Assembly (NCBI GenBank): GCA_041744215.1
Contig: JBGTLG010000039.1
Span: 64,001-128,000, forward strand
Source of the DNA: Fimbriimonadales bacterium
Lineage (GTDB): Bacteria; Armatimonadota; Fimbriimonadia; Fimbriimonadales; ATM1
Reading direction: 5' to 3'
DNA length: 64,000 nt
Within the stretch, counting starts at the first letter, position 1. Each line of letters opens with the position of its first letter. Below the pieces are notes generated by a model. The model was not told where the DNA came from. It did not search any database and saw only the letters and a list, made by a program, of their open reading frames with translations. Shown here in pieces: positions 1 to 64,000 of the stretch. The position numbers were made by a program, and so were the translations under genes.

Positions 1-609
1 GAGCTTCAGTCGCGAATGATGAAGCTGTACGCGAAGTACGGAATAAACCCGCTCGCGGGCTGTTGGCCTGCACTAGTCCAACTTCCCTTCTTCTTCTGGG
101 TGTTCTACTGCATGAACGCCTATCGATTCGAGTTTCAATCGGGATACTTCCTCTGGGTGAACCCCGAGACGGCGAAGATGATGCCTGGTATCTTGGCGCC
201 AAACTTGGGCGAGCGGGACATTCCTCTGGTAATCCTCTACGGTATCTCGATGATCGTGAGCACGATGGTGACTCCAGTCGACCCTCAGAACGCGAAACAG
301 ACGCGGATGATAGGAATCATCATGGCCGTTGCGTTCACAGGCATCATGTTGATGCCATTTGCTCCGTTCCCGAGCGCTTTTGTGGTGTATTGGATTGGCA
401 TAAATGTGTTGTCAACGGCGCAATCAATCTACTTATCAAGGCAGCCTATTCCACCTCTCGTTGAAATCCCGGAGTCTGAGAGAAAGAAGGGGGGTATGTT
501 TGGTGGACTGACGCCAACAGACGGACCCGCAAAGAACGGTAACGCCGTTAAGCCGCGAGAGAAAACAGGTGCGCCTAAGCTGCACAAACCGAAGAAGAAG
601 AAAAAGTAA
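1..609 (+). CDS. yidC: Membrane protein insertase YidC, C-terminal part (5' truncated)
   Basis: KLYAKYGINPLAGCWPALVQLP motif, hydrophobic helices, PSAFVVYW, basic C-tail; upstream of jag. Confidence 0.93.
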   Translation, partial: ELQSRMMKLYAKYGINPLAGCWPALVQLPFFFWVFYCMNAYRFEFQSGYFLWVNPETAKMMPGILAPNLGERDIPLVILYGISMIVSTMVTPVDPQNAKQTRMIGIIMAVAFTGIMLMPFAPFPSAFVVYWIGINVLSTAQSIYLSRQPIPPLVEIPESERKKGGMFGGLTPTDGPAKNGNAVKPREKTGAPKLHKPKKKKK

Positions 610-639
610 ACGAATTCCATTTGGGAGGAATCCAAATCC

Positions 640-1401
640 ATGTCGGAACAAACAATCGAAGCAACTGGCAGAACACTTGACGAAGCGAAGCGCGCAGCGG
701 CAGACGCATTAGGCGTTTCCGTAGACGACTGTTCTTTCGAAGTAGTAGAGGAAGGCGCAAAGGGACTCTTTGCCAAGAACAACTACAAAGTGCGGGCGGC
801 TATCGCAGACAAGCCAAAGCCTGTGCGCAAGCGTGTCACTAAGACTGTCGAGAAGGCGAAAGAGCCAGAGACAGGAGCAGCGCAGCCCTCACGACCGGAG
901 GCTCGTGATGATGCGGTTGAGCCGGGTCCTGCCGTCGAAGCGACGGAAGCTGACGGAGAAGCTTGTCGAGATCTAGTGCAAGGATTATTCGGCGTATGCG
1001 AGTTAGACATTGAAGTTGCCGTTGAAGGGATTTCAGGAAAGTACGTAAACCTCAGCCTCTCAGGAGAGGACGTCGGGATGCTTCTTCAATCCAAAAGCCC
1101 GGCCATCGACTCGATTCAGTATCTCTCGAATGCGATGCTTACGCGAGTGCTTCCCGGTGGAGTCCGAATCACGCTTGACGCAAAGAAACACCGCGAACAG
1201 CGGCGCATCGCTCTTGAGGCGGAAGCTCGCGCGATCGCCGACGAGGTAATCAAGATTCAACAAGAAGCGGTGTTCGATGCGTTGCCGGCTCACGAGCGAA
1301 GGATCATTCACCAGTCACTAATCGACTATGAAGGAGTTGAAACTTACAGCGAGGGCGAAGAGCCGAATCGCCGCGTCGTTATCTCGCCCAAGTCAGGGTA
1401 A
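640..1401 (+). CDS. khpB: RNA-binding protein KhpB/Jag/EloR (Jag_N, KH, R3H)
   Basis: IEATGRTLDEA and EEGAKGLF Jag_N motifs, R3H ERRIIH, YSEGEEPNRRVVI; GGAGG RBS; follows yidC. Confidence 0.92.
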   Translation: MSEQTIEATGRTLDEAKRAAADALGVSVDDCSFEVVEEGAKGLFAKNNYKVRAAIADKPKPVRKRVTKTVEKAKEPETGAAQPSRPEARDDAVEPGPAVEATEADGEACRDLVQGLFGVCELDIEVAVEGISGKYVNLSLSGEDVGMLLQSKSPAIDSIQYLSNAMLTRVLPGGVRITLDAKKHREQRRIALEAEARAIADEVIKIQQEAVFDALPAHERRIIHQSLIDYEGVETYSEGEEPNRRVVISPKSG

Positions 1402-3156
1402 CTAGGGCGCGATTTGACACCACTCGTTCCAACTTGTGGCGTTGCTTAAAGACAGCAGGTTGTAGGTTGGCCAGTAGGACTGAGTTGCGGGGCCGAACTC
1501 AATAGAAAGACCAGTTGCGTTTGGCCTTAGCGTATTGTTATGATTGTGCACGACAGCCGCTTGTACTGCAGCCACGACCGCGTCGCAGGCAGAGCCAATT
1601 CCCGAATGGGCGATCAGTGCCTTCAGCCGAGCCGCAACATGCCCCAAGTCACGGTACACATGGCCGTATTGCGCTCCAAAAGCCTCTGAAGACTGGCGCG
1701 CTTGAACAATCTCCGTGTTGTACGTGCCTGCCGTCGCAATCAGCTCGTTCCCGAGAGCATCGATGGCGTTAGCCAAGTTTTGGAGTTGCGAAGTGCGTAC
1801 TGAGCTCTGCGTAATCGCGCGGGTTTCTCCGTAGAACTGGAGCATCCCGAGCCCAAAGTGCTGCAAGAACGTCTCAGTCGGGAGATTTGGGTTGTCTCGA
1901 AGAGGTCCGAAAACGAGGTGATAAGGGAGGCCTTCGCCAGGAGGGCTCTCTTCCGAACCCACGACATAAGCGACTCGATCCTTGACTTCGTAGGCAACTT
2001 CGATCATTTGCATCAAGCTCGCATCCCAAGAGAGGACGTCAATCGTGTCGATCGAGTCCAATGCTTGTGCTAACTCATGCGTCTTGATGTAGGTTCCGAA
2101 CTCGTCGTCAAAACTGACCCCTCGTGTTGGCGCAATCGGCTCTTCGTCGCGCCAACCAGACCCATGATTCCAAACGACGACAACATATCGCTCCGCTGGA
2201 TAGTAAGTCATCCCCCAATTGATGAAGTCCCGCAAAGTTTCCTTTGCACCCATGTCAATTCCCTGCCCAAGATCCTGAACCAGCTCACTCTGGATGTTCG
2301 CCCAGCCATTGTTGGGGTCGTTGTCATAGGTCACGTGGTAGCGCCGCGTGCCGGTCCAAGGTGCGCCAAACCCGAGCGATTGAACTCGCTTCCATTGCAC
2401 GATGAACCGAACATCAGCGTTGTTAGCGACGCGCTCCATCTGGTTGACGTTGAGATCACTGAACGTGTCCAGATCGTTCGCAGCATTCAAGAACACCAAC
2501 ACGGTCCACTTCGTATTCGTTGTTTGAATGGGCGTGACGTTGATGACGGCAGTATTCTGGAAACCGGATTGAGAATCGGTCGCGCGAATCACCCCTTGAC
2601 CTTGCGTCTCACCGATGACAATTCCATCGGAGTTCACACTTGCGTGGCCATTGAGGGCTACCCAGCTGAAGGAGCCAGGAGGTGTGAACAGCGTATCCCC
2701 CGCCGCATCCTTGACGACAGCATAAAGCTGGACACTTCGTTGCACCGCGATGGTTGCGCTCGGCGGCGATACGACGACGGTAGCCGCAGTTCCTTGCACA
2801 CGGGTTCGATATGTCGAGGTCGATGCAGTAAACGAAGCAAGATCATTGATCTCGCCCAGCACGGAACCTTGTGCGCTTGGCTGAGAATACAGCAACACTC
2901 GAACATGATAACTTCCCCGCTTCAGCCCGTTGAACTCAGCCGACTGCACACCGCCTGTGTCGTTGTTGATTACAATCTCCGTGAAACCGCCGGACACAGG
3001 ATCGGCGAGGCGGATGCGCTGGCTCAAGGAGGAGAGTCCGCCAGTCCAATCCGTCGTGTAGATAAGTTTGATAAGTCCTGCTCCGCCTCCACCGCAACCG
3101 CTGAGTGCGAGCAGTCCAGTGACGACGAGCAACAAAGTCCATCGGACGAGAAACAC
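1402..3156 (-). CDS. Lipoprotein with Ig-like (Big_2) domain and clostripain (C11)-family domain
   Basis: LSGC lipobox; VVVSPPSATI Ig-like segment; KWTVLVFLNAANDL, WNHGSGW, WDASLM, VGSEE C11 motifs. Confidence 0.85.
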   Translation of the reverse strand: MFLVRWTLLLVVTGLLALSGCGGGGAGLIKLIYTTDWTGGLSSLSQRIRLADPVSGGFTEIVINNDTGGVQSAEFNGLKRGSYHVRVLLYSQPSAQGSVLGEINDLASFTASTSTYRTRVQGTAATVVVSPPSATIAVQRSVQLYAVVKDAAGDTLFTPPGSFSWVALNGHASVNSDGIVIGETQGQGVIRATDSQSGFQNTAVINVTPIQTTNTKWTVLVFLNAANDLDTFSDLNVNQMERVANNADVRFIVQWKRVQSLGFGAPWTGTRRYHVTYDNDPNNGWANIQSELVQDLGQGIDMGAKETLRDFINWGMTYYPAERYVVVVWNHGSGWRDEEPIAPTRGVSFDDEFGTYIKTHELAQALDSIDTIDVLSWDASLMQMIEVAYEVKDRVAYVVGSEESPPGEGLPYHLVFGPLRDNPNLPTETFLQHFGLGMLQFYGETRAITQSSVRTSQLQNLANAIDALGNELIATAGTYNTEIVQARQSSEAFGAQYGHVYRDLGHVAARLKALIAHSGIGSACDAVVAAVQAAVVHNHNNTLRPNATGLSIEFGPATQSYWPTYNLLSLSNATSWNEWCQIAP

Positions 3157-3231
3157 AGTATATAGGACGCCACTCAGTCGCTTCGGTTCTCATTTCATTT
3201 TCATCTGCCGTCCCATCGGTAGAATGTCCCG

Positions 3232-4968
3232 ATGGCAATTGAGGGTGCGGCTAGGGCAATCTGGACAACCAAGACGCGTGAGCTGGTGCTCGAGGCGGCC
3301 TTAGAGCGTGAACTGGGCATCCCCAAACTCCTCGCTGCGGTCCTCATCGCACGGGGGTTCACCGAGCCTGACGAGGCGTCGAAGTTTTTGTCCCCGAGCC
3401 TCGCCGATCTCCACGATCCGCTCCTGCTCCCAGATTGCGCCGAAGCCGTCCGCCAACTGCTCCAAGCGAAAGAGGCAAACGAGCGGATCTATGTCCACGG
3501 CGATTACGATGTCGATGGAGTTTCAAGTGCTGCCCTTTGGACCCGCAGCCTTCGTAGACTCGGATTTGATGTCGTGCCTCATGTGCCGCATCGCATACGT
3601 GAAGGTTACGGAATTCACCGTCTCGCAGTTGAGGAAGCTCGAGATGCGGGGTGCAAGCTGTTTTTGACGTGCGACTGTGGATCATCCGCGCATGTGACCG
3701 TTGCTATGGCGCGATCCTTCGGCATGCGCGTTGTGGTCACAGATCACCACGAAGTCGGCGACGTCGCCCCGGAGGCAGAAGCTCTCGTCAATCCACACCG
3801 AAAGGACAGCGCTTATCCATACAAGCACTTGGCTGGAGTTGGCGTAGCGTACAAAGTAGCGCAAGCAGTTGCGGAAGAGTGCGGCGCGTCGCGCCAACAG
3901 TTTGAGAGGGCATTCCTTGATTTGGTTGCGCTGGGAACAATCGCCGACGTAGTGCCGCTCACCGGCGAAAACCGAATCCTGGCGTGGCACGGACTTGAAC
4001 GGCTCTCACAAACAAAGAAACCCGGGCTCCGAGCGCTGATTTCTAAAGCAATCAAGAAGCCGGCCCGACCATTGAACTCACGGGATGTTGGGTGGGCTTT
4101 GGGCCCAAGACTGAATGCCGCAGGCCGGATCGACGACGCAGAACACTCGCTTCGCCTGCTGCTCACTGACGATTTCACAGAAGCAGAAGAGAAGGCCGAA
4201 CTCCTAGATCAGCACAATCGATCTCGGCGAGTCGAGCAGGATCGAATCCTCGCTTACGCCGAGGAGATCGTGCTGGAGCGGAGGCTTCACGAGGGCCCGC
4301 TCATCATCGTCGCTGCGCAAGGCTGGCACACCGGAGTAGTCGGAATAGTTGCTGGGAAGCTTGCCGAGCGCTACTACAGACCAAGTTTCGTCGCGAGCAT
4401 TGGTGCTGATGGGGTCGCCAAAGGATCGGCCCGCAGCATCCCAGGGTTCAACCTCCATGACCTGCTGACAGCTCATTCCGACCTATTCCTGTCTGGAGGG
4501 GGCCACGAACGCGCGGCGGGCTTCTCCATCGACGCTGGACGCCTTGAAGAGGCACAGGAGCGGCTGGAAGCGTACGCGGAAAACTTGCTGTCACCAGAAG
4601 ACCTGGTCCCGAAGATCGAGGCGGATTTGACGCTTCATGCCGATGACCTGACGTTCGCGGGCGTGGAGGCACTCAGCAAGTGTGAGCCGTTTGGCGAAGG
4701 TAACCCCGCGGTTCGGTTCGTCATCTCCGGGTCTCCGTTCTCGTTCGTCCAACCCACCTCAAAGCCGGAACATGTGAGGTTTGGTTTGGCGGGCACTGCA
4801 AATCTAACTGGGATCGGATTCTCGTTTGGAGAGCGCCTTGCTCGTTACAGTGCAGGGGACCAAGTCGACTTGCTCGTCGAGCCAGAAATCGACGAGTTCA
4901 ACGGGAGCCGCAAGGTCAATCTGCGACTCACCAACCTACAGTCCGACCGGGAATCTTCCGAGTGTTGA
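3232..4968 (+). CDS. recJ: Single-stranded-DNA exonuclease RecJ
   Basis: HGDYDVDG, TCDCG, TDHH, LGTIADVVPL, PRLNAAGR, GSARS, GGGH motifs. Confidence 0.96.
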   Translation: MAIEGAARAIWTTKTRELVLEAALERELGIPKLLAAVLIARGFTEPDEASKFLSPSLADLHDPLLLPDCAEAVRQLLQAKEANERIYVHGDYDVDGVSSAALWTRSLRRLGFDVVPHVPHRIREGYGIHRLAVEEARDAGCKLFLTCDCGSSAHVTVAMARSFGMRVVVTDHHEVGDVAPEAEALVNPHRKDSAYPYKHLAGVGVAYKVAQAVAEECGASRQQFERAFLDLVALGTIADVVPLTGENRILAWHGLERLSQTKKPGLRALISKAIKKPARPLNSRDVGWALGPRLNAAGRIDDAEHSLRLLLTDDFTEAEEKAELLDQHNRSRRVEQDRILAYAEEIVLERRLHEGPLIIVAAQGWHTGVVGIVAGKLAERYYRPSFVASIGADGVAKGSARSIPGFNLHDLLTAHSDLFLSGGGHERAAGFSIDAGRLEEAQERLEAYAENLLSPEDLVPKIEADLTLHADDLTFAGVEALSKCEPFGEGNPAVRFVISGSPFSFVQPTSKPEHVRFGLAGTANLTGIGFSFGERLARYSAGDQVDLLVEPEIDEFNGSRKVNLRLTNLQSDRESSEC

Positions 4969-6045
4969 TTCAGTTTGTGGAGCTTGCGCGATCGGTGTCC
5001 GTCTAAGCGCGCTTCGCTGCTGTAGCGATGACGGATCAGCCACGACCGCCACTTGTGCCGCCACGAGCGTCGCTCCCCTGCGAAGCTGGAGCTGAACAAT
5101 CTCGCCGACTTGCCGTTCGAACAAGAATGCGGCGAAGTCGAAGCTGTTCTCAATCAAGTCGCCTCCAGCTGTCAAAACGACATCCCCAGGCTTAACGCCC
5201 GCGACCGCAGAAGGCCCTCCATCGACGACCCTCGAGATGACTGTCTGCCCGCTCTTGTTTGTCTCGAAAAAGATGCCGAGATATGGGTGCTGCACGATTC
5301 CATTGTTGCTGACGAACCCGGTTACAACCCGATTGAGAATCTTGAGTCCGAGGGAGTAAGTCGTGGCCGCCGGCCGCGGCCCCTGGATTGTGTCGGCGGC
5401 TCGCTCTGCGAGTGCCTTCGTAGTCCCAGCGTCAATACCTGTTCTCGGGGCGATCCCGCCACCGCCCGCACCTTGGCCGGGGGTCACCAGAGATGCTAAC
5501 AACAATCCTGCGAGATTTCCGGCAGTGTCGAAAAACGGCGCGCCGCCGAGTGGAACCCCTCCCCGTTCAAGCCTCACTTCGATCAAAGGGACGTATCGGC
5601 GACTATAGGACATCACTCCAGTTACGCTGGCCTTAGTGATCTCGGCTCTCGCGGAGCCCGTGGGCAGTACAACGAGGACAGTACCGCGCTCGGTCGCTGT
5701 CGAAAGCTTCGCAGGCTTCACTGCTTCAGGTGCCTGTGCTAGCCGAACCAGCGCGATGTCGGTGACTGAGTCATAAGCTTCGACAGCTAACTTCGTGCGG
5801 AAACCACTCGAAAAAGTCGCGTCCATACCGAGGCGTGGGTTACCATCCGGGCCAAATGCGACGTCCCCAGTAGTAATCGCGATGCCCTTCGGCCCAACTA
5901 CCACTCCCTGACCAAGCGTGACCCCAGAAAGGCTGATGGTCAAGCTGGCGGACTCTGCCGACTCCGCCAGCTTGGAGCTAAGCGGGGACGTCAGGCCGTC
6001 TTGGCCAGACAGTGCAATGGCTAGGCTAATTACTGAGTACCACAT
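4936..6045 (-). CDS. Secreted HtrA/S1C-like trypsin-fold + PDZ protein, catalytic His and Ser apparently absent
   Basis: Signal peptide; GQGVVV, TDIALVRL, GGAPFFDTAGNLAG; PDZ HPYLGI...GPSAVAGVKPGDVV. Confidence 0.8.
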   Translation of the reverse strand: MWYSVISLAIALSGQDGLTSPLSSKLAESAESASLTISLSGVTLGQGVVVGPKGIAITTGDVAFGPDGNPRLGMDATFSSGFRTKLAVEAYDSVTDIALVRLAQAPEAVKPAKLSTATERGTVLVVLPTGSARAEITKASVTGVMSYSRRYVPLIEVRLERGGVPLGGAPFFDTAGNLAGLLLASLVTPGQGAGGGGIAPRTGIDAGTTKALAERAADTIQGPRPAATTYSLGLKILNRVVTGFVSNNGIVQHPYLGIFFETNKSGQTVISRVVDGGPSAVAGVKPGDVVLTAGGDLIENSFDFAAFLFERQVGEIVQLQLRRGATLVAAQVAVVADPSSLQQRSALRRTPIAQAPQTESTLGRFPVGL

Positions 6046-6712
6046 CTCTTGGAGATCTCAATTCTGTCGCATCGCTCGTGCCGTCAATTCCTGAGCCGCT
6101 GGGATTAATGAAGACAACTGCTTCGAGTGCGTCTAGGGACTCCGTGGGGTCCTCTAGTACGGGTGCCGTCCGCGTGGGTGGGTCCACTGTTTTAACGGCC
6201 GCCTTGACAGGCGTGCGCTTACGCACCGCCGGCGCCGCTTTCGCTGGCGCAGACTCGGTCACCACCGGGGTCGACTCTGCAGGCTGAGGCGGCGGAGCGA
6301 GAAACGGGCTCGTTGCAGCACCGAGTCCGGTACCACTTGGCTCAGCTTGCTCTGCGATTACCCGGTCGCTCAGAGGATCAACGGGCTTGTGCGCGTCTGG
6401 CAGGAAAATGTAAATCGCCAACGCAACAGCGGCGACAGCCGAAGACGCGAGGCCGATCCATTGCCACTGCCACCGTCCATTGCTCCGAATTTCGGACGAC
6501 AAAATCGCCTCACGCAAGCTTTCTGCGCTGAGTTGCTGCTCCGGTGGCGCCGGCAGGGATTTGACTCCCGACGCTGCGACGGAGTAAGTGTCGTAAGCAG
6601 TCCGCGCCTCCGAAGATTCTGCAAGCAGATTCTCCGCGAGCACGGCCTCGGCTGCGCTGAGTTCGCCATAGGCATACAGCATCATAAAATCGTCTAGTTT
6701 TTTGCCTTTCAT
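6026..6712 (-). CDS. Transmembrane anti-sigma factor
   Basis: YAYGELS anti-sigma-like N-terminus without HxxxCxxC, one TM helix, Pro/Ala-rich tail; ATGA overlap with ECF sigma. Confidence 0.75.
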   Translation of the reverse strand: MKGKKLDDFMMLYAYGELSAAEAVLAENLLAESSEARTAYDTYSVAASGVKSLPAPPEQQLSAESLREAILSSEIRSNGRWQWQWIGLASSAVAAVALAIYIFLPDAHKPVDPLSDRVIAEQAEPSGTGLGAATSPFLAPPPQPAESTPVVTESAPAKAAPAVRKRTPVKAAVKTVDPPTRTAPVLEDPTESLDALEAVVFINPSGSGIDGTSDATELRSPRDVVLSN

Positions 6713-7356
6713 TTCGTCTTTGGCTCCTGGTCGCGTAGCATCGGCTCAAGGCGATCTCGAAGTGCCCGTCGAGCTCGAAGCACCCTCAGTTTTGCACCTC
6801 CGACTGTACACCCGAGGATTTCACCAATCTCCGTATACTCTCTTTCCTCAAAATCTCGCAAAAGGATAACGTTGCGATGGTGGGCCGGCAACGCCATAAC
6901 CGCTTTACGTACCAATTCTGCGCGGCGATCCGCCTCCATATTCTCGTTGGGATCAACGACTTTCCCTATGGTCATCCACTCAAGCCCGCCGGTCGCCTCC
7001 TGCTGCTCCAGGTTTCCGCGACGGGTTGTCATTCGGCCTCGATCAGTACATAGGTTCGTGACAATGCGTAGAATCCAGGTCGTAAACTTCGCCTGCTCCC
7101 GAAACTTGTGCAGGTTCTGAAACGCGCGCACGAAGGCTTCTTGGGTGGCGTCTTCTGCCTCGTCTCGGGAGTGAGTCATTTGGTATGCGAATCGGTAAAC
7201 CGTATTGCGATGCAGTTCGTAGAGCCGCTCAAAAGACGCGTAGTCGCCGTCGCGGGCTGCGCGAATGAGGTCGTCATCGGTATCCGTCACGCGAACGCCA
7301 TGTGCTGCGGAGAAGGCTGCTGCTTCCATCGGGTCTTTCGGGTCCTTGCGATCCAT
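6709..7356 (-). CDS. ECF-family RNA polymerase sigma factor
   Basis: AEDATQEAFVRA, FTTWILRIVTN (region 2), YTEIGEILGCTVGGAKLRVLRAR (region 4); start chosen at ATG 7356 (ORF track TTG 7371). Confidence 0.93.
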   Translation of the reverse strand: MDRKDPKDPMEAAAFSAAHGVRVTDTDDDLIRAARDGDYASFERLYELHRNTVYRFAYQMTHSRDEAEDATQEAFVRAFQNLHKFREQAKFTTWILRIVTNLCTDRGRMTTRRGNLEQQEATGGLEWMTIGKVVDPNENMEADRRAELVRKAVMALPAHHRNVILLRDFEEREYTEIGEILGCTVGGAKLRVLRARRALRDRLEPMLRDQEPKTK

Positions 7357-7362
7357 GTTCTT

Positions 7363-7387
7363 GACGCTCAATCGGCTTTGCGGTTAC
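7363..7387 (-). promoter_or_regulatory. Putative ECF-type promoter GTAACC-N15-CGTC upstream of the sigma gene
   Basis: AAC-N16-CGT spacing matches the general ECF consensus; CGTC lies 6 nt before ATG 7356. Confidence 0.6.
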
Positions 7388-7409
7388 GATTACAGGGCAG
7401 GATAGCCCA

Positions 7410-7997
7410 GTGAACCCCAAGATGCTCCACATTCTCCGACTCGACGCTCACGAGGCGGCACCTCGGCTCGTTGGTGCCAGGTTCGCCTTCGGTGGCTGCT
7501 CGGGGATCATCGTTGAGGCCGAAGCCTACGGCGAGGCGGACCCTGCCAGCCATTCCTACGGAGGAAGACGGCCACGCAATGCAACGATGTTCAAGGAGGC
7601 CGGAAGGTTATACGTTTATAGGTCGTACGGCGTGCACTGGTGCGTCAACCTGGTCACCGGGCATGAAGGGAGCGGGCAGGCGGTTCTGCTCAGAGCGCTC
7701 GAGCCGAGGGAGGGTGTCGAGCAGATGAAGATTCGGCGGGGGTTCCACTCCGCATTCGAGCGGCTGTGCGCCGGGCCTGGGAATCTCAGCGCTGCCTTTG
7801 GTATCTCCGGCGAACATGACGGCGCGGAGCTGGGTAACGAGTTCGAGCTGTCGGCTTGCGAGGTTCGCAAGGTTTGGGCGGGCCCCCGTATCGGGGTCAC
7901 CCAGGCGGCGATGGTTCCGTGGCGATTCTTCGACCCTGGGTCACGGTTTCTCAGCCGAAAGGCGCTGCGTGGATCTGCCCGAATTGAACCCCGATAG
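7410..7997 (+). CDS. mpg: DNA-3-methyladenine glycosylase (MPG/AAG family)
   Basis: [49 protein letters not shown]. Confidence 0.93.
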
Positions 7998-8071
7998 GCC
8001 GTCTGGCAGAGATTTTCAAAAAAATCTTAAAAAGTTCGCTCAAATTTGCCAAAAGTGCTGTATCTTGATGA

Positions 8072-8140
8072 TTGATCTCTGCTCGTGCAGACAGGCAATG
8101 CGTCAGAAAAGGGGCCCGCTACGGTGGGCCCTACTTCTTT
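8072..8140 (+). ncRNA. Candidate small RNA or leader RNA with two hairpins
   Basis: AT-rich upstream with TATCTT at 8061-8066; hairpin TCTGC-TCGT-GCAGA; 9-bp stem with C(UACG)G loop then T-rich tract. Confidence 0.35.
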
Positions 8141-8143
8141 ATT
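8111..8143 (+). terminator. Intrinsic terminator-like hairpin
   Basis: GGGGCCCGC-TACG-GTGGGCCCT followed by ACTTCTTTATT. Confidence 0.6.
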
Positions 8144-8295
8144 GTCCAAGCTATCGAGGTCATTTGGTGTCACGGGGGCCGAGATTAGGTGGCCTGTGGG
8201 CCCGCATTTCCTCAGACCAGGAATCCTCCCAGCTGCCCCACTGCGCGCTCCGCGTGAAGTTACTGAGCTGGCTACCGAGTAGACTTTTGTTTGGA

Positions 8296-9519
8296 ATGAC
8301 CTCTGAGCGCAGACTTTTCTATCCAAGGCGACCAACGCGCTCGATCCGCGTCGGCGACAAATGGATCGGGGGGGATCACCCGATCCTCGTTCAGAGCATG
8401 ATTACTGAAGAGACGCGGAACGTAGACGCCTGTGTGGACCAGATCATCGCATTGCATGAAGCGGGGTGTGAATTGGTCAGAGTCACAACACCCACACTTG
8501 AGGAAGCACGATGCCTCGAAGAGATTCGCGCAAGGGTGATTGAACGGCACGGTGAGGTTCCTCTCACCGCAGACGTTCACCATCAGGGTGCGCCAATCGC
8601 CATCGAGGCAGCGAAGTGGGTCGACGAAGTGCGTGTGAATCCAGGTCTTTTCGTCTTTCGCAAGCACACTGGTCAAGAGGAGTATTCGTACCAGGAGCAC
8701 GAAGCGGAGCGCGCAGCGATTGAAGAATCCTTTGCTCCCGTTATCGAAGCTTGCAAGTCGCGTGATATTGCTATGCGCATAGGCGTCAATCACGGATCGC
8801 TTTCGGAGAGAATGTTAGTGACGTACGGCGATACACCGGATGGGATGGTGGAAAGCGCTCTGGAATACATTCGCGTTTGCGAGCAGCACGGATATCGCAA
8901 CATCAACATCAGCGCGAAAGCGAGTCGAGTTCCGATCATGCTCGCTGCAAATCGTTTACTAGCAAATCGGATGGACGCAGAAGGCATGGACTATCCGCTA
9001 CACCTGGGAGTGACAGAAGCTGGCGACGGCGATTATGCGCGTATCAAGTCGACAACTGGTATTGCTACATTGCTTGCTGAAGGCATAGGAGACACGATTC
9101 GCGTTTCGCTCGCAGAGGACCCCATTAACGAGATACCGGTTTGTTACGACATACTACAAGCACTCGGACTCCGGCGAACAAAAACTGAGTTTATCGCCTG
9201 CCCATCGTGTGGCAGAACTAAGTTTGATTTGCCAAGCGTCTTCCGGCAAGTAAAGGAGGCGACGGGTCATCTTAGCGGGCTCGATATCGCGGTGATGGGA
9301 TGCATTGTAAATGGCCCGGGCGAAATGGCAGACGCTGACTACGGATACGTGGGAAAGGCCGGTGGGATGATCACCCTCTATCGAAAGCGGGAGCCAGTGC
9401 GCACGATATCTCAAGAGGATGGTGTTGCAGCCCTGATCGAACTTCTCAAGGAAGATGGAGTTTGGATTGAGCCGACCGCCGCCGGTGAGGGCCAGCGTCA
9501 GCTTCGCGTGCTTGGTTAG
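8296..9519 (+). CDS. ispG: (E)-4-hydroxy-3-methylbut-2-enyl-diphosphate synthase
   Basis: [57 protein letters not shown]; start refined to ATG 8296. Confidence 0.96.
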
Positions 9520-9523
9520 CGCA

Positions 9524-11290
9524 CTACTTTGGGAATCCCGCCATCGCTTCGGTGTGAGCCGCCTCTCCTGCTACCCAATCGGGAGTACCGGGGGTGCACT
9601 CGCTAGGGTCAGTCATCTCAGAAGACACTTTCGCGTTCTTCATCGAGTTTGGATCCGCAGGATCGTCACCTGCTCCAAACACCCATTTTAGCCGCATCTT
9701 CCACCTAAACATCTTGCAAATCTTGCCATCCTTTATGAAGTATGTGTAGAACTCAACTTCCTCTACGATGACCTTCGCTCGTGTCCGTGGTGGCGTGTTA
9801 TTCGTGTAGTGCGCAAATGCTTGCTTGGCCCGCTGTGGACGGTCAATCATCTCTCCTTTGTCTTGATGAGGATAGTCAGGGTTCTTTGCAGCGCGACCTG
9901 CATCGTTTGTGTCGATTTGCCACTGTGGAGGTGTGGCACCATCCGGCTCGGGAACGTATCGCCCATCGACTAGCGCCGCGCGCTTCAGATTGTTCTCAGC
10001 GTCTCCGACGTAGGTGGTCGAACGAACGACTTGCCTCCATTTGCCACCGGCGCAGTCGGAGCCCTTGTACTTAAAGTGCACTCGATACTGCCCTCCCCTA
10101 AACAACTTTCCGTCCTTGTCAAAGCTGATCACATAGAGCTTCTGCAGCCAAATGATGACGTCATCAAAAGTCTTCTTCTCGGGTTTTTCCCAATGCTGCC
10201 ATTTGGAATCGTCATTCGGATCGCCTTTGTTTTGTTTATCAGTCTTGGCGTCCGGCTTGAAGCCCTGCGGGCCGACCTTGGTCGCTCCACCTAACTCGGT
10301 CTCGTCACCTTGAACTCCGTCAGGATGCTTTTCGTGAGGCTTGAATCCTGGGGGGCACTTCTTTTCGTCTACTGCCTGAGGTGCGTTGGGCTGTTCGGGT
10401 GGCTTTGCTTGAAGCAGGAACGATCCGGCCCGCTTGCTCATCAGCAGCAATTGGTAACCGCATATCCCAGTCGCACGAACCATCTCTTCCGTTACTTCGA
10501 ATTCGCGGTCGTTGCCACCTTGCATATCTACAACATCAGGCGACAGGTTGATAACTCGAACCTTTAATGGCTCTTCCAAGTCTTGGCAACCCGAAACGGT
10601 CAACTGAACGTTTACGTTCTCACCGGCTAACACTGTGTTCTTGTCAGCCTCGAGCGAAAGGCCGATGACACGAATCCTGTCGCCACCCGAGTTTTCTCCC
10701 TCAGTGCAACTGATTGTCGTGGGCCCCAGTTCATCGGGCGGGCAAACGACGATGGCTTTGCGTGGCGACTCTGCGATGATGGGTACTGGCGACGATCCCA
10801 AGTAAGCTTGCGTGTTTTTCAGTTGCCCATCGAAGGGACCAAAAACTTGCACTGGACTGCCCGGGGTCGTAAACTGGGGGAAGTGGAAATCTCCTGCCGC
10901 AATGCCCGGTGGTGCATAAGGAACAGTCAGAGTGCCGCGCGTACGTCCCGAAGGCTCCGCTAGTTTAAGTTCGAACGCGCCCTCCGCCACCCCTGATGGG
11001 AATTGCCACTCAAACTGCGGTCCGTTAGGCGATGCGTCGCCGCCAGGGCTCGTGACGACTAAGCCCTGAAGGGTCGATGCATTGGCCTCCCTCTCTCCCG
11101 GACTCGCCCCTGCAGGTATAGCAACAACAGTCCCCGATATTCGATCACCAGCCTGCAGGTCATCCGGGAGGTAGATCCTCACGGCACCCTGCGGTGTGTT
11201 GAAGGTTGCGGTAGTTAGTCCGCCTGACGAACCGAGCTGCGTCTGAGCGGGAAAGGCAAGAGCAATACTAAGGGCAATCATTGAGACCAT
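9524..11290 (-). CDS. Secreted hypothetical protein, beta-rich N-terminal half and distinct Lys/Asp-rich C-terminal half
   Basis: 588-aa ORF, AAGGAGG RBS, signal peptide MVSMIALSIALAFPAQ. Confidence 0.75.
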   Translation of the reverse strand: MVSMIALSIALAFPAQTQLGSSGGLTTATFNTPQGAVRIYLPDDLQAGDRISGTVVAIPAGASPGEREANASTLQGLVVTSPGGDASPNGPQFEWQFPSGVAEGAFELKLAEPSGRTRGTLTVPYAPPGIAAGDFHFPQFTTPGSPVQVFGPFDGQLKNTQAYLGSSPVPIIAESPRKAIVVCPPDELGPTTISCTEGENSGGDRIRVIGLSLEADKNTVLAGENVNVQLTVSGCQDLEEPLKVRVINLSPDVVDMQGGNDREFEVTEEMVRATGICGYQLLLMSKRAGSFLLQAKPPEQPNAPQAVDEKKCPPGFKPHEKHPDGVQGDETELGGATKVGPQGFKPDAKTDKQNKGDPNDDSKWQHWEKPEKKTFDDVIIWLQKLYVISFDKDGKLFRGGQYRVHFKYKGSDCAGGKWRQVVRSTTYVGDAENNLKRAALVDGRYVPEPDGATPPQWQIDTNDAGRAAKNPDYPHQDKGEMIDRPQRAKQAFAHYTNNTPPRTRAKVIVEEVEFYTYFIKDGKICKMFRWKMRLKWVFGAGDDPADPNSMKNAKVSSEMTDPSECTPGTPDWVAGEAAHTEAMAGFPK

Positions 11291-11379
11291 CTAGAGTCCC
11301 TCCTTGGGAGCATTATCCCCAATTTCACTTCGACCCCTCGGTTGCGGTAATGTTCCGCCGAACAAGGAGGAACCTACAC

Positions 11380-12774
11380 ATGAAAACACTCACAGCGATT
11401 CTCTGCCTACTCCTGCCTGCTGTGACGTTCGGTCAGGGCAACACTGACACCCTGAGCAAGATAATCGAAGAAGGAAAGAGCAGGAATCGAACGCTCCGGA
11501 CTCTTGAACACATTTGCTACCAATTTGGGCCGCGGTTGACCGGCTCGTCCAGCCTCACCCGGGCCTGCAACTGGGCGGTAGACCACTTTAAGGAGTTGGG
11601 GCTACAGAACGTCCACCTTCAACAGTGGGGGGAAATCCCTGTGGGATTCCAGCGCGGCGAAAGACAGGTTGGCAGGATGGTTGAGCCAACTTTTAGAAGA
11701 TTCCAGTTCACAACTCGCTCATGGACCGCTGGGACAGACGGATTGGTGCGAGCGGGCGCAGTGATGATGCCAAGTGACGTCGCTTCGGTCACATCGAGCC
11801 CTAACCAGTATCGTGGCAAATGGGTTGTAGATCTGAGGAGAGCCAGCAATCAGCAGCCGAATCAGCAAGCGCGAAATGCAATGACCGCAGCACTTCGCGA
11901 TGCTGGGGCGGTTGGTCAAGTTTGGGGTTCCCAGGATGAACTCGTCCGAACTTCCGGCTCTTGGGCGGGACTGTCCTGGGACAATCTTCCGAAGGACGTG
12001 ATCGTGACGGTGCGCCGAAGTGACCACGACGCGATCCTTGAAAATCTAAGCGCGAACAAGGAGGTCGTTCTCGAATTCGAGCTTGAGAACATTTGGGAGC
12101 AGGGCCCTGTACCCGTATACAATGTCATTGCTGATCTGGTCGGCACGGAAAAACCGGACGAGATCGTGATCGTTAGCGGCCATCTCGACAGCTGGGACGG
12201 TCCTGGGACGCTTGGCGTATCGGACAACGGCACGGGCTCCGCAGTTACGATCGAGGCCGCGAGAATCCTGATTGCCGCGGGCGCAAAACCCAAGCGCACA
12301 ATTCGATTCATCCTTTGGACGGGCGAAGAACAGGGACTCCATGGTTCGAGGTGGTACGTACAGAACCGGCCCGAAGAACTTCCCAAGATTCAAGCGATCC
12401 TAGTGGATGACAGCGGAACGAACTACAACTCAGTCTTGAGCGGACTGGAATCAATGCGGCCTATGCTCGAACAATCGATCGCCGGGCTTAACGAAGCTTT
12501 TCCTGATATGCCAACGAGCGTGCGCGTTGTCCAGTCAATGCGCGGCGGGGGGGGGAGCGACCACGCTCCGTTTGTTCAAAACGGGGTGCCGGGCTTCTTT
12601 TGGGGCAAACAAGGCGTCGCTTCATACCAATACATTTGGCATACGCAAAATGACACGCTTGCAGGAGCCATCCACAGCTACCTGGTGAAGAGCTCAACCG
12701 CAATGGCGGTGGTCGCGTACAACCTCGCGTCCGCACCAGAACTGTTGCCTCGTGTTCCGACTGGCGGACAGTAA
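11380..12774 (+). CDS. Secreted M28-family metallopeptidase
   Basis: AAGGAGG RBS, signal peptide; GHLDSWD, DNGTG, GEEQG, SDH, WHTQND motifs. Confidence 0.9.
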   Translation: MKTLTAILCLLLPAVTFGQGNTDTLSKIIEEGKSRNRTLRTLEHICYQFGPRLTGSSSLTRACNWAVDHFKELGLQNVHLQQWGEIPVGFQRGERQVGRMVEPTFRRFQFTTRSWTAGTDGLVRAGAVMMPSDVASVTSSPNQYRGKWVVDLRRASNQQPNQQARNAMTAALRDAGAVGQVWGSQDELVRTSGSWAGLSWDNLPKDVIVTVRRSDHDAILENLSANKEVVLEFELENIWEQGPVPVYNVIADLVGTEKPDEIVIVSGHLDSWDGPGTLGVSDNGTGSAVTIEAARILIAAGAKPKRTIRFILWTGEEQGLHGSRWYVQNRPEELPKIQAILVDDSGTNYNSVLSGLESMRPMLEQSIAGLNEAFPDMPTSVRVVQSMRGGGGSDHAPFVQNGVPGFFWGKQGVASYQYIWHTQNDTLAGAIHSYLVKSSTAMAVVAYNLASAPELLPRVPTGGQ

Positions 12775-12787
12775 CCCAACAAGCAAT

Positions 12788-12822
12788 CAGCGCCCACGAT
12801 TGCTTTCCGTGGGCGCTGCTTT
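12788..12822. terminator. Hairpin between convergent genes, likely terminator
   Basis: CAGCGCCCACG / CGTGGGCGCTG 11-bp inverted repeat followed by CTTT. Confidence 0.65.
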
Positions 12823-12827
12823 GTCAG

Positions 12828-14303
12828 TTAATAGCCCCGAGTACTTCCGACGAGTCGCTGACCTCCGCTTACACCTGGCACCGCAACGCGATCGCCAGGA
12901 TTTACGTCGCGACCATCAGGCAACGAATCGATCAGGTTGGTCGCGTGGACGACCGCTTCGGCTCCCCGCGTGTGCGTTTCACCAATCCACCTGGCCCTAT
13001 CCCCTGTCGATCCGCTAGTCGCAGTCTCGATGCCGTCGCGATAATGACCGATGTCCAGAAAGTCGTCGGTCGTGTATTCGCCTCGCCGCCATCTGTCTGC
13101 TCGCTCAGCTTGCCGCTGGTACTCCTCGATTCGTGCGCGGTTTTCTTGCCATCGATCGAAGCGGTCCATCCATCGCTCAAAGAACCCAGGGTCTTGCGGA
13201 ACTGCGTACGACGGGTACACAGCGCGAATCCAAAGGGCGTTGGGTAGTCCTCGGTTCTTGACAAACGTCCAGCCTACGGAATCGAAGGTCGCCTCACGGA
13301 TACCGCCACCGTCCGCGCCCGGCGCAAAAATCTTGATCCTCTTGAACCTGTATGCGAGAAGCGATGGATCGCGCGGGCATGCCCATCCTGCTACCGAGTC
13401 GTCATACTCTACTTCGCTACCGTAGCCCGGTGGGCACTCAAGCCGCACGATTCTGCCCTTTTCGTCTCGCTTGATTTCTGGCTTATGAGGGACCACCACT
13501 TCTGCGGTCATTCGGCTGTACCCCGACGAACTGTAGCGAATAATGTATCCGTTGGGATGCCAGGACCACCTCCCTGCATCGATGATCACCTTTTCGGCGG
13601 TGTCGCGAGGCAAGACGGCCATACGCTCAATCTCTGCAAACGGGCGGTTTGCGTCGTACACCATCCTTCTCATGCGATTGTCGAACTCGAAGAGTGGTCG
13701 CAACGCAGCATTGAACTTCGGCATCAGTTGGCGCATGGCAGCATCGTTGAGGACATCGATCCCGTATCCATTGAGCTGGTTGACCTCGTCTCTAGTCAGC
13801 AACGCAGTGGCAGCCCTTTGCGCGCCTCCCCGCATATCCTTGGGCTTTGCACGGGATAGCAATCCCCAGATCAAGAGTTGCATCTCTTGTTGCGATACTT
13901 GAGGCTTCAAGTTGTATCTCTCCAACAACTTTGGAAAGAGGTCTGCCTTCCCGCCGAGATAAGGACCGCTCACGAAACCTAATCCACCCCAGGGTCCGGA
14001 CGCATAGCCTTTTGCACAAAACGACTGCACTCGAAGTTGGTAGTAGCCAGGTCTCAAGGTAAAGGTTCCGTGCTCATTCCTATCGACCTCTTTGAGTTCG
14101 ACGAAGGCCTGGGGAGCATAGCCGTCCAGGAACTCCAAGCCAACTCCCGAATCGTCAAGACCGGTCGTCAGCGGGGGATCCTGTTGGAAGAGCTTCTCCA
14201 AGCCGAGCAAATCGAGACCTGGGAGTTGGCCCCCGCCAATCGGCGGAAACTGCGGAGCACCAAGCCCAACCGCAAGAATTGTCGAGAGAATGGGCGTCAT
14301 CAT
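12828..14303 (-). CDS. Secreted hypothetical protein
   Basis: ~490-aa ORF with signal peptide MMTPILSTILAVGLGAPQ; SFC...QLLIW motif. Confidence 0.75.
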   Translation of the reverse strand: MMTPILSTILAVGLGAPQFPPIGGGQLPGLDLLGLEKLFQQDPPLTTGLDDSGVGLEFLDGYAPQAFVELKEVDRNEHGTFTLRPGYYQLRVQSFCAKGYASGPWGGLGFVSGPYLGGKADLFPKLLERYNLKPQVSQQEMQLLIWGLLSRAKPKDMRGGAQRAATALLTRDEVNQLNGYGIDVLNDAAMRQLMPKFNAALRPLFEFDNRMRRMVYDANRPFAEIERMAVLPRDTAEKVIIDAGRWSWHPNGYIIRYSSSGYSRMTAEVVVPHKPEIKRDEKGRIVRLECPPGYGSEVEYDDSVAGWACPRDPSLLAYRFKRIKIFAPGADGGGIREATFDSVGWTFVKNRGLPNALWIRAVYPSYAVPQDPGFFERWMDRFDRWQENRARIEEYQRQAERADRWRRGEYTTDDFLDIGHYRDGIETATSGSTGDRARWIGETHTRGAEAVVHATNLIDSLPDGRDVNPGDRVAVPGVSGGQRLVGSTRGY

Positions 14304-14404
14304 CACCCCATTTTGACCCAACTGCTTGTCAAACCTGAGCAGAGTATCAGCAAATTGCGGTTAACTCTGCATTGACCTTGACAATGCAACATCCAGGAGC
14401 CCCA

Positions 14405-15313
14405 ATGGCTAACACAATCTCACGTCGGAATCTAATCGGGTATGGAGCAACGACCGCCGGGTATCTCGCACTAGATCGTTTAACCGCGACCGAACCGCAC
14501 GCACATAAAGTCGCAACATTCGCATTCCTGACTGACTGCCATCTGCCAGCAGCTGGAGAGAACGAACGCTTCATCAAGGCGATTGAGCGTGTGCAGGCCG
14601 ACCCACGCAAGCCGGAATTCATCGTCTTTGGTGGAGACAATGTGTTCGCGGTTGATGGGAGGTCTTCTAAGGATGCCACGGCTCAGTTTTCAAATTGGCA
14701 AGATGTCCTGAAGAAAAAGCTGACGCTGCCGTGCTTTCATGTAATCGGCAACCACGACATCTGTGACGAAGCACCGGAAGGCGAAACAGATCACCGTGCT
14801 GGCAAAGGATACGCCCTAGAAGCTTTCAATATCCCACACCGATTCTATTCCTTCGACAAAGCAAACTGGAGGATCATCGTGCTTGACACGTTTCATCGCG
14901 ATGGTTGCCACGTCGACGATGAGCAACTCGCCTGGGTGAAAGGTGAAATGGGAGATGTTCGTAAGAACATACTTTTTGTCTCCCACGCGCCAATCTTGAC
15001 CGTAACATCGTTCATGGAAACGAGTACGCACAAAAATGGCGCTTTTCATGTGCCGGCAGGATGGATGATCGCGAACGCGGCAAAGCTGCGCGACGAATTT
15101 CGCAACTTTCCAAACGTCCGGCTCGCGATCAGCGGGCATATGCACCAGATTGATCGCGTCGAATTCGATCACGTCACCTACGTTTGTGGCGGCGCAGTGA
15201 GTGGAGCTTGGTGGAAAGGCGACTACTACCACTTCGGACCCGCATACATCATTGTCGAACTGTACGATGACGGTTCCTTCGCACACAAGACTGTGTACTG
15301 GGAGCGGCCGTGA
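14405..15313 (+). CDS. Tat-exported calcineurin-like metallophosphoesterase
   Basis: SRRNLIG twin-arginine signal; TDCH, GGDN, GNHD, SHAP, GHMH motifs. Confidence 0.88.
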   Translation: MANTISRRNLIGYGATTAGYLALDRLTATEPHAHKVATFAFLTDCHLPAAGENERFIKAIERVQADPRKPEFIVFGGDNVFAVDGRSSKDATAQFSNWQDVLKKKLTLPCFHVIGNHDICDEAPEGETDHRAGKGYALEAFNIPHRFYSFDKANWRIIVLDTFHRDGCHVDDEQLAWVKGEMGDVRKNILFVSHAPILTVTSFMETSTHKNGAFHVPAGWMIANAAKLRDEFRNFPNVRLAISGHMHQIDRVEFDHVTYVCGGAVSGAWWKGDYYHFGPAYIIVELYDDGSFAHKTVYWERP

Positions 15314-16746
15314 TCGATAGTGACAATGGGCTCGCCCATGGCTTAGCCTCCGTTCTGTCCGGTGATCAAGTTATGCACGGCGATGCGGCTCGGCGCGCCT
15401 ATGACTGCGATGCCTACACTGTCCACCGCAAGCACCCTGATGCGATCGTGTTCCCCATTAACACCGACGAAGTCTCAAGAGTCGTAAAGTGGTGCGTCGA
15501 GCACGAGGTTCCGTATACGCCGAGAGGAGCGGGCACGGGCCTGAGTGGGGGCGCGCTCCCGGCATTCGGCGGGGTCGTTGTCGCGCTGACCCGTATGCGC
15601 CGCATCCTGGAAGTCGACGGCGAGAACCGCACGCTGTTGGCCGAAGCTGGGTGCCCTAACCTTGCCTTGACAAGGGCAGCAACGCCACTCGGGCTGCACT
15701 TCGCTCCTGACCCAAGCAGCCAAACAGTTTGTACGCTTGGCGGCAACGTGAATGAGAACAGCGGCGGTCCACACACGCTTAAGTACGGAGTAGCAGCGGA
15801 TCATATTCTGGGCTTGACGGTCGTCGATTCTCAAGGCGAGGTGCGGTGCGTCGGGGGAATCGTCTCGGGCTTCCCAGGATACGACCTGCTGGGACTCATT
15901 GTGGGCAGCGAAGGAACTCTAGGCATAGTTACTGAGGCGTGGGTGCGGCTCACGCCTAACCCTCTCGCGATCAGAACCGTACTCGCTGCCTTCCCTTCGC
16001 CAAGGCACGCTACTGAAACCGTATCACAAATCATTGCATCCGGAATCGTCCCGGCAGCCATGGAGTTTATGGACGGGACGATCTTAGAAGCGGTGGAAGC
16101 AGCGTTTCACGTCGGTCTGCCAACTGACGCGGGTGCGCTGCTCTTAGTCGAGTGCGACTCGCTCAATGATGCTGAACAAGCAGAACACGAGATGCGCATA
16201 GTGAACACAATTTGTGACTCAAACTCCGCGATCGAGGTCAGGGTCGCGAGAGATGAAGAAGAGCGGGCAAAACTTTGGCTTGCACGAAAGAAAGGAATTG
16301 GTGCGATTGGACGTTTGTCGCCAAGCATGGTCACTCACGACGGAGTGATTCCTCGCTCCAAACTTCCAGAAGTGCTCGACTTCGTCTACAGAGTTGTTTC
16401 AGAAGAAGGCTTGCGCGTTGCAAACATCTTTCATGCAGGCGACGGCAACTTGCACCCGATCATTCTGTTCGATGATCGCGATGCTGACCAAGTCGCGAAG
16501 GTTGTCGCCGTGGGCGAGAAAATCATGCGACTCTGCATCGAACTCGGCGGCAGCGTGACCGGCGAGCACGGGATTGGCGTCGAGAAGATCGATCTGCTTG
16601 GAGAAATGTTCTCCGAAATGGACCTCAAGTTGCAGGAGGACGTGAAGCGCGCGCTGAACCCGGGAGATTTGTGCAACCCTGGCAAGGTCCTGCCTTCACA
16701 AAAGTCTTGTGTTGAAGTCAAGCTCCGTCGCCGGGTCGCAACGTAG
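15310..16746 (+). CDS. glcD: Glycolate oxidase FAD subunit GlcD-like
   Basis: PRGAGTGLSGG, APDPSS, GGPHTLKYG, GSEGTLG, HAGDGNLHP, GEHGIG. Confidence 0.88.
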   Translation: MIDSDNGLAHGLASVLSGDQVMHGDAARRAYDCDAYTVHRKHPDAIVFPINTDEVSRVVKWCVEHEVPYTPRGAGTGLSGGALPAFGGVVVALTRMRRILEVDGENRTLLAEAGCPNLALTRAATPLGLHFAPDPSSQTVCTLGGNVNENSGGPHTLKYGVAADHILGLTVVDSQGEVRCVGGIVSGFPGYDLLGLIVGSEGTLGIVTEAWVRLTPNPLAIRTVLAAFPSPRHATETVSQIIASGIVPAAMEFMDGTILEAVEAAFHVGLPTDAGALLLVECDSLNDAEQAEHEMRIVNTICDSNSAIEVRVARDEEERAKLWLARKKGIGAIGRLSPSMVTHDGVIPRSKLPEVLDFVYRVVSEEGLRVANIFHAGDGNLHPIILFDDRDADQVAKVVAVGEKIMRLCIELGGSVTGEHGIGVEKIDLLGEMFSEMDLKLQEDVKRALNPGDLCNPGKVLPSQKSCVEVKLRRRVAT

Positions 16747-16771
16747 AGTCGGTGCGCCGTATACTCTCGAC

Positions 16772-19189
16772 ATGGTTGCCGCGCCTCTCGTGCTGTTTGC
16801 ACTCGCCCTAGATCTCACTCCGAGTCAGCTGCTGGTAGTTCCCCCTGTCGGCAGAGGCGGTCGGGTTCCGGTTCACACTGACGCAATTCAGTACGCTTTT
16901 GCAGTAGGAGAATGGAAGCCTCCAATCGCAGGTGACAAAATACGCTCCGCTGCGGGACAAGAGATTGAATGGCGAGCGATAGTCAAAGGAGATGACGGGT
17001 GGTTTAGAGATCGGGCATTGAATGGAGGATATGCGTTTTGGTCACTCGACCATTCGCGCGAAGAAGTGATGCTCCTCGAGGCGGCAGGACATTCGATGGT
17101 CTACGTAAATGGCGATCCTCGCGGGGGAGATGTCTACGGATTTGGCTACACGAAGCTTCCGATTAAGCTCAAACGTGGAAAAAATGAACTCTTGTTCAGT
17201 GTGGCTCGTGGGGGTATGAACGTCAAACTGACGCCGACTAAATCGTCGGCCTTTTTTAACACAGGAGACCTGACTCTTCCAGATGAGATCGAAGGCGAAG
17301 ACTCCTCACTCATCGGGGGAATCATCGTTATCAATGCTACGGAAACCTACCAGCGTGATCTCATTATCACAGATGAAAACAACACAATCACGCGACTGCC
17401 CACGATCCCGCCGCTTTCAGCCCGCAAGGTGCCGTTTCGCTTTGACAAGAGCGAATTGGTCGCAGGATCCGAGCGGGAAGTAAACGTAGTTCTCAGGGAC
17501 AACTCGCGAACACTTGATAAAGCAACCGTCAAAGTCAGGGTTCGCAAAAGGACCGAGTCCCATAAACGGACGTTCATCTCCAACATCGACGGGAGCGTGC
17601 AGTACTACGCCGTACGGCCCGCGATGCCGAGAGCCATCACCGCCGATCCCGGAATCGTCCTGACGGCCCACGGGGCAGGTGTTGAGGCCATAGGCCAGGT
17701 CGATGCCTACGCCTCGAAGTCCTGGGCCCACCTGGTTGCTCCGACGAACCGTCGACCCTACGGTTTCGATTGGGAGGACTGGGGTCGTCTTGACGCGCTT
17801 GAGGTTCTGGAAGAAGCAAAGCGTACGTTGACACACGATCCAGCTCGCATATACCTGACGGGTCACTCAATGGGCGGTCACGGAACATGGATCATCGGCG
17901 CGACCTATCCAGACAAGTTTGCAGCGATCGGTCCCAGCGCGGGATGGATCAGCTTCTTCACGTACGCCGGTGGGGCTGCATTGCAAGCAATAACTCCGAT
18001 TGAGAAGATTTTGCAGGGCGCGACACTACCAAGCGACACAGCTTCGCTCGTAAAAAATCTCGCTCCACTCGGTGTATACATCTTGCACGGGGGGGCTGAT
18101 GACAACGTTCCGGCTACACAGGCGCGACAAATGGTCGAGTACCTCAAGGAGTTTCACATGTCTTTTGAGTATCACGAGCGACCTGGAGCAGGACATTGGT
18201 GGGATACAAGCGAAGAACCTGGCGCAGCATGCGTCGATTGGCCGCCGATGTTCGATATGTTTTCGCGCCGACGCATCCCTGCCGTTACGGAGACCCGCCG
18301 CGTTCAGTTTGTAACAGCGAGCCCTGGCATATCCGCTAGGAATGGAGCGGTCGAAATCGTGAATCTGATCAGAGACGGCGAACTAGCAGAAATTGAGGCG
18401 GCATCGGAACCCCACACTGGAACGGTGACAATCAAGACCAAGAACGTGCGCGCTTTCTTCATCGACAGCAAGATGCGCTATGCGGCGGACGGCATATTCG
18501 TCATCGATGGCCAGAAGGTCGAGGCATTGCAGCGCTTAAGTGACCTCCGCTATCTGTTCGTCCGCAGGGGCGAGATATGGGAGTCCAGAGGCAAACGGAC
18601 AACGGGAGAGAAATCACCTACGGCGTACGGTCCGTTCAAAAACACCTTTGCGAACCGGTTTGTCTATATAGTGGGCACAAACGGAACTCCGGAAGAAAAT
18701 CATTGGATGTTCTCAAAGGCGAGATACGATTTGGAAACGTTTTGGTACCGTGGAAACGGCGCGTTTGATATCGTAACCGACGTCGAGTCAAGCTCGATGG
18801 ATCTTGCCAATCGGAACATCATTCTGGTGGGAAATGCGGATGTCAATTCCGCGTGGGAGCGATACATCACTTCGAGGGAGATCCTAGTTGGAAGTGGAAG
18901 GCTGACATTTGGTAGTTTCAGCTCGACGCGAACCGACCTGTCAATCCTCTTCGCGCGACCTCATCCGATGAATAGTGATCGACTCGTTGGCGTCATCGCA
19001 TTCACCGGTCTAGAGGGCGCAAGAACGATCGAGCGGTCACCCTATTTTGTGAGCGGCGCCTCGTACCCAGACTGGATGATCCTGTCATCGCGTTGCCTGC
19101 TCGATGGAAACTCAGAAATTGTGGGCGCGGGTTTCTTCGGGCCGGACTGGACGATCGACGGCGGTGATTTTGCGTGGGGTAAGCGTTAG
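16772..19189 (+). CDS. Secreted alpha/beta hydrolase (S9/esterase-like)
   Basis: GHSMGG nucleophile elbow, HGGADDNVP, GHWW; signal-like N-terminus. Confidence 0.8.
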   Translation: MVAAPLVLFALALDLTPSQLLVVPPVGRGGRVPVHTDAIQYAFAVGEWKPPIAGDKIRSAAGQEIEWRAIVKGDDGWFRDRALNGGYAFWSLDHSREEVMLLEAAGHSMVYVNGDPRGGDVYGFGYTKLPIKLKRGKNELLFSVARGGMNVKLTPTKSSAFFNTGDLTLPDEIEGEDSSLIGGIIVINATETYQRDLIITDENNTITRLPTIPPLSARKVPFRFDKSELVAGSEREVNVVLRDNSRTLDKATVKVRVRKRTESHKRTFISNIDGSVQYYAVRPAMPRAITADPGIVLTAHGAGVEAIGQVDAYASKSWAHLVAPTNRRPYGFDWEDWGRLDALEVLEEAKRTLTHDPARIYLTGHSMGGHGTWIIGATYPDKFAAIGPSAGWISFFTYAGGAALQAITPIEKILQGATLPSDTASLVKNLAPLGVYILHGGADDNVPATQARQMVEYLKEFHMSFEYHERPGAGHWWDTSEEPGAACVDWPPMFDMFSRRRIPAVTETRRVQFVTASPGISARNGAVEIVNLIRDGELAEIEAASEPHTGTVTIKTKNVRAFFIDSKMRYAADGIFVIDGQKVEALQRLSDLRYLFVRRGEIWESRGKRTTGEKSPTAYGPFKNTFANRFVYIVGTNGTPEENHWMFSKARYDLETFWYRGNGAFDIVTDVESSSMDLANRNIILVGNADVNSAWERYITSREILVGSGRLTFGSFSSTRTDLSILFARPHPMNSDRLVGVIAFTGLEGARTIERSPYFVSGASYPDWMILSSRCLLDGNSEIVGAGFFGPDWTIDGGDFAWGKR

Positions 19190-19192
19190 AAC

Positions 19193-21091
19193 GTGATCCT
19201 CGCTGTTTCAGGGCTTCGGAAGTTATACGACGTGGACATCGTTCTAGACGGCGCAGACCTTCGTATCGACAACGGAGAGAAAGTCGCACTTGTTGGAAGA
19301 AACGGCTCGGGGAAGACGACGCTGCTCAGGATTGTTGCAGGTCTCGAGGAACCGGACGGAGGTTCGGTGCAGTTTGCCCGTGGAGCGAAGTTTGGGTACT
19401 TACGCCAAGACTCCCCAGTACCGACTTCTGGAAATGTCATTGAGATTGCCGAGGAAGGTCGCAAGCACGCGCTGGAGCTCAAGTCTCGATTGGAGGACTT
19501 GGAGGCGCGATTGTCCCTGAGTCCGAACGATGATGAGCTCGAGGAGTATGCGTTACTCCATGAGCACTTCATCGACGCGCAAGGCTATAGCGCGGAGCGC
19601 GATGTCCGAACGGTGTTGCAGCAGCTGGGGTTCGAAGAATCAGAGTTTGAGAAGTCGACGAGCGCGCTGAGCGGCGGAGAAAGGACGCGACTCGCGCTCG
19701 CAGTCCAGTTACTTGAAGAGCCTGATTTGCTGATACTTGATGAGCCCACAAACCACCTTGATTTGAAAGCGACCGAGTGGCTGGAAGGGTGGCTTCGATC
19801 TTATCGAGGTGCGGTACTGCTCGTTTCCCACGACAGGCGGTTCTTAGAACAAGTGGCCACGCGCTTTGTCGAATTGTGTGATGGCAGAGCAAAGAGCTAC
19901 CCTGGACCCTTCGAAAAGTACGCCCGTCTGCGCCAGGAAGACATTGATCGACAAGCGGCCCTTGCTGCCAAACAGCAAGAGGAGATCAGGCGGCTCGATG
20001 AATTCGTGCGCCGATTCATCAACAGTGAACGCGTTGGCCAGGCGCGCGGTAAGCGGCGCATTCTTAATCGCTTAGTCGCCTCGAAAACAGAGACGCCACG
20101 TCAAGTTCGTTCGATGAAGGGAGTCTTCGGACAAATCGAACGCAGTGGCGATCTCGTTTTCGAGTGTGCAGGACTTGCAAAGTCATTCGGCAGTCAACGG
20201 TTGTTTCGTGAACTGAATTGGACCGTAAGGCGCGGCGAACGGTGGGGCATCATCGGCGAGAATGGCGCCGGGAAGTCGACGCTGATCAAAATTGTCCTTG
20301 GCCTATGCTCGCAAGACGACGGCACTGTGCGCCTCGGTTCGAATGTAACTGCGGGATTCTTTTCGCAGGATGCCTCCGACCTCGATACGGAAATGACGCC
20401 GCTCGAAGTGATGACCTATGACGCTGGAATGCAGATTCCTGCCGCACGTAACCTGCTCGGCAGCTTTCTGTTCAGCGGCGATCAGGTCTTTCAAAAAGTA
20501 GGCACATTGAGTGGAGGAGAGCGCAACAAACTCGCCCTCGCGCGACTTATCGCAATGAATCCTAATCTGCTCGTACTTGACGAGCCCACAAATCACCTCG
20601 ATATGGATTCTCGCCAGGCACTTACGGAGATTCTGAAGACGTTTGAAGGAACTCTGGTACTGGTCTCACACGACCGATGGTTGCTCGAGAACATCACTAC
20701 CCAAACCCTGGATGTGCGTTCCAGCGGGGTGATGCTGTTTCCTGGGTCGTACGCCGACTACAAGAAACGAAACCACTTGGCCGAAGACACAGTTGGGCGA
20801 AGGCAACCATCTGGTAAGGTGCGAGCGTCGTTATCTCCGAGGGAAGTCAGCAAGGAGATAGTGCGCGTCGAAAAGCGAATCCTGGAGTTAGAGTCCTCTA
20901 TTGGCGAGGCGGAAGATCGTCTTCGATCCATCGAAGAGTCCCTTGCGTCGCCGCAGCAGTCTGAAGATATTGGGGCACTTTCTCGCGCACATGGGGAAGC
21001 GAATGGAGCGCTCAACGAACTCCTCGAAGAGTGGGAAGTTGAGAGTCGTACGCTGTCTGATCTGCAATCACTGCAAGGATCGCAACTGTGA
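19193..21091 (+). CDS. ABC-F family ATPase
   Basis: Two NBDs (GRNGSGKT, GENGAGKS; LSGGE x2; LDEPTNHLD x2), no TM, C-terminal coiled coil. Confidence 0.93.
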   Translation: MILAVSGLRKLYDVDIVLDGADLRIDNGEKVALVGRNGSGKTTLLRIVAGLEEPDGGSVQFARGAKFGYLRQDSPVPTSGNVIEIAEEGRKHALELKSRLEDLEARLSLSPNDDELEEYALLHEHFIDAQGYSAERDVRTVLQQLGFEESEFEKSTSALSGGERTRLALAVQLLEEPDLLILDEPTNHLDLKATEWLEGWLRSYRGAVLLVSHDRRFLEQVATRFVELCDGRAKSYPGPFEKYARLRQEDIDRQAALAAKQQEEIRRLDEFVRRFINSERVGQARGKRRILNRLVASKTETPRQVRSMKGVFGQIERSGDLVFECAGLAKSFGSQRLFRELNWTVRRGERWGIIGENGAGKSTLIKIVLGLCSQDDGTVRLGSNVTAGFFSQDASDLDTEMTPLEVMTYDAGMQIPAARNLLGSFLFSGDQVFQKVGTLSGGERNKLALARLIAMNPNLLVLDEPTNHLDMDSRQALTEILKTFEGTLVLVSHDRWLLENITTQTLDVRSSGVMLFPGSYADYKKRNHLAEDTVGRRQPSGKVRASLSPREVSKEIVRVEKRILELESSIGEAEDRLRSIEESLASPQQSEDIGALSRAHGEANGALNELLEEWEVESRTLSDLQSLQGSQL

Positions 21092-21954
21092 CAGTACTGT
21101 CCCCAAGTAGTGCCGAGGAAGCAGCAGAAATGGTCCGTCAGAGCGAACCGATGCGCATCGCGGGTATGGACACCAAGCGTGATTTCGGCTCGCCTGTGCA
21201 CACAACGAAGGTGCTATCGACTCGAGAGATGTCAGGCGTTGTCGATTATTCGCCCGAAGATTTAGTCGTTGTCGCTCGTGCAGGAACGCCAATAGACGAA
21301 TTGCAATCTGTGCTCGGTGAACACAATCAATGGCTTCCTATCCCGACTGTCAACTCCACTCTGGATGTCGTGACATCTGGACTTCCAGGAACAGTCGGCG
21401 GATTGGTTGCAGCCGGATTGCCCACGCGCTGGGACGCACGTACCCGTGGTGTGCGATACTGGGTTCTCGGACTCACGATTGTGCGAGCGAACGGCGACAT
21501 TGCGAAGTGTGGCAGCAAGGCGGTCAAAAACGTTGCAGGCTACGATGCTCAAAAGGTGTACATCGGCGCATGGGGAACACTCGGTCTCATCGTAGAAGTA
21601 GTGCTAAGGGTTTTTTCAAAGCCTGAGAGCTTCGTGGAGCCGGAGGTTCACGCTGTAGGCACCTGGGACGGAGTTCCGCCACTCGCCATCGCTTGCGCGC
21701 CCATATCTCAAGCGGCTTCGTACGCGGCCGAAACTTTTCCACACGCTCACTTTTTGGCGAAAGAAAGCGGATTGATCTGGGCTCCCACTCGCGCCTCCGT
21801 CGAGCCTCCTGAGGGCGGCTGGGCGATGTTTGCCGGCCTCGGCGACCGAAACTGGCTGCCGGCAAAGGCCAACCTTGACTGGATGTGGAATCTGAAGCAA
21901 ACACTGGATCCGGAGAACCTGTTCAACCCTGGAAAACTCAACGGACTGCTATGA
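21088..21954 (+). CDS. glcE: Glycolate oxidase FAD subunit GlcE-like
   Basis: YSPEDLVVVARAGTP, GTVGG, KNVAGYD, GAWGTLG, LDPENLFNPG. Confidence 0.82.
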   Translation: MTVLSPSSAEEAAEMVRQSEPMRIAGMDTKRDFGSPVHTTKVLSTREMSGVVDYSPEDLVVVARAGTPIDELQSVLGEHNQWLPIPTVNSTLDVVTSGLPGTVGGLVAAGLPTRWDARTRGVRYWVLGLTIVRANGDIAKCGSKAVKNVAGYDAQKVYIGAWGTLGLIVEVVLRVFSKPESFVEPEVHAVGTWDGVPPLAIACAPISQAASYAAETFPHAHFLAKESGLIWAPTRASVEPPEGGWAMFAGLGDRNWLPAKANLDWMWNLKQTLDPENLFNPGKLNGLL

Positions 21955-23174
21955 TCCCCGAACTCCACGAGCAAACAATCAAATGCATTCGGTGCGGTTT
22001 CTGCTTGGAAGCGTGTCCGACCTTCGTTCTAACCGGGCGGGAAACGGAGTCGCCGCGTGGCCGAATCTACTTAGTGAGGAGCGCTGTCGAAGGTCAACTC
22101 GCGTGGTCGGAAGAAGTGCAGGAACATTTGGATACATGCCTTGGTTGCCGGGCATGCGAACCCGCTTGTCCTAGCGGTGTTCAGTACGGATCGATTCTTG
22201 AAATGGCGCGTGCAAAACTCGAAGCTAAGAAGCTGCGGCCGTGGAGAGAACGCTGGGCTCGAAGCGTTCTTATCAGATCATTGATGCGACCTACGCGACT
22301 TCGTGTACAGACCGCTTTCGCCCGCATGTTCGGCATCACCGAGATTCCCTCTTTACTATCGCGCCAGCTTTCAACTGACACTCAGGAGGCCCGACTACCG
22401 GTACCTGAACGTTCAAAATGGCCAAAGGCAGCCTATCCGGTACCGACTCGCCGTGTTTACTTTCTTCAAGGCTGCGCGATGCGCTCACTTTTCTCAACTA
22501 CTAACGGCGCAACAATTGATCTGTTACGCAGACATGGATGTGAAGTCGTGATGTCGAGCGTATCGAGCTGCTGCGGCGCACTAGCAACGCACCTCGGTCA
22601 GGCCGCAGATGGACAAACCCACGCGCGCAAACTCATCGACGCGATGCCAGAAGAGATCCCAATCGTCACAAATTCTGCTGGGTGTGGCAGCGCAATGAAG
22701 GAGTACCCACATCTCCTTGGATCGGTCGATATGTATCGAGAGAAGGCGGCTCGATTCGCATCAAGAGTCAAAGATATTTGCGAATTCCTGCACGAATGCG
22801 GATTCTCGCCACCTGCTCACTCGCGACCCCTCAGAGTAGCGTATCACGATGCCTGCCACCTCGCCCACGGTCAAGGCATTCGAACTCAACCGAGAGAGCT
22901 TCTTGCGTCCTTACCCGGAGTTAATCTGGTTGAGATTGAAGAATCAGACCGCTGCTGTGGTAGCGCCGGAGTTTACAACCTAACACAACCCAAGCTTGCC
23001 CGAGAATTGCTGGAGCGAAAATGGAAGTTCATCGAGGCCGCAAATCCAGACGTCATTGCTACAGGGAATCCCGGATGCCTTGCGTGGATTGCGCAGGCGG
23101 CAGAAGAAAAAAAGTCAAAGATCCGTGTTGCACATACCGCTGTTGTGCTCGCAGAATCATTTCTACAATCCTAG
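21951..23174 (+). CDS. glcF: Glycolate oxidase Fe-S subunit GlcF-like
   Basis: CIRCGFCLEACPT, SPRGRI, CLGCRACEPACPSG, two CCG domains, YHDACH. Confidence 0.88.
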   Translation: MIPELHEQTIKCIRCGFCLEACPTFVLTGRETESPRGRIYLVRSAVEGQLAWSEEVQEHLDTCLGCRACEPACPSGVQYGSILEMARAKLEAKKLRPWRERWARSVLIRSLMRPTRLRVQTAFARMFGITEIPSLLSRQLSTDTQEARLPVPERSKWPKAAYPVPTRRVYFLQGCAMRSLFSTTNGATIDLLRRHGCEVVMSSVSSCCGALATHLGQAADGQTHARKLIDAMPEEIPIVTNSAGCGSAMKEYPHLLGSVDMYREKAARFASRVKDICEFLHECGFSPPAHSRPLRVAYHDACHLAHGQGIRTQPRELLASLPGVNLVEIEESDRCCGSAGVYNLTQPKLARELLERKWKFIEAANPDVIATGNPGCLAWIAQAAEEKKSKIRVAHTAVVLAESFLQS

Positions 23175-23178
23175 CCGT

Positions 23179-23436
23179 TTAGCCCTTTTTTTCATCGGAT
23201 AGTCTGCGGCCCTCGATTGCGTTCTTCTCGATGTAGTCCTTCCATTGGCTGGGTACGTCAGTGTCGACGAAAATTGCGGTAACCGGACACTCAGGCTCAC
23301 ACAAGCCGCAATCAATGCACTCATCAGGGTTGATGAAAAGCATGTCCTCACCTTCATAAATGCAGTCTACGGGACAAACCGTCACACAAGACTTGTCCTT
23401 CACTCCGATGCAGGGCTCTGTTATGATGTAGGGCAT
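23179..23436 (-). CDS. Dicluster (7Fe-type) ferredoxin
   Basis: [18 protein letters not shown] and [12 protein letters not shown]. Confidence 0.92.
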
Positions 23437-23514
23437 GGGTTTTGGCAGGTCGACAGGCGTCGACGACGCACGGAATGTACCCGAAAGCCCGCAGTCCGGG
23501 GTAGATTGCGTCGC

Positions 23515-24486
23515 ATGATGCGAGCGGGTGTCTTGGGTTCTGGCAGCTGGGGGACAGCCCTCGCCGTCCTTCTCGCGCGGAATGGGGTGGAAGTCAAACT
23601 TTGGGGTCGAGACTCCGACGAGGTCGCTTCCATGCAGGCCGAGCGCGAGAACATAAGATACCTACCCGGCATTGAATTGCCGCCAGAAGTCACCGTTTGC
23701 TCTCAGCCGCCGGCAGACTGTACTTTCTATGTCCTCGCAGTCCCAAGTGGTGCCCTTCGGGAAGTCTGCGCCTTACTCCCGACAGACTCGACGGTCATCG
23801 TGGCGTCAAAAGGGCTCGAACCTGGGACGTCAATGAGGATGAGCGAGGTTTTGAAAGAGTCATGTCCGAGCTCCCAGGTCGCCGCGCTGAGCGGTCCAAA
23901 CTTGGCCGTTGAAATAGCACGCGGGATCCCGACCGCGACGGTAATCGCATCACAGTCACCAGAAACCGCGGATTGGCTCCGAGAAAGATTCATGTGCCGA
24001 ACGTTCCGCGTCTACACGAGCACCGACATTGTGGGCGTTGAGTTCGGTGGCGCACTAAAAAATGTCCTTGCAATCGGAGCGGGGATGAGCGATGGACTCG
24101 GTTTTGGTGACAACACTAAAGCCGCGCTTCTTGCTAGGGGGCTTCGCGAAATGTCTGCCTTAGGTGCATCGTATGGAGCAAACCCGGAAACATTCCTGGG
24201 ACTAAGCGGTGTCGGCGATCTGATCGCAACCGCAGTTAGCAAACTCAGCAGAAACTATAGGGTGGGCAGCTTACTTGGAAGCGGGGTTTCACTTGACTTG
24301 GCATTGCATGACATCGGACAGGTCGCAGAGGGAGTGCCTACCAGTCAAGCAGCAGTCGCGTTGGCAGACAAAGCAAGAATTGACGTTCCCCTCATGCATG
24401 CGATACTGCGCGTCATACGCGGAGAGCGAAAGCCGCTCGAAGCGGTGTCCGAGCTTATGGAGCGCTCTCCTCGCATGGAGTTTTAG
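23515..24486 (+). CDS. gpsA: NAD(P)H-dependent glycerol-3-phosphate dehydrogenase
   Basis: [39 protein letters not shown]. Confidence 0.95.
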
Positions 24487-27122
24487 CGCGGCGGATCCGT
24501 TTCGCGCACCTCGATTCCGGCCAATCGACCGCCACCTTCTGACTTGTTTGTGATACGAATAAACCTCGCAAACTGAGGACGCGCGCGCAGCGCAACTGTG
24601 ATTCGCTGATGATCCTTTGGATCAACATCCCGCTTCGTCATGAGTGACTGTCGCCAATTCAACTCACGAGTATAGAGTCTTGCCTCTTCGATGCGCTGCC
24701 CGGTGCTATAGACCGTTATGTCAAATGAGTTCCACATCGCGTTCGCGTCACCACGAAGAACGAAGCGAATCTCGCCGATCGGCCTGTCACGACCAAGATC
24801 GACTTCGAACCAATCTCCCTTGCCGCCTCCCAACTCGTAAGAGGTCTCCGGAGATCCGTCTACCAGGGCACGAACAACTTCCAGACCGGAATTGCGGCTG
24901 TCCGTCACGACACGATTCAACGCGAGATTCCCGAACTTGATGGGTCTTGAAGTGACATTGAACTCCAAGTTGTGTACGTAGGCGCCACTCTTAGAGCCTC
25001 TGAAGTATGCATCGACTAGCTGCCACGCCTTCAACCATGCCCACTCGGTTTGTCCGTTGGTGTCCATCCGAACAAGAAAGACTCCGTTAGTGCCAACGAC
25101 ATCAAGGCGACCAAAGGGGTTGGGCGAAAGCTTATGGCCAGTCAATGTTGTGAAAGGCTCCTCCAGGCCCGTAGCGCGGTTGGGCAGAATTGCACTTCCG
25201 CCTGAGATTTCCAATTGGAATGCAGGAGGATCGTTTTGGATCGCCCCGTTTCGCATTTGGTAGAAGGAAAGAGTGCCGGAGGTGATCGCTTGTCCGTGGG
25301 CATCCGTCGCTGTGATAAGGACTAGCGGCGGCATTGAGTACATAAACTCGCCATAAAATCCACGCCGGAAGCCGAGATTGGAGTCCAGTGCTGCAATGTC
25401 GGTCAGCGCGTAGAGATCAGTCGGTTCAAACAGCGGACTTCGATAGAGCGCACTATCCAGATCTCGCTGCGGGATCGGCAGCTGCGAAGGGATATGCGTT
25501 TCATTCCTCGTGTCGCCACCTCCCATTAGCCCACCGAAAGGATCAAACTTTCCACGAGTGACGACGCTATCATTCCAAACAAGCTTCACCTTTCCGCCTT
25601 CTCCATTAGGAAGACTTGGGTCGACATTCATCCAATACAGGTCAATAAGCCCAACTTGATGGCTCATCTCATGAATCAGCGCTCGATCCGCGATCTTGCG
25701 AACAGCATCAACGTACCCTTGTGCATCGCCAAAGCTTCCGTCAAATCCCCATTCCCCGTCGTAAATCAACGTCGGGGTGTCATTGGGAATGTGGGCTCCA
25801 CCTTTTAGTGTCCCGTCTGGGACGATCGTGATTCGCCCGACTCTAATCCTTTCGCGGCTACCATCTTGGGCGAAGCTAAACCGACTATGTTTTAGAAAAA
25901 CGTCGTTCCAGATTCGGAATTGCCACTGGATCCAGTCTTCGAAGCTGCGTGTCCCAGCGCCATTCAGCTCTTTAGCAAACATCGCGTAAAAGCTTTCGTC
26001 AACCCAGATGCCGATGTTGAGCGCGTTGGCCTGAATCTCAAGGTAGTTGTTCCCCGCAAAGGCGTCAACCTTTGGTTGAATCAAGAACCCGATTGGTTGA
26101 GTGCGATGATCTGCATGATCGTTCTTGAACTTTGTCGAGAACGTGAGCTTAGTGGTCTGTCCTGGCTCCAGTGTCGACCCGTGATCGCCCTTTTGGCGGA
26201 GCTCATTTGAGATGTGCCATTCAAAAGCGAAGCCGTCCGACCGCTCTGTTCCAACGTTCTTGACGACCGCAGTATAAGTGACATCCTCGCCATCCTGTGG
26301 CCACTTCTGCGTCTCTGCTCTGCCCGGCTGCATCATGACGCCGGATTCATGTCCGTCAACAAGCTGACGTACGTAAGCATCCCCTCGATTGTCATATCGT
26401 TCGTATTCTGGAGTTCGCTCAATGGATACTACGCTCAGATCCGGTCCCGTGCGTTCCGATCCAATCTCGTATGTGATCTGCAATTGTGGTCGACCGGATC
26501 CGGACTGGGCCGAGGAAAAAGTTACATCGATTTCCGCATCTATCGACCATCCATGGTTTGAGTACCACCTGTCATAAAAGTCCTGCACGTCCTTTTCTAA
26601 GCCCTCAAATGTCAGCTCCGTAGAATCCGCAGACACTGATGCTGTTGATGACGGCGTAGTTGCAACATGCTGACTTCCACCATTAGACCAGCGCTTCGCA
26701 CGGGAGTCGCTTGCATAGTATTGATAGTTCCAAGAGGTACTCCAATCGGGCGGAATCGGCTGGTTTTCGCCGGCACCAGCTCCTTCGTGCCACGCGCTAC
26801 CGAATCGAGACAGTCGGATTTGACCGCTACCCGCAGCATTCTCAACACGCATCACTAGCTTCGCCGAGAGGACTTTCGCATTCGGAGGAAGCGCACGTCG
26901 CAAATCGGCAAACCGGATCAGGCTGCGTTTCCCTCTGCCCACACTAAGAACTCCTCCCTGACCACTAGAACGCTCCGGGTGGTCCCTCAGCAAAGTCGTG
27001 TCTTCGGCCGCCCAGTAGCGAGTTTGAGGATCATTTGCGAGGGCTGAACCTCGATGCAACGCAACGCTCTGAGGCGCGCCAGACGCGAAAATGGTCACGA
27101 GAACGAGCGTGGAGACGATCAT
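24483..27122 (-). CDS. Secreted multidomain protein: DNRLRE-like, CARDB-like, HExxH metallopeptidase, F5/8-C-like
   Basis: EDTTL...RSLIRF...SAKL; PDLSV...VKNVG; HEMSHQVGLIDLY; NLALNR...WFEVDLG. Confidence 0.75.
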   Translation of the reverse strand: MIVSTLVLVTIFASGAPQSVALHRGSALANDPQTRYWAAEDTTLLRDHPERSSGQGGVLSVGRGKRSLIRFADLRRALPPNAKVLSAKLVMRVENAAGSGQIRLSRFGSAWHEGAGAGENQPIPPDWSTSWNYQYYASDSRAKRWSNGGSQHVATTPSSTASVSADSTELTFEGLEKDVQDFYDRWYSNHGWSIDAEIDVTFSSAQSGSGRPQLQITYEIGSERTGPDLSVVSIERTPEYERYDNRGDAYVRQLVDGHESGVMMQPGRAETQKWPQDGEDVTYTAVVKNVGTERSDGFAFEWHISNELRQKGDHGSTLEPGQTTKLTFSTKFKNDHADHRTQPIGFLIQPKVDAFAGNNYLEIQANALNIGIWVDESFYAMFAKELNGAGTRSFEDWIQWQFRIWNDVFLKHSRFSFAQDGSRERIRVGRITIVPDGTLKGGAHIPNDTPTLIYDGEWGFDGSFGDAQGYVDAVRKIADRALIHEMSHQVGLIDLYWMNVDPSLPNGEGGKVKLVWNDSVVTRGKFDPFGGLMGGGDTRNETHIPSQLPIPQRDLDSALYRSPLFEPTDLYALTDIAALDSNLGFRRGFYGEFMYSMPPLVLITATDAHGQAITSGTLSFYQMRNGAIQNDPPAFQLEISGGSAILPNRATGLEEPFTTLTGHKLSPNPFGRLDVVGTNGVFLVRMDTNGQTEWAWLKAWQLVDAYFRGSKSGAYVHNLEFNVTSRPIKFGNLALNRVVTDSRNSGLEVVRALVDGSPETSYELGGGKGDWFEVDLGRDRPIGEIRFVLRGDANAMWNSFDITVYSTGQRIEEARLYTRELNWRQSLMTKRDVDPKDHQRITVALRARPQFARFIRITNKSEGGGRLAGIEVRETDPPR

Positions 27123-27167
27123 GCTTCCCTTCCTTTGTTCACCTTGCAGGGCACAGCCCTGCCTGGA

Positions 27168-28448
27168 TCAGCTTCCCAGTTTGTCAATTATCAGCTCCGC
27201 AGCCTTTTGCAATTGATTATCTTTCTCGGGGTCGCCGGGCGTAACCCCACGATCCAGTTTGACTTCGACTGCGGGTTTGATGCCGCCCTGCGAGTACTCG
27301 CCGCGTTCATCTTCCACACGCTGGATCAAATCTCCGTTGGGAAGATAGTAGCGCGCAATGGTGACTTTCGCCTGGGCGCCGTCGACCAATGCGACCACAT
27401 TTTGCACGGCAGCTTTGCCGTAGGTGTGCTCACCAACAATTGTGGCAATGCGATAGTCTCGCAACGCTCCCGCGAATATCTCCGCTGCACTCGCTGTCGA
27501 TTCATCTACGAGGATGACAATCGGATAAGGCTTGCGTTGAGCAAGTCCGTTTCGTGCGAAGTACTTTTCAGGCTGTCCCGTCTTGCGTCTCATGCTGACG
27601 ATCAGACGTCCATCCACAAATCGCGAAGCCATGTCGATTGCTGCGCCCATCAATCCACCTGGGTTTCCCCGTAGGTCGATAATCAATCCTCGGATGCCTT
27701 GCTTCTCCAACGCCAATAACTCTTCGTCGAACTGCTCGACGATAGTCTCGCTGTACGACCGAACTTCTAACCTTCCAATTGGCGGCTTACCGCGAACGTA
27801 CGCGCCGGATAGCACCTCTCCGTACACATCTTGGATCTGCACCTTCTGGCGCGTCAAGACTTTGTCGAACGTTTCCTTTGTCGCTGTTCGATAGATTGAT
27901 AAGCGAACCGATGTCCCTTCATCTCCCCGGATCTCGGTTACCACATCTTCGATCGGGAGTCCCATGATCTCCTTCCCGCCAACGGCGACAATAATGTCAT
28001 CGGGTCGTAACAGCGATCGAGAAGCGGGACCGTTTTTGAAGACTCGCCTGATACGTGCGCCCATTGGGTCGGGACTCAATTCTGCGCCAATCCCCCCACT
28101 GCCAACAAACTTGCCGCGACTTCGCTCATCAAAGCGCTTTGCTTCCTCCGGCGGCATGATCGCAGTGTAAGGGTCTTTGAGCGAGTCCATCATGCCTTGG
28201 ATCGCAACGTAGGTCACCTCCTGGCGATCAACTTCCCCCCTGTACTTCAGCTCCAGGTTTGCGAGAACCTGAACGAAAGTCCTCGTTGCAGTAAGTTCGC
28301 TCTTGGGTTCGGAACGAAGTCCCAGCGCGGCAGGAATCGTTTTGAGATTTGGCGAGTCTCCTGCCAACACATCGCGCAGGGCATAACCTCCAACGAATGT
28401 TACGACAAAGATGCCGATGCAAACAACGACTTTAGTGAACGCGTGCAT
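27168..28448 (-). CDS. Carboxy-terminal processing protease (S41A, CtpA-like)
   Basis: DPYT, GIGA PDZ, DLRGNPGG, TASAAE (Ser), TYGK (Lys). Confidence 0.92.
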   Translation of the reverse strand: MHAFTKVVVCIGIFVVTFVGGYALRDVLAGDSPNLKTIPAALGLRSEPKSELTATRTFVQVLANLELKYRGEVDRQEVTYVAIQGMMDSLKDPYTAIMPPEEAKRFDERSRGKFVGSGGIGAELSPDPMGARIRRVFKNGPASRSLLRPDDIIVAVGGKEIMGLPIEDVVTEIRGDEGTSVRLSIYRTATKETFDKVLTRQKVQIQDVYGEVLSGAYVRGKPPIGRLEVRSYSETIVEQFDEELLALEKQGIRGLIIDLRGNPGGLMGAAIDMASRFVDGRLIVSMRRKTGQPEKYFARNGLAQRKPYPIVILVDESTASAAEIFAGALRDYRIATIVGEHTYGKAAVQNVVALVDGAQAKVTIARYYLPNGDLIQRVEDERGEYSQGGIKPAVEVKLDRGVTPGDPEKDNQLQKAAELIIDKLGS

Positions 28449-29731
28449 CAGTTGCCGCCCTCCTGATTACTAGGGCTACTGCCAGAAACCAAGCGCTCAA
28501 CCAGCAGGCTCGTCCCCTGCAAGTCGACAAAGTGACCGCGCGTCAGCGTGTAGCCACTGCCGTCAGCAAGCGTGTAGTGATCGGACAGGAAGCCAAGCTG
28601 AGCAGTTGGACCTCCGACTAGCTTTGCATTCGCCCTATCTCTAAGCGCGACTGCGAAGAGTTCAGCTTCGCGCGCCGTCCCTTCATTTACCAAGACGATG
28701 ATGTTCAACCTGTGCTTTGCTCCACTTTTCAGCAGCAAGGGGACCGCGGGGCTGCCGCGCTTGGTTACGATCCTCGCATACTCGCCTTGTGGGATCAATT
28801 GGGCTAGGCAGTTCTCCATTATCTCAAATGATCCGCCAGGGTTGTTCCGCAAATCAACCGTTACATCACCTGAGGTCGACAGGACGTCCGACATCCTCGT
28901 GTCCACTCCGCGACCGAAGGTTCGGATACGGATAATGTCGGCGTCCTTCTCAACTAAATCAAAGCTGCCACTCGCCAGCGTGACGGTGATAGTGACTGGC
29001 ACCCCTTTGCGCAGGACCATTATGTTAACTGGCTCACGACTTGATACCTGAACACGCTCAAGCGCGTCGTTGATAGAAATCGCGCCGAGTGATTTTTCAC
29101 GCAGCCGTTCAAACTCTATTTGATACTCTTCATCGGTGATCTCGCCCTTTTGTCGCTTCTCGCTCGCAATGGCAAGGTCGTTCAGAAGTGACCTGCTCGC
29201 AACCCAGTTCCCGTTAACCTCCTCGATGACATCTCCGGGAAGAAGTCCTGCCTTGTGGCCGGGCCCAGAATCGAATACTGAAACGACGGTTAGAGGTAGT
29301 TCAGTATTCGAGCCCTCTCCCTTCCAGATGATCGCGAGATCTGCGCCAAGCCCCTCATACTTGCCCTCAAGCTGGTCGCGATAACGTCGCCATTCGACCG
29401 GCGAGTAAAAGCGGGTGCCTGGGTCGCGGAGAGACTGGAGCATACTGCTCACCGCTCCATGTGCCAACGGTGTTTCGTCTCGAATCGGGTCGACGAATTG
29501 TTCCTTTAGTATCTCGAGGACGTTATCGAAGTATTCCCCAGCGGACCTTCCGCCCATCGGTCGTGAACCGTCATCTCGAATCGGGGCGGGGTTCGTCGCA
29601 TAAATGCGTTCGAGCTCGGGGAATCCTCGCTTAGCGTCGTAGGAAGTACGGGTGAAATGGCCCAGAGAGACGCCTACAACCGCAAGCCCCACGGCGCCAA
29701 CCGACCATATCCACCTTCCGTTCAGCTTCAT
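28448..29731 (-). CDS. S41 peptidase homologue lacking catalytic Ser/Lys
   Basis: LRDPGT, YEGLGA PDZ, DLRNNPGG, but TAREAE and TAQL. Confidence 0.82.
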   Translation of the reverse strand: MKLNGRWIWSVGAVGLAVVGVSLGHFTRTSYDAKRGFPELERIYATNPAPIRDDGSRPMGGRSAGEYFDNVLEILKEQFVDPIRDETPLAHGAVSSMLQSLRDPGTRFYSPVEWRRYRDQLEGKYEGLGADLAIIWKGEGSNTELPLTVVSVFDSGPGHKAGLLPGDVIEEVNGNWVASRSLLNDLAIASEKRQKGEITDEEYQIEFERLREKSLGAISINDALERVQVSSREPVNIMVLRKGVPVTITVTLASGSFDLVEKDADIIRIRTFGRGVDTRMSDVLSTSGDVTVDLRNNPGGSFEIMENCLAQLIPQGEYARIVTKRGSPAVPLLLKSGAKHRLNIIVLVNEGTAREAELFAVALRDRANAKLVGGPTAQLGFLSDHYTLADGSGYTLTRGHFVDLQGTSLLVERLVSGSSPSNQEGGN

Positions 29732-29734
29732 TTA

Positions 29735-30205
29735 CTACTTACAATACGCGGGCGAGGGCTCGTTGCATTCGCCGAGTTGATCGAGCTTCTGGATCCTTCG
29801 GACGTGACGCGCCTCCGAGCTAGGTTCTTGATCGAGAAAGGCCTCCACAATTCGTATCGCGGCGTCAGGCGCAATGAGCCTTGCCCCCAAGCACAAGATG
29901 TTCGCATGGTTGTGCTCTCGGGCTAGGCGAGCCGACTCCTCATTCCAGCAGTCAGCTGCTCGAACACCGCAGTAGCGGTTCGCCGCCATCGCCATACCAA
30001 TGCCAGTCCCACAGATCAGAATGCCGATCTCACTTTCTCCTCGAACGAGCCGCTCAGCAACCTCGCCCGCAGCGACAGGATAGTCATACGCGCTTTCGTC
30101 AGTTGCGCCCATTTCCGCGACAGCGTAACCCTTTTCGACCAGGTGGTTGGCGAGAATGCGACGTAGTGCGAATCCCGCGTGGTCAGAACCCAAGTGAATT
30201 GTCAT
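29735..30205 (-). CDS. rpiB: Ribose-5-phosphate isomerase B
   Basis: GSDHAG, DYP, CGTGIGM, HNHANILCLGAR, RHVRRI. Confidence 0.93.
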   Translation of the reverse strand: MTIHLGSDHAGFALRRILANHLVEKGYAVAEMGATDESAYDYPVAAGEVAERLVRGESEIGILICGTGIGMAMAANRYCGVRAADCWNEESARLAREHNHANILCLGARLIAPDAAIRIVEAFLDQEPSSEARHVRRIQKLDQLGECNEPSPAYCK

Positions 30206-30206
30206 G

Positions 30207-33200
30207 TTAGTTACTCCGTCCAAGCCTACCCGCAAGGGTGCGAACTTCCGCGCTAGGATGGGAATCCAGTCTCTTTAGTACGTCGGCAGGCATGTTTATC
30301 TTCCCCGCCTCGTGCGCTCGAAGCAACGGTAAAAGAACCTGCTCAAACATTTCACCGCTCAGCGACGCAAACTCTCCCCAAGCTCGTTCACCGGGCAACC
30401 CGACTATCGAAGCGACCGCGGCGGCGCGGACGTCGGGAACCGCGTCGGAGAGGAGCGCAGTTAGCGTTGCTAGGTGGTGCAGCTTGTTGTCGCGGCCAAG
30501 CTCGGCTGCGATGATTTTGCGAATCTCAGGATCCTCGTCGCGAATCCCACTGTAACCTAGCTCGCGCGTCTTTGGGTCTGCGGATCTCGCAAGAGCTGCG
30601 AAAGAGTAGCCCCGAACAACATTTGAGACATCGTTGACGCTTGCCCATTCCATTCTGCGCGCGGCTGGATCTAAATCGGGGTCAATAATGCGGCTCACCT
30701 CGAGGCGAACCATGGGATCGACTTCCATCAGGAACACGAGCGCGCGTCGCTGTGCCTCTGGAGAAGGAATAAGTCCGAGTGCTCGAACTGCAGCCGCTCG
30801 CGTCATCCAAGAATGAGCGGCGAGCAGATTCCCGATCGGAGTGATGTACTCCTCATTGCCGAGCCGACCCAGTTCGAGGGCTGCCTTAGAGAGGACATGC
30901 TCCTCAAATCGTAGCGACCGCACAGCAGTCTCAATACCCTTGTGCGCCACCGGAGTGTTGATCAGAGCGAGAGCTTCGATTGCGAAAATGCCTGCCCGCT
31001 GATCCGGATCCATAAGCGCGGTTTCAGCGAGAGCAGCAGTAGCGCCCTCGTCCTTTACTCGAGCGAACGCGGCGGCAGCGTTTACGCGAACAAAAGGATC
31101 GCGATCTTTCAGCAGGCCGCGCACCGCTGCTCGAACCTCCGGCGGAGATTCGTCTGTAAGCCCGGCTGCAGCTCTCGCACGCACAGCCGGATCAGGCGAA
31201 CCCGCGTTAGCCGTTCGCCTATCACCAGCATCAGGATGTTCTTTGATTGTGTTGTCCGCAAGGTTCGCCTCACGAGTGATTCTCCACTCATCGACGAAAT
31301 GATCGCGTTGATCCTCGTCGGACTGCTGGTTACTGGAGAACTGGCGGGTGTCTCCAAAGCCGATATCGAAAATGACTATCCTTTCTGAACCGATGACCTT
31401 TGCCAATTCGCCGCCAAGATCGTATACAATGCGCTGCCATTCGCCGCTAGGAATGAACTTCGCACGCGGCAACTGAACGCTCTCTCCCCACTGTGCCCGA
31501 TACTCCCCTGCAAGCATTATCGTGAAGCGTCTTCCGTCGTGCAGGGTCACTACGATGCCCAACGTATCATCGTAAGTCGTCTTCAAGTAAAAGTCGAGGT
31601 ATGGGTAATCGTGAACGTCATAACCCAGCCACTCCGGATCTGGCTTTCCATCCTCCAAGTATCCTCCGAAAGCGTTGACACGCCCCCACCGCGTACCTCC
31701 CGCGTCAGTTATCTGAAGGCACTGACCCCTGAACCCGCCGGGTATAGCACGCGCCCGCCAACCGCCATTGTCTTGGCGAGGTGTATTCCAGCCGTCGGTC
31801 CCTGCGCCGGGGCGGGTTGTAAGTTCGAAGGTCGCGTGCTCGAGAGTAGGCTGGGTGAATCTAACGATGCTAAGGCGCTCGGTTTGGATGGGTCCGGAGT
31901 AACTCTGAACGATCACATCGAGTGCGATTGTAGCTGGCCCGTCCTGCGCATCATCGGGCGCGATGACGCTGCCCTTTATCGTTCTCCGCTCGTTCGCACT
32001 TAGTTCGACTCGTTCAGGCACCCCGCTCAACGCCCAGCCAGTCGGCAGTGTCGCAGCAATCGATGCAATTGTGTTTTCGTCGCCATTTGTGATATGCACT
32101 TCTATGGGCAACTCTTTGCCTGTCATTCTACGAGTGCCAACGGCTTCGATCTCGACTGCAACTGGATCCACCATCCGAACCACGAACGGTCGTTCGACGC
32201 GAGTGCCATCCGGCAGCGCAGATGTCGCTCTCAAGATGTAAGTTCCCTTCGCATCGCGTCCTAAATCGAGTGAGCCACCAGCGCCCTGCGTGATTTGAAC
32301 TCCACTCCAATCTGTGATTCTGATTTGCAGATCAGCGCTGGTGCTTGACACCTCTACCCGAGGCACGTCGCTTCGGCGAGTGTCACCTCCGCCTCTAACG
32401 ACTATCAGAGTGCTCTGCGCACCAAGACGGAGAATGTTAACTTCGGCCGTTGAAGGGTTGTCGAGTTTCACATCCGCTACAACCACCAACTTTCCGCCAA
32501 CACCCATGTAACCCAGGATCGACGCTTCGGCGGGGTCGCCTAAGTGTGCAAACACGAAGTCCGCTGCGTCGAACCGCACAAAAACGAGGTCACGATCTCC
32601 GTAGCCGATTCTCGCGATCGCTTCGCGACCGAAGCTTAGCTGGTTGTTCAGGCTATGTTCGCCCGGGGAGATTGCGGTCAACATGACGCCACGTGTGGAG
32701 CCCCCTATCGGTACAAACAGCAACTCGCTATCGCCGACCACAATCTCCATCGATGTCGCGCCGATGTGGCGCGACAAATCGGACGCTGTCAAAAACGGCA
32801 GCTTTGCCCAAGGATCATCTGCGACGTCGGACCAAACTCGCACAGATCCATCCCACTTCTGCGAAACCTTCAGTACCTCTTCCCAGTTGGGCTCGTCTCG
32901 ATTCGTGAGTTTCGCCCACATCCCTTGACTGACGTTGTAAGTCATGAAGTCACGGATCCACGCAAACCAGCCGGTGTAGCCGACGATATCTGTTTGAAAG
33001 CCGTGCGCCTCTGCGGAATGAAGGTTTGCTAACTGCGAACCCTCTTGCATTCCATACCCAAATTTGCTCCACGTGTTCTCGACCTGATGCAGCCACTCAT
33101 GAAGCAACGCCTCGGTATGGCCTATACGAGTGTCCTGTTCTCGCCCGTTAGTAAGAATCACATACGAGAGTGTCGCATTGTTTGAGCGACCTATCGTCCC

Positions 33201-33905
33201 CCCAAAGCTATAACTGTTTGTTAGTCCTGGCGGATAGAAGTAGATGATCGAATCGTAGTCGCCGTAGTTGAATCTGCCTCTCAAGTAGCTCTCTGCGGCA
33301 ACGAATGGATGGAAAGACCACGTCTGCGCGCCCTCGTAGTCCCCAAAGACGGGCTCCTCCTCCACGCCATAAGTTATCTCAACATCTACGGCGCCATCTG
33401 TAAACGCTTCGACAAGAGCTTCAAAGCGCACAAACGACTCTGCGACGAATCTTACATCTTGCAAACTAAGATAGCCGCGCTGCGGCACAAGGACACCGTC
33501 TGAGCGCTTATACAGTACATCGGTGCGCCGAAAAATCTGGGCCCGAACTTTCCATACACGCGATTCGCCTTGAGCAATTCGATCTTGCGCTCTTTCCCAC
33601 CTCTCTCGAAACTCATCCCAACCGCCTGTTGCTTGATAAATTCTGCCGATGTTGCCCCATTGATTGAGCTGTATCTTCTTCTCTTTCCACCGGATGTGAG
33701 GATCAAAATCCGTCGGGGTCGCGATCAGTTGCTTTGGGAAGCGGATCGGAACGCGCATCTCAGCGAACTTGCGACTGTCAGGATCCGTCTGTCCAAACGC
33801 TATCGTCTCTCCCAATCTGAACCAATTGGGATCGTCTTGCGACCACGTAAGAGGCTGCGCGATCACGATTGCTGCAACTGCGTTGAAAAGCATTATATTC
33901 ACCAT
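30207..33905 (-). CDS. Large secreted protein: HExxH domain, NEW3-like Ig, carbohydrate-binding-like module, C-terminal HEAT repeats
   Basis: Signal peptide; LLHEWLHQVE; LPTGW...APDDAQDG; repeated D.D..VR..AA..L units. Confidence 0.75.
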   Translation of the reverse strand: MVNIMLFNAVAAIVIAQPLTWSQDDPNWFRLGETIAFGQTDPDSRKFAEMRVPIRFPKQLIATPTDFDPHIRWKEKKIQLNQWGNIGRIYQATGGWDEFRERWERAQDRIAQGESRVWKVRAQIFRRTDVLYKRSDGVLVPQRGYLSLQDVRFVAESFVRFEALVEAFTDGAVDVEITYGVEEEPVFGDYEGAQTWSFHPFVAAESYLRGRFNYGDYDSIIYFYPPGLTNSYSFGGTIGRSNNATLSYVILTNGREQDTRIGHTEALLHEWLHQVENTWSKFGYGMQEGSQLANLHSAEAHGFQTDIVGYTGWFAWIRDFMTYNVSQGMWAKLTNRDEPNWEEVLKVSQKWDGSVRVWSDVADDPWAKLPFLTASDLSRHIGATSMEIVVGDSELLFVPIGGSTRGVMLTAISPGEHSLNNQLSFGREAIARIGYGDRDLVFVRFDAADFVFAHLGDPAEASILGYMGVGGKLVVVADVKLDNPSTAEVNILRLGAQSTLIVVRGGGDTRRSDVPRVEVSSTSADLQIRITDWSGVQITQGAGGSLDLGRDAKGTYILRATSALPDGTRVERPFVVRMVDPVAVEIEAVGTRRMTGKELPIEVHITNGDENTIASIAATLPTGWALSGVPERVELSANERRTIKGSVIAPDDAQDGPATIALDVIVQSYSGPIQTERLSIVRFTQPTLEHATFELTTRPGAGTDGWNTPRQDNGGWRARAIPGGFRGQCLQITDAGGTRWGRVNAFGGYLEDGKPDPEWLGYDVHDYPYLDFYLKTTYDDTLGIVVTLHDGRRFTIMLAGEYRAQWGESVQLPRAKFIPSGEWQRIVYDLGGELAKVIGSERIVIFDIGFGDTRQFSSNQQSDEDQRDHFVDEWRITREANLADNTIKEHPDAGDRRTANAGSPDPAVRARAAAGLTDESPPEVRAAVRGLLKDRDPFVRVNAAAAFARVKDEGATAALAETALMDPDQRAGIFAIEALALINTPVAHKGIETAVRSLRFEEHVLSKAALELGRLGNEEYITPIGNLLAAHSWMTRAAAVRALGLIPSPEAQRRALVFLMEVDPMVRLEVSRIIDPDLDPAARRMEWASVNDVSNVVRGYSFAALARSADPKTRELGYSGIRDEDPEIRKIIAAELGRDNKLHHLATLTALLSDAVPDVRAAAVASIVGLPGERAWGEFASLSGEMFEQVLLPLLRAHEAGKINMPADVLKRLDSHPSAEVRTLAGRLGRSN

Positions 33906-34750
33906 TGGAATCGGGTTTCGAAGAGTCGAACATCTTCGTCTGTTGACGCATGGCCATCTCCACGACTGAACGATAGAGCTTCCGCTGAACCGAGTGACTC
34001 GAGGTCCATGGGAAACTTTGCGATCATATCAAGCACGACCTTTCGAATTCGAACTGCGTTCTCTTGGAACACATGCAATACCTCTTGCGCGCTCACTGGC
34101 TTCGTTCCAGAGTGAACGCCGCTGTCGAAGTCGGTGATCAGCGAGATGTTTACTACAGCCATCCCTAGCTCGCGACACAAGTAAGCCTCAGGGTACTGAG
34201 TCATGTTGATCACTTCCCATCCTTGTGCATTGAACCAGCGACTTTCAGACTTCGTGCTAAATCGAGGTCCTTGGATAACGACTACCGTTCCGGCCTCGTG
34301 CACGGAGATTCCGTGGTCTCGTATCACGTCAATCGCTATCCTTCGCAACGTCGGGTCGTACAGGTCAGCAGGGCTCAAATGCGTCACGATCGGCCCGTCA
34401 TAAAATGTGTCCGCGCGGCCCCGAGTTCGGTCAACAAACTGATCGCAGACGACAAAGTCGCCCGGTTTGACATGCGGCTGCAAACTTCCTGCCGCGCACG
34501 GGCTAACAACCGCTTTCACGCCGAGAGCCCGAAATGCCCACACATTTGCGCGGTAATTCAGCTTGTGTGGTGGAATGGTGTGAAGGCGTCCATGTCGCGG
34601 CAAGAATGCCACCTTCCGCCCGGACACTTCCGCGAGAAAGACAGAGTCACTTGGTGGGCCGTACGGCGTATCCACTTTCACCTCGCGCACATGCTCCAAA
34701 AGCGAGTAGAAGCCTGAGCCCCCGAAGATTCCGATTTCGGCTCGATCCAT
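33899..34750 (-). CDS. mtnP: S-methyl-5'-thioadenosine phosphorylase
   Basis: GIFGGSG, TPYGPPS, PRHG, YRAN, GPRFST, INMT, TDFD. Confidence 0.92.
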   Translation of the reverse strand: MDRAEIGIFGGSGFYSLLEHVREVKVDTPYGPPSDSVFLAEVSGRKVAFLPRHGRLHTIPPHKLNYRANVWAFRALGVKAVVSPCAAGSLQPHVKPGDFVVCDQFVDRTRGRADTFYDGPIVTHLSPADLYDPTLRRIAIDVIRDHGISVHEAGTVVVIQGPRFSTKSESRWFNAQGWEVINMTQYPEAYLCRELGMAVVNISLITDFDSGVHSGTKPVSAQEVLHVFQENAVRIRKVVLDMIAKFPMDLESLGSAEALSFSRGDGHASTDEDVRLFETRFQW

Positions 34751-34772
34751 ACTGTTTTGTTACCCTCCTTGG

Positions 34773-35624
34773 TTAGTTGCTCGATTGCGAAAACTCATTT
34801 CGCATCGTGTCATGCATCGATCCGATCAGATCCGCCACTCGCGCACCTGGCCGCAGCAGCAGGTTTGGATGCACCCGAAAGATTCGACCGTTCCGACCCG
34901 CATTAGTTGCAGCCCACCCAGCGTTGGACAGGTAGACGTTCGGGTCGTCTGAGACGAAGACCACATCTGGGTTCCAACTTGCGATCTGTTCGATGTTGAC
35001 AGTCTCAAATCGATTGCTTGCTGGCCCGACCGAAACAGCACCAGCCTTTCGAGCGACATCTCCTTGAAAAGAGTCTACTCCTGCCACCATCGGTTGACTG
35101 CCTCCCATCGCGATAAGCACGCTGGGTTGCGGGTCAAGTTTTCCCTTATGGAGTGAGGCTGTCAGCTTGTCAATCTCTTTACTCGCGGCTACTTGCTGGG
35201 ACAAAAGATTGCCCAAATCTACAACCACGTCACGCCACTCATCCACAGAATTGATATCTACGGGGCGAATCTCCAAGCCTGCCTCTTCCAGTTTCACGAT
35301 GGCTGGATCGTCACCCGAAAACAGGCTCGCGTCGAAGATCACGATATCGGGTTGCAGCGAAATGATGAGTTCAACGTTTGGGGTCGGATTGGCGACTATC
35401 GGCCGATCCCGAATAGTCTCTGGCGCATCGCACGCCGCTGTCCTACCCACAATCTTGGTCTCCAAACCGAGGAGGGCAATGATCTCGGTGGTGCTCGGAC
35501 TTAGCGAGACGATCCGCCCATACAGCTTCTCTGGGAGCTCTCCTCCTACCTGGATCGGCTCCTTTCCACAGCCTCCCAAAAGGAGTCCAACTGACAAGAT
35601 TACGAGGACGAAGCGGCCAAGCAT
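34773..35624 (-). CDS. BtuF/FhuD-like ABC substrate-binding lipoprotein
   Basis: LGGC lipobox; RIVSLSPSTTE, NVELIISLQPD, RPGAR. Confidence 0.85.
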   Translation of the reverse strand: MLGRFVLVILSVGLLLGGCGKEPIQVGGELPEKLYGRIVSLSPSTTEIIALLGLETKIVGRTAACDAPETIRDRPIVANPTPNVELIISLQPDIVIFDASLFSGDDPAIVKLEEAGLEIRPVDINSVDEWRDVVVDLGNLLSQQVAASKEIDKLTASLHKGKLDPQPSVLIAMGGSQPMVAGVDSFQGDVARKAGAVSVGPASNRFETVNIEQIASWNPDVVFVSDDPNVYLSNAGWAATNAGRNGRIFRVHPNLLLRPGARVADLIGSMHDTMRNEFSQSSN

Positions 35625-35700
35625 AAGTGCTATTCTACACGTACGCACCGGCGTCAGCGCGAACCTTTTTCGGGTGCCGTCGGTCACACAGAGGTTACCT

Positions 35701-36597
35701 ATGAAAAACAAAGGATTTTTCACCTTAGCAAGCCTTACATATACGCTGACGAGTTCGGCACTGGCTGCAGACATCAACGGGACCATTATCTTCTCCACCG
35801 ATATCGGTAAGTCTGCATCCATCGTTCTGCTCGACGCCGCCAACACAAAACACGAGGCGAAGCTCGCGCAGGAGGGCGGTTTCGCCTTCAATCGGGTGGC
35901 CGTTGGCGACTCGTCCATCACCATAAAGGTAGGGCGACAGGTGTTTGAGATTCCTCGAATGTGGATTGACGAAGGCACGAACGAGATCACGCTTTACTAC
36001 CCGACCGACATGACCCCAGACGTCCGGGCGGCCGGGGCAGAGGCGGGCCACCGGAGGGGGTCGCAACTCCTACAGGCAGGCGAGTACGCGGAGGCGATCT
36101 CACAGCTCACATTGGCACTTACTCACGATACCGCTCAGTCGCCGACTTGGGGCTCCATGGCGCTCTGTTATGTTGGCCTCGGCAGGCTCGAAGATGCTGT
36201 TTTTTGCGGCAAGATGGCCATCAGGTTCGACCCTACGGAGTCCAGCTACTGGAACAATCTAGGTAGCACCTACTATCGAATGCGTCGATTCTCCGAGGCT
36301 GTCACTCTGTACGAACGCGCGGCCGATCTGAACCCCGCGGGCTCCGGCCTTTACTATTCGAACGCAGGCGCGGCGCACTTTGCCATGGACAACACAGCCG
36401 CGGCGATCTCCGCTTATGAAAAGGCCGTCAAAGCGGAAGGTTGTCCGCCCGGTAGCTGGTTCCACCTCGGGTCCCTGCTCGCGCGGACTGGCGAGAATGC
36501 CCCTGCCGCGAGCGCGCTCAGGGAGTATCTGAGCCGCCAGCCAACCGGGCAGTACGCTGAAAGCGCGAAGCGAATGCTCCAGGGAGTCTCGGGCTAG
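35701..36597 (+). CDS. Secreted TPR protein with N-terminal beta-sandwich
   Basis: Signal peptide; YWNNLG, YYSNAG, WFHLG TPR units; EYLSRQPTG ending. Confidence 0.82.
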   Translation: MKNKGFFTLASLTYTLTSSALAADINGTIIFSTDIGKSASIVLLDAANTKHEAKLAQEGGFAFNRVAVGDSSITIKVGRQVFEIPRMWIDEGTNEITLYYPTDMTPDVRAAGAEAGHRRGSQLLQAGEYAEAISQLTLALTHDTAQSPTWGSMALCYVGLGRLEDAVFCGKMAIRFDPTESSYWNNLGSTYYRMRRFSEAVTLYERAADLNPAGSGLYYSNAGAAHFAMDNTAAAISAYEKAVKAEGCPPGSWFHLGSLLARTGENAPAASALREYLSRQPTGQYAESAKRMLQGVSG

Positions 36598-36866
36598 TCG
36601 CCGCAAACCGGGCCGCACGACTCGCATGCGCCTGGATCCCCAGAGCAGCCGGCCTGGGCGCCCTCTGAAGCTCTGGGTTCTGATGCTGAGTAATCGTTCA
36701 CGTGGAATCCGGACCCCCGGAACATGACCGCAACGGGCTGAATCAGCCTCTTTAAGCTGGACTTACCTTCACAATTCGGGCAGTCTTGAAGCGGATCCTC
36801 AACGATTCGCTGTTCGATTTCGAACACGCGATCGCAGGACGAGCACTCGTAGGAATAGGTCGGCAT
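36594..36866 (-). CDS. FmdB-family zinc-ribbon protein
   Basis: MPTYSYECSSC...CPNC...FRGSGFHVNDY. Confidence 0.9.
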   Translation of the reverse strand: MPTYSYECSSCDRVFEIEQRIVEDPLQDCPNCEGKSSLKRLIQPVAVMFRGSGFHVNDYSASEPRASEGAQAGCSGDPGACESCGPVCGD

Positions 36867-37026
36867 GGAAGTCTCTCTGTGCTTAGAATTATGCCGCTCT
36901 TGTCAAGCCCGTCCTGGATTGCTCTTCCTCGAGGGAGCGCCCGCACCAGCCCCATCTCTCGCCCCGAACAAAACAATGCAGGACTTCGCCGTAATCCCGC
37001 AGAATAGTCACCAGAGAACTGGAAGT

Positions 37027-37509
37027 ATGAGATACCTCGCCCTAATCGCTATCGCCCTCTCCTGCGCCCTAGTCGCTTGCCAAAGCCCCAAGCCAGAAAA
37101 GCGGGTTCCTGCCGGACAGCAAGTGCGCCAGGACCCCATCACAGACCAAGGTGTAGACGCCACTAAATCGAGGCTCGTCACCGCTGCAAACATTGTCCTC
37201 AAGTACGCCGAGAAGCACGGGACGTTCCCTGTGGGTACAGACAGCCTGAAACTCCGCGACACATTGCGCCCCGAGTTCGGTAACGAACCAGGGTTCGAAG
37301 AGCTTTGGGTCAGCCACAACGGCAAAGCGCTCGTCCTTTACAACCAGAACCTTCCGGGCAAGTCCCTGCCGCAGGTCGGCAACCTCGACTCGACCTGGCT
37401 CCTAAAGGACCCTGTCGGGTTTCCAGCTGTCGGGCATGTGACCACCTACTGCAGCGGACGTGTCGACACGGTAATGGAGCGACCAGCCGCTTCTGGCCAA
37501 ATGGGCTGA
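37027..37509 (+). CDS. Hypothetical lipoprotein
   Basis: MRYLALIAIALSCALVAC lipoprotein signal. Confidence 0.7.
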   Translation: MRYLALIAIALSCALVACQSPKPEKRVPAGQQVRQDPITDQGVDATKSRLVTAANIVLKYAEKHGTFPVGTDSLKLRDTLRPEFGNEPGFEELWVSHNGKALVLYNQNLPGKSLPQVGNLDSTWLLKDPVGFPAVGHVTTYCSGRVDTVMERPAASGQMG

Positions 37510-37572
37510 GGCCGGTTCCGGCTCACAATTCCAGTGGCGCCACCGTTGGGTCGCGAGGACGCAATTCGCTTC

Positions 37573-38649
37573 ATGCATAAACTGAAGATTGGAATCATCG
37601 GTGCCGGAGGCATCGCTCAAGGTTGCCATATGCCTGGATACGCATCGATGCCAGATCGATGCCAGATCGTCGCAGTCGCTGACATCGACCAAGCTGCTGC
37701 TAAACAAGCTTCAGAGAAGTTCGAAGTTCCCCAGGTGTTCAGCAACTATCGAGACTTGCTCGCGATTCCCGAGATAGACGCTGTCAGCATTACCACGCCA
37801 AACGCGCTCCACGCACGGCCAACTGTTGACGCATTGGAAGCAGGCAAGCATGTGCTTTGCGAGAAACCGATGGCGATGAACGCTACCGAGTGTCGAGACA
37901 TGATCCGTGCCCAGCGTGCCAGCGGAAAGTTACTCCAGATTGCGCTCCAGTGGCGATTCTCAGGTATCGCACAGTTCATGAAAAGATACATTGACTCTGG
38001 GGCGATGGGCAACATTTACTATGCGCGCGCGCAAGCGCTAAGGCGTCGAGGCGTGCCAGGTTGGGGAGTTTTCATCGACAAAGAGAAACAAGGGGGAGGA
38101 CCGCTCATTGACATTGGAGTTCACATCCTTGACTTCACCCTGTTTCTGATGGGCTACCCGAAGCCGGTTAGCGTCAGCGGCAGCGCGTATCAGGCGATGG
38201 GCCGGAACCCAAAGTACTGGAATGCTTGGGGCGATTACGATCGCAGCAGTTTTACGGTGGAGGACTTTGCCGTCGGCCAGATTCGGTTTGAAAATGGCGC
38301 AACTGTTACTCTTGAATCCAGCTTTATGGCGAACATCGAAAGGGAGACTTGGACGAGCCAGCTCTTGGGCGACGAATCTGGCGCAATGATTGACTTATCC
38401 GGTGGGAACGCAAAGCCGATTACGATTTTTACCGAGCGAGAACAGCAACTCTTTGACATGTCACCTGCCAACATCCCACAGGTGAAATCTATGCATACGG
38501 CAGAAGTCGTCGCGTTTGTAGACGCCATACTTGAGAGTAAGCCATCTCCGGTGCCTGGAGAGGAAGGTCTAATCCTGAATGCAATCTTCGATGCATTGTA
38601 CAAGAGCTCCGAGACCGGCAAGGAGGAACTCGTCGACGTCTCCATGTAG
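37573..38649 (+). CDS. Gfo/Idh/MocA-family oxidoreductase
   Basis: GIIGAGGIA, HVLCEKP, GGGPLIDIGVH. Confidence 0.92.
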   Translation: MHKLKIGIIGAGGIAQGCHMPGYASMPDRCQIVAVADIDQAAAKQASEKFEVPQVFSNYRDLLAIPEIDAVSITTPNALHARPTVDALEAGKHVLCEKPMAMNATECRDMIRAQRASGKLLQIALQWRFSGIAQFMKRYIDSGAMGNIYYARAQALRRRGVPGWGVFIDKEKQGGGPLIDIGVHILDFTLFLMGYPKPVSVSGSAYQAMGRNPKYWNAWGDYDRSSFTVEDFAVGQIRFENGATVTLESSFMANIERETWTSQLLGDESGAMIDLSGGNAKPITIFTEREQQLFDMSPANIPQVKSMHTAEVVAFVDAILESKPSPVPGEEGLILNAIFDALYKSSETGKEELVDVSM

Positions 38650-38672
38650 CGGGATCAGCATCAGGTATTGAT

Positions 38673-39971
38673 ATGGAAAGTGACAGTTGGCGCTGGGGCG
38701 CAATCGGGTTTCTAATACTCTTCAATGCGTTTTTTGTGGCGTCGGAATACGCCCTTGTGGGCGCACGAAGGAGCCGGCTGAATGCGTTGCACTCACGCGG
38801 CAACAAAGCCGCAGGCGCGGCTGTCCACGCCCTCGACAGACTCCCTCATTACATCGCAGGGATCCAACTGGCCATCACGATGGCAGGCATTGGTCTCGGT
38901 GCGATCGGCGAGGGATTTTTAGCGCAGAAGCTCAGTCCCTACTTCGCTGGTGTTGGCCTACACTTAGTCGCTTCTGCAATCGCCTTCCTCGCCGTCACGT
39001 TTTTGCTCGTAGTCCTTGGAGAACTCGTCCCTAAATACATCATCATACGGGACCCAGACCGTGCTCTCATCGGGCTCATTTACCCCCTCAACAGCTCGCT
39101 CATGGTCATGCGTCCACTGACGTTGCTTCTTGAACTCGCAGGTTTTCTGGTCCTTCGACCATTCGGTATTGACATCCGCAAACACAGCCCAGACATCATT
39201 GCAAAAGAAGAGTTCGCAGCACTTGTTCGTGAGAGCCAATCCGCAGGAGAGTTTGCAGAGGCGCACGCAAGAGTCGTAACAAAAGCGCTGCGGCTTGCAG
39301 ACCTGCAAGCGGATGACGTGATGATTCCACGGGTCGATATCGCGGCCGTTGACGCAGATACCGCAGTCGATCAGCTCGCCGCAACCCTAAGTTCCATTCC
39401 TCACGGCAGGCTTGTCGTTGTTGAAGGTGGGAACATTGATGAGATTTTAGGGATCCTGTACCTTCAGGATGCGATGAGGTGTATCTCTGGAGAGGCCAAG
39501 AACATCAGGTCGGTTGTTCGACCGGCTGTTTTCATACCCCCTAACGTGTCGTTGGAGCGAATCATCGACATCATGAGGGCAAAGGCGACTCAGATAATCA
39601 TCGTGAGGGACGAGCATGGAGGAACGGAAGGTTTGTTGACACTTGAGGACATAGTTGAGGAGATTTTTGGAGAACTCGATGACCAGTTGGAGCGAGCACA
39701 GCCGCGAATTGAGCGTCGCGCAGGAGGTCGCATCGTTATGCGCGGAGACGTTCGAACAGACGAACTAGCCGACTTCTTAGGCCTTGATGAAAATCCCTTT
39801 GAGCGTGAGACGATCGCAACGATCGTGCTTGAAGTGCTTGACCGAACACCCAAGCTGGGTGACACGATTGACACCCCAATCGGCCGCCTACGCGTTGACA
39901 ACATGGCTCGTTCGAGAGTGACAAGGGTGAGTCTGCTAGCGAACTTTGACTCGAACAGCTCTAATACGTAG
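38673..39971 (+). CDS. Hemolysin-family CNNM/CBS/CorC membrane protein
   Basis: NAFFVASEYA, QLAIT, GELVPK, MIPR, DEHGGTEGLLTLEDIVEEIFGE. Confidence 0.9.
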   Translation: MESDSWRWGAIGFLILFNAFFVASEYALVGARRSRLNALHSRGNKAAGAAVHALDRLPHYIAGIQLAITMAGIGLGAIGEGFLAQKLSPYFAGVGLHLVASAIAFLAVTFLLVVLGELVPKYIIIRDPDRALIGLIYPLNSSLMVMRPLTLLLELAGFLVLRPFGIDIRKHSPDIIAKEEFAALVRESQSAGEFAEAHARVVTKALRLADLQADDVMIPRVDIAAVDADTAVDQLAATLSSIPHGRLVVVEGGNIDEILGILYLQDAMRCISGEAKNIRSVVRPAVFIPPNVSLERIIDIMRAKATQIIIVRDEHGGTEGLLTLEDIVEEIFGELDDQLERAQPRIERRAGGRIVMRGDVRTDELADFLGLDENPFERETIATIVLEVLDRTPKLGDTIDTPIGRLRVDNMARSRVTRVSLLANFDSNSSNT

Positions 39972-40632
39972 CCCGGCTAAAGCGAACGAGGTTGCCTGTC
40001 CGAAGAAACTCGATCCTCTCAGCAATCGCAACGACGTGATCGCTCGCATACTCGAGGTGATGACAAGCTTGGATAAGCTTGAACCCCGTATCCAGAAACT
40101 CTGGGTCCGTCCGAATGTGATCTTTCAGGCGACGCCTGATCTGCTTCCATATTGCATCGACTTCGGTATCCGCGGCGATGACAGAATCAAGCCGCTCCAA
40201 GTCGTCGCGCGTAAAGGCATCGAGCATGTTCATGAGCATCGAACGGGATTTCTCGCTCAGCTCTAGCAGATCCTGGCGATACTCCCGTGGAAATGCTTCA
40301 GGCAGAGAGATGGCCTTCTTCGCGATGCTGACTGCATCGTCGCCGATACGCTCCAACTCACCTGAGATCGACATAACGGCGGCGATCAGCCGAATGTCAT
40401 TTGCTACAGGTGAGTCGCGGGCAATAATCACCATGCATGTGGATTGGATTTCAAGTTCGAGCCGATCGAGCACGTCATCAGAATCGATAACCTCACGAGC
40501 CAAAGCTTCGTCCTGGTCAACCACCGCGGTCACTGCGTCGCCGAGCATACGTTCGGCGCGTGAACCCATCTCAACGATCATCGCCTTTAGGTCAGCGAGG
40601 TTGGCTTCAAAGGTTTTCCTGGATGTTTGCAT
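39961..40632 (-). CDS. phoU: Phosphate signalling protein PhoU
   Basis: PVANDIR, ELERIGD, LEYASDH repeats. Confidence 0.9.
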   Translation of the reverse strand: MQTSRKTFEANLADLKAMIVEMGSRAERMLGDAVTAVVDQDEALAREVIDSDDVLDRLELEIQSTCMVIIARDSPVANDIRLIAAVMSISGELERIGDDAVSIAKKAISLPEAFPREYRQDLLELSEKSRSMLMNMLDAFTRDDLERLDSVIAADTEVDAIWKQIRRRLKDHIRTDPEFLDTGFKLIQACHHLEYASDHVVAIAERIEFLRTGNLVRFSRATY

Positions 40633-40681
40633 GGTTTCCACGTCACTTAAGACGCAGGCCCAATGAATAAAGTGCCCGGGC

Positions 40682-41962
40682 CTAACTGGCCTGCCGTTCT
40701 TCGGCAGGAATGATTGTCGGTTCGAGCCCCTTTGACAGGATCTCGCCAGGAACAACCACGCGTTCGATGCGCTCGCTGCGACTAGGAACCTCGAACATCA
40801 CATCCATCATGATTCCTTCAATGATTCCTCGAAGCGCGCGGGCTCCGGTGCCACGTTTTAGCGCTTCGTGCGCGATCTCGTTGAGCGCGCCAGCTTCGAA
40901 CTCAAGTTCGACTCCGTCCATAGCAAACAGCTTTTGGAACTGCTTGATGAGAGAGTTTCGCGGCTCGGTAAGAATCCTGACAAGCGTCTCTTCATCGAGA
41001 GCCTCCAACGTTGCGACGACTGGCAGCCGTCCGATGAACTCTGGGATCAAACCAAAGCGCAAGAGATCTTCCGGCAAGACTTCGCGAAGAATATCCTTTT
41101 TACGATCCTTCTTCGATTGCGGCTTCGTACGGAATCCCATCTGGACATCGCGCTGACGCCGCATGATGATTTCATCCAGCCCTTCGAATGCACCACCGCA
41201 GATGAACAAAATATTGCTTGTATCAAGTTGAATGTATTCCTGGTGCGGATGCTTGCGCCCTCCGCCGGGCGGCACGTTTGCGACGGTACCTTCTAAAATC
41301 TTCAAAAGCGCCTGCTGCACGCCTTCACCGCTCACGTCCCGTGTGATGCTCGGATTATCCGACTTGCGAGCTATCTTATCAATCTCATCGACATAAATGA
41401 TGCCGCGCTGCGCTGCCTGCAAAGGATTGCTTCCAAACTCACCAGAATCGGCAGCCTGATACAGCTTAAGCAAGATGTTTTCCACATCTTCGCCAACATA
41501 TCCTGCCTCTGTCAAACTTGTCGCGTCCGCAATCGCAAACGGAACATTGAGGATTCTCGCAAGGGTCTGCGCCAACAGCGTTTTGCCGCTGCCCGTTGGC
41601 CCCACCAGCAAAATGTTGCTCTTTTGCAGGTCAACGTCATCTGTACGATGCGCAGAGTTAACGCGCTTGTAGTGATTGTAAACGGCAACGCTGAGGGCGC
41701 GCTTCGCCGCCTCTTGTCCCACAACATACTGTTCCAGATAGCCAACTATCTCTTTTGGAGTCGGGATCGCATTGGAACTGGGCTTCTCTGTCGCGCGGAC
41801 TACTGGCTCATCCGGTGCACCACCGCGCAGAATCTCTGTGCAGAGATCGATGCACTCTTGACACACTCCACCGTAAAGGCCCACGATCAGCCTCTTAACC
41901 TGCGCTTTCGGTTTCCCGCACAGCGCACATTTATCGCGAAGTTCCATTCCGGTTCTGCTCAT
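40682..41962 (-). CDS. clpX: ATP-dependent Clp protease ATPase ClpX
   Basis: C4 zinc finger, [38 protein letters not shown]. Confidence 0.97.
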
Positions 41963-41964
41963 GT

Positions 41965-42579
41965 CTACTTCGATTTCTCTGGTTTGTCTGACTTTTCTGA
42001 TCGTGGACTTGCCAAAACACTATCCACCAACCCGTACTCTTTTGCCTGCTCTGCGCTCATGAAGTAGTCGCGCTCGCAGTCTTGCGTTACTTTCTCGATC
42101 GGCTTGCCAGTGTGCTTCGCCAAGATCTTGTTTAAAGTCTGCTTGTACCGAAGAATCTCCTCTGCTTGTATCTGAATGTCCGTACCTGTGCCTTGGAAGC
42201 CTGCGCTTACCTGGTGAATCATCACCCTGGAATGCTCCAAACAAAAACGCTTCCCGGCAGTTCCGCCAGCCAGCAGCAGCGCACCCATGCTCGCCGCTTG
42301 ACCTACGCATGTCGTCGCAACATCGCAAGTGATGAACTGCATCGTGTCATAGATCGCCAGGCCGGAGCTCACAGACCCACCTGGCGAGTTTATGTACAGC
42401 TCGACGTCCTTATCGGGATCTTCTTTCCAGAGATACAAGATCTGTGCCACGATCAGGTTCGCGTAGTAATCGTCGACGGGCGTACCCAAAAAAACGATTC
42501 GGTCCTTCAAGAGCCTCGAAAAGAGATCGTACGACCTCTCGCCGCGCGCCGTTTGTTCGATTACCCAAGGTACTCCCAT
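41965..42579 (-). CDS. clpP: Clp protease proteolytic subunit
   Basis: YINSPGG, AASMG, MIHQ, ERD. Confidence 0.97.
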
Positions 42580-42651
42580 TCACACTTCCTTTATTTGACC
42601 GTCAGAGGCAAGTCTATTATCGGCGGGACATGCCCGCTTCTTTCGGGCTGG

Positions 42652-43956
42652 CTACCCCGCACTTTCCTCCATTTTGACCTTAGCCTTTGTTACCAGGTAC
42701 TCCAGAACCTTCTTTCTCATCGCCCCGAAGTGGAGTTCGTCCACCCGGCCGGCCCGGCGAATCGCTGTCCACGCATCTTCGGGGGACATTCGCTCATGGC
42801 GGGCGATCTCCGTAACCTGGTCCATGATGTCCGCCTTGTCAAGCTTCATTTCGAGCTTGGAAAAGATCTCTGTCATGAGTAGGGCGCGCTTCACCTCCAG
42901 GGTCGCCTCGGAGTGGATTTGCTGCCCCATTTGCTCGACCGTCATGTTGTTCTGCTGGGCGACATCCTCAAGGGTCATCGAGGCATCCACAGCCTCCTTT
43001 GCCAGGCCTTGAAGCCTCTGCTCTGCCACACCTTCGATCATCGTGTCTGGCGCGTGGATCGTCGAGGACTTTACCAGGGCGTCAAGAATCTGTTCATGGA
43101 CGAGGCTCTCCGCCCACCGCTCCTTTGCCCGCTCGATGCCCTCCCGAACGCGGGCGGTGAGTTCGTCAACGGATTCTGTGTTGAACTGTTGCGCGAACTC
43201 GTCAGTGAGGTCGGGGAGTTCTGGCGCGGACAAGGATCTGAGCCTGATCTGGCAACTGAGAAGCTTGCCCGACCAGTCCTTCTCCTGAAAATTCTCGGGG
43301 AACTGGAGGTCGGCGTGCTTGATCGCGTCGAGATCCATACCTGTGAGGATCTGGTCCAGCTGAGGGAAGGTCTGGCCGACGACCGCCATGAATGTGCGAC
43401 CATCGCCCTCCTCTTCGTCGACTTTGATATTGACGACCGCGAAGTCCCCTTCTCTTGCGCCTCGGGAATCAACGGCTTTTCGCGTCGCCTGGCCCTGGCG
43501 GAGTTCAGTTAGCTGGCGCTCTACCTCTTCGTCTGAGACCTCTGCGCTTGGCTTCGTAACCTCGATCCCTTCGATTGGGCCTAGCTCAACCTGCGGGGGT
43601 AGCGGTACCTTTGCCGTGAACTCGATTTCGCCTCCCTCACCCTCGAACTTCGTGATCTCGATCTTGGGTGCCGAGTGCGGCTGGAGGTTTTGTTCTTTGA
43701 CTGCCTCGGTGTAGGCGGTCTTCACAATCTCTTCGGCTGCGACTTCGTTCAGCCAGGCCGGGTCCACATACTGCTTCACGAGGTGAAGGGGAGCGGTGCC
43801 CGGGCGAAAGCCGGGAACCTTGATCTTCTTGGAAGCCTTCCTATAGGCTCGACCGAATCCGGCTCCGACCTGTGCCGATGAACATTGCACCTTGAGGAGA
43901 ATGGTGCACGGATTGAGGTCTTCGCGGACGATTTGCATGGAGGTTGAGGTCGACAT
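42652..43956 (-). CDS. tig: Trigger factor
   Basis: VPGFRPG ribosome-binding motif, FKBP-like centre; upstream of clpP-clpX. Confidence 0.93.
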   Translation of the reverse strand: MSTSTSMQIVREDLNPCTILLKVQCSSAQVGAGFGRAYRKASKKIKVPGFRPGTAPLHLVKQYVDPAWLNEVAAEEIVKTAYTEAVKEQNLQPHSAPKIEITKFEGEGGEIEFTAKVPLPPQVELGPIEGIEVTKPSAEVSDEEVERQLTELRQGQATRKAVDSRGAREGDFAVVNIKVDEEEGDGRTFMAVVGQTFPQLDQILTGMDLDAIKHADLQFPENFQEKDWSGKLLSCQIRLRSLSAPELPDLTDEFAQQFNTESVDELTARVREGIERAKERWAESLVHEQILDALVKSSTIHAPDTMIEGVAEQRLQGLAKEAVDASMTLEDVAQQNNMTVEQMGQQIHSEATLEVKRALLMTEIFSKLEMKLDKADIMDQVTEIARHERMSPEDAWTAIRRAGRVDELHFGAMRKKVLEYLVTKAKVKMEESAG

Positions 43957-44136
43957 GTGGAGAACGAGAAGGATACCTCTTGGGTACTTGGTGAGAGGGA
44001 GTGGAGCCTCGGGGGCGGCGTCCTCTTGCAGTTTGCCGTTACATGCCGAACTCAAACAAGGAGTCGGGCGAGGCTTCGGCGACTGATGGGGCTCAGGCCG
44101 AAGACTGTCAGACTAACAGCGTTCGATCAGCCAGAT

Positions 44137-44805
44137 TCACATCTTTTCAATCAGGATTGTGAAAACAGTGTCGTCTGCCCAGTCGTGGGAAAGGTGGGGA
44201 TCGAGCGCGAAGTCAACGCTCGCGCCAGCAATGACTGTCGTGATCACCTCGAACGTTAGGCCAATGGTATCTGTCCCCTCAATGAACGCGAACCAAACTT
44301 CGTTTGAACCGACAAACATTCTGGCCACAACACCGTTGCTGAGCGGACTTCCGTTTGCCTTTCGTAGAACTCCCGTTATCCTGACCAGACCAGTCGTCTC
44401 CGCGATCCACCTTCGGACAGCCCAGATTTCTTTCGGATGCGCGCTCCCTGACGTTGTGGTTCCGTTTGAATGAATGTTCGCGGCCTGCAGCAGAGCGTAA
44501 GACGAAGCTTCGTCAAACCACCAGGTACCGGCTGAGAACTGTGGCATGAGCTGAAAGTGTCCCGGGCTGAACGGTCCAGGATAAAAGCCATACTGCCAAT
44601 TGAGGTGACCTTGTACTGAAGAGAATTCCGCCACGGAGTTGGCGATCAGGGTTGGGCTACGCGAATTGCTCGGCGGGCAACCTGAGAGTGTGAGCCCCGC
44701 CAAGCACAACCCAAAGGGCGCCGCAATGCGACGCGTTATCGTCCTCCAATTCGCATGCCCAGCCCCATAACGGTCGGTCCCCTTCAAAGTGTGCGGCGAG
44801 TCCAA
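44137..44805 (-). CDS. Lipoprotein with an uncharacterised beta-rich domain, paralogous to the C-terminus of the upstream regulator
   Basis: GGAGGT RBS 9 nt before TTG; TRR and LSGC lipobox; FSSVQGHLNWQYG, AVRRW, SNGV, DFALDP. Confidence 0.8.
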   Translation of the reverse strand: MDSPHTLKGTDRYGAGHANWRTITRRIAAPFGLCLAGLTLSGCPPSNSRSPTLIANSVAEFSSVQGHLNWQYGFYPGPFSPGHFQLMPQFSAGTWWFDEASSYALLQAANIHSNGTTTSGSAHPKEIWAVRRWIAETTGLVRITGVLRKANGSPLSNGVVARMFVGSNEVWFAFIEGTDTIGLTFEVITTVIAGASVDFALDPHLSHDWADDTVFTILIEKM

Positions 44806-44832
44806 CTATCAAGCACCTCCGATGTTCCGCAT

Positions 44833-44862
44833 ACTGTAAAGCAAGCGGCAGGAGATTTACAA
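44833..44862 (-). promoter_or_regulatory. Putative sigma70 promoter for the lipoprotein gene
   Basis: TTGTAA-N18-TACAGT on minus strand. Confidence 0.45.
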
Positions 44863-44905
44863 GTCGTGTTTTTTCGTACGTAACCGAGTTGAAGGCGCCG
44901 TCTGC

Positions 44906-45784
44906 TCAGCGGAGAATGCGGAACCGAGTAATTGTAGCGTCGGCGCCGTCATCAGAGAAGAGCGGATCCAGCGCGAAGTCGATCGGATCGCCCTTCTTAA
45001 CTTCCAGGCGGAGGCTGTGGCTGATTCCAATTCCGTCGACGCCGCTTATCTTGTGACGCCAGATTTCTGCGCCTCGATGGTAGACGAGCAATCCAACACC
45101 GTTGCTGGACGCGCTGAAGTTGTCCTTGCGGAATTCAAGTTGGACGATAAGAGTACCGGATACCGGGGAGACCCACCTTCGAACAGGCCATTGTTCGACT
45201 TGCAAAGTGAGCCCGGTGGTCTTTCTCCCGTTCGGATGCGCACCATCCGCCCAGAGTCTCGTGTAGAAGGTTTCGCGGTGCACCATCCACCCACCTGGAC
45301 CGAAGTCAGACATCAGTCTGAATTCGCCGGGCAGATTGGGTTCGGAGAAGTAACCGTAGAACCAGTTGCGATAGCCCTGTTCTGATCCGAAGTCGGCGGC
45401 AGAATCTGCGAGAAGCTTGGGCTTGCTGTAGATTGCTCCGGCGAGTGCGAGCACGCCTATCGCCCCGGCGAGAGTGGTTGCAATCACCATAAACGTGCGG
45501 CGTGGTCGAGGAGTCGACTCGCGTGCTTTTCCGTTCACGAAGTCGGCATCGACAGTTGCGGATCCGACTGCTTCCCGGGCGTATCGCGCGATTGCAGCCG
45601 CCGAAGTTTCGACTCTCATCTTTGCGCGGATACGCGCCAGGTGTGATTCTACAGTCCGCGAAGAGACCCCGAGTTGCGTAGCAACGCCTTTCGCATGGCC
45701 GACCTCTTGATAGTGCTCAAGGACCTCGGCCTCCCTCTCGGTCAGCCCCCACGGATTGTTTGACTCGTTTGGCCGCCGTCCCAT
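44906..45784 (-). CDS. Transmembrane LuxR-family regulator (HTH, TM, exported domain)
   Basis: LTEREAEVL...VATQLGVSSRTVESHLARIRAKM; TM FMVIATTLAGAIGVLALAGAIY; upstream TATAAT and GAGG. Confidence 0.87.
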   Translation of the reverse strand: MGRRPNESNNPWGLTEREAEVLEHYQEVGHAKGVATQLGVSSRTVESHLARIRAKMRVETSAAAIARYAREAVGSATVDADFVNGKARESTPRPRRTFMVIATTLAGAIGVLALAGAIYSKPKLLADSAADFGSEQGYRNWFYGYFSEPNLPGEFRLMSDFGPGGWMVHRETFYTRLWADGAHPNGRKTTGLTLQVEQWPVRRWVSPVSGTLIVQLEFRKDNFSASSNGVGLLVYHRGAEIWRHKISGVDGIGISHSLRLEVKKGDPIDFALDPLFSDDGADATITRFRILR

Positions 45785-45897
45785 CTCTGTCCTCAAATCG
45801 TGCTGCGCTCAGCGTCGTTCGACTGGATTATACCGACGGATAGACTGAGGGACGAAGTTCGCTCCCGTAGGACGGCTGAAGAAGATGGGCCTCAACG

Positions 45898-45923
45898 AAA
45901 AGTGCCCCGGCAAGCCAGGGCAC
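45898..45923 (-). terminator. Intrinsic terminator after tRNA-Gly
   Basis: GTGCCCTGG-CTTG-CCGGGGCAC-TTTT on minus strand. Confidence 0.7.
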
Positions 45924-45932
45924 CTTCAAACA

Positions 45933-46007
45933 TGGAGCGGGAAACGAGATTCGAACTCGCGACCCTCTCGTTGGCAACGAGATGCTCTACCACTGAGCTA
46001 TTCCCGC
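45933..46007 (-). tRNA. tRNA-Gly(GCC)
   Basis: GCGGGAATAGCTCAGTGGTAGAGC...TTGCCAA...GTTCGAATC...CCCGCTCCA cloverleaf with CCA. Confidence 0.97.
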
Positions 46008-46064
46008 GGTCGAAGCACCATTAAGGCTTATGGGGCGCTTCAGAGTCAAGGGGGATCAACTGCG

Positions 46065-46934
46065 TCAAGTTTTCAGCGCCTCAGCGCCTCCAACGATTTC
46101 AAGGATTTCTTTCGTGATCGCAGCTTGGCGGCTCCGGTTTGCTTGCAGGGTGAGCGTGCTGATCATGTCGCCCGCGCTGTCGGTGGCGCTGGTCATCGCT
46201 GTCATGCGCGCGCCGTGTTCGCTCGCCGTCGATTCAAGAAGACCTTGCTGCGTGACAGTGAGCGCGTATCTCGGGAGGAGCTGCCCGAGCAATTCGGTGG
46301 CACCAGGCTCGAATGAGTACGTCTTCGTCGAGGCTTTGCTTGGTCCAGCATCTTCGCGTTGCGGCGGCTGGATAGGCAAAAGCTGAACTGCTTCGGGCAC
46401 TTGCCTAATCGCTGAGAAGAATTTGCTATAGATCAGGTAGATCGCATCGAGTGCTTCGCTCTGGAACATCTCCTCCGCGTGTGAGAAGATCTCTTGCGCG
46501 TGGCGGTGTGTTGGGCCTGATGTCGGGATCGAGAAATGTTCTCCCATGTTGTAGCCACGCTTGCTAAAGAACTGCTCTGCCTTTTTACCGACGCTGACGA
46601 CCGTCGCATCACCGGGTGTGTTTTTGATGAACTCAACAGCGCGGCGCAGTAGGTTGCTATTGAACGAACCGCAGAGTCCACGGTCGGCTGTGATCACGAT
46701 GACGCCGTACTTTTCGATCGGGCGTCTTGCTAAGAGCGGATGCTCTGGCATATCGCCTGCCTCTGCGAGGCTCGCGATCAATTCGCGCATTTTGTCGGAG
46801 TAGGGTCGCGCTTCGAGTACGCGGTCTTGCGCGCGTCTGAGCCTCGCAGCAGCGACGAGCTTCATTGCGCGCGTTATCTGGCGAATGCTCTTCGCGCTTT
46901 TGATACGTTGTTGGAGGTTCTTTATACTCGGCAT
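46065..46934 (-). CDS. atpG: ATP synthase gamma subunit
   Basis: ITRAMKLVAA, DRGLCGSFN, SEHGARMTAM, RQAAITKEILEI. Confidence 0.97.
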   Translation of the reverse strand: MPSIKNLQQRIKSAKSIRQITRAMKLVAAARLRRAQDRVLEARPYSDKMRELIASLAEAGDMPEHPLLARRPIEKYGVIVITADRGLCGSFNSNLLRRAVEFIKNTPGDATVVSVGKKAEQFFSKRGYNMGEHFSIPTSGPTHRHAQEIFSHAEEMFQSEALDAIYLIYSKFFSAIRQVPEAVQLLPIQPPQREDAGPSKASTKTYSFEPGATELLGQLLPRYALTVTQQGLLESTASEHGARMTAMTSATDSAGDMISTLTLQANRSRQAAITKEILEIVGGAEALKT

Positions 46935-46953
46935 TTAGGGTTCGATTATCGAG

Positions 46954-48513
46954 TTATGCTGTGACGTGTTCCGCCGCCGCAGCCTTTTGCTCAAGGAACT
47001 GTTGCTGGAACTCGCCGATCGCTTTTCTGGCGGACTCTTCGGTTTCGGTCGACCAGGCTTTGGTGCTGCGGACTCTCTCGATAAGGTCTGGATACATTTC
47101 GTGGAGATACTTCAGGAGACCCTTTTCGAATGCCTTGATGTCGGGAATATCAATCTGATCGAGGAAGCCTCCGGTTCCCGCAAACACTGAGAAGATCTGG
47201 TCTATGACGTCGTACGGCGTGTAAATGTCCTGCTTCAGCAGTTCTGTGAGTCGTTGTCCTCGAGCAAGCTGTTGCTGTGTCGCTTTGTCGAGGTCGCTCG
47301 CGAATTGTGCGAATGCCGCGACTTCGCGATACTGTGCCATTTCGAGTTTAAGTTTTCCAGCGACCGCTTTCATCGCTTTGATTTGGGCATTTCCGCCGAC
47401 GCGGCTGACTGATATGCCGACGTTGATCGCGGGTCGGACACCTGCGAAGAAGAGGTCTGGCTCGAGATAGATTTGCCCGTCGGTAATGGAGATCACGTTC
47501 GTCGGGATGTATGCAGAGACATCGCCTGCCTGCGTTTCGATGATTGGGAGCGCAGTGAGCGACCCTGCGCCATTCTCATCGCTCATTTTTGCAGCACGCT
47601 CAAGGAGGCGGCTGTGCAGATAGAAGACGTCGCCTGGGTACGCTTCGCGCCCTGGCGGCCGCCTTAGGAGAAGCGAAACGGTCCTGTATGCCTGGGCGTG
47701 CTTTGAGAGATCGTCGTAGATAGCAAGCGCGTGCATTCCGTTGTCGCGGAAGTACTCTCCCATCGTTGCACCAGCAAATGGTGCGAGGTATTGGAGCGCG
47801 TTCGATTCGGACGCGGATGCGACGACGACGATGGTGTATTCCATCGCGCCTTCCTTTTCTAGTGTCTCAACGACCCGACGGACGGACCCCATGCGCTGAC
47901 CAATTGCGACGTAGATGCAGTAAACGGGTGAGCCGCCTGGCTCATGGGTGGACTTTTGGTTAATGATTGTGTCGATACAAATCGCGGTCTTCCCAGTTTG
48001 CCGGTCACCGATAATGAGTTCACGCTGCCCCCTTCCGATTGGGATCATTGCGTCAATGGCTTTGATTCCCGTTTGTAGAGGTTCTGTAACGGGTTGTCTT
48101 GCAACGACACCCGGGGCTAGCCTTTCGATGCGCGACATCTCTTCGCTCGGAATCGGACCTTTCTCGTCAAGCGGTTGTCCGAGCGGATTGACGACGCGGC
48201 CAAGAAGTCCCTTACCAACCGGAATCGATATGATTCGTCCAGTTTCACGGACGGGGTCGCCCTCCTTGATGTTTTCGTCAGAACCGAGGAGTACCGCGCC
48301 AATCGTGTTTTCTTCGAGATTGAGCGCGAGTCCCATGACTCCTCCGGGAAACTCAAGGAGTTCGCCCATCTGCGCGTCTGGCAGACCATGAACGCGCGCT
48401 ATGCCATCGCCGACTTGGAGGACGGTCCCCATGTGTTCGGTTTTAGTGCCGGCGTCGAACGACTCTAGCTCTTTTGTTAGGATGCTTGTGATTTCTTCTG
48501 GGCGGATGGCCAT
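46954..48513 (-). CDS. atpA: ATP synthase alpha subunit
   Basis: [27 protein letters not shown]. Confidence 0.98.
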
Positions 48514-48532
48514 GGTTGTTGGATTCTCCAGT

Positions 48533-49084
48533 TTATGCTTGCTTCAGGACGTCGATGTAGAGTCGTTCGCGAAGTCTTCTGAGGGCGCCGCTGACGCTTC
48601 CATCGAGGACGTTATCGGCGTACCTCGCGGTAACTCCACCAATCTTGGATGGATCGACGTCGAGGTCGTAGACGACCCGTTTCTCGGTCTCGGACTCAAT
48701 CTTTTTGACAATGCGGTCGATCTGGTCTTGCGAGAGCTGTGTCGCCGAAGAGATTTGGACATGGATGATCCCCTCGGCTTCCTCTCGCAGTCTCACGAAG
48801 TCTTTCGCGATGAGCGCGAAGTCGTCTTCTCGGTTCTTCTCGACAAGAAGTCGAAGCAGGCGGACGGTTAGTGGCCTTGCTCGATCAGAGAAGATGCGAT
48901 TGATCAGCTCGAGCTTCTTCTCGCGCGTTACCTTTGGGCTTTCGAGCAGTTGCTTGAACTCGGGCTTAGCAGCAAGGATGGCGACAATCGCATCGAGGTC
49001 CTCTTCGACCTCTTTGACAACGCCACCGTTTTGTGCTGCTGCCAGCAAAGCTCTCGCGTAGCGAACCGCGGCCCTTGCGTCCAT
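48533..49084 (-). CDS. atpH: ATP synthase delta subunit
   Basis: [17 protein letters not shown]; operon position. Confidence 0.92.
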
Positions 49085-49085
49085 G

Positions 49086-49727
49086 CTACTTGCCCACCTC
49101 AACTGTGTCGATGAACTTTTCGACAAGCTGGCGCTGTCGGTCCGGATCCATACTTTCCCCGATGAGTTTCTCGGTGGCGGTTAGTGTCATCTCGACGACT
49201 TGCGTTCGCATTTCGACGAGGGCTTTTGCTCTTTCGCGCTCAATGCTATCTTCAGCCTTTCGGCGTATGTCCTCCGCTTGCGTCCTCGCCTCAGCGATGA
49301 TTTGATTTTTCATCTGCTGGGCTTCTGCGAGCGCCTTCTGAATCTCGTCCCTGGAATCCGCTTCTGATTTCGCGAGCTTCTCCTCATATGCAGTTTTGAG
49401 GTCAGTCATTCTCGCTTTCAGGTCTTCAGCTTCCGCAAACGTCTCTTCTAGGTTGTGGTTCCTCGTATCTATCGCCTCCGTGAGCGGCTTCAGATAGAAG
49501 AAGTCCATGAGCTTGAAGAGGATGAAGAAGACGCCGATCGTTGCGATCGTCTTCCCGAGGTCGAGCGGGATTCCCTGCTCTGCCAGCGTATGCTGGAACG
49601 GGATGTCAACGTTCTTTGAGACGTACGCGCCGCCTACCATCAGAGCTGCGCCGACCACCAACATGGCGATCGTTGATCCGGCTGAGCCTTTCTTGTTCTG
49701 ATTTTCCATTTGCTCTCGCTTTGACAT
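49086..49727 (-). CDS. atpF: ATP synthase b subunit with N-terminal extension
   Basis: TM ending FFYLKPL...R, long coiled coil; operon position. Confidence 0.9.
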   Translation of the reverse strand: MSKREQMENQNKKGSAGSTIAMLVVGAALMVGGAYVSKNVDIPFQHTLAEQGIPLDLGKTIATIGVFFILFKLMDFFYLKPLTEAIDTRNHNLEETFAEAEDLKARMTDLKTAYEEKLAKSEADSRDEIQKALAEAQQMKNQIIAEARTQAEDIRRKAEDSIERERAKALVEMRTQVVEMTLTATEKLIGESMDPDRQRQLVEKFIDTVEVGK

Positions 49728-49732
49728 TGACG

Positions 49733-49768
49733 AAAAAGCCTCTGCGCGCGAACGCGCATACCGAGGCC
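49733..49768 (-). terminator. Terminator-like hairpin between atpE and atpF
   Basis: GGCCTC-ggta-TGCGCG-TTCG-CGCGCA-GAGGCT-TTTT on minus strand. Confidence 0.55.
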
Positions 49769-49785
49769 TTGCCAGCCGATAGGTT

Positions 49786-49998
<213 letters not shown>

Positions 49999-50056
49999 TT
50001 AGTGTCCTCCTAGGGGTGTCATTCCGATTCGATAGCAAACCGGGAATTCGTCGATG

Positions 50057-50866
50057 TTAGTGCGCGGGGGCGTGTGCCTCCTTCGATTCGTGCGCATCTT
50101 CTTCGTGGTGAGTGACGAGCGAAATGTAAACGCACGTCAGGAGACAAAAGATCAAAGCCTGCACGATACACGTGAGCAGTTTGATCGGCATTAGGAATGC
50201 TCCAACCGGGATGTAGTAGTCCCAGAGCATTTTGTTCATTGCGTCCGCAGCCTGGTGGCCGCCATCGATGTTTCCGTAGAGTCGCAGGCTGAGCGATACG
50301 TTTTTCATTACTTCGGAAATCAGCTCAACGACAAAGATGAGGCCTGAGATTGGGACGAGCACGAGTGGAAGTCTTGGGCCGGTGAAGTGGATCAGGTGTC
50401 TGAAGATAGCTCTCGGTACTGCGGCACCCTGGCTGACTCCTTTATGTCGAAGGTGTTCGTATTGCGAGACGACGCCCGCGTATTGAACATAGCCGACAGC
50501 AATCAGCGCCATGCCAAGGTTGAAGCTCAGGTCCGCTGTCGGCGAAGATGGGAAAAGCAACGCTGTAATGTTTCCGACGAAAATCACGATCCAGAACGTG
50601 AACATCATTGGAACAAATCGCTCGCCATGCGGACCAATGATCGAGATACAGAGGTTTTTTACGAAGATGTAAACGTGCTCGTAGAGCTTTGTTATCCGGT
50701 TGGTAAACACCCGATCCGTGAGCCCGGATTTTGCATACGCCATGGTGCCGAATATAAACGCCAGGACGAGGCCGACGTAAAACACGAGGCCCCAAAAACT
50801 CATTCCATGCCCTGCCTCCCCTGCGGCAGCAATGTTTGTCCCGGAAAAACGAAAATACGGTTCCAT
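50057..50866 (-). CDS. atpB: ATP synthase a subunit
   Basis: PTADL, SLSLRLYGN, VQALIF..L...YI. Confidence 0.93.
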   Translation of the reverse strand: MEPYFRFSGTNIAAAGEAGHGMSFWGLVFYVGLVLAFIFGTMAYAKSGLTDRVFTNRITKLYEHVYIFVKNLCISIIGPHGERFVPMMFTFWIVIFVGNITALLFPSSPTADLSFNLGMALIAVGYVQYAGVVSQYEHLRHKGVSQGAAVPRAIFRHLIHFTGPRLPLVLVPISGLIFVVELISEVMKNVSLSLRLYGNIDGGHQAADAMNKMLWDYYIPVGAFLMPIKLLTCIVQALIFCLLTCVYISLVTHHEEDAHESKEAHAPAH

Positions 50867-50885
50867 ACAACAGCAAAACGGGGGC

Positions 50886-51251
50886 CTAACTCGAAGTTAG
50901 AGCCCAACCGACCAGCGCGCAGTATACCATTGCAAAAGCCAGCATAAACAGAGTTGGCGCGGGGTGTCCGAGACGATACATGACGATCACCAGCCAGATC
51001 AGGATCGGCACCTTCACAAGGAACAGTCCGACGGCGAAGAATCCTCCGAGTTTGGTGGCTCCACGGTACGTCGCCGCTTCACCCATCAAGGCCATCAGCC
51101 GGGCTGAGGTCCAGAGGCTGAAGGCACCCGCCGCAAGGCCACTGGCTGCGCTGGAGAGTCCAAGTGTGCCGGCTTTGACCACTGCAAAGATTAGGAGACC
51201 CAGGGCGGTGGCGACGGAGGCGGCAAGGAACCAGCGGCGTCTTGGTGTCAC
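50886..51251 (-). CDS. AtpI-like four-TM membrane protein
   Basis: Four hydrophobic segments directly before atpB; GTGA overlap with upstream gene. Confidence 0.65.
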   Translation of the reverse strand: MTPRRRWFLAASVATALGLLIFAVVKAGTLGLSSAASGLAAGAFSLWTSARLMALMGEAATYRGATKLGGFFAVGLFLVKVPILIWLVIVMYRLGHPAPTLFMLAFAMVYCALVGWALTSS

Positions 51252-51631
51252 AACTTGCTCTGGTGCTTCGAGAGAATTGCCAACGCCATCGCGACGCCCG
51301 CGGCGGCCATGATGATCGTGAGCCAACCGCTCCAATTGCTGCCTCCAACTCGGTCGTCAATCAGCCGTCCTATGAAGTATCCGGCGAGCGGAGCGATGAT
51401 GATGACGTATGCGACGGTTAATCCGACTCCGAGCCCTCTCGCGGACTTCCCTTCGACGAGCGATCGTTTGGCGGCGTCGCCTCTGTGATTGTCATGTTTG
51501 GCCCTCGCCGCACGCCCGCGCTCTGAAATCGTCTCTATCTCGTCGATGATTTCAGTCGAGAAGGAATCCGGAGGCGCGGTGGTCGGTGCCTCGTCCTCTT
51601 GGTCGGGGTCGCGCCCAGGAACTTCGCTCAT
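51248..51631 (-). CDS. AtpZ/AtpI-family protein
   Basis: GLGVGLTVAY...GYFIGRLIDDR two-TM pattern; first gene of atp operon. Confidence 0.75.
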   Translation of the reverse strand: MSEVPGRDPDQEDEAPTTAPPDSFSTEIIDEIETISERGRAARAKHDNHRGDAAKRSLVEGKSARGLGVGLTVAYVIIIAPLAGYFIGRLIDDRVGGSNWSGWLTIIMAAAGVAMALAILSKHQSKL

Positions 51632-51672
51632 CCTGGCGACAGTGTACCGAAGCTCATCGTATACTTCTCGAC

Positions 51673-52680
51673 ATGCTGTTAGCAGCGACGATCCTGGCCC
51701 AGGCGTCGGCAGAGGTTCTGTCGCCGTCGCCGGCGGGCGCGCGTCTCGAGATACGGGAGTGGCCGGGAACGATCGCGAAGTGTCCGAAGTACGGCTGGGA
51801 GTTTCCGTTCGCGTACGAGGGTTGGGCTGGCTCCGGGGACGCGTCTGAGTTGCGGCTGCGAGTGTATGCGCAAAGCGTGAAGTCGGCGCCGATCGCCAAG
51901 TCTGCAACGCGGATGCTGTTGCGGCTATGGGAGATGTCGACGGTGAGGATTCGATTCGACCATCCCCTCATGTTCAAGAGTCTGATCGAGGTGTTCCTCT
52001 GCGACGGCGGAGCGGCCGGTGGTGAGCAAGGCATTTTCCACTATCCCGACGGCAGGTCGACTAGCGGCATCTATATCTATCATCTGGACTCGTTCACGGA
52101 CCCGGTCGAGCGAGCCAGAGAGATTGCCCACGAGTACGGACACGCGATACTGCCAAACACCCGCGGGTTTGAGACACCGGAAGAATTCGGAAATGGATTC
52201 CTCGGCGAGAAGCTGTTCTTGATGTGGCTGGTAGGCTCAATTGCAAAAGGCCACTTGACCATAGATGACGCGATGGGCGCTGACCTAACGGACTGGGTAA
52301 GGAAGAACGCTCATCCGCTTTCAGATTCTGTATGGCTTGGGGGTCCCAAGCAGTCGGCGTTGACCGGAAGCGGGCAGCGCGCTCTCGACGCGTACATCGG
52401 GACGCACCTATACTTCTGGGAGGCGTTTCCAAGCGCACTCGGTCGCGGGATGAAGCTTGCCGGGGGCCCAAGGGCGACAGACGTTCTCAAGGGGTTGCTC
52501 TACGCCATTGAGGAGATTGGCGACTGGGAGGTGTACGTTCCGGACCGGCTTCGCGGCAAGGAAGTTTGGCTGCCGGTCAATGGCTGGAAGGTATCGGGCG
52601 GATCGGTGGTGAGCCGAAGCGGCACTTGGGCAAAGATTCGGACTAGCAACGTCAAGCTAGAGGTCGTCAAACCTGACTAG
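51673..52680 (+). CDS. Secreted hypothetical protein with HExxH motif (putative zinc peptidase)
   Basis: Signal peptide; REIAHEYGH followed by EEFGNG. Confidence 0.7.
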   Translation: MLLAATILAQASAEVLSPSPAGARLEIREWPGTIAKCPKYGWEFPFAYEGWAGSGDASELRLRVYAQSVKSAPIAKSATRMLLRLWEMSTVRIRFDHPLMFKSLIEVFLCDGGAAGGEQGIFHYPDGRSTSGIYIYHLDSFTDPVERAREIAHEYGHAILPNTRGFETPEEFGNGFLGEKLFLMWLVGSIAKGHLTIDDAMGADLTDWVRKNAHPLSDSVWLGGPKQSALTGSGQRALDAYIGTHLYFWEAFPSALGRGMKLAGGPRATDVLKGLLYAIEEIGDWEVYVPDRLRGKEVWLPVNGWKVSGGSVVSRSGTWAKIRTSNVKLEVVKPD

Positions 52681-53036
52681 CCGGTTTCTTTCGGCGTGAA
52701 ACTGGTTCCACATCCGCACCCACGGGCTGCGTTCGGATTTTCGAACTTGAACCCGCCACCAATCAGTTCGCCGGTAAAGTCCAGGGTGGCGCTCTTAAGG
52801 AACTGAGCAGATTTTGGGTCGATGACGACGCGGATGCCGTCGATCTGCGCCTCCAGGTCCCCATCTTTGTTTGTCGAATCCAGGCGCATGACGTATTCGA
52901 GCCCCGAGCATCCCCCGCCCTTCACACCAAGGCGAAGGAACTTGTCGCCGCCTGCCTTTTCGATCAGTTTACGAACTCGCGCGACGGCGGCCTCGCTGAG
53001 GCTCACAGGAAAATCAGTAAGTGATTTCGAATCCAT
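52677..53036 (-). CDS. A-type Fe-S carrier (IscA/HesB family)
   Basis: GGGCSGLEY, NPNAARGCGCGTSF. Confidence 0.93.
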   Translation of the reverse strand: MDSKSLTDFPVSLSEAAVARVRKLIEKAGGDKFLRLGVKGGGCSGLEYVMRLDSTNKDGDLEAQIDGIRVVIDPKSAQFLKSATLDFTGELIGGGFKFENPNAARGCGCGTSFTPKETG

Positions 53037-53123
53037 GTTCTTCAATTGTATTCAACGTTGAGGACTGTCCGCGCGATCCCCTGCGGGCAAGATTCCATCC
53101 TTTGGGCGTAGAATCCCGACTCA

Positions 53124-55142
53124 ATGACGGAGATTCCAACACGCGAGGAGTTCTTATTCCTCCCAGCTTGGCAAAAGACGCTGTTCTACGTCTTGATCTT
53201 CGGTTGTCTGGCGGTGCTGGCTTATCAAGTCTACATCCGCTTTAAGCTTTGGCGACAAGGCAAGCCCATTGACTGGAAACCTGATTATCTCGGCGGCGTC
53301 ATTCGTTACGTCCTGGGCCAGAAGAAGGTGAAGAGTTCGCGGCCCAAGAGTGGCGCGCCGATGCACCTGCTCATCTTCTATGGATTCTTGGCACTTTTCA
53401 TAGCGACGACGCTTCTCGCAGTCAACACTTATTCTCCGTGGAAGTTTCACCAGGGCACCTACTACCTCATCTACGAATTCACGTTCGATTGGCTGGGGCT
53501 ACTGCTCGTCATAGGGTTGGTTTGGGCACTTGGGCGGAGGTTGCTGTTCCGACCGCGCTCGGTGACCAACGATCCTGGCGATATCGCAGCTTTGCTCCTG
53601 CTGTTGGTCGTCGCCGTAACAGGGTACTTGGTAGAAGCAGCGAGAATGAGCGCGAATCCGAAGTGGTTCGACACTTCCGCTCCCGTAGGCTATTGGCTTT
53701 CAGGGTTGCTGGGCCCGATCTCTCCAGACGCTTACGTCGCGATTTGGTGGACGCACTCATTGTTAGTAATGGCGTTCATCGTGATGATTCCACGGCTAAG
53801 ACTGCGGCATATCGCATATGCGTTTTTTTCAGCTGCGGGTCGCGACCCTAACGCGAAGATGGGCGAACTAAGACCCATTTCGATGGAAGAGGTTGAGCAG
53901 ACCGGCAAAATCGGTGTAACTGACCATCGGGATTATTCGCGATGGCATCTGATGTCACTGGATGCCTGTATGGAATGCGGACGTTGCACTGATGTGTGTC
54001 CTGCGTGGAATGTTGGCAAAGTACTGAATCCGAAGCATGTCGTTCAAGACATTCGGTCGTCGATGACGGTTGGAAGGGGTGTCGCCGAAGCAGTCAGCGA
54101 GGAGGCTCTTTGGGCTTGCACGACCTGCAATGCTTGCGTTGAGGCGTGCCCTGTCTTGATTCGACACGTCGACTTGATTGTCGACGCGCGGCGGGGGCTA
54201 GTCGCAGAGGGACGATTGACGGGAACCGCCGCGACGATGTTGAGGCAAGTTCAATCGACTCACAGCGCATGGGGACAACCGAAGGAGGAGCGCGAAAAGT
54301 GGATGGGAGGACACAATGTTCCGCTCGCTCGCGATTTGGTTGCGCGCGGTGAGTCGTTTGACGTTTTGCTCTGGGTGGGGTGCGCGGGAACCACCGACCC
54401 GAACGCAATCAAGACTTATCGCAGTATTGCTGCGATGCTTCACAAATCGGGAGTTCGATTTGCATCGCTAGGGCGCGAGGAGATGTGCACCGGAGATCCG
54501 GCCCGAAGGGCTGGGGACGAATTCCTGTTTCAAGAAATGGCCGCTGCAAATATTGCCACGTTTGAAGGCTACGGTGTTAAGACCATTCTCACCGCATGTC
54601 CGCATTGCTTCAACACCATTAAGAACGAGTATCCCCAGTTTGCCGGCAACTACGAAGTGATGCACCACACCCAGTTTCTTGCGAAGTTAGTGACTGATGG
54701 TAGATTGAAATCGCCTTCGTTTGAAGCTGGATCAGTGACGATGCACGATCCCTGTTATCTTGCGCGAGTCAACAATGAAACGGATGCTCCAAGAATCGCG
54801 CTCGGAGTTCCTTCAGATCAAAACCTCTATGAGACGCCGATAGGAAAGTACTTGAACGAACCGGTGGAAGCTGGCAACGAATTGTCGGAGGTGGAGGCGC
54901 ACGGGAGGAAAACGCTTTGTTGTGGAGCGGGCGGAGCGCGGATGTGGATGGAGGAAGATGCGAATCAGCGGCCAGGGGAGCGGCGGGCGAAGCAGCTGCT
55001 GGACACAGGTGCGGAGACTGTAGCGCTCGGCTGCCCGTTCTGTCGAATCATGCTTGAGGCGAGTATGCAGAAGATTGCGCCTGAAGGCGCGCCACAGTTT
55101 AAGGACGTTGCCGAACTCCTGCACGAGGCGAATCGTGATTAG
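53124..55142 (+). CDS. Membrane-bound Fe-S oxidoreductase (FadF/HdrD-like)
   Basis: N-terminal TM helices; CMECGRCTDVCP, CTTCNACVEACP; two CCG domains (WVGC, CPHC, HDPC, CCGAGG, CPFC). Confidence 0.88.
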   Translation: MTEIPTREEFLFLPAWQKTLFYVLIFGCLAVLAYQVYIRFKLWRQGKPIDWKPDYLGGVIRYVLGQKKVKSSRPKSGAPMHLLIFYGFLALFIATTLLAVNTYSPWKFHQGTYYLIYEFTFDWLGLLLVIGLVWALGRRLLFRPRSVTNDPGDIAALLLLLVVAVTGYLVEAARMSANPKWFDTSAPVGYWLSGLLGPISPDAYVAIWWTHSLLVMAFIVMIPRLRLRHIAYAFFSAAGRDPNAKMGELRPISMEEVEQTGKIGVTDHRDYSRWHLMSLDACMECGRCTDVCPAWNVGKVLNPKHVVQDIRSSMTVGRGVAEAVSEEALWACTTCNACVEACPVLIRHVDLIVDARRGLVAEGRLTGTAATMLRQVQSTHSAWGQPKEEREKWMGGHNVPLARDLVARGESFDVLLWVGCAGTTDPNAIKTYRSIAAMLHKSGVRFASLGREEMCTGDPARRAGDEFLFQEMAAANIATFEGYGVKTILTACPHCFNTIKNEYPQFAGNYEVMHHTQFLAKLVTDGRLKSPSFEAGSVTMHDPCYLARVNNETDAPRIALGVPSDQNLYETPIGKYLNEPVEAGNELSEVEAHGRKTLCCGAGGARMWMEEDANQRPGERRAKQLLDTGAETVALGCPFCRIMLEASMQKIAPEGAPQFKDVAELLHEANRD

Positions 55143-55518
55143 AGGCTTAGGGATTGACGTTGTGGAGGTGCGGCGCATCGAACAGGCGATGGAAAATCCT
55201 CGATTTGTGGACCGAGTCCTGACCGCGCAGGAGCAACACCAACCGGTTACGGCGCCTTTTGTCGCTGGGCGCTGGGCGGCGAAGGAAGCCGTCGCGAAGG
55301 CGGTCACCGTTCGATTGCGATGGCACGACATTGAGATACTGAACGATGAGAATGGCAAGCCTTACGTTCGGTTTGCGACTCCCGACCACGAAGATCCGAC
55401 GATGACGCTTGCGCCTGTGCTACTCGAAGTTGGCTATCGCGTCGCTTCTCAGATTCACATATCGATATCTCATGAGCGCGGGATTGCCAGCGCGGTCGCG
55501 ATCTGGGAGGAGGACTGA
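55135..55518 (+). CDS. acpS: Holo-ACP synthase
   Basis: GLGIDVV, AGRWAAKEA, GKP, SISHE. Confidence 0.92.
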   Translation: MIRGLGIDVVEVRRIEQAMENPRFVDRVLTAQEQHQPVTAPFVAGRWAAKEAVAKAVTVRLRWHDIEILNDENGKPYVRFATPDHEDPTMTLAPVLLEVGYRVASQIHISISHERGIASAVAIWEED

Positions 55519-56120
55519 TGAGATTGGCTGTGATGGTCGGAGCGAAAGGCAGGGGCTCGAATATGAGCGCGATTTTGCGGGCATGCAGTTCTGGCCGTTT
55601 GGACGCAGAGTGCGGAGTCGTCATTGCACCCAGTAAGAACGTGCCGGCAATCGAAACCGCGAGCGAGATGAATGCGGAGGTTGCGGTCATTTCGCCAGAT
55701 GAATCCGCGTATGCCGATGCGCTTCTCAACATCTTGGAGTTGGAGCGAGTCGACTTACTTTGCCTTGCCGGCGTGACGCGTTTGCTTCCGCGCGAAGTCG
55801 TGCGGGCGATGCCTCGCAGGATTCTCAACATTCACCCCGCGCTGTTGCCGAAGTTTGGAGGCAAAGGGATGTATGGGTTGCGAGTTCATCAAGCTGTAAT
55901 CGACGCCGGCGAACGAGTGTCTGGATGCACAGTACACTATGTCACGGAAGAGTATGATGAGGGTGAGATATTGTTGCAAATGACGTGCCCATTGGACACC
56001 GCAGAAACGGCTGAGACGCTTGCGGCAAAGGTATTGGCGTTAGAGCACGAGTGTTATGTGAAAGCGATTCAGATGTGGATCGCGCACCGCTACAGCAGAG
56101 GTCGGAACGCGTCCTTGTAG
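55518..56120 (+). CDS. purN: Phosphoribosylglycinamide formyltransferase
   Basis: GRGSNM, NIHPALLP, SGCTVH, YDEG, LEH. Confidence 0.93.
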   Translation: MRLAVMVGAKGRGSNMSAILRACSSGRLDAECGVVIAPSKNVPAIETASEMNAEVAVISPDESAYADALLNILELERVDLLCLAGVTRLLPREVVRAMPRRILNIHPALLPKFGGKGMYGLRVHQAVIDAGERVSGCTVHYVTEEYDEGEILLQMTCPLDTAETAETLAAKVLALEHECYVKAIQMWIAHRYSRGRNASL

Positions 56121-56443
56121 TGGTTTAGTTCCTCACCGTTTATCGCAACGACGTCAAAGCGACAGATGTGATCGGACTGGCCCACGTCAGCGAGGTACTG
56201 TTCCGCTGTAATCCACAATCGTTTTTGCTTTGCGGGCGTGACCGATTCCTCAGCCGTTTCCCATGCACCCTTCCTGCGTGATCGAACTTCGACGAATACG
56301 AGTTCGTCGCCGTCTTTGGCAACGATGTCGATTTCGGATGCACCCTTCTTGTAGTTGCGGGTAACGATGGAGTATCCAATTGCGAGCAGGAACTCGACTG
56401 CACGCTTCTCGCCGACGTCGCCTATCCCACGAAATCCAGACAC
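56090..56443 (-). CDS. YraN/UPF0102 family protein
   Basis: GE..A..FL...GY, EIDIVA, VFVEVRSR, RFDVV; start uncertain. Confidence 0.88.
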   Translation of the reverse strand: MSGFRGIGDVGEKRAVEFLLAIGYSIVTRNYKKGASEIDIVAKDGDELVFVEVRSRRKGAWETAEESVTPAKQKRLWITAEQYLADVGQSDHICRFDVVAINGEELNHYKDAFRPLL

Positions 56444-57036
56444 GGCTGCTCCAATACATTGCGGACTGGCGCGAAAGACGTTCTGTGTGCCGGGCATGGA
56501 CCAAACTCGCGAAGCGCCCAGAGATGCTCGGGGGTCGCGTAACCGAAATGGCGTTCAAATCCGTACTCTGGATACTCGTGCGCAAGACGGACCATCAACG
56601 CATCGCGGTAAGTCTTTGCAAGTACGCTGGCCGCTGCGATTTGTAGGAATCTGGAGTCGCCTTTGATCACGCACTCTACGGGAACCTCTAAACCTGGCGG
56701 GGGACGGTTGCCGTCGATTAGCGCTCCTCCAATCTGGCACTCCAGTCCCTCAACCGCGCGCCTCATCGCGGCCATAGTCGCCCAAAGGATGTTGAGATTG
56801 TCGATCTCGTGAGGATCAGCAAGCGAGATCGACCAGGTGCACTGAGATTGGATCGCGATCGCGGCATGCTCGCGAGCCGCCGGCGTCATCTGCTTGCTGT
56901 CCGTGAGGCCTTCGAAGCGAAAGCCGTCTGGTGCCAGCACAGCGGCAGCGACGACAGGACCAGCCAGGGGTCCCCGCCCCGCTTCATCAACTCCTGCCCA
57001 ACCAGGGCGGATCTCTAGTGCGGCTCTAGTGTGCAT
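56422..57036 (-). CDS. rnhB: Ribonuclease HII
   Basis: GVDEAGRGPLAGPV, DSK, DGN, AAASVLAK, HRTSF. Confidence 0.95.
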   Translation of the reverse strand: MHTRAALEIRPGWAGVDEAGRGPLAGPVVAAAVLAPDGFRFEGLTDSKQMTPAAREHAAIAIQSQCTWSISLADPHEIDNLNILWATMAAMRRAVEGLECQIGGALIDGNRPPPGLEVPVECVIKGDSRFLQIAAASVLAKTYRDALMVRLAHEYPEYGFERHFGYATPEHLWALREFGPCPAHRTSFAPVRNVLEQPCLDFVG

Positions 57037-57094
57037 CCCGTCAAAAGACGGGCTAGTTTAGGCCGAAGCTTCGACTCCGCGCAACGGTTTGCCT

Positions 57095-57616
57095 TTAGAG
57101 TCCAGCTGCGCTTTTTGCTGAGCGCATGTCGTCCAGAAGTCTCTCGCCCTTATAGCCGACGACTTTGGAAACCTGGCTGCCATCTGGGGCTAAGAACCGG
57201 ATATCTGGAATTCCGCTGACTCCGTACTTCTGGGCAACCTTCGGCTGCTCATCGGTATCGATCTTGACAAGGATAAAGTCCTTGGCCGCTTCTTTGAACT
57301 GTTCGGTCGGGAAGACCTTGTCGACGTACATCTGGCATGGACCGCACCAGGTCGCCATGAAGTCGACCATCACCATCTTGTTCTCTGACTTTGCGAGCTT
57401 CATTGCCTCGTCCAGGTTTGTCATCCAAGCCCGGTCAGCCTGATGTTCAGCCCCGCCGCGGGCGTCCGTCCCCTCGCCGGCCTTGCCGGGCACCGTGGAT
57501 TCTGCGGTCACGACGGTAGGCTCACCGCTGTCGGCAATAGGTTCGGTTTCATCGCAGCCTCCCAGCGCGATTGAGGCGGCGACGGCGAGAGCGGAGAGGG
57601 TGAGTAAGGTCTTCAT
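57095..57616 (-). CDS. Thioredoxin-family lipoprotein
   Basis: LGGC lipobox; DFMATWCGPC; GIP cis-Pro. Confidence 0.88.
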   Translation of the reverse strand: MKTLLTLSALAVAASIALGGCDETEPIADSGEPTVVTAESTVPGKAGEGTDARGGAEHQADRAWMTNLDEAMKLAKSENKMVMVDFMATWCGPCQMYVDKVFPTEQFKEAAKDFILVKIDTDEQPKVAQKYGVSGIPDIRFLAPDGSQVSKVVGYKGERLLDDMRSAKSAAGL

Positions 57617-57639
57617 AGTGTCATTCTCGGTACAAGTAG

Positions 57640-58329
57640 CTAACCTGTTCTACGGTTTTGGAGTTCCAGGCGATCCAGCGAGATGGGCCCTAGGCTCAAA
57701 TTGAAGACGTTCTCGAACGCGGCTTTAGCTTCACTCATCGCCTGGCTTCGGGTTATGTCCCGACCAGTTTCAACGGCAAGCGAGGTAACTCCACGGTCGG
57801 GAAGGCCGCAAGGGACGATCCAGTTGAATGGCGTGAGATCATTATTGCAGTTGAGGGCGATGCCATGAGTGCTGACCCATTTCGACACTTTGATTCCTAT
57901 TGCGGCGATTTTCTTTTCGCCAACCCAGACTCCAGTGTTCGGGGGGAAACGACGACCTTCCACACCGCACGCTGCAATGGTGCGAATCGTGGCTTCTTCG
58001 AGATCTCTGAGCCACTTGTGCAGGTCAGAGCCGTGGTCTCTCAGGCTGAAGATTGGATAAATCACGAGTTGGTCTGGGCCATGGTAGGTGATATCCCCAC
58101 CTCGATCAGTCGGCTGGATTGAAATGCCGCGTTCCTCGTAGTACTCTGAGTCGTAGAGAAGATTTTGCGGGTGGTAACTCGCACCGAGCGAGTAGACGGG
58201 GTCGTGCTCCACAAAGAGCAACGTGTCTCTGATATCGCCAGACGCTCTGCGAAGCGCCAGGCTCTTTTGCAATTGCCAGCACTGCGAATACTCGATTCGG
58301 CCGACGTCGATGAAATCTCCGTAACGCAA
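57640..58329 (-). CDS. lipB: Octanoyltransferase LipB
   Basis: EHDPVYSLG, RGGDITYHGP, KIAAIG, HGIALN, IVPCG. Confidence 0.94.
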   Translation of the reverse strand: MRYGDFIDVGRIEYSQCWQLQKSLALRRASGDIRDTLLFVEHDPVYSLGASYHPQNLLYDSEYYEERGISIQPTDRGGDITYHGPDQLVIYPIFSLRDHGSDLHKWLRDLEEATIRTIAACGVEGRRFPPNTGVWVGEKKIAAIGIKVSKWVSTHGIALNCNNDLTPFNWIVPCGLPDRGVTSLAVETGRDITRSQAMSEAKAAFENVFNLSLGPISLDRLELQNRRTG

Positions 58330-58339
58330 CGTGAATCAT

Positions 58340-58415
58340 TGGCGCGCCCGAAGGGATTCGAACCCCCGACTTCCTCCTCCGGAGGGAGGCGCTCTATCCG
58401 CTGAGCTACGGGCGC
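58340..58415 (-). tRNA. tRNA-Arg(CCG)
   Basis: GCGCCCGTAGCTCAGCGGATAGAGC, anticodon arm CCTCC-CTCCGGA-GGAGG, GTTCGAATC, CCA end. Confidence 0.96.
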
Positions 58416-58511
58416 GTCCGCGAAAAGTATGGCACAGCGGGACTTTCGGCCCCGATGCCGAATCCTGTCGACTGGGATTCTCGTGACTCCAGTAGACTCA
58501 CTGTCTAGATC

Positions 58512-60164
58512 ATGCGCAATTGCCTCATCATCTCTCTTGCCGTTGGGCTCACGTCCGTTGCTCTGTTCGCAGGTTTCCGCTGCACGCAGGCGCGCGTACA
58601 AGCGCAACTCGGCACAAAAACTCAAGAGTCAATCAAAGTCGAAAAAGGCGACATTTCGGTTACCGTTGTCGAAGGCGGAACGATCCAGGCGGCCCAAAAA
58701 GTGGAAGTGAAGAGTCGGGTTTCTGGGCGTGTGCTTCAACTCAATGTTCGGGAGGGTGACCGGGTTGAGCGGGGGCAGCTGATCGCCACCATCGACCCGC
58801 AAGAGATACGACTTCAAGTCGACCAAGCGAGCGCGCAATTGCGGGGGGCAGAAAGCGCTGCGCGGCGGGCACAACTAAGCATAGGACAGACCGAAAAAGA
58901 ATTGCGAACTCAAGTTGTCCAGAGCGAACAGCGTCTGATTCAAGCAGAGCGCGAGTGGAAGAGTCAGCCGGAATTGAGTCGCAATCAGACAGCACAGACT
59001 CGTATCGCATACGAAAACGCGGTTCGGAATCGCGAAACACTCGCAAACATCACGCATCCACAGGAGCGCGTTCGAGTCGACGCGTCGCTGCAGAGCGCAG
59101 AGATGCAGCACGCCAACGATAAGCGTGAATTGGATCGTAAGACGGCTCTATTGCAGCAAGGTTATGTTTCGCAACGAGAGGTCGACGCCGCGCGCTCGCA
59201 ACTATCTTCTTCGGAGAGCGCGCTCGTTCGGGCAAGAGACGAAGCGCGGCGGCTGACAGACAAACACGGTGCCGAATTGCGGAGTGCGGAGAACAACGTT
59301 CGCGAGGCAAAAGCCGCGCTTGATGTCGCGCTTACTCGTTCAAACCTTGACAAGAACAAGGAGCAGGTTTATCTCGACGCTAAGGCAGCCCACCAGCAGG
59401 CGAAAGCGAACCTGGCACGAGTTGAGTTAGAGCGCGCCTCATACCAGCAGGCGCTTGCTCAATCTGACCAGATTCGCGCTTCACTAGCCGAAGGACGCAG
59501 ACAGCTTGGCGAAACTGAGATACGCGCTCCCATGAGCGGCGTCGTCACAAAGCGACTTGTGGAACAGGGAGAGTTAGTTTCGGCGCTCAGCAGTTTTTCT
59601 GGTGGGACACCCATCGTCGAGATTGGGGACCTGTCCGACCTTCAAGTTGATTTAGAAGTTAATGAGATTGACGTCGCTAAACTCGCAGAGGGAATGCAGG
59701 CAGAGATTCAAGTAGATGCGCTACCCGATCGCAAGTTGAAAGGTGAAATCAAGCGGATCGCTCCGTCAAGCGCCGCAGATGCTGCTGGACAAGCAGCGGC
59801 TGTTGTCAGATTTCGGGTCGAGGTTCGCATCGAAGACGGAGACGAACGAATCAAGCCGGGAATGTCTGCGAGGTGCAGCATGAAGGCCGTTGACATTCGA
59901 GGCGTGTTGCGCGTGCCTATCGAGTATTTGGGTACGGATGACGAGGGCCGATTCGTCCTGATACAGCGTCAAGACGGCCAGGGTAAGCGGATTGACCCCG
60001 AAAAGCGCCGTGTCGATGTGGGTGCCTTCAGCGTGACCTTCGCTGAGATTCGGTCCGGCATCACCGAAGGGGAAACCATTGTCAAACCTGAATTCTCCGG
60101 CCCCCCCCGGATCGGAATGATGTCTGCCGGACCCGATTCCGGGGGCAGTGAGACGGACGAATGA
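58512..60164 (+). CDS. MacA/HlyD-type periplasmic adaptor subunit
   Basis: VKSRVSGRV..L.VREGD.V..GQ, long coiled coil, IRAPMSG, VNEID, PGMSA. Confidence 0.9.
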   Translation: MRNCLIISLAVGLTSVALFAGFRCTQARVQAQLGTKTQESIKVEKGDISVTVVEGGTIQAAQKVEVKSRVSGRVLQLNVREGDRVERGQLIATIDPQEIRLQVDQASAQLRGAESAARRAQLSIGQTEKELRTQVVQSEQRLIQAEREWKSQPELSRNQTAQTRIAYENAVRNRETLANITHPQERVRVDASLQSAEMQHANDKRELDRKTALLQQGYVSQREVDAARSQLSSSESALVRARDEARRLTDKHGAELRSAENNVREAKAALDVALTRSNLDKNKEQVYLDAKAAHQQAKANLARVELERASYQQALAQSDQIRASLAEGRRQLGETEIRAPMSGVVTKRLVEQGELVSALSSFSGGTPIVEIGDLSDLQVDLEVNEIDVAKLAEGMQAEIQVDALPDRKLKGEIKRIAPSSAADAAGQAAAVVRFRVEVRIEDGDERIKPGMSARCSMKAVDIRGVLRVPIEYLGTDDEGRFVLIQRQDGQGKRIDPEKRRVDVGAFSVTFAEIRSGITEGETIVKPEFSGPPRIGMMSAGPDSGGSETDE

Positions 60165-61393
60165 ACCTGACGCAGTCGTTCCTGATTGCGTTGGATATGT
60201 TACGCTTGCACAAGTTGCGGGCGTTTTTAACGATGCTGGGCGTCATCATCGGGGTGATGAGTGTCACGCTGATCGTGATGCTTTCAGAAGGCTTTAGGCA
60301 GTATCTGAATACGGAGTTTGGCAAGCTTGGGGCCGACACGATCATCATCATGTACGACCCGGGCCGGAGGATGCGGGGCCAAACGACCGGTGGTGTCGAT
60401 GGGCTCAAGTTGTCCGACATTGATTACGTTCTTCAGAGATCAAAGACAGTTGACATCGCAAGCGGCTTCAACATGTATCCAGGTCAATCTGTCACTTATC
60501 TGGATCGAGAGGTTTCGGACTCAGAGATTAATGCGATCGATGGAAACTTTCTCGCGTTGAATCGCTTCAATGTCGCCGAGGGCCGGTTGATTACTGAGAA
60601 CGATGTTTTGTTTCGGAACAACGTCGTTCTCATCGGAGAAGAGATCAAGGATCGGCTCTTTCCTAATGAAGAGGCACTCGGCAAGATGGTCAATCTGCGA
60701 GGCATCACTCTTGAGGTTGTTGGGGTGTTGGAGACCATTGAGATACTTGGGCAATCATCCAAGAAGGACGTCATGGTTCCATTGTCGACCGTTCAGGACA
60801 AATGGATGGGCGGCGACAATCTGATGATGATCATGGTTCGTCCCAGGAGCGGCTACACCGTCGATCAGACGATGGATGAGGTGTGGCAGATCATGATGCA
60901 GAAGTCGAACAATCGGCCCATTTATCGTGTCGATTCGCGGCAGTCAATTCTAGAAGTGCTGGGGAGCGTCATTGGTGTCGCTGGAATCGTGTTAGGTGCA
61001 ATCGCCGCACTGTCACTACTTGTGGGAGGAATCGGGATCATGAACATCATGCTGGTCAGCGTCACGGAGCGGACGCGAGAGATTGGTTTACGAAAGGCAG
61101 TGGGCGCGAAGCGTGCCGCGGTTTTGACGCAGTTTCTTGTGGAATCCGCGGTTCTGTCCTTGACGGGGGGAGCACTTGGCATGGTGTTTGGATGGCTAAT
61201 CGGCCAAGCCGTGTCTGCGATAACCGCGTCCGCGAATCTCCTTGGACCGGGTCAGGGATTCGACGTCGCGTTTCCAATCTGGGCAGCGATGTTCGCCCTT
61301 GCGTTCTCGGCGTTGGTCGGGATCGTCTTCGGTATCTACCCGGCGTGGAGCGCATCCAGCCTCGATCCGATTGACGCTCTGAGGTCGGAATAG
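60161..61393 (+). CDS. MacB/FtsX-type ABC permease
   Basis: LRAFLTMLGVIIG, GGIGIMNIMLVSVTERTREIG, YPA..AS.LDPI.ALR. Confidence 0.92.
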   Translation: MNLTQSFLIALDMLRLHKLRAFLTMLGVIIGVMSVTLIVMLSEGFRQYLNTEFGKLGADTIIIMYDPGRRMRGQTTGGVDGLKLSDIDYVLQRSKTVDIASGFNMYPGQSVTYLDREVSDSEINAIDGNFLALNRFNVAEGRLITENDVLFRNNVVLIGEEIKDRLFPNEEALGKMVNLRGITLEVVGVLETIEILGQSSKKDVMVPLSTVQDKWMGGDNLMMIMVRPRSGYTVDQTMDEVWQIMMQKSNNRPIYRVDSRQSILEVLGSVIGVAGIVLGAIAALSLLVGGIGIMNIMLVSVTERTREIGLRKAVGAKRAAVLTQFLVESAVLSLTGGALGMVFGWLIGQAVSAITASANLLGPGQGFDVAFPIWAAMFALAFSALVGIVFGIYPAWSASSLDPIDALRSE

Positions 61394-61409
61394 ACCTCAG
61401 GGCCGCTTG

Positions 61410-61931
61410 TTAATACTCGATAAGCGCGCCGATATCGTAGCCTCGCAGCGCGTGCCGTCCGGGAAGGAAACTCAGCTCGACCATGAACGCGAAAATGGCG
61501 ACGTTCGCCCCGGACCTCTCTGTCAGTCTTGCGCAGGCAAGCGCAGTGCCTCCTGTTGCGAGCAGGTCATCGACCACCGCAACGCGGTCACCATTGCGCA
61601 ACGAATCCGAGTGCATCTCGATTGTATTCGTGCCGTACTCCAGCGAGTACTCCTCGGTTATTCGATCGTGCGGCAGCTTTCCTAACTTCCTCGCAACGAC
61701 AAGGGGAAGCTTCAGTTTTAGCGCGATGGGTGCGCCGAAAATGAAGCCGCGCGACTCGATGGCCATGATGATCGTTGGATCATATCGGGCGATCATGTCG
61801 GTCATCCGATCGACGACTTCTTGAAATGCCTCGGGATCCTGGAGGACCGGCGTTATGTCCTTGAAGAGGATTCCTGGTTTCGGAAAGTCGGGGACATCAC
61901 GGACGAGCGATGCGGCTTTGAGTTCTGACAT
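61410..61931 (-). CDS. apt: Adenine phosphoribosyltransferase
   Basis: PDFPKPGILFKDIT, ESRGF, RKLGKLP, YSLEYG, VDDLLATGGT. Confidence 0.96.
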   Translation of the reverse strand: MSELKAASLVRDVPDFPKPGILFKDITPVLQDPEAFQEVVDRMTDMIARYDPTIIMAIESRGFIFGAPIALKLKLPLVVARKLGKLPHDRITEEYSLEYGTNTIEMHSDSLRNGDRVAVVDDLLATGGTALACARLTERSGANVAIFAFMVELSFLPGRHALRGYDIGALIEY

Positions 61932-61977
61932 GCCGAACAAAATATACCACCGCTCGTTTCATGCAGAATGAGTTCCC

Positions 61978-63252
61978 GTGCCGTTCATGTCCCGCCTTCC
62001 AGCGCTCCGGTCTCGCAACTACAGGATCTTTCTTGCGGGCAACTTTGTGAGCCAGGCGGGAAACATGGCTCAGACGTGGGCGATCATGTGGCAGGTCAAG
62101 GAATTGACCGGAGATCCGCTCAGTGTCGGGGGCATTGCGCTGGCCAGAGTCGTACCGATGCTCCTGCTCAGTCTGTTCGGCGGCGTCGTCGCGGATCAGT
62201 TCGACAGGCGGCGGGTGCTCATCGGCGTACAGGTTTTGCTTGTCATTGTGAGCGCAATGTTGGCCTTCGCAACGATCACGGACTCGATACGGCTTTGGCA
62301 GATATACGCTTTAGTAGCCGTGTGGGGCGCGGTGCGGTCCTTTGACGGGCCATCGCGTGCCGCGATGGTTCCAACGCTAGTTCCGATCGAGCATCTCCCC
62401 AGCGCGATCAGTATCAACAGCATCGCTTGGCGTCTGAGCGACGTTATCGGTCCGTTGATCGTTACATTCGCGCTCTGGTTCGCTGGATTTAACATCGCAG
62501 GGATGGACGTGAGCGGCGTTGGCCTTGTGTATGTGCTCAACACAATGTCGTTCGCGCCTGTGTTGCTCGCACTTTTCCTGCTACCGCCTTGTCGGCCAGA
62601 TTGGTCGGACGGCGAGGACCGCAAGATCGGTCGCCTGAGCGAAGTCTTCCCTTTCCTAGGCGAAGGCATCAAGTTCGTGAAAAAAACTGCGATCGTTCGG
62701 AATTGCATGGTGCTGGACTTCTGGGCTACTTTCTTTTCCTCTGCGGATGCGTTGCTGCCGTTCGTCGTCGTAAACCTGCTCGCTGAGTCGAAGGAAGCAT
62801 ATGGATTACTGGCTGCTTCGATCGCCGTCGGCTCGCTGCTCGCTTCGCTTTTGATGGCGTTTCGAGTGGTCCCAGAACGACCGGGACGTGGGATCATTCT
62901 GTCTGTCGCCGCCTATGGGGTGCTGACGGTTCTGTTCGCGTTTAGTCCGTGGCTCATTGTGTCGATGGTGCTGCTAGCGGGTACTGGTGCCGCAGACACG
63001 ATCAGCACGATTCTGCGGCAGACAGTACGCCAGTTGGCTACGCCTGACCGGGTAAGGGGCAGAATGGCGGCGGTGGGAATGCTGTTTCAGATTGGCGGCC
63101 CCCAGTTGGGCGATTTCGAGGCCGGACTGGTCGCGAAGTTTACTGGTGAGAGGTTTGCGATCTCGCTTGGCGGGGTAGCCAGTTGCGGGGTGGCCTGGCT
63201 CTATTGGCGGGTGAAATCCCTGCGGGATTACCGAATTCCGGTCCCCGGCTAA
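61978..63252 (+). CDS. MFS transporter (MFS_3-like)
   Basis: GVVADQFDRRR motif A, ~12 TM, PDRVRGR. Confidence 0.9.
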   Translation: MPFMSRLPALRSRNYRIFLAGNFVSQAGNMAQTWAIMWQVKELTGDPLSVGGIALARVVPMLLLSLFGGVVADQFDRRRVLIGVQVLLVIVSAMLAFATITDSIRLWQIYALVAVWGAVRSFDGPSRAAMVPTLVPIEHLPSAISINSIAWRLSDVIGPLIVTFALWFAGFNIAGMDVSGVGLVYVLNTMSFAPVLLALFLLPPCRPDWSDGEDRKIGRLSEVFPFLGEGIKFVKKTAIVRNCMVLDFWATFFSSADALLPFVVVNLLAESKEAYGLLAASIAVGSLLASLLMAFRVVPERPGRGIILSVAAYGVLTVLFAFSPWLIVSMVLLAGTGAADTISTILRQTVRQLATPDRVRGRMAAVGMLFQIGGPQLGDFEAGLVAKFTGERFAISLGGVASCGVAWLYWRVKSLRDYRIPVPG

Positions 63253-63350
63253 GGAAAACTAGCAAGTTTCTTGAACGTTCGCAGTTCAAAACCCGACAAA
63301 TGCGTGTATATTGGTCGGTGGGCACTAAGCCCTACCTAGGTAAAAAACCG

Positions 63351-63905
63351 ATGTTTAACCTTCGCGCAGAACAAGCGGCGCTAGGGGACCCGCGAGCCGA
63401 AGAGGCTCAGCTCGTCCTCCGTACGCGCCATGGCGACGACGGTGCGCTCCGAGACCTCATAGAGCGACACCGGGTTCGGCTGATTCGAACCGCGGCCAAT
63501 ATCCTTCGAGATCCCATTGAGGCCGAAGATGTAGCCCAGGAGTCGTTTCTCAAGGCTTTTCGTGAACTTCACCGGCTTAGGGACGACCGAGCTTTCGGCA
63601 GTTTCATCTATCGGATTTGCGTCCGCCTTTGTGTGGATCGTCTGAGGTTGAAGCGTGCCGAGCCATCTCCGATGGAGCCTACCGACCGCGCCCCGACCGG
63701 ATCCATTGAAAACAAAATGCTCGTTGAGAAACTCTTGGCGAAACTCCCCCCCGAACTCCGTGCGACGCTGGTCCTTCGCGAGATGGAGCAGTTGAGCTAT
63801 GAAGAGGTCGCGCAGGTGATGCACATACCTGTCGGCACTGTTCGGTCGCGTCTTCACACGGCCAGGGAGCGTTTTCGCGCACTGTGGGTTGCTGCGAACG
63901 AGTAA
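63351..63905 (+). CDS. ECF-family RNA polymerase sigma factor
   Basis: AEDVAQESFLKA, SYEEVAQVMHIPVGTVRSRLH. Confidence 0.92.
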   Translation: MFNLRAEQAALGDPRAEEAQLVLRTRHGDDGALRDLIERHRVRLIRTAANILRDPIEAEDVAQESFLKAFRELHRLRDDRAFGSFIYRICVRLCVDRLRLKRAEPSPMEPTDRAPTGSIENKMLVEKLLAKLPPELRATLVLREMEQLSYEEVAQVMHIPVGTVRSRLHTARERFRALWVAANE

Positions 63906-63913
63906 GGATAAGC

Positions 63914-64000
63914 ATGCGACTGCGACGCGACTGTAAGAAGTTCCGCAAACTTCGGATCTCTTGGCAAGATGCCACTGTAGGTCCGGAGAATTTGCGACGC
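63914..64000 (+). CDS. Probable anti-sigma factor, N-terminal fragment (3' truncated)
   Basis: AAGGA RBS, ATG 8 nt after sigma stop, open frame MRLRRDCKKFRKL... to window end. Confidence 0.45.
   Translation, partial: MRLRRDCKKFRKLRISWQDATVGPENLRR

Follow-up and report, generated by a model that had tools for sequence, protein, structure and literature searches.

Our analysis reports on a pair of adjacent genes from a Fimbriimonadales bacterium (assembly GCA_041744215.1) that share a family of exported domains, which we call domain X. The genes lie in the window, the 64,000-nucleotide stretch that was analysed (contig JBGTLG010000039.1, positions 64,001 to 128,000), to which all positions refer. 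With modest confidence we favour the reading that the upstream gene encodes a membrane-tethered LuxR-type helix-turn-helix (HTH) under the control of a ligand bound by a CBM-like domain X ectodomain, and that the downstream lipoprotein is related to this ectodomain as an old paralog. The open reading frames (ORFs), their strand and coordinates, and the succession of N-terminal LuxR HTH, one transmembrane (TM) helix, exported C-terminal domain and downstream lipoprotein of the same domain agree with a preliminary description of this DNA. The features of the locus are as follows.

44137..44805, minus strand: lipoprotein gene (P0002, 222 aa), composed of domain X (ORF list; TTG start)
44140..44658, minus strand: domain X of the lipoprotein, residues 50-222 (AlphaFold2, structure alignment, Foldseek)
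44677..44805, minus strand: signal peptide and lipobox of the lipoprotein, residues 1-43, lipobox L40-S41-G42-C43 (translation)
44806..44905, minus strand: intergenic spacer, 100 nt, with GGAGG at 44816-44820 before the TTG (sequence reading)
44906..45784, minus strand: transmembrane LuxR-type regulator gene (P0153, 292 aa), stop codon at 44906-44908 (ORF list)
44909..45427, minus strand: domain X of the regulator, predicted extracytoplasmic CBM-like beta-sandwich, residues 120-292, 173 aa (lipoprotein identity, pLDDT, ortholog identity)
45428..45496, minus strand: single transmembrane helix with many small residues, residues 97-119 (Kyte-Doolittle, charge bias, model)
45497..45589, minus strand: weakly conserved linker from HTH to membrane, residues ~66-96 (ortholog identity, pLDDT)
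45590..45745, minus strand: LuxR/GerE helix-turn-helix, predicted cytoplasmic, residues 14-65 (Pfam GerE and a genome-wide GerE search, same coordinates)
45785..45932, minus strand: region upstream of the regulator, with a tRNA terminator-like hairpin (~45898-45924) and TATAAT (45827-45832) (sequence reading)
45933..46007, minus strand: tRNA-Gly(GCC), the upstream edge of the variable slot occupied by the pair (ARAGORN; Rfam tRNA 73 bits)

The regulator gene starts with an ATG at 45784, preceded by GAGG in the sequence, and its frame in the ORF list is free of stops and frameshifts. The Pfam GerE profile matches its HTH with 39.2 bits against a cut-off of 23.5 (E 5.5e-10), while no receiver (Response_reg) or autoinducer (Autoind_bind) domain was matched in Pfam or NCBIfam at E ≤ 1, which bears out the earlier reading that both are missing. 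The HTH is N-terminal, and the regulatory module that typically lies N-terminal to it in LuxR/FixJ/NarL proteins is absent at the same threshold in both databases. A Trans_reg_C match (12.7 bits, E 0.14) fell under its Pfam cut-off of 26.2. The structure model places the HTH helices at residues 16-28, 31-38 and 42-78 (pLDDT 84-93), gives the linker a pLDDT of 54-65, continues with a helix at 97-118 and ends in domain X (pLDDT 93-98), which is modelled as a sandwich and not a propeller; Y_Y_Y has no Pfam match in this protein. The host genome also encodes two soluble proteins that begin with a LuxR HTH and end in a region that is not an HTH.

We assigned the topology from the hydropathy profile, the bias in charge and homologs whose signal peptides are clear, such as the relatives L003 and L004. 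A single hydrophobic stretch (19-mer at residues 100-118, Kyte-Doolittle 2.18) is preceded by five K/R within 15 residues and followed by two, and this bias, together with the export of domain X in other members, indicates an N-in, single-pass protein with a C-terminal periplasmic domain. With a recognised DNA-binding domain and at least one TM region, the protein falls within the transmembrane transcription regulators (TTRs) sensu Demey 2023. We predict that it is a single-pass TTR of ToxR-like topology, with its ectodomain in the periplasm.

A TTG at 44805 is the start codon of the lipoprotein gene. It lies 10 nt downstream of GGAGG and immediately behind an in-frame TAG; since this stop lies directly upstream and homology extends from residue ~45, an ATG start is ruled out, and the public gene call (P0003) is a 136-aa truncation that begins at an internal ATG. 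Lipoboxes follow the motif [LVI][ASTVI][GAS]C, and in the translation L40-S41-G42-C43 is preceded by an n-region containing R21, R25 and R26 and by a 14-residue hydrophobic stretch. The host is a diderm Armatimonadota bacterium, for which we count as envelope support an Omp85/BamA homolog and the lipoprotein-processing enzymes Lgt (E 6.8e-54) and LspA (E 1.6e-32). The RR-TM stretch of the regulator has a weak UCR_Fe-S_N Tat-signal match (E 0.006) under the Pfam cut-off, and the lipoprotein contains TRR. TatC was not found in the host genome, which is 93.2% complete; Tat export was therefore rejected, and both proteins are treated as Sec substrates. The host genome encodes an exosortase, and Pfam finds the PEP-CTERM signal (PF07589) in neither protein.

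BLASTP aligns the regulator with the lipoprotein at 74 identities over 194 positions (38%, E 3e-38) with 5 gap positions: three residues in the signal/TM part and two close to the C-terminal end. The preliminary description, with a hand count of roughly 65 of 170 and no gaps, came close to this. Side by side, these two genes carry the only copies of domain X in the 2.68-Mb genome, and both copies retain most of the family positions conserved at a level of at least 80% (37 in the table). Free quick trees did not settle the position of the lipoprotein domain; a tree constrained to hold both domains as one clade was not rejected (p-AU 0.88) and had a lnL 30.4 better than the free quick search. 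It follows that the two domains may be mutual closest relatives. Judged by its sequence, the lipoprotein is an old paralog of the regulator ectodomain.

An ortholog of the regulator (P0024), on a contig of 3316 bp, has the same length, the same MGRRP N-terminus, 71% identity and a GerE match of E 1.1e-10. Identity reaches 79% in the HTH and 76% in the ectodomain, against 27% in linker residues 71-96, and the columns from G107 to Y119 of the TM helix are invariant, with GAIG..LA.AGAI conserved. As the ortholog keeps length, start, HTH, outer TM half and ectodomain while the linker drifts, the pattern is that of selection on each functional part; the comparison shows both HTH and ectodomain to be under purifying selection, as read from the two orthologs. 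The HTH-TM-X fusion is confined to these two sequences among 5.8 billion clusters in a word-based search. Searches of 400 other genomes of the phylum, of 27 JGI metagenome loci, where the matches lack the HTH, and of 79 genome loci did not turn it up, and a pattern derived from the two-ortholog alignment gave 46 matches in genome contigs, 0 of them confirmed. The 5.8-billion-cluster collection yielded no ortholog of the lipoprotein, at near or at shorter lengths. Another genome of the phylum (locus L134) has the same HTH-TM chassis with an HTH 52% identical and a beta-propeller-like ectodomain, and no paralogous neighbour gene. Two adjacent X genes occur in one of 108 X-carrying loci (L083), the pair in the window not being counted.

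Domain X itself is widespread. The lipoprotein domain has no match in Pfam or NCBIfam at E ≤ 1, the best PDB profile match has E 0.19, and in Protein Atlas it matches only 'hypothetical' clusters; the family nevertheless comprises 1128 representatives of 50%-identity clusters from Cyanobacteria, Planctomycetota, Myxococcota, Armatimonadota, Verrucomicrobiota and others. Its commonest layouts are a signal peptide, X and PEP-CTERM, or repeats in giant adhesin- or CAZyme-like proteins; among the 50 members of alignment A2, 14 carry PEP-CTERM, two a dockerin and two VPDSG-CTERM. Where X is part of a large protein, it stands beside extracellular modules: RTX, cadherin, Calx-beta, legume lectin, TSP3, beta-helix, GH-like cores, CBM_4_9 and Por_Secre_tail. 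A Pkinase-TM-X architecture, that of single-pass Ser/Thr kinases, was seen in two of the 148 representatives scanned, and in one of these kinases (P0052) X stands directly behind the TM helix, as in the regulator. The position of X after the one TM helix in two Ser/Thr kinases makes a role as sensor plausible, and the earlier suggestion of ligand sensing gains from this.

The family conserves the motifs ADS..FS..QG..W.YGY, HPNG, W.VRRW, GNG and DF..DP, and the AlphaFold2 model of the lipoprotein domain is all-beta with a pLDDT of ~97. By VIA-align its predicted fold comes closest to CBM51 (Z 10.6, rmsd 2.6 over 119 aa for 7jrm_A, with similar values for 2vmi_A, 2ygl_A, 2vng_A and 4itc_A; the CBM51 matches have Z 10.6, 10.3, the latter for 2vmi_A, and 10.2), and it also resembles the Kgp adhesin (Z 10.2) and CBM36, CBM4 and CBM61 (Z 8.7-9.5). 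Foldseek returned CBM35, CBM6, CBM51 and Stig cyclases at E ~1e-4 to ~3e-4, with TM-scores of 0.3-0.5 for the three CBM families. The predicted fold is thus like that of CBM51, CBM35, CBM6, CBM36 and CBM4 and of the gingipain cleaved-adhesin domains, which fits the beta-rich, lectin-like domain suspected at the outset. X also resembles CBMs in being an accessory or tandem module of secreted multidomain proteins, but differs from those described in its sequence (5-12% identity) and in having conserved motifs of its own. Beta-sandwich matches form a continuum in which Z values of 8-10 fall, and this fold is also that of enzymes, the Stig cyclases. We propose that X is an undescribed, CBM-like beta-sandwich family, a modelled fold that does not by itself prove sugar binding.

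The pair occupies a variable slot beside tRNA-Gly. It is absent from both same-genus genomes (2/2), and in the sister species (G001) the slot holds a mobile-element-type AAA_25 gene; in a further relative (G008) the matched tig pieces end ~85 nt from the tRNA-Gly match. As the pair is missing in both same-genus genomes and the slot content differs among relatives, we regard it as accessory. The preliminary description had seen a candidate signalling module here, a term that is difficult to retain for a fusion known from two sequences and a pair in a variable tRNA-adjacent slot, the lipoprotein having no ortholog in the collection searched. Over 43500-46500 Rfam finds the tRNA alone, and around the pair there are no integrase or att-like repeats, protease genes or polysaccharide-utilisation genes. 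The hairpin upstream of the regulator is also listed as an inverted repeat, and a consensus promoter scan reported neither it nor the TATAAT; the same scan gave 0 sites in the 44806-44905 spacer. The two upstream regions have no operator-like motif in common, sharing one 8-mer, about the level of chance, and a 12-nt inverted repeat lies at 44824-44835 and 44913-44924. A search of sequencing runs listed no RNA run containing the locus; four DNA runs from one study, labelled hot-springs metagenome, cover it thinly and show the identical sequence alone, free of variants and joints.

The favoured reading, a ligand-controlled tethered regulator, suggests a model for the activity of the pair. The ectodomain would bind a ligand outside the cytoplasm, a glycan or surface polymer being the likeliest, and binding may alter the dimerisation or stability of the tethered regulator through the small-residue-rich TM helix. 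Such a change could in turn alter DNA occupancy by the LuxR HTH, which belongs to a family that binds as a dimer. The membrane-tethered HTH would regulate nearby genes, the obvious candidate being the lipoprotein gene, whose product would probably handle the same ligand, a role distinct from that of a proven partner.

A closer association of the two proteins, in which they form a two-gene co-component cassette and the lipoprotein binds the ectodomain as a paralog heterodimer and serves it as co-receptor, decoy or feedback inhibitor, as ToxS and VtrC do for ToxR and VtrA, is in our view unlikely. The genome's sole two X copies are neighbours on the same strand, 100 nt apart; they retain the family-conserved positions, the constrained pair clade is not rejected (p-AU 0.88, lnL +30.4 over the free quick search), and PMC9214523 presents co-component TTRs with a neighbouring periplasmic partner as an established kind. 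Tandem duplication alone, however, leaves adjacent paralogs whether or not they interact, and the decoy, co-receptor and feedback roles first put forward for the lipoprotein draw on adjacency and paralogy only. The regulator has an ortholog in the 5.8-billion-cluster collection but the lipoprotein does not, only L083 of 108 X loci has adjacent X genes apart from the window pair, and the closest chassis relative, L134, lacks a paralogous neighbour. Known partners, as presented in PMC9214523, are lipocalin-like and do not duplicate the sensor, and overlap with the regulator gene is frequent, whereas here a 100-nt spacer carries its own Shine-Dalgarno sequence. The boldest form of this idea is more doubtful still: a new co-component cassette whose CBM-like ectodomain is controlled by hetero-association with the paralogous lipoprotein, as decoy or as co-receptor for the same glycan or envelope polymer, and in which X is an unrecognised sensor module recruited independently by LuxR regulators and Ser/Thr kinases.

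Single-pass tethered regulators can undergo processing, and the HTH might be held inactive at the membrane and freed by site-1/site-2 cleavage after sensing, a logic like that of anti-sigma factors or CadC. The linker between HTH and TM helix is long, unconserved (27% identity) and probably disordered (pLDDT 54-65), and a Gly/Ala-rich TM helix suits intramembrane cleavage as well as dimerisation. Yet the ORF list has no protease gene beside the pair, the sequence bears no cleavage-site mark, and the membrane LuxR regulators characterised in PMC9734109 and bioRxiv 10.64898/2026.01.10.698779 are described there as active at full length; we consider release by proteolysis quite improbable. Very improbable, too, is an evolutionary accident, in which a tandem X duplicate was fused to an HTH-TM stub in a mobile tRNA-adjacent island and tolerated without signal coupling. 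The variability of the tRNA-Gly slot, the mobile-element-type AAA_25 gene of the sister species, the limitation of the fusion to two sequences and the absence of the pair from 2/2 same-genus genomes are what such an accident would leave, but an ortholog with 71% identity retains the HTH (79%) and the ectodomain (76%) against a linker at 27%, neither ORF has stops or frameshifts, and integrase and att-like repeats were not found flanking the pair.

The analysis exposes a large domain family that is without a Pfam, NCBIfam or PDB entry and merits a profile and a ligand screen. X has been placed behind a single TM helix three separate times, once with a LuxR HTH and twice with Ser/Thr kinases, and offers a compact natural example of extracytoplasmic binding modules turning into sensors. 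Should the lipoprotein modulate the regulator, a copy of the sensor would serve as its partner, a logic not seen in ToxR/ToxS-type systems. The practical value is modest, as the fusion is restricted to one narrow, uncultured hot-spring lineage.

Comparison with known membrane regulators places the pair among established kinds. The preliminary description did not recognise the architecture as described, a view we have had to abandon: GerE/LuxR membrane regulators are catalogued (Demey 2023), and DadR/CadR/HcdR and BguR have been characterised experimentally. In the TTR census GerE is the third commonest DNA-binding domain (Demey 2023, PMC10269533), and its supplement counts 4943 GerE TTRs (9.8%), outnumbering the OmpR type, and includes single-TM entries of ~250 aa in which GerE comes first, 'GerE,2CSK_N' and 'GerE,DUF4019' among them. 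Like these, the regulator combines a DNA-binding domain and a TM region in one protein; as its ectodomain belongs to no Pfam family, a Pfam-based census would show 'GerE' alone. The main text of the census contains 0 occurrences of 'lipoprotein', and no paralogous lipoprotein neighbour is described there (PMC10269533). Systems in which a TTR has a co-component, a periplasmic partner encoded beside it, are likewise established: as set out by Kinch et al. 2022 (PMC9214523), ToxR/ToxS, VtrA/VtrC and TcpP/TcpH share with our pair an N-terminal cytoplasmic HTH, one TM helix, a C-terminal periplasmic domain and an exported protein encoded beside the regulator. Their HTH is an OmpR-type winged helix, whereas ours is of the LuxR/GerE type; their partner is a lipocalin-like barrel and not a predicted CBM-like paralog of the sensor, and its gene often overlaps that of the regulator, in contrast to the 100 nt found here (PMC9214523).

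The membrane-bound LuxR regulators BguR/SusR of Bacteroidota, as reported in bioRxiv 10.64898/2026.01.10.698779, also have a single TM between a periplasmic beta-rich sensor and a GerE HTH, lack phosphorelay domains (HisKA/HATPase/receiver) and share glycan as the suspected ligand class. The order of BguR is reversed (signal peptide, sensor, TM, C-terminal HTH; 940 aa), and it senses through a tandem beta-propeller with Y_Y_Y, where the regulator of our pair has a predicted 173-aa CBM-like sandwich after the HTH. DadR/CadR/HcdR of Eggerthella lenta are likewise membrane-embedded LuxR-family activators, through which an external small molecule switches on adjacent genes (Dong et al. 2022, PMC9734109), but are described as having 10-12 N-terminal TM helices, an HTH at the C-terminus and no globular ectodomain. 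There is thus precedent for LuxR regulators that sit in the membrane and switch on the genes next to them (PMC9734109; bioRxiv 10.64898/2026.01.10.698779). While membrane-bound LuxR switches are already known, the HTH-TM-X arrangement, with a sensor from an undescribed and predicted CBM-like family, appears to be new.

Our analysis shows that the 292-residue protein P0153 holds a tethered LuxR HTH on the cytoplasmic side of the membrane and a CBM-like exported domain, here called X, on the periplasmic side; it is a GerE-type single-pass transmembrane transcription regulator whose sensor is a widespread, undescribed domain. The adjacent gene encodes a 222-residue lipoprotein, P0002, which carries a second copy of X. 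Both genes lie on the minus strand, in the order atpH-atpA-atpG, tRNA-Gly(GCC), P0153, P0002, tig (identified by its Trigger_N/C domains), clpP and clpX:

45933-46007, minus strand, tRNA-Gly(GCC)
44906-45784, minus strand, P0153 gene, ATG start with GAGG ahead of it
44137-44805, minus strand, P0002 gene, TTG start at 44805

The GerE HTH occupies residues 14-65 of P0153 (Pfam; E 5.5e-10, 39.2 bits, cut-off 23.5), and is the only domain of the protein above the Pfam threshold; Trans_reg_C reaches 12.7 bits, short of its 26.2 cut-off, and NCBIfam gives HTH-level matches only, all far under the family cut-offs. The single hydrophobic stretch (Kyte-Doolittle 19-mer 2.18) is preceded by five Lys/Arg within 15 residues and followed by two, a charge bias that fits a predicted N-in/C-out orientation. 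In the AlphaFold2 model of P0153 the HTH helices (pLDDT 84-93) are followed by a linker that is modelled weakly and then by a helix at 97-118, and residues 121-292 form an all-beta domain of very high confidence (pLDDT 93-98).

For P0002, an in-frame TAG directly 5', a GGAGG 10 nt upstream and family homology from about residue 45 leave TTG 44805 as the only possible start. In the public protein collection this gene appears only as a 136-residue product from an internal ATG (P0003), so automated annotation misses the signal peptide and lipobox, along with the first third of X. The full-length protein has a positively charged n-region, a hydrophobic core of 14 residues and the lipobox L40-S41-G42-C43; the source genome carries Lgt, LspA and an Omp85/BamA homolog, and a periplasm and lipoprotein processing are thus expected. 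One arm of a 12-nt inverted repeat (11/12 complementary; 44824-44835 and 44913-44924, arms 77 nt apart) lies within the final codons of the P0153 gene, the other just 5' of the P0002 Shine-Dalgarno; the repeat may form an RNA hairpin or may have arisen by chance.

The two proteins share 74/194 identities (38%, BLASTP E 3e-38), and a six-frame search of the whole source assembly (2.68 Mb, 42 contigs, 93.2% complete) found exactly two copies of X, those of P0153 and P0002; the coordinates, domain order and motif alignments of the preliminary description are borne out. Searches among proteins of similar and of shorter length found no ortholog of P0002, the best other match being 46% identical. 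Quick trees leave the position of P0002 unsettled, but constraining P0002, P0153 and P0024 (the only P0153 ortholog found) to one group gives a tree 30.4 lnL better than the unconstrained search, and this tree is not rejected (p-AU 0.88). The data are thus consistent with an old local duplication, subject to the usual long-branch caveat.

X has no match in Pfam or NCBIfam at E <= 1, none among PDB sequences with a 50-sequence profile (best E 0.19), and only unnamed clusters in the protein Atlas. It is nevertheless a large family: phmmer against 1.84 billion cluster representatives returned 1128 homologs at E <= 1e-3, 563 at <= 1e-10 and 29 at <= 1e-30. A Pfam scan covered 148 of the best 150 of these 1128, leaving out P0003, the window's own fragment, and P0147, which is too long. 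Among those scanned, short proteins consist of a signal peptide, X and a sorting tail (in the 50-sequence alignment PEP-CTERM in 14, dockerin in two and VPDSG-CTERM in two), and long ones carry one to five X copies with RTX, cadherin, Calx-beta, FG-GAP, legume-lectin, TSP3, LTD, CotH, beta-helix, subtilase and T9SS tails. In 15 host ORFs scanned from the 27 JGI metagenome loci found, X stands alongside Glyco_hydro_cc or GH53-like cores, beta-helix, TIG, CBM_4_9 and CHB_HEX_C. A one-genome-per-species scan confirmed 368 X stretches, of which the best 80 come from Cyanobacteria, Phycisphaerales and other Planctomycetota, Myxococcota, Armatimonadota, Verrucomicrobiota and others.

In the AlphaFold2 model of P0002, X is confident (pLDDT about 97). 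A structural search with this model against representative structures ranks CBM51 modules top (7jrm_A, Z 10.6, 2.6 A over 119 residues; 2vmi_A, Z 10.3; 2ygl_A and 2vng_A, Z about 10), followed by a gingipain K1 adhesin domain (Z 10.2) and then by CBM36, CBM4, CBM61, MAM and Eph ligand-binding domains (Z 8-9.5); Foldseek is in agreement, with weak scores, returning Stig cyclases, CBM35, CBM6 and CBM51 (E about 1e-4, TM 0.3-0.5). The predicted fold of X is therefore a CBM-like beta-jelly roll, which fits its companion domains; sugar binding does not follow from the fold.

Cytoplasmic signalling heads are found in only three of the 148 scanned X proteins: the GerE domain of P0024 and the Ser/Thr kinases of P0041 and P0052, cluster representatives without genomic context. 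Both kinases have a single TM and then X outside the membrane, two tandem copies in P0041 and one in P0052, where X begins a few residues past the TM just as in P0153; X thus serves as a receptor-kinase ectodomain too. Against 5.8 billion clusters the P0153 query returned ten proteins, with GerE in two only, the window's own and P0024. The fusion was not found in the 27 metagenome loci, in the 111 X-bearing ORFs of the 108 loci examined (18 with N-terminal extensions, which read by eye as signal peptides and low-complexity linkers) or in 400 other genomes of the phylum, where 43 give a partial match to one or other of HTH and X but no match covers the two together. P0024 (292 residues, from a 3316-bp contig) is 71% identical to P0153 at full coverage: 79% in the HTH, 27% in the linker, 57% in the TM and 76% in X, with the TM outer half (GAIG.LA.AGAIYSKP) invariant. 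This pattern shows selection on the functional parts, namely the HTH, the TM outer half and X.

X occurs in two of 40 relatives (G008 and G039) and in neither of two same-genus genomes. In one of the latter (G001:C16:108300-112500) a 447-residue AAA_25 (RepA/DnaB-like P-loop) gene, not the P0153/P0002 pair, lies between tRNA-Gly and tig, and in G008, of the same family, about 85 nt separate the end of the matched tig pieces from the tRNA-Gly match, judged by match positions only. The pair therefore sits in a variable tRNA-adjacent slot, the tRNA-Gly to tig gap (noted at 44806-46007), around which no integrase or flanking repeats were found. The public runs in which the stretch occurs carry a hot-springs metagenome label and share one study, and are therefore counted as one source. 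Apart from the window pair, two adjacent X genes occur among the 108 loci only in a Planctomycetota MAG (L083; 3806-4594 and 5177-5896, plus strand), both stand-alone and mutually very divergent; at L027 and at L108 the double entry has the look of one gene split in pieces.

Another Armatimonadota genome encodes a 469-residue protein (L134:1584-2990, minus strand; G042:C15) with GerE at 13-66, 52% identical to the P0153 HTH, one TM and a beta-propeller-like ectodomain; downstream lies a gene for an unannotated 476-residue exported protein. HTH-TM chassis of this kind may thus form a small family with exchangeable sensors. Outside the window, the source genome has two N-terminal LuxR HTHs (C5:82809-82970 and C25:36784-36942), each followed by about 110-155 non-HTH residues without a TM; HTH-first LuxR proteins thus recur in this organism.

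We propose that the X ectodomain of P0153 would bind an extracytoplasmic ligand, a glycan or surface polymer being the likeliest, and that binding may alter the oligomeric state or stability of P0153 via its small-residue-rich TM helix. LuxR HTHs bind DNA as dimers, and such a change could alter DNA occupancy by the HTH, which would regulate nearby genes from the membrane, the P0002 gene being the obvious candidate. We infer these steps by analogy with the kinases P0041 and P0052, the L134 chassis and membrane LuxR activators; counted against them are the marked rarity of the HTH-X fusion and the failure to find an operator common to both upstream regions or a consensus promoter at the locus. 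Rival readings are that P0002 is a direct partner of P0153, that the HTH is freed by proteolysis, or that P0153 is a chimera without signalling. The P0153/P0002 'module' is lineage-restricted and its functional link putative; the observation in the preliminary description stands, and its interpretation is partly supported.

The novelty that it ascribed to the architecture is overstated. In the census of Demey et al. (2023, PMC10269533), GerE ranks third by frequency among the DNA-binding domains of transmembrane regulators (4943 of 50,302, against 3459 for Trans_reg_C), and its entries include GerE-first, single-TM proteins of about 250 residues; the class is therefore already described there. 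LuxR proteins with 12 TMs are reported to switch on adjacent genes (Dong et al., 2022, PMC9734109), and BguR is presented as a GerE regulator with one TM whose periplasmic glycan sensor is a beta-propeller, a design for which the preprint names SusR as the only comparable case (bioRxiv 10.64898/2026.01.10.698779). Open-access papers and bioRxiv yielded no description of the X family or of a paralogous lipoprotein neighbour, and it is this sensor family and neighbour that are new here. The ToxR/ToxS-type co-component systems, as portrayed in PMC9214523, resemble P0153 in topology, but use a winged helix where P0153 has a LuxR/GerE HTH, and their partner is lipocalin-like and no copy of the sensor, whereas P0002 is a paralog of the P0153 sensor.
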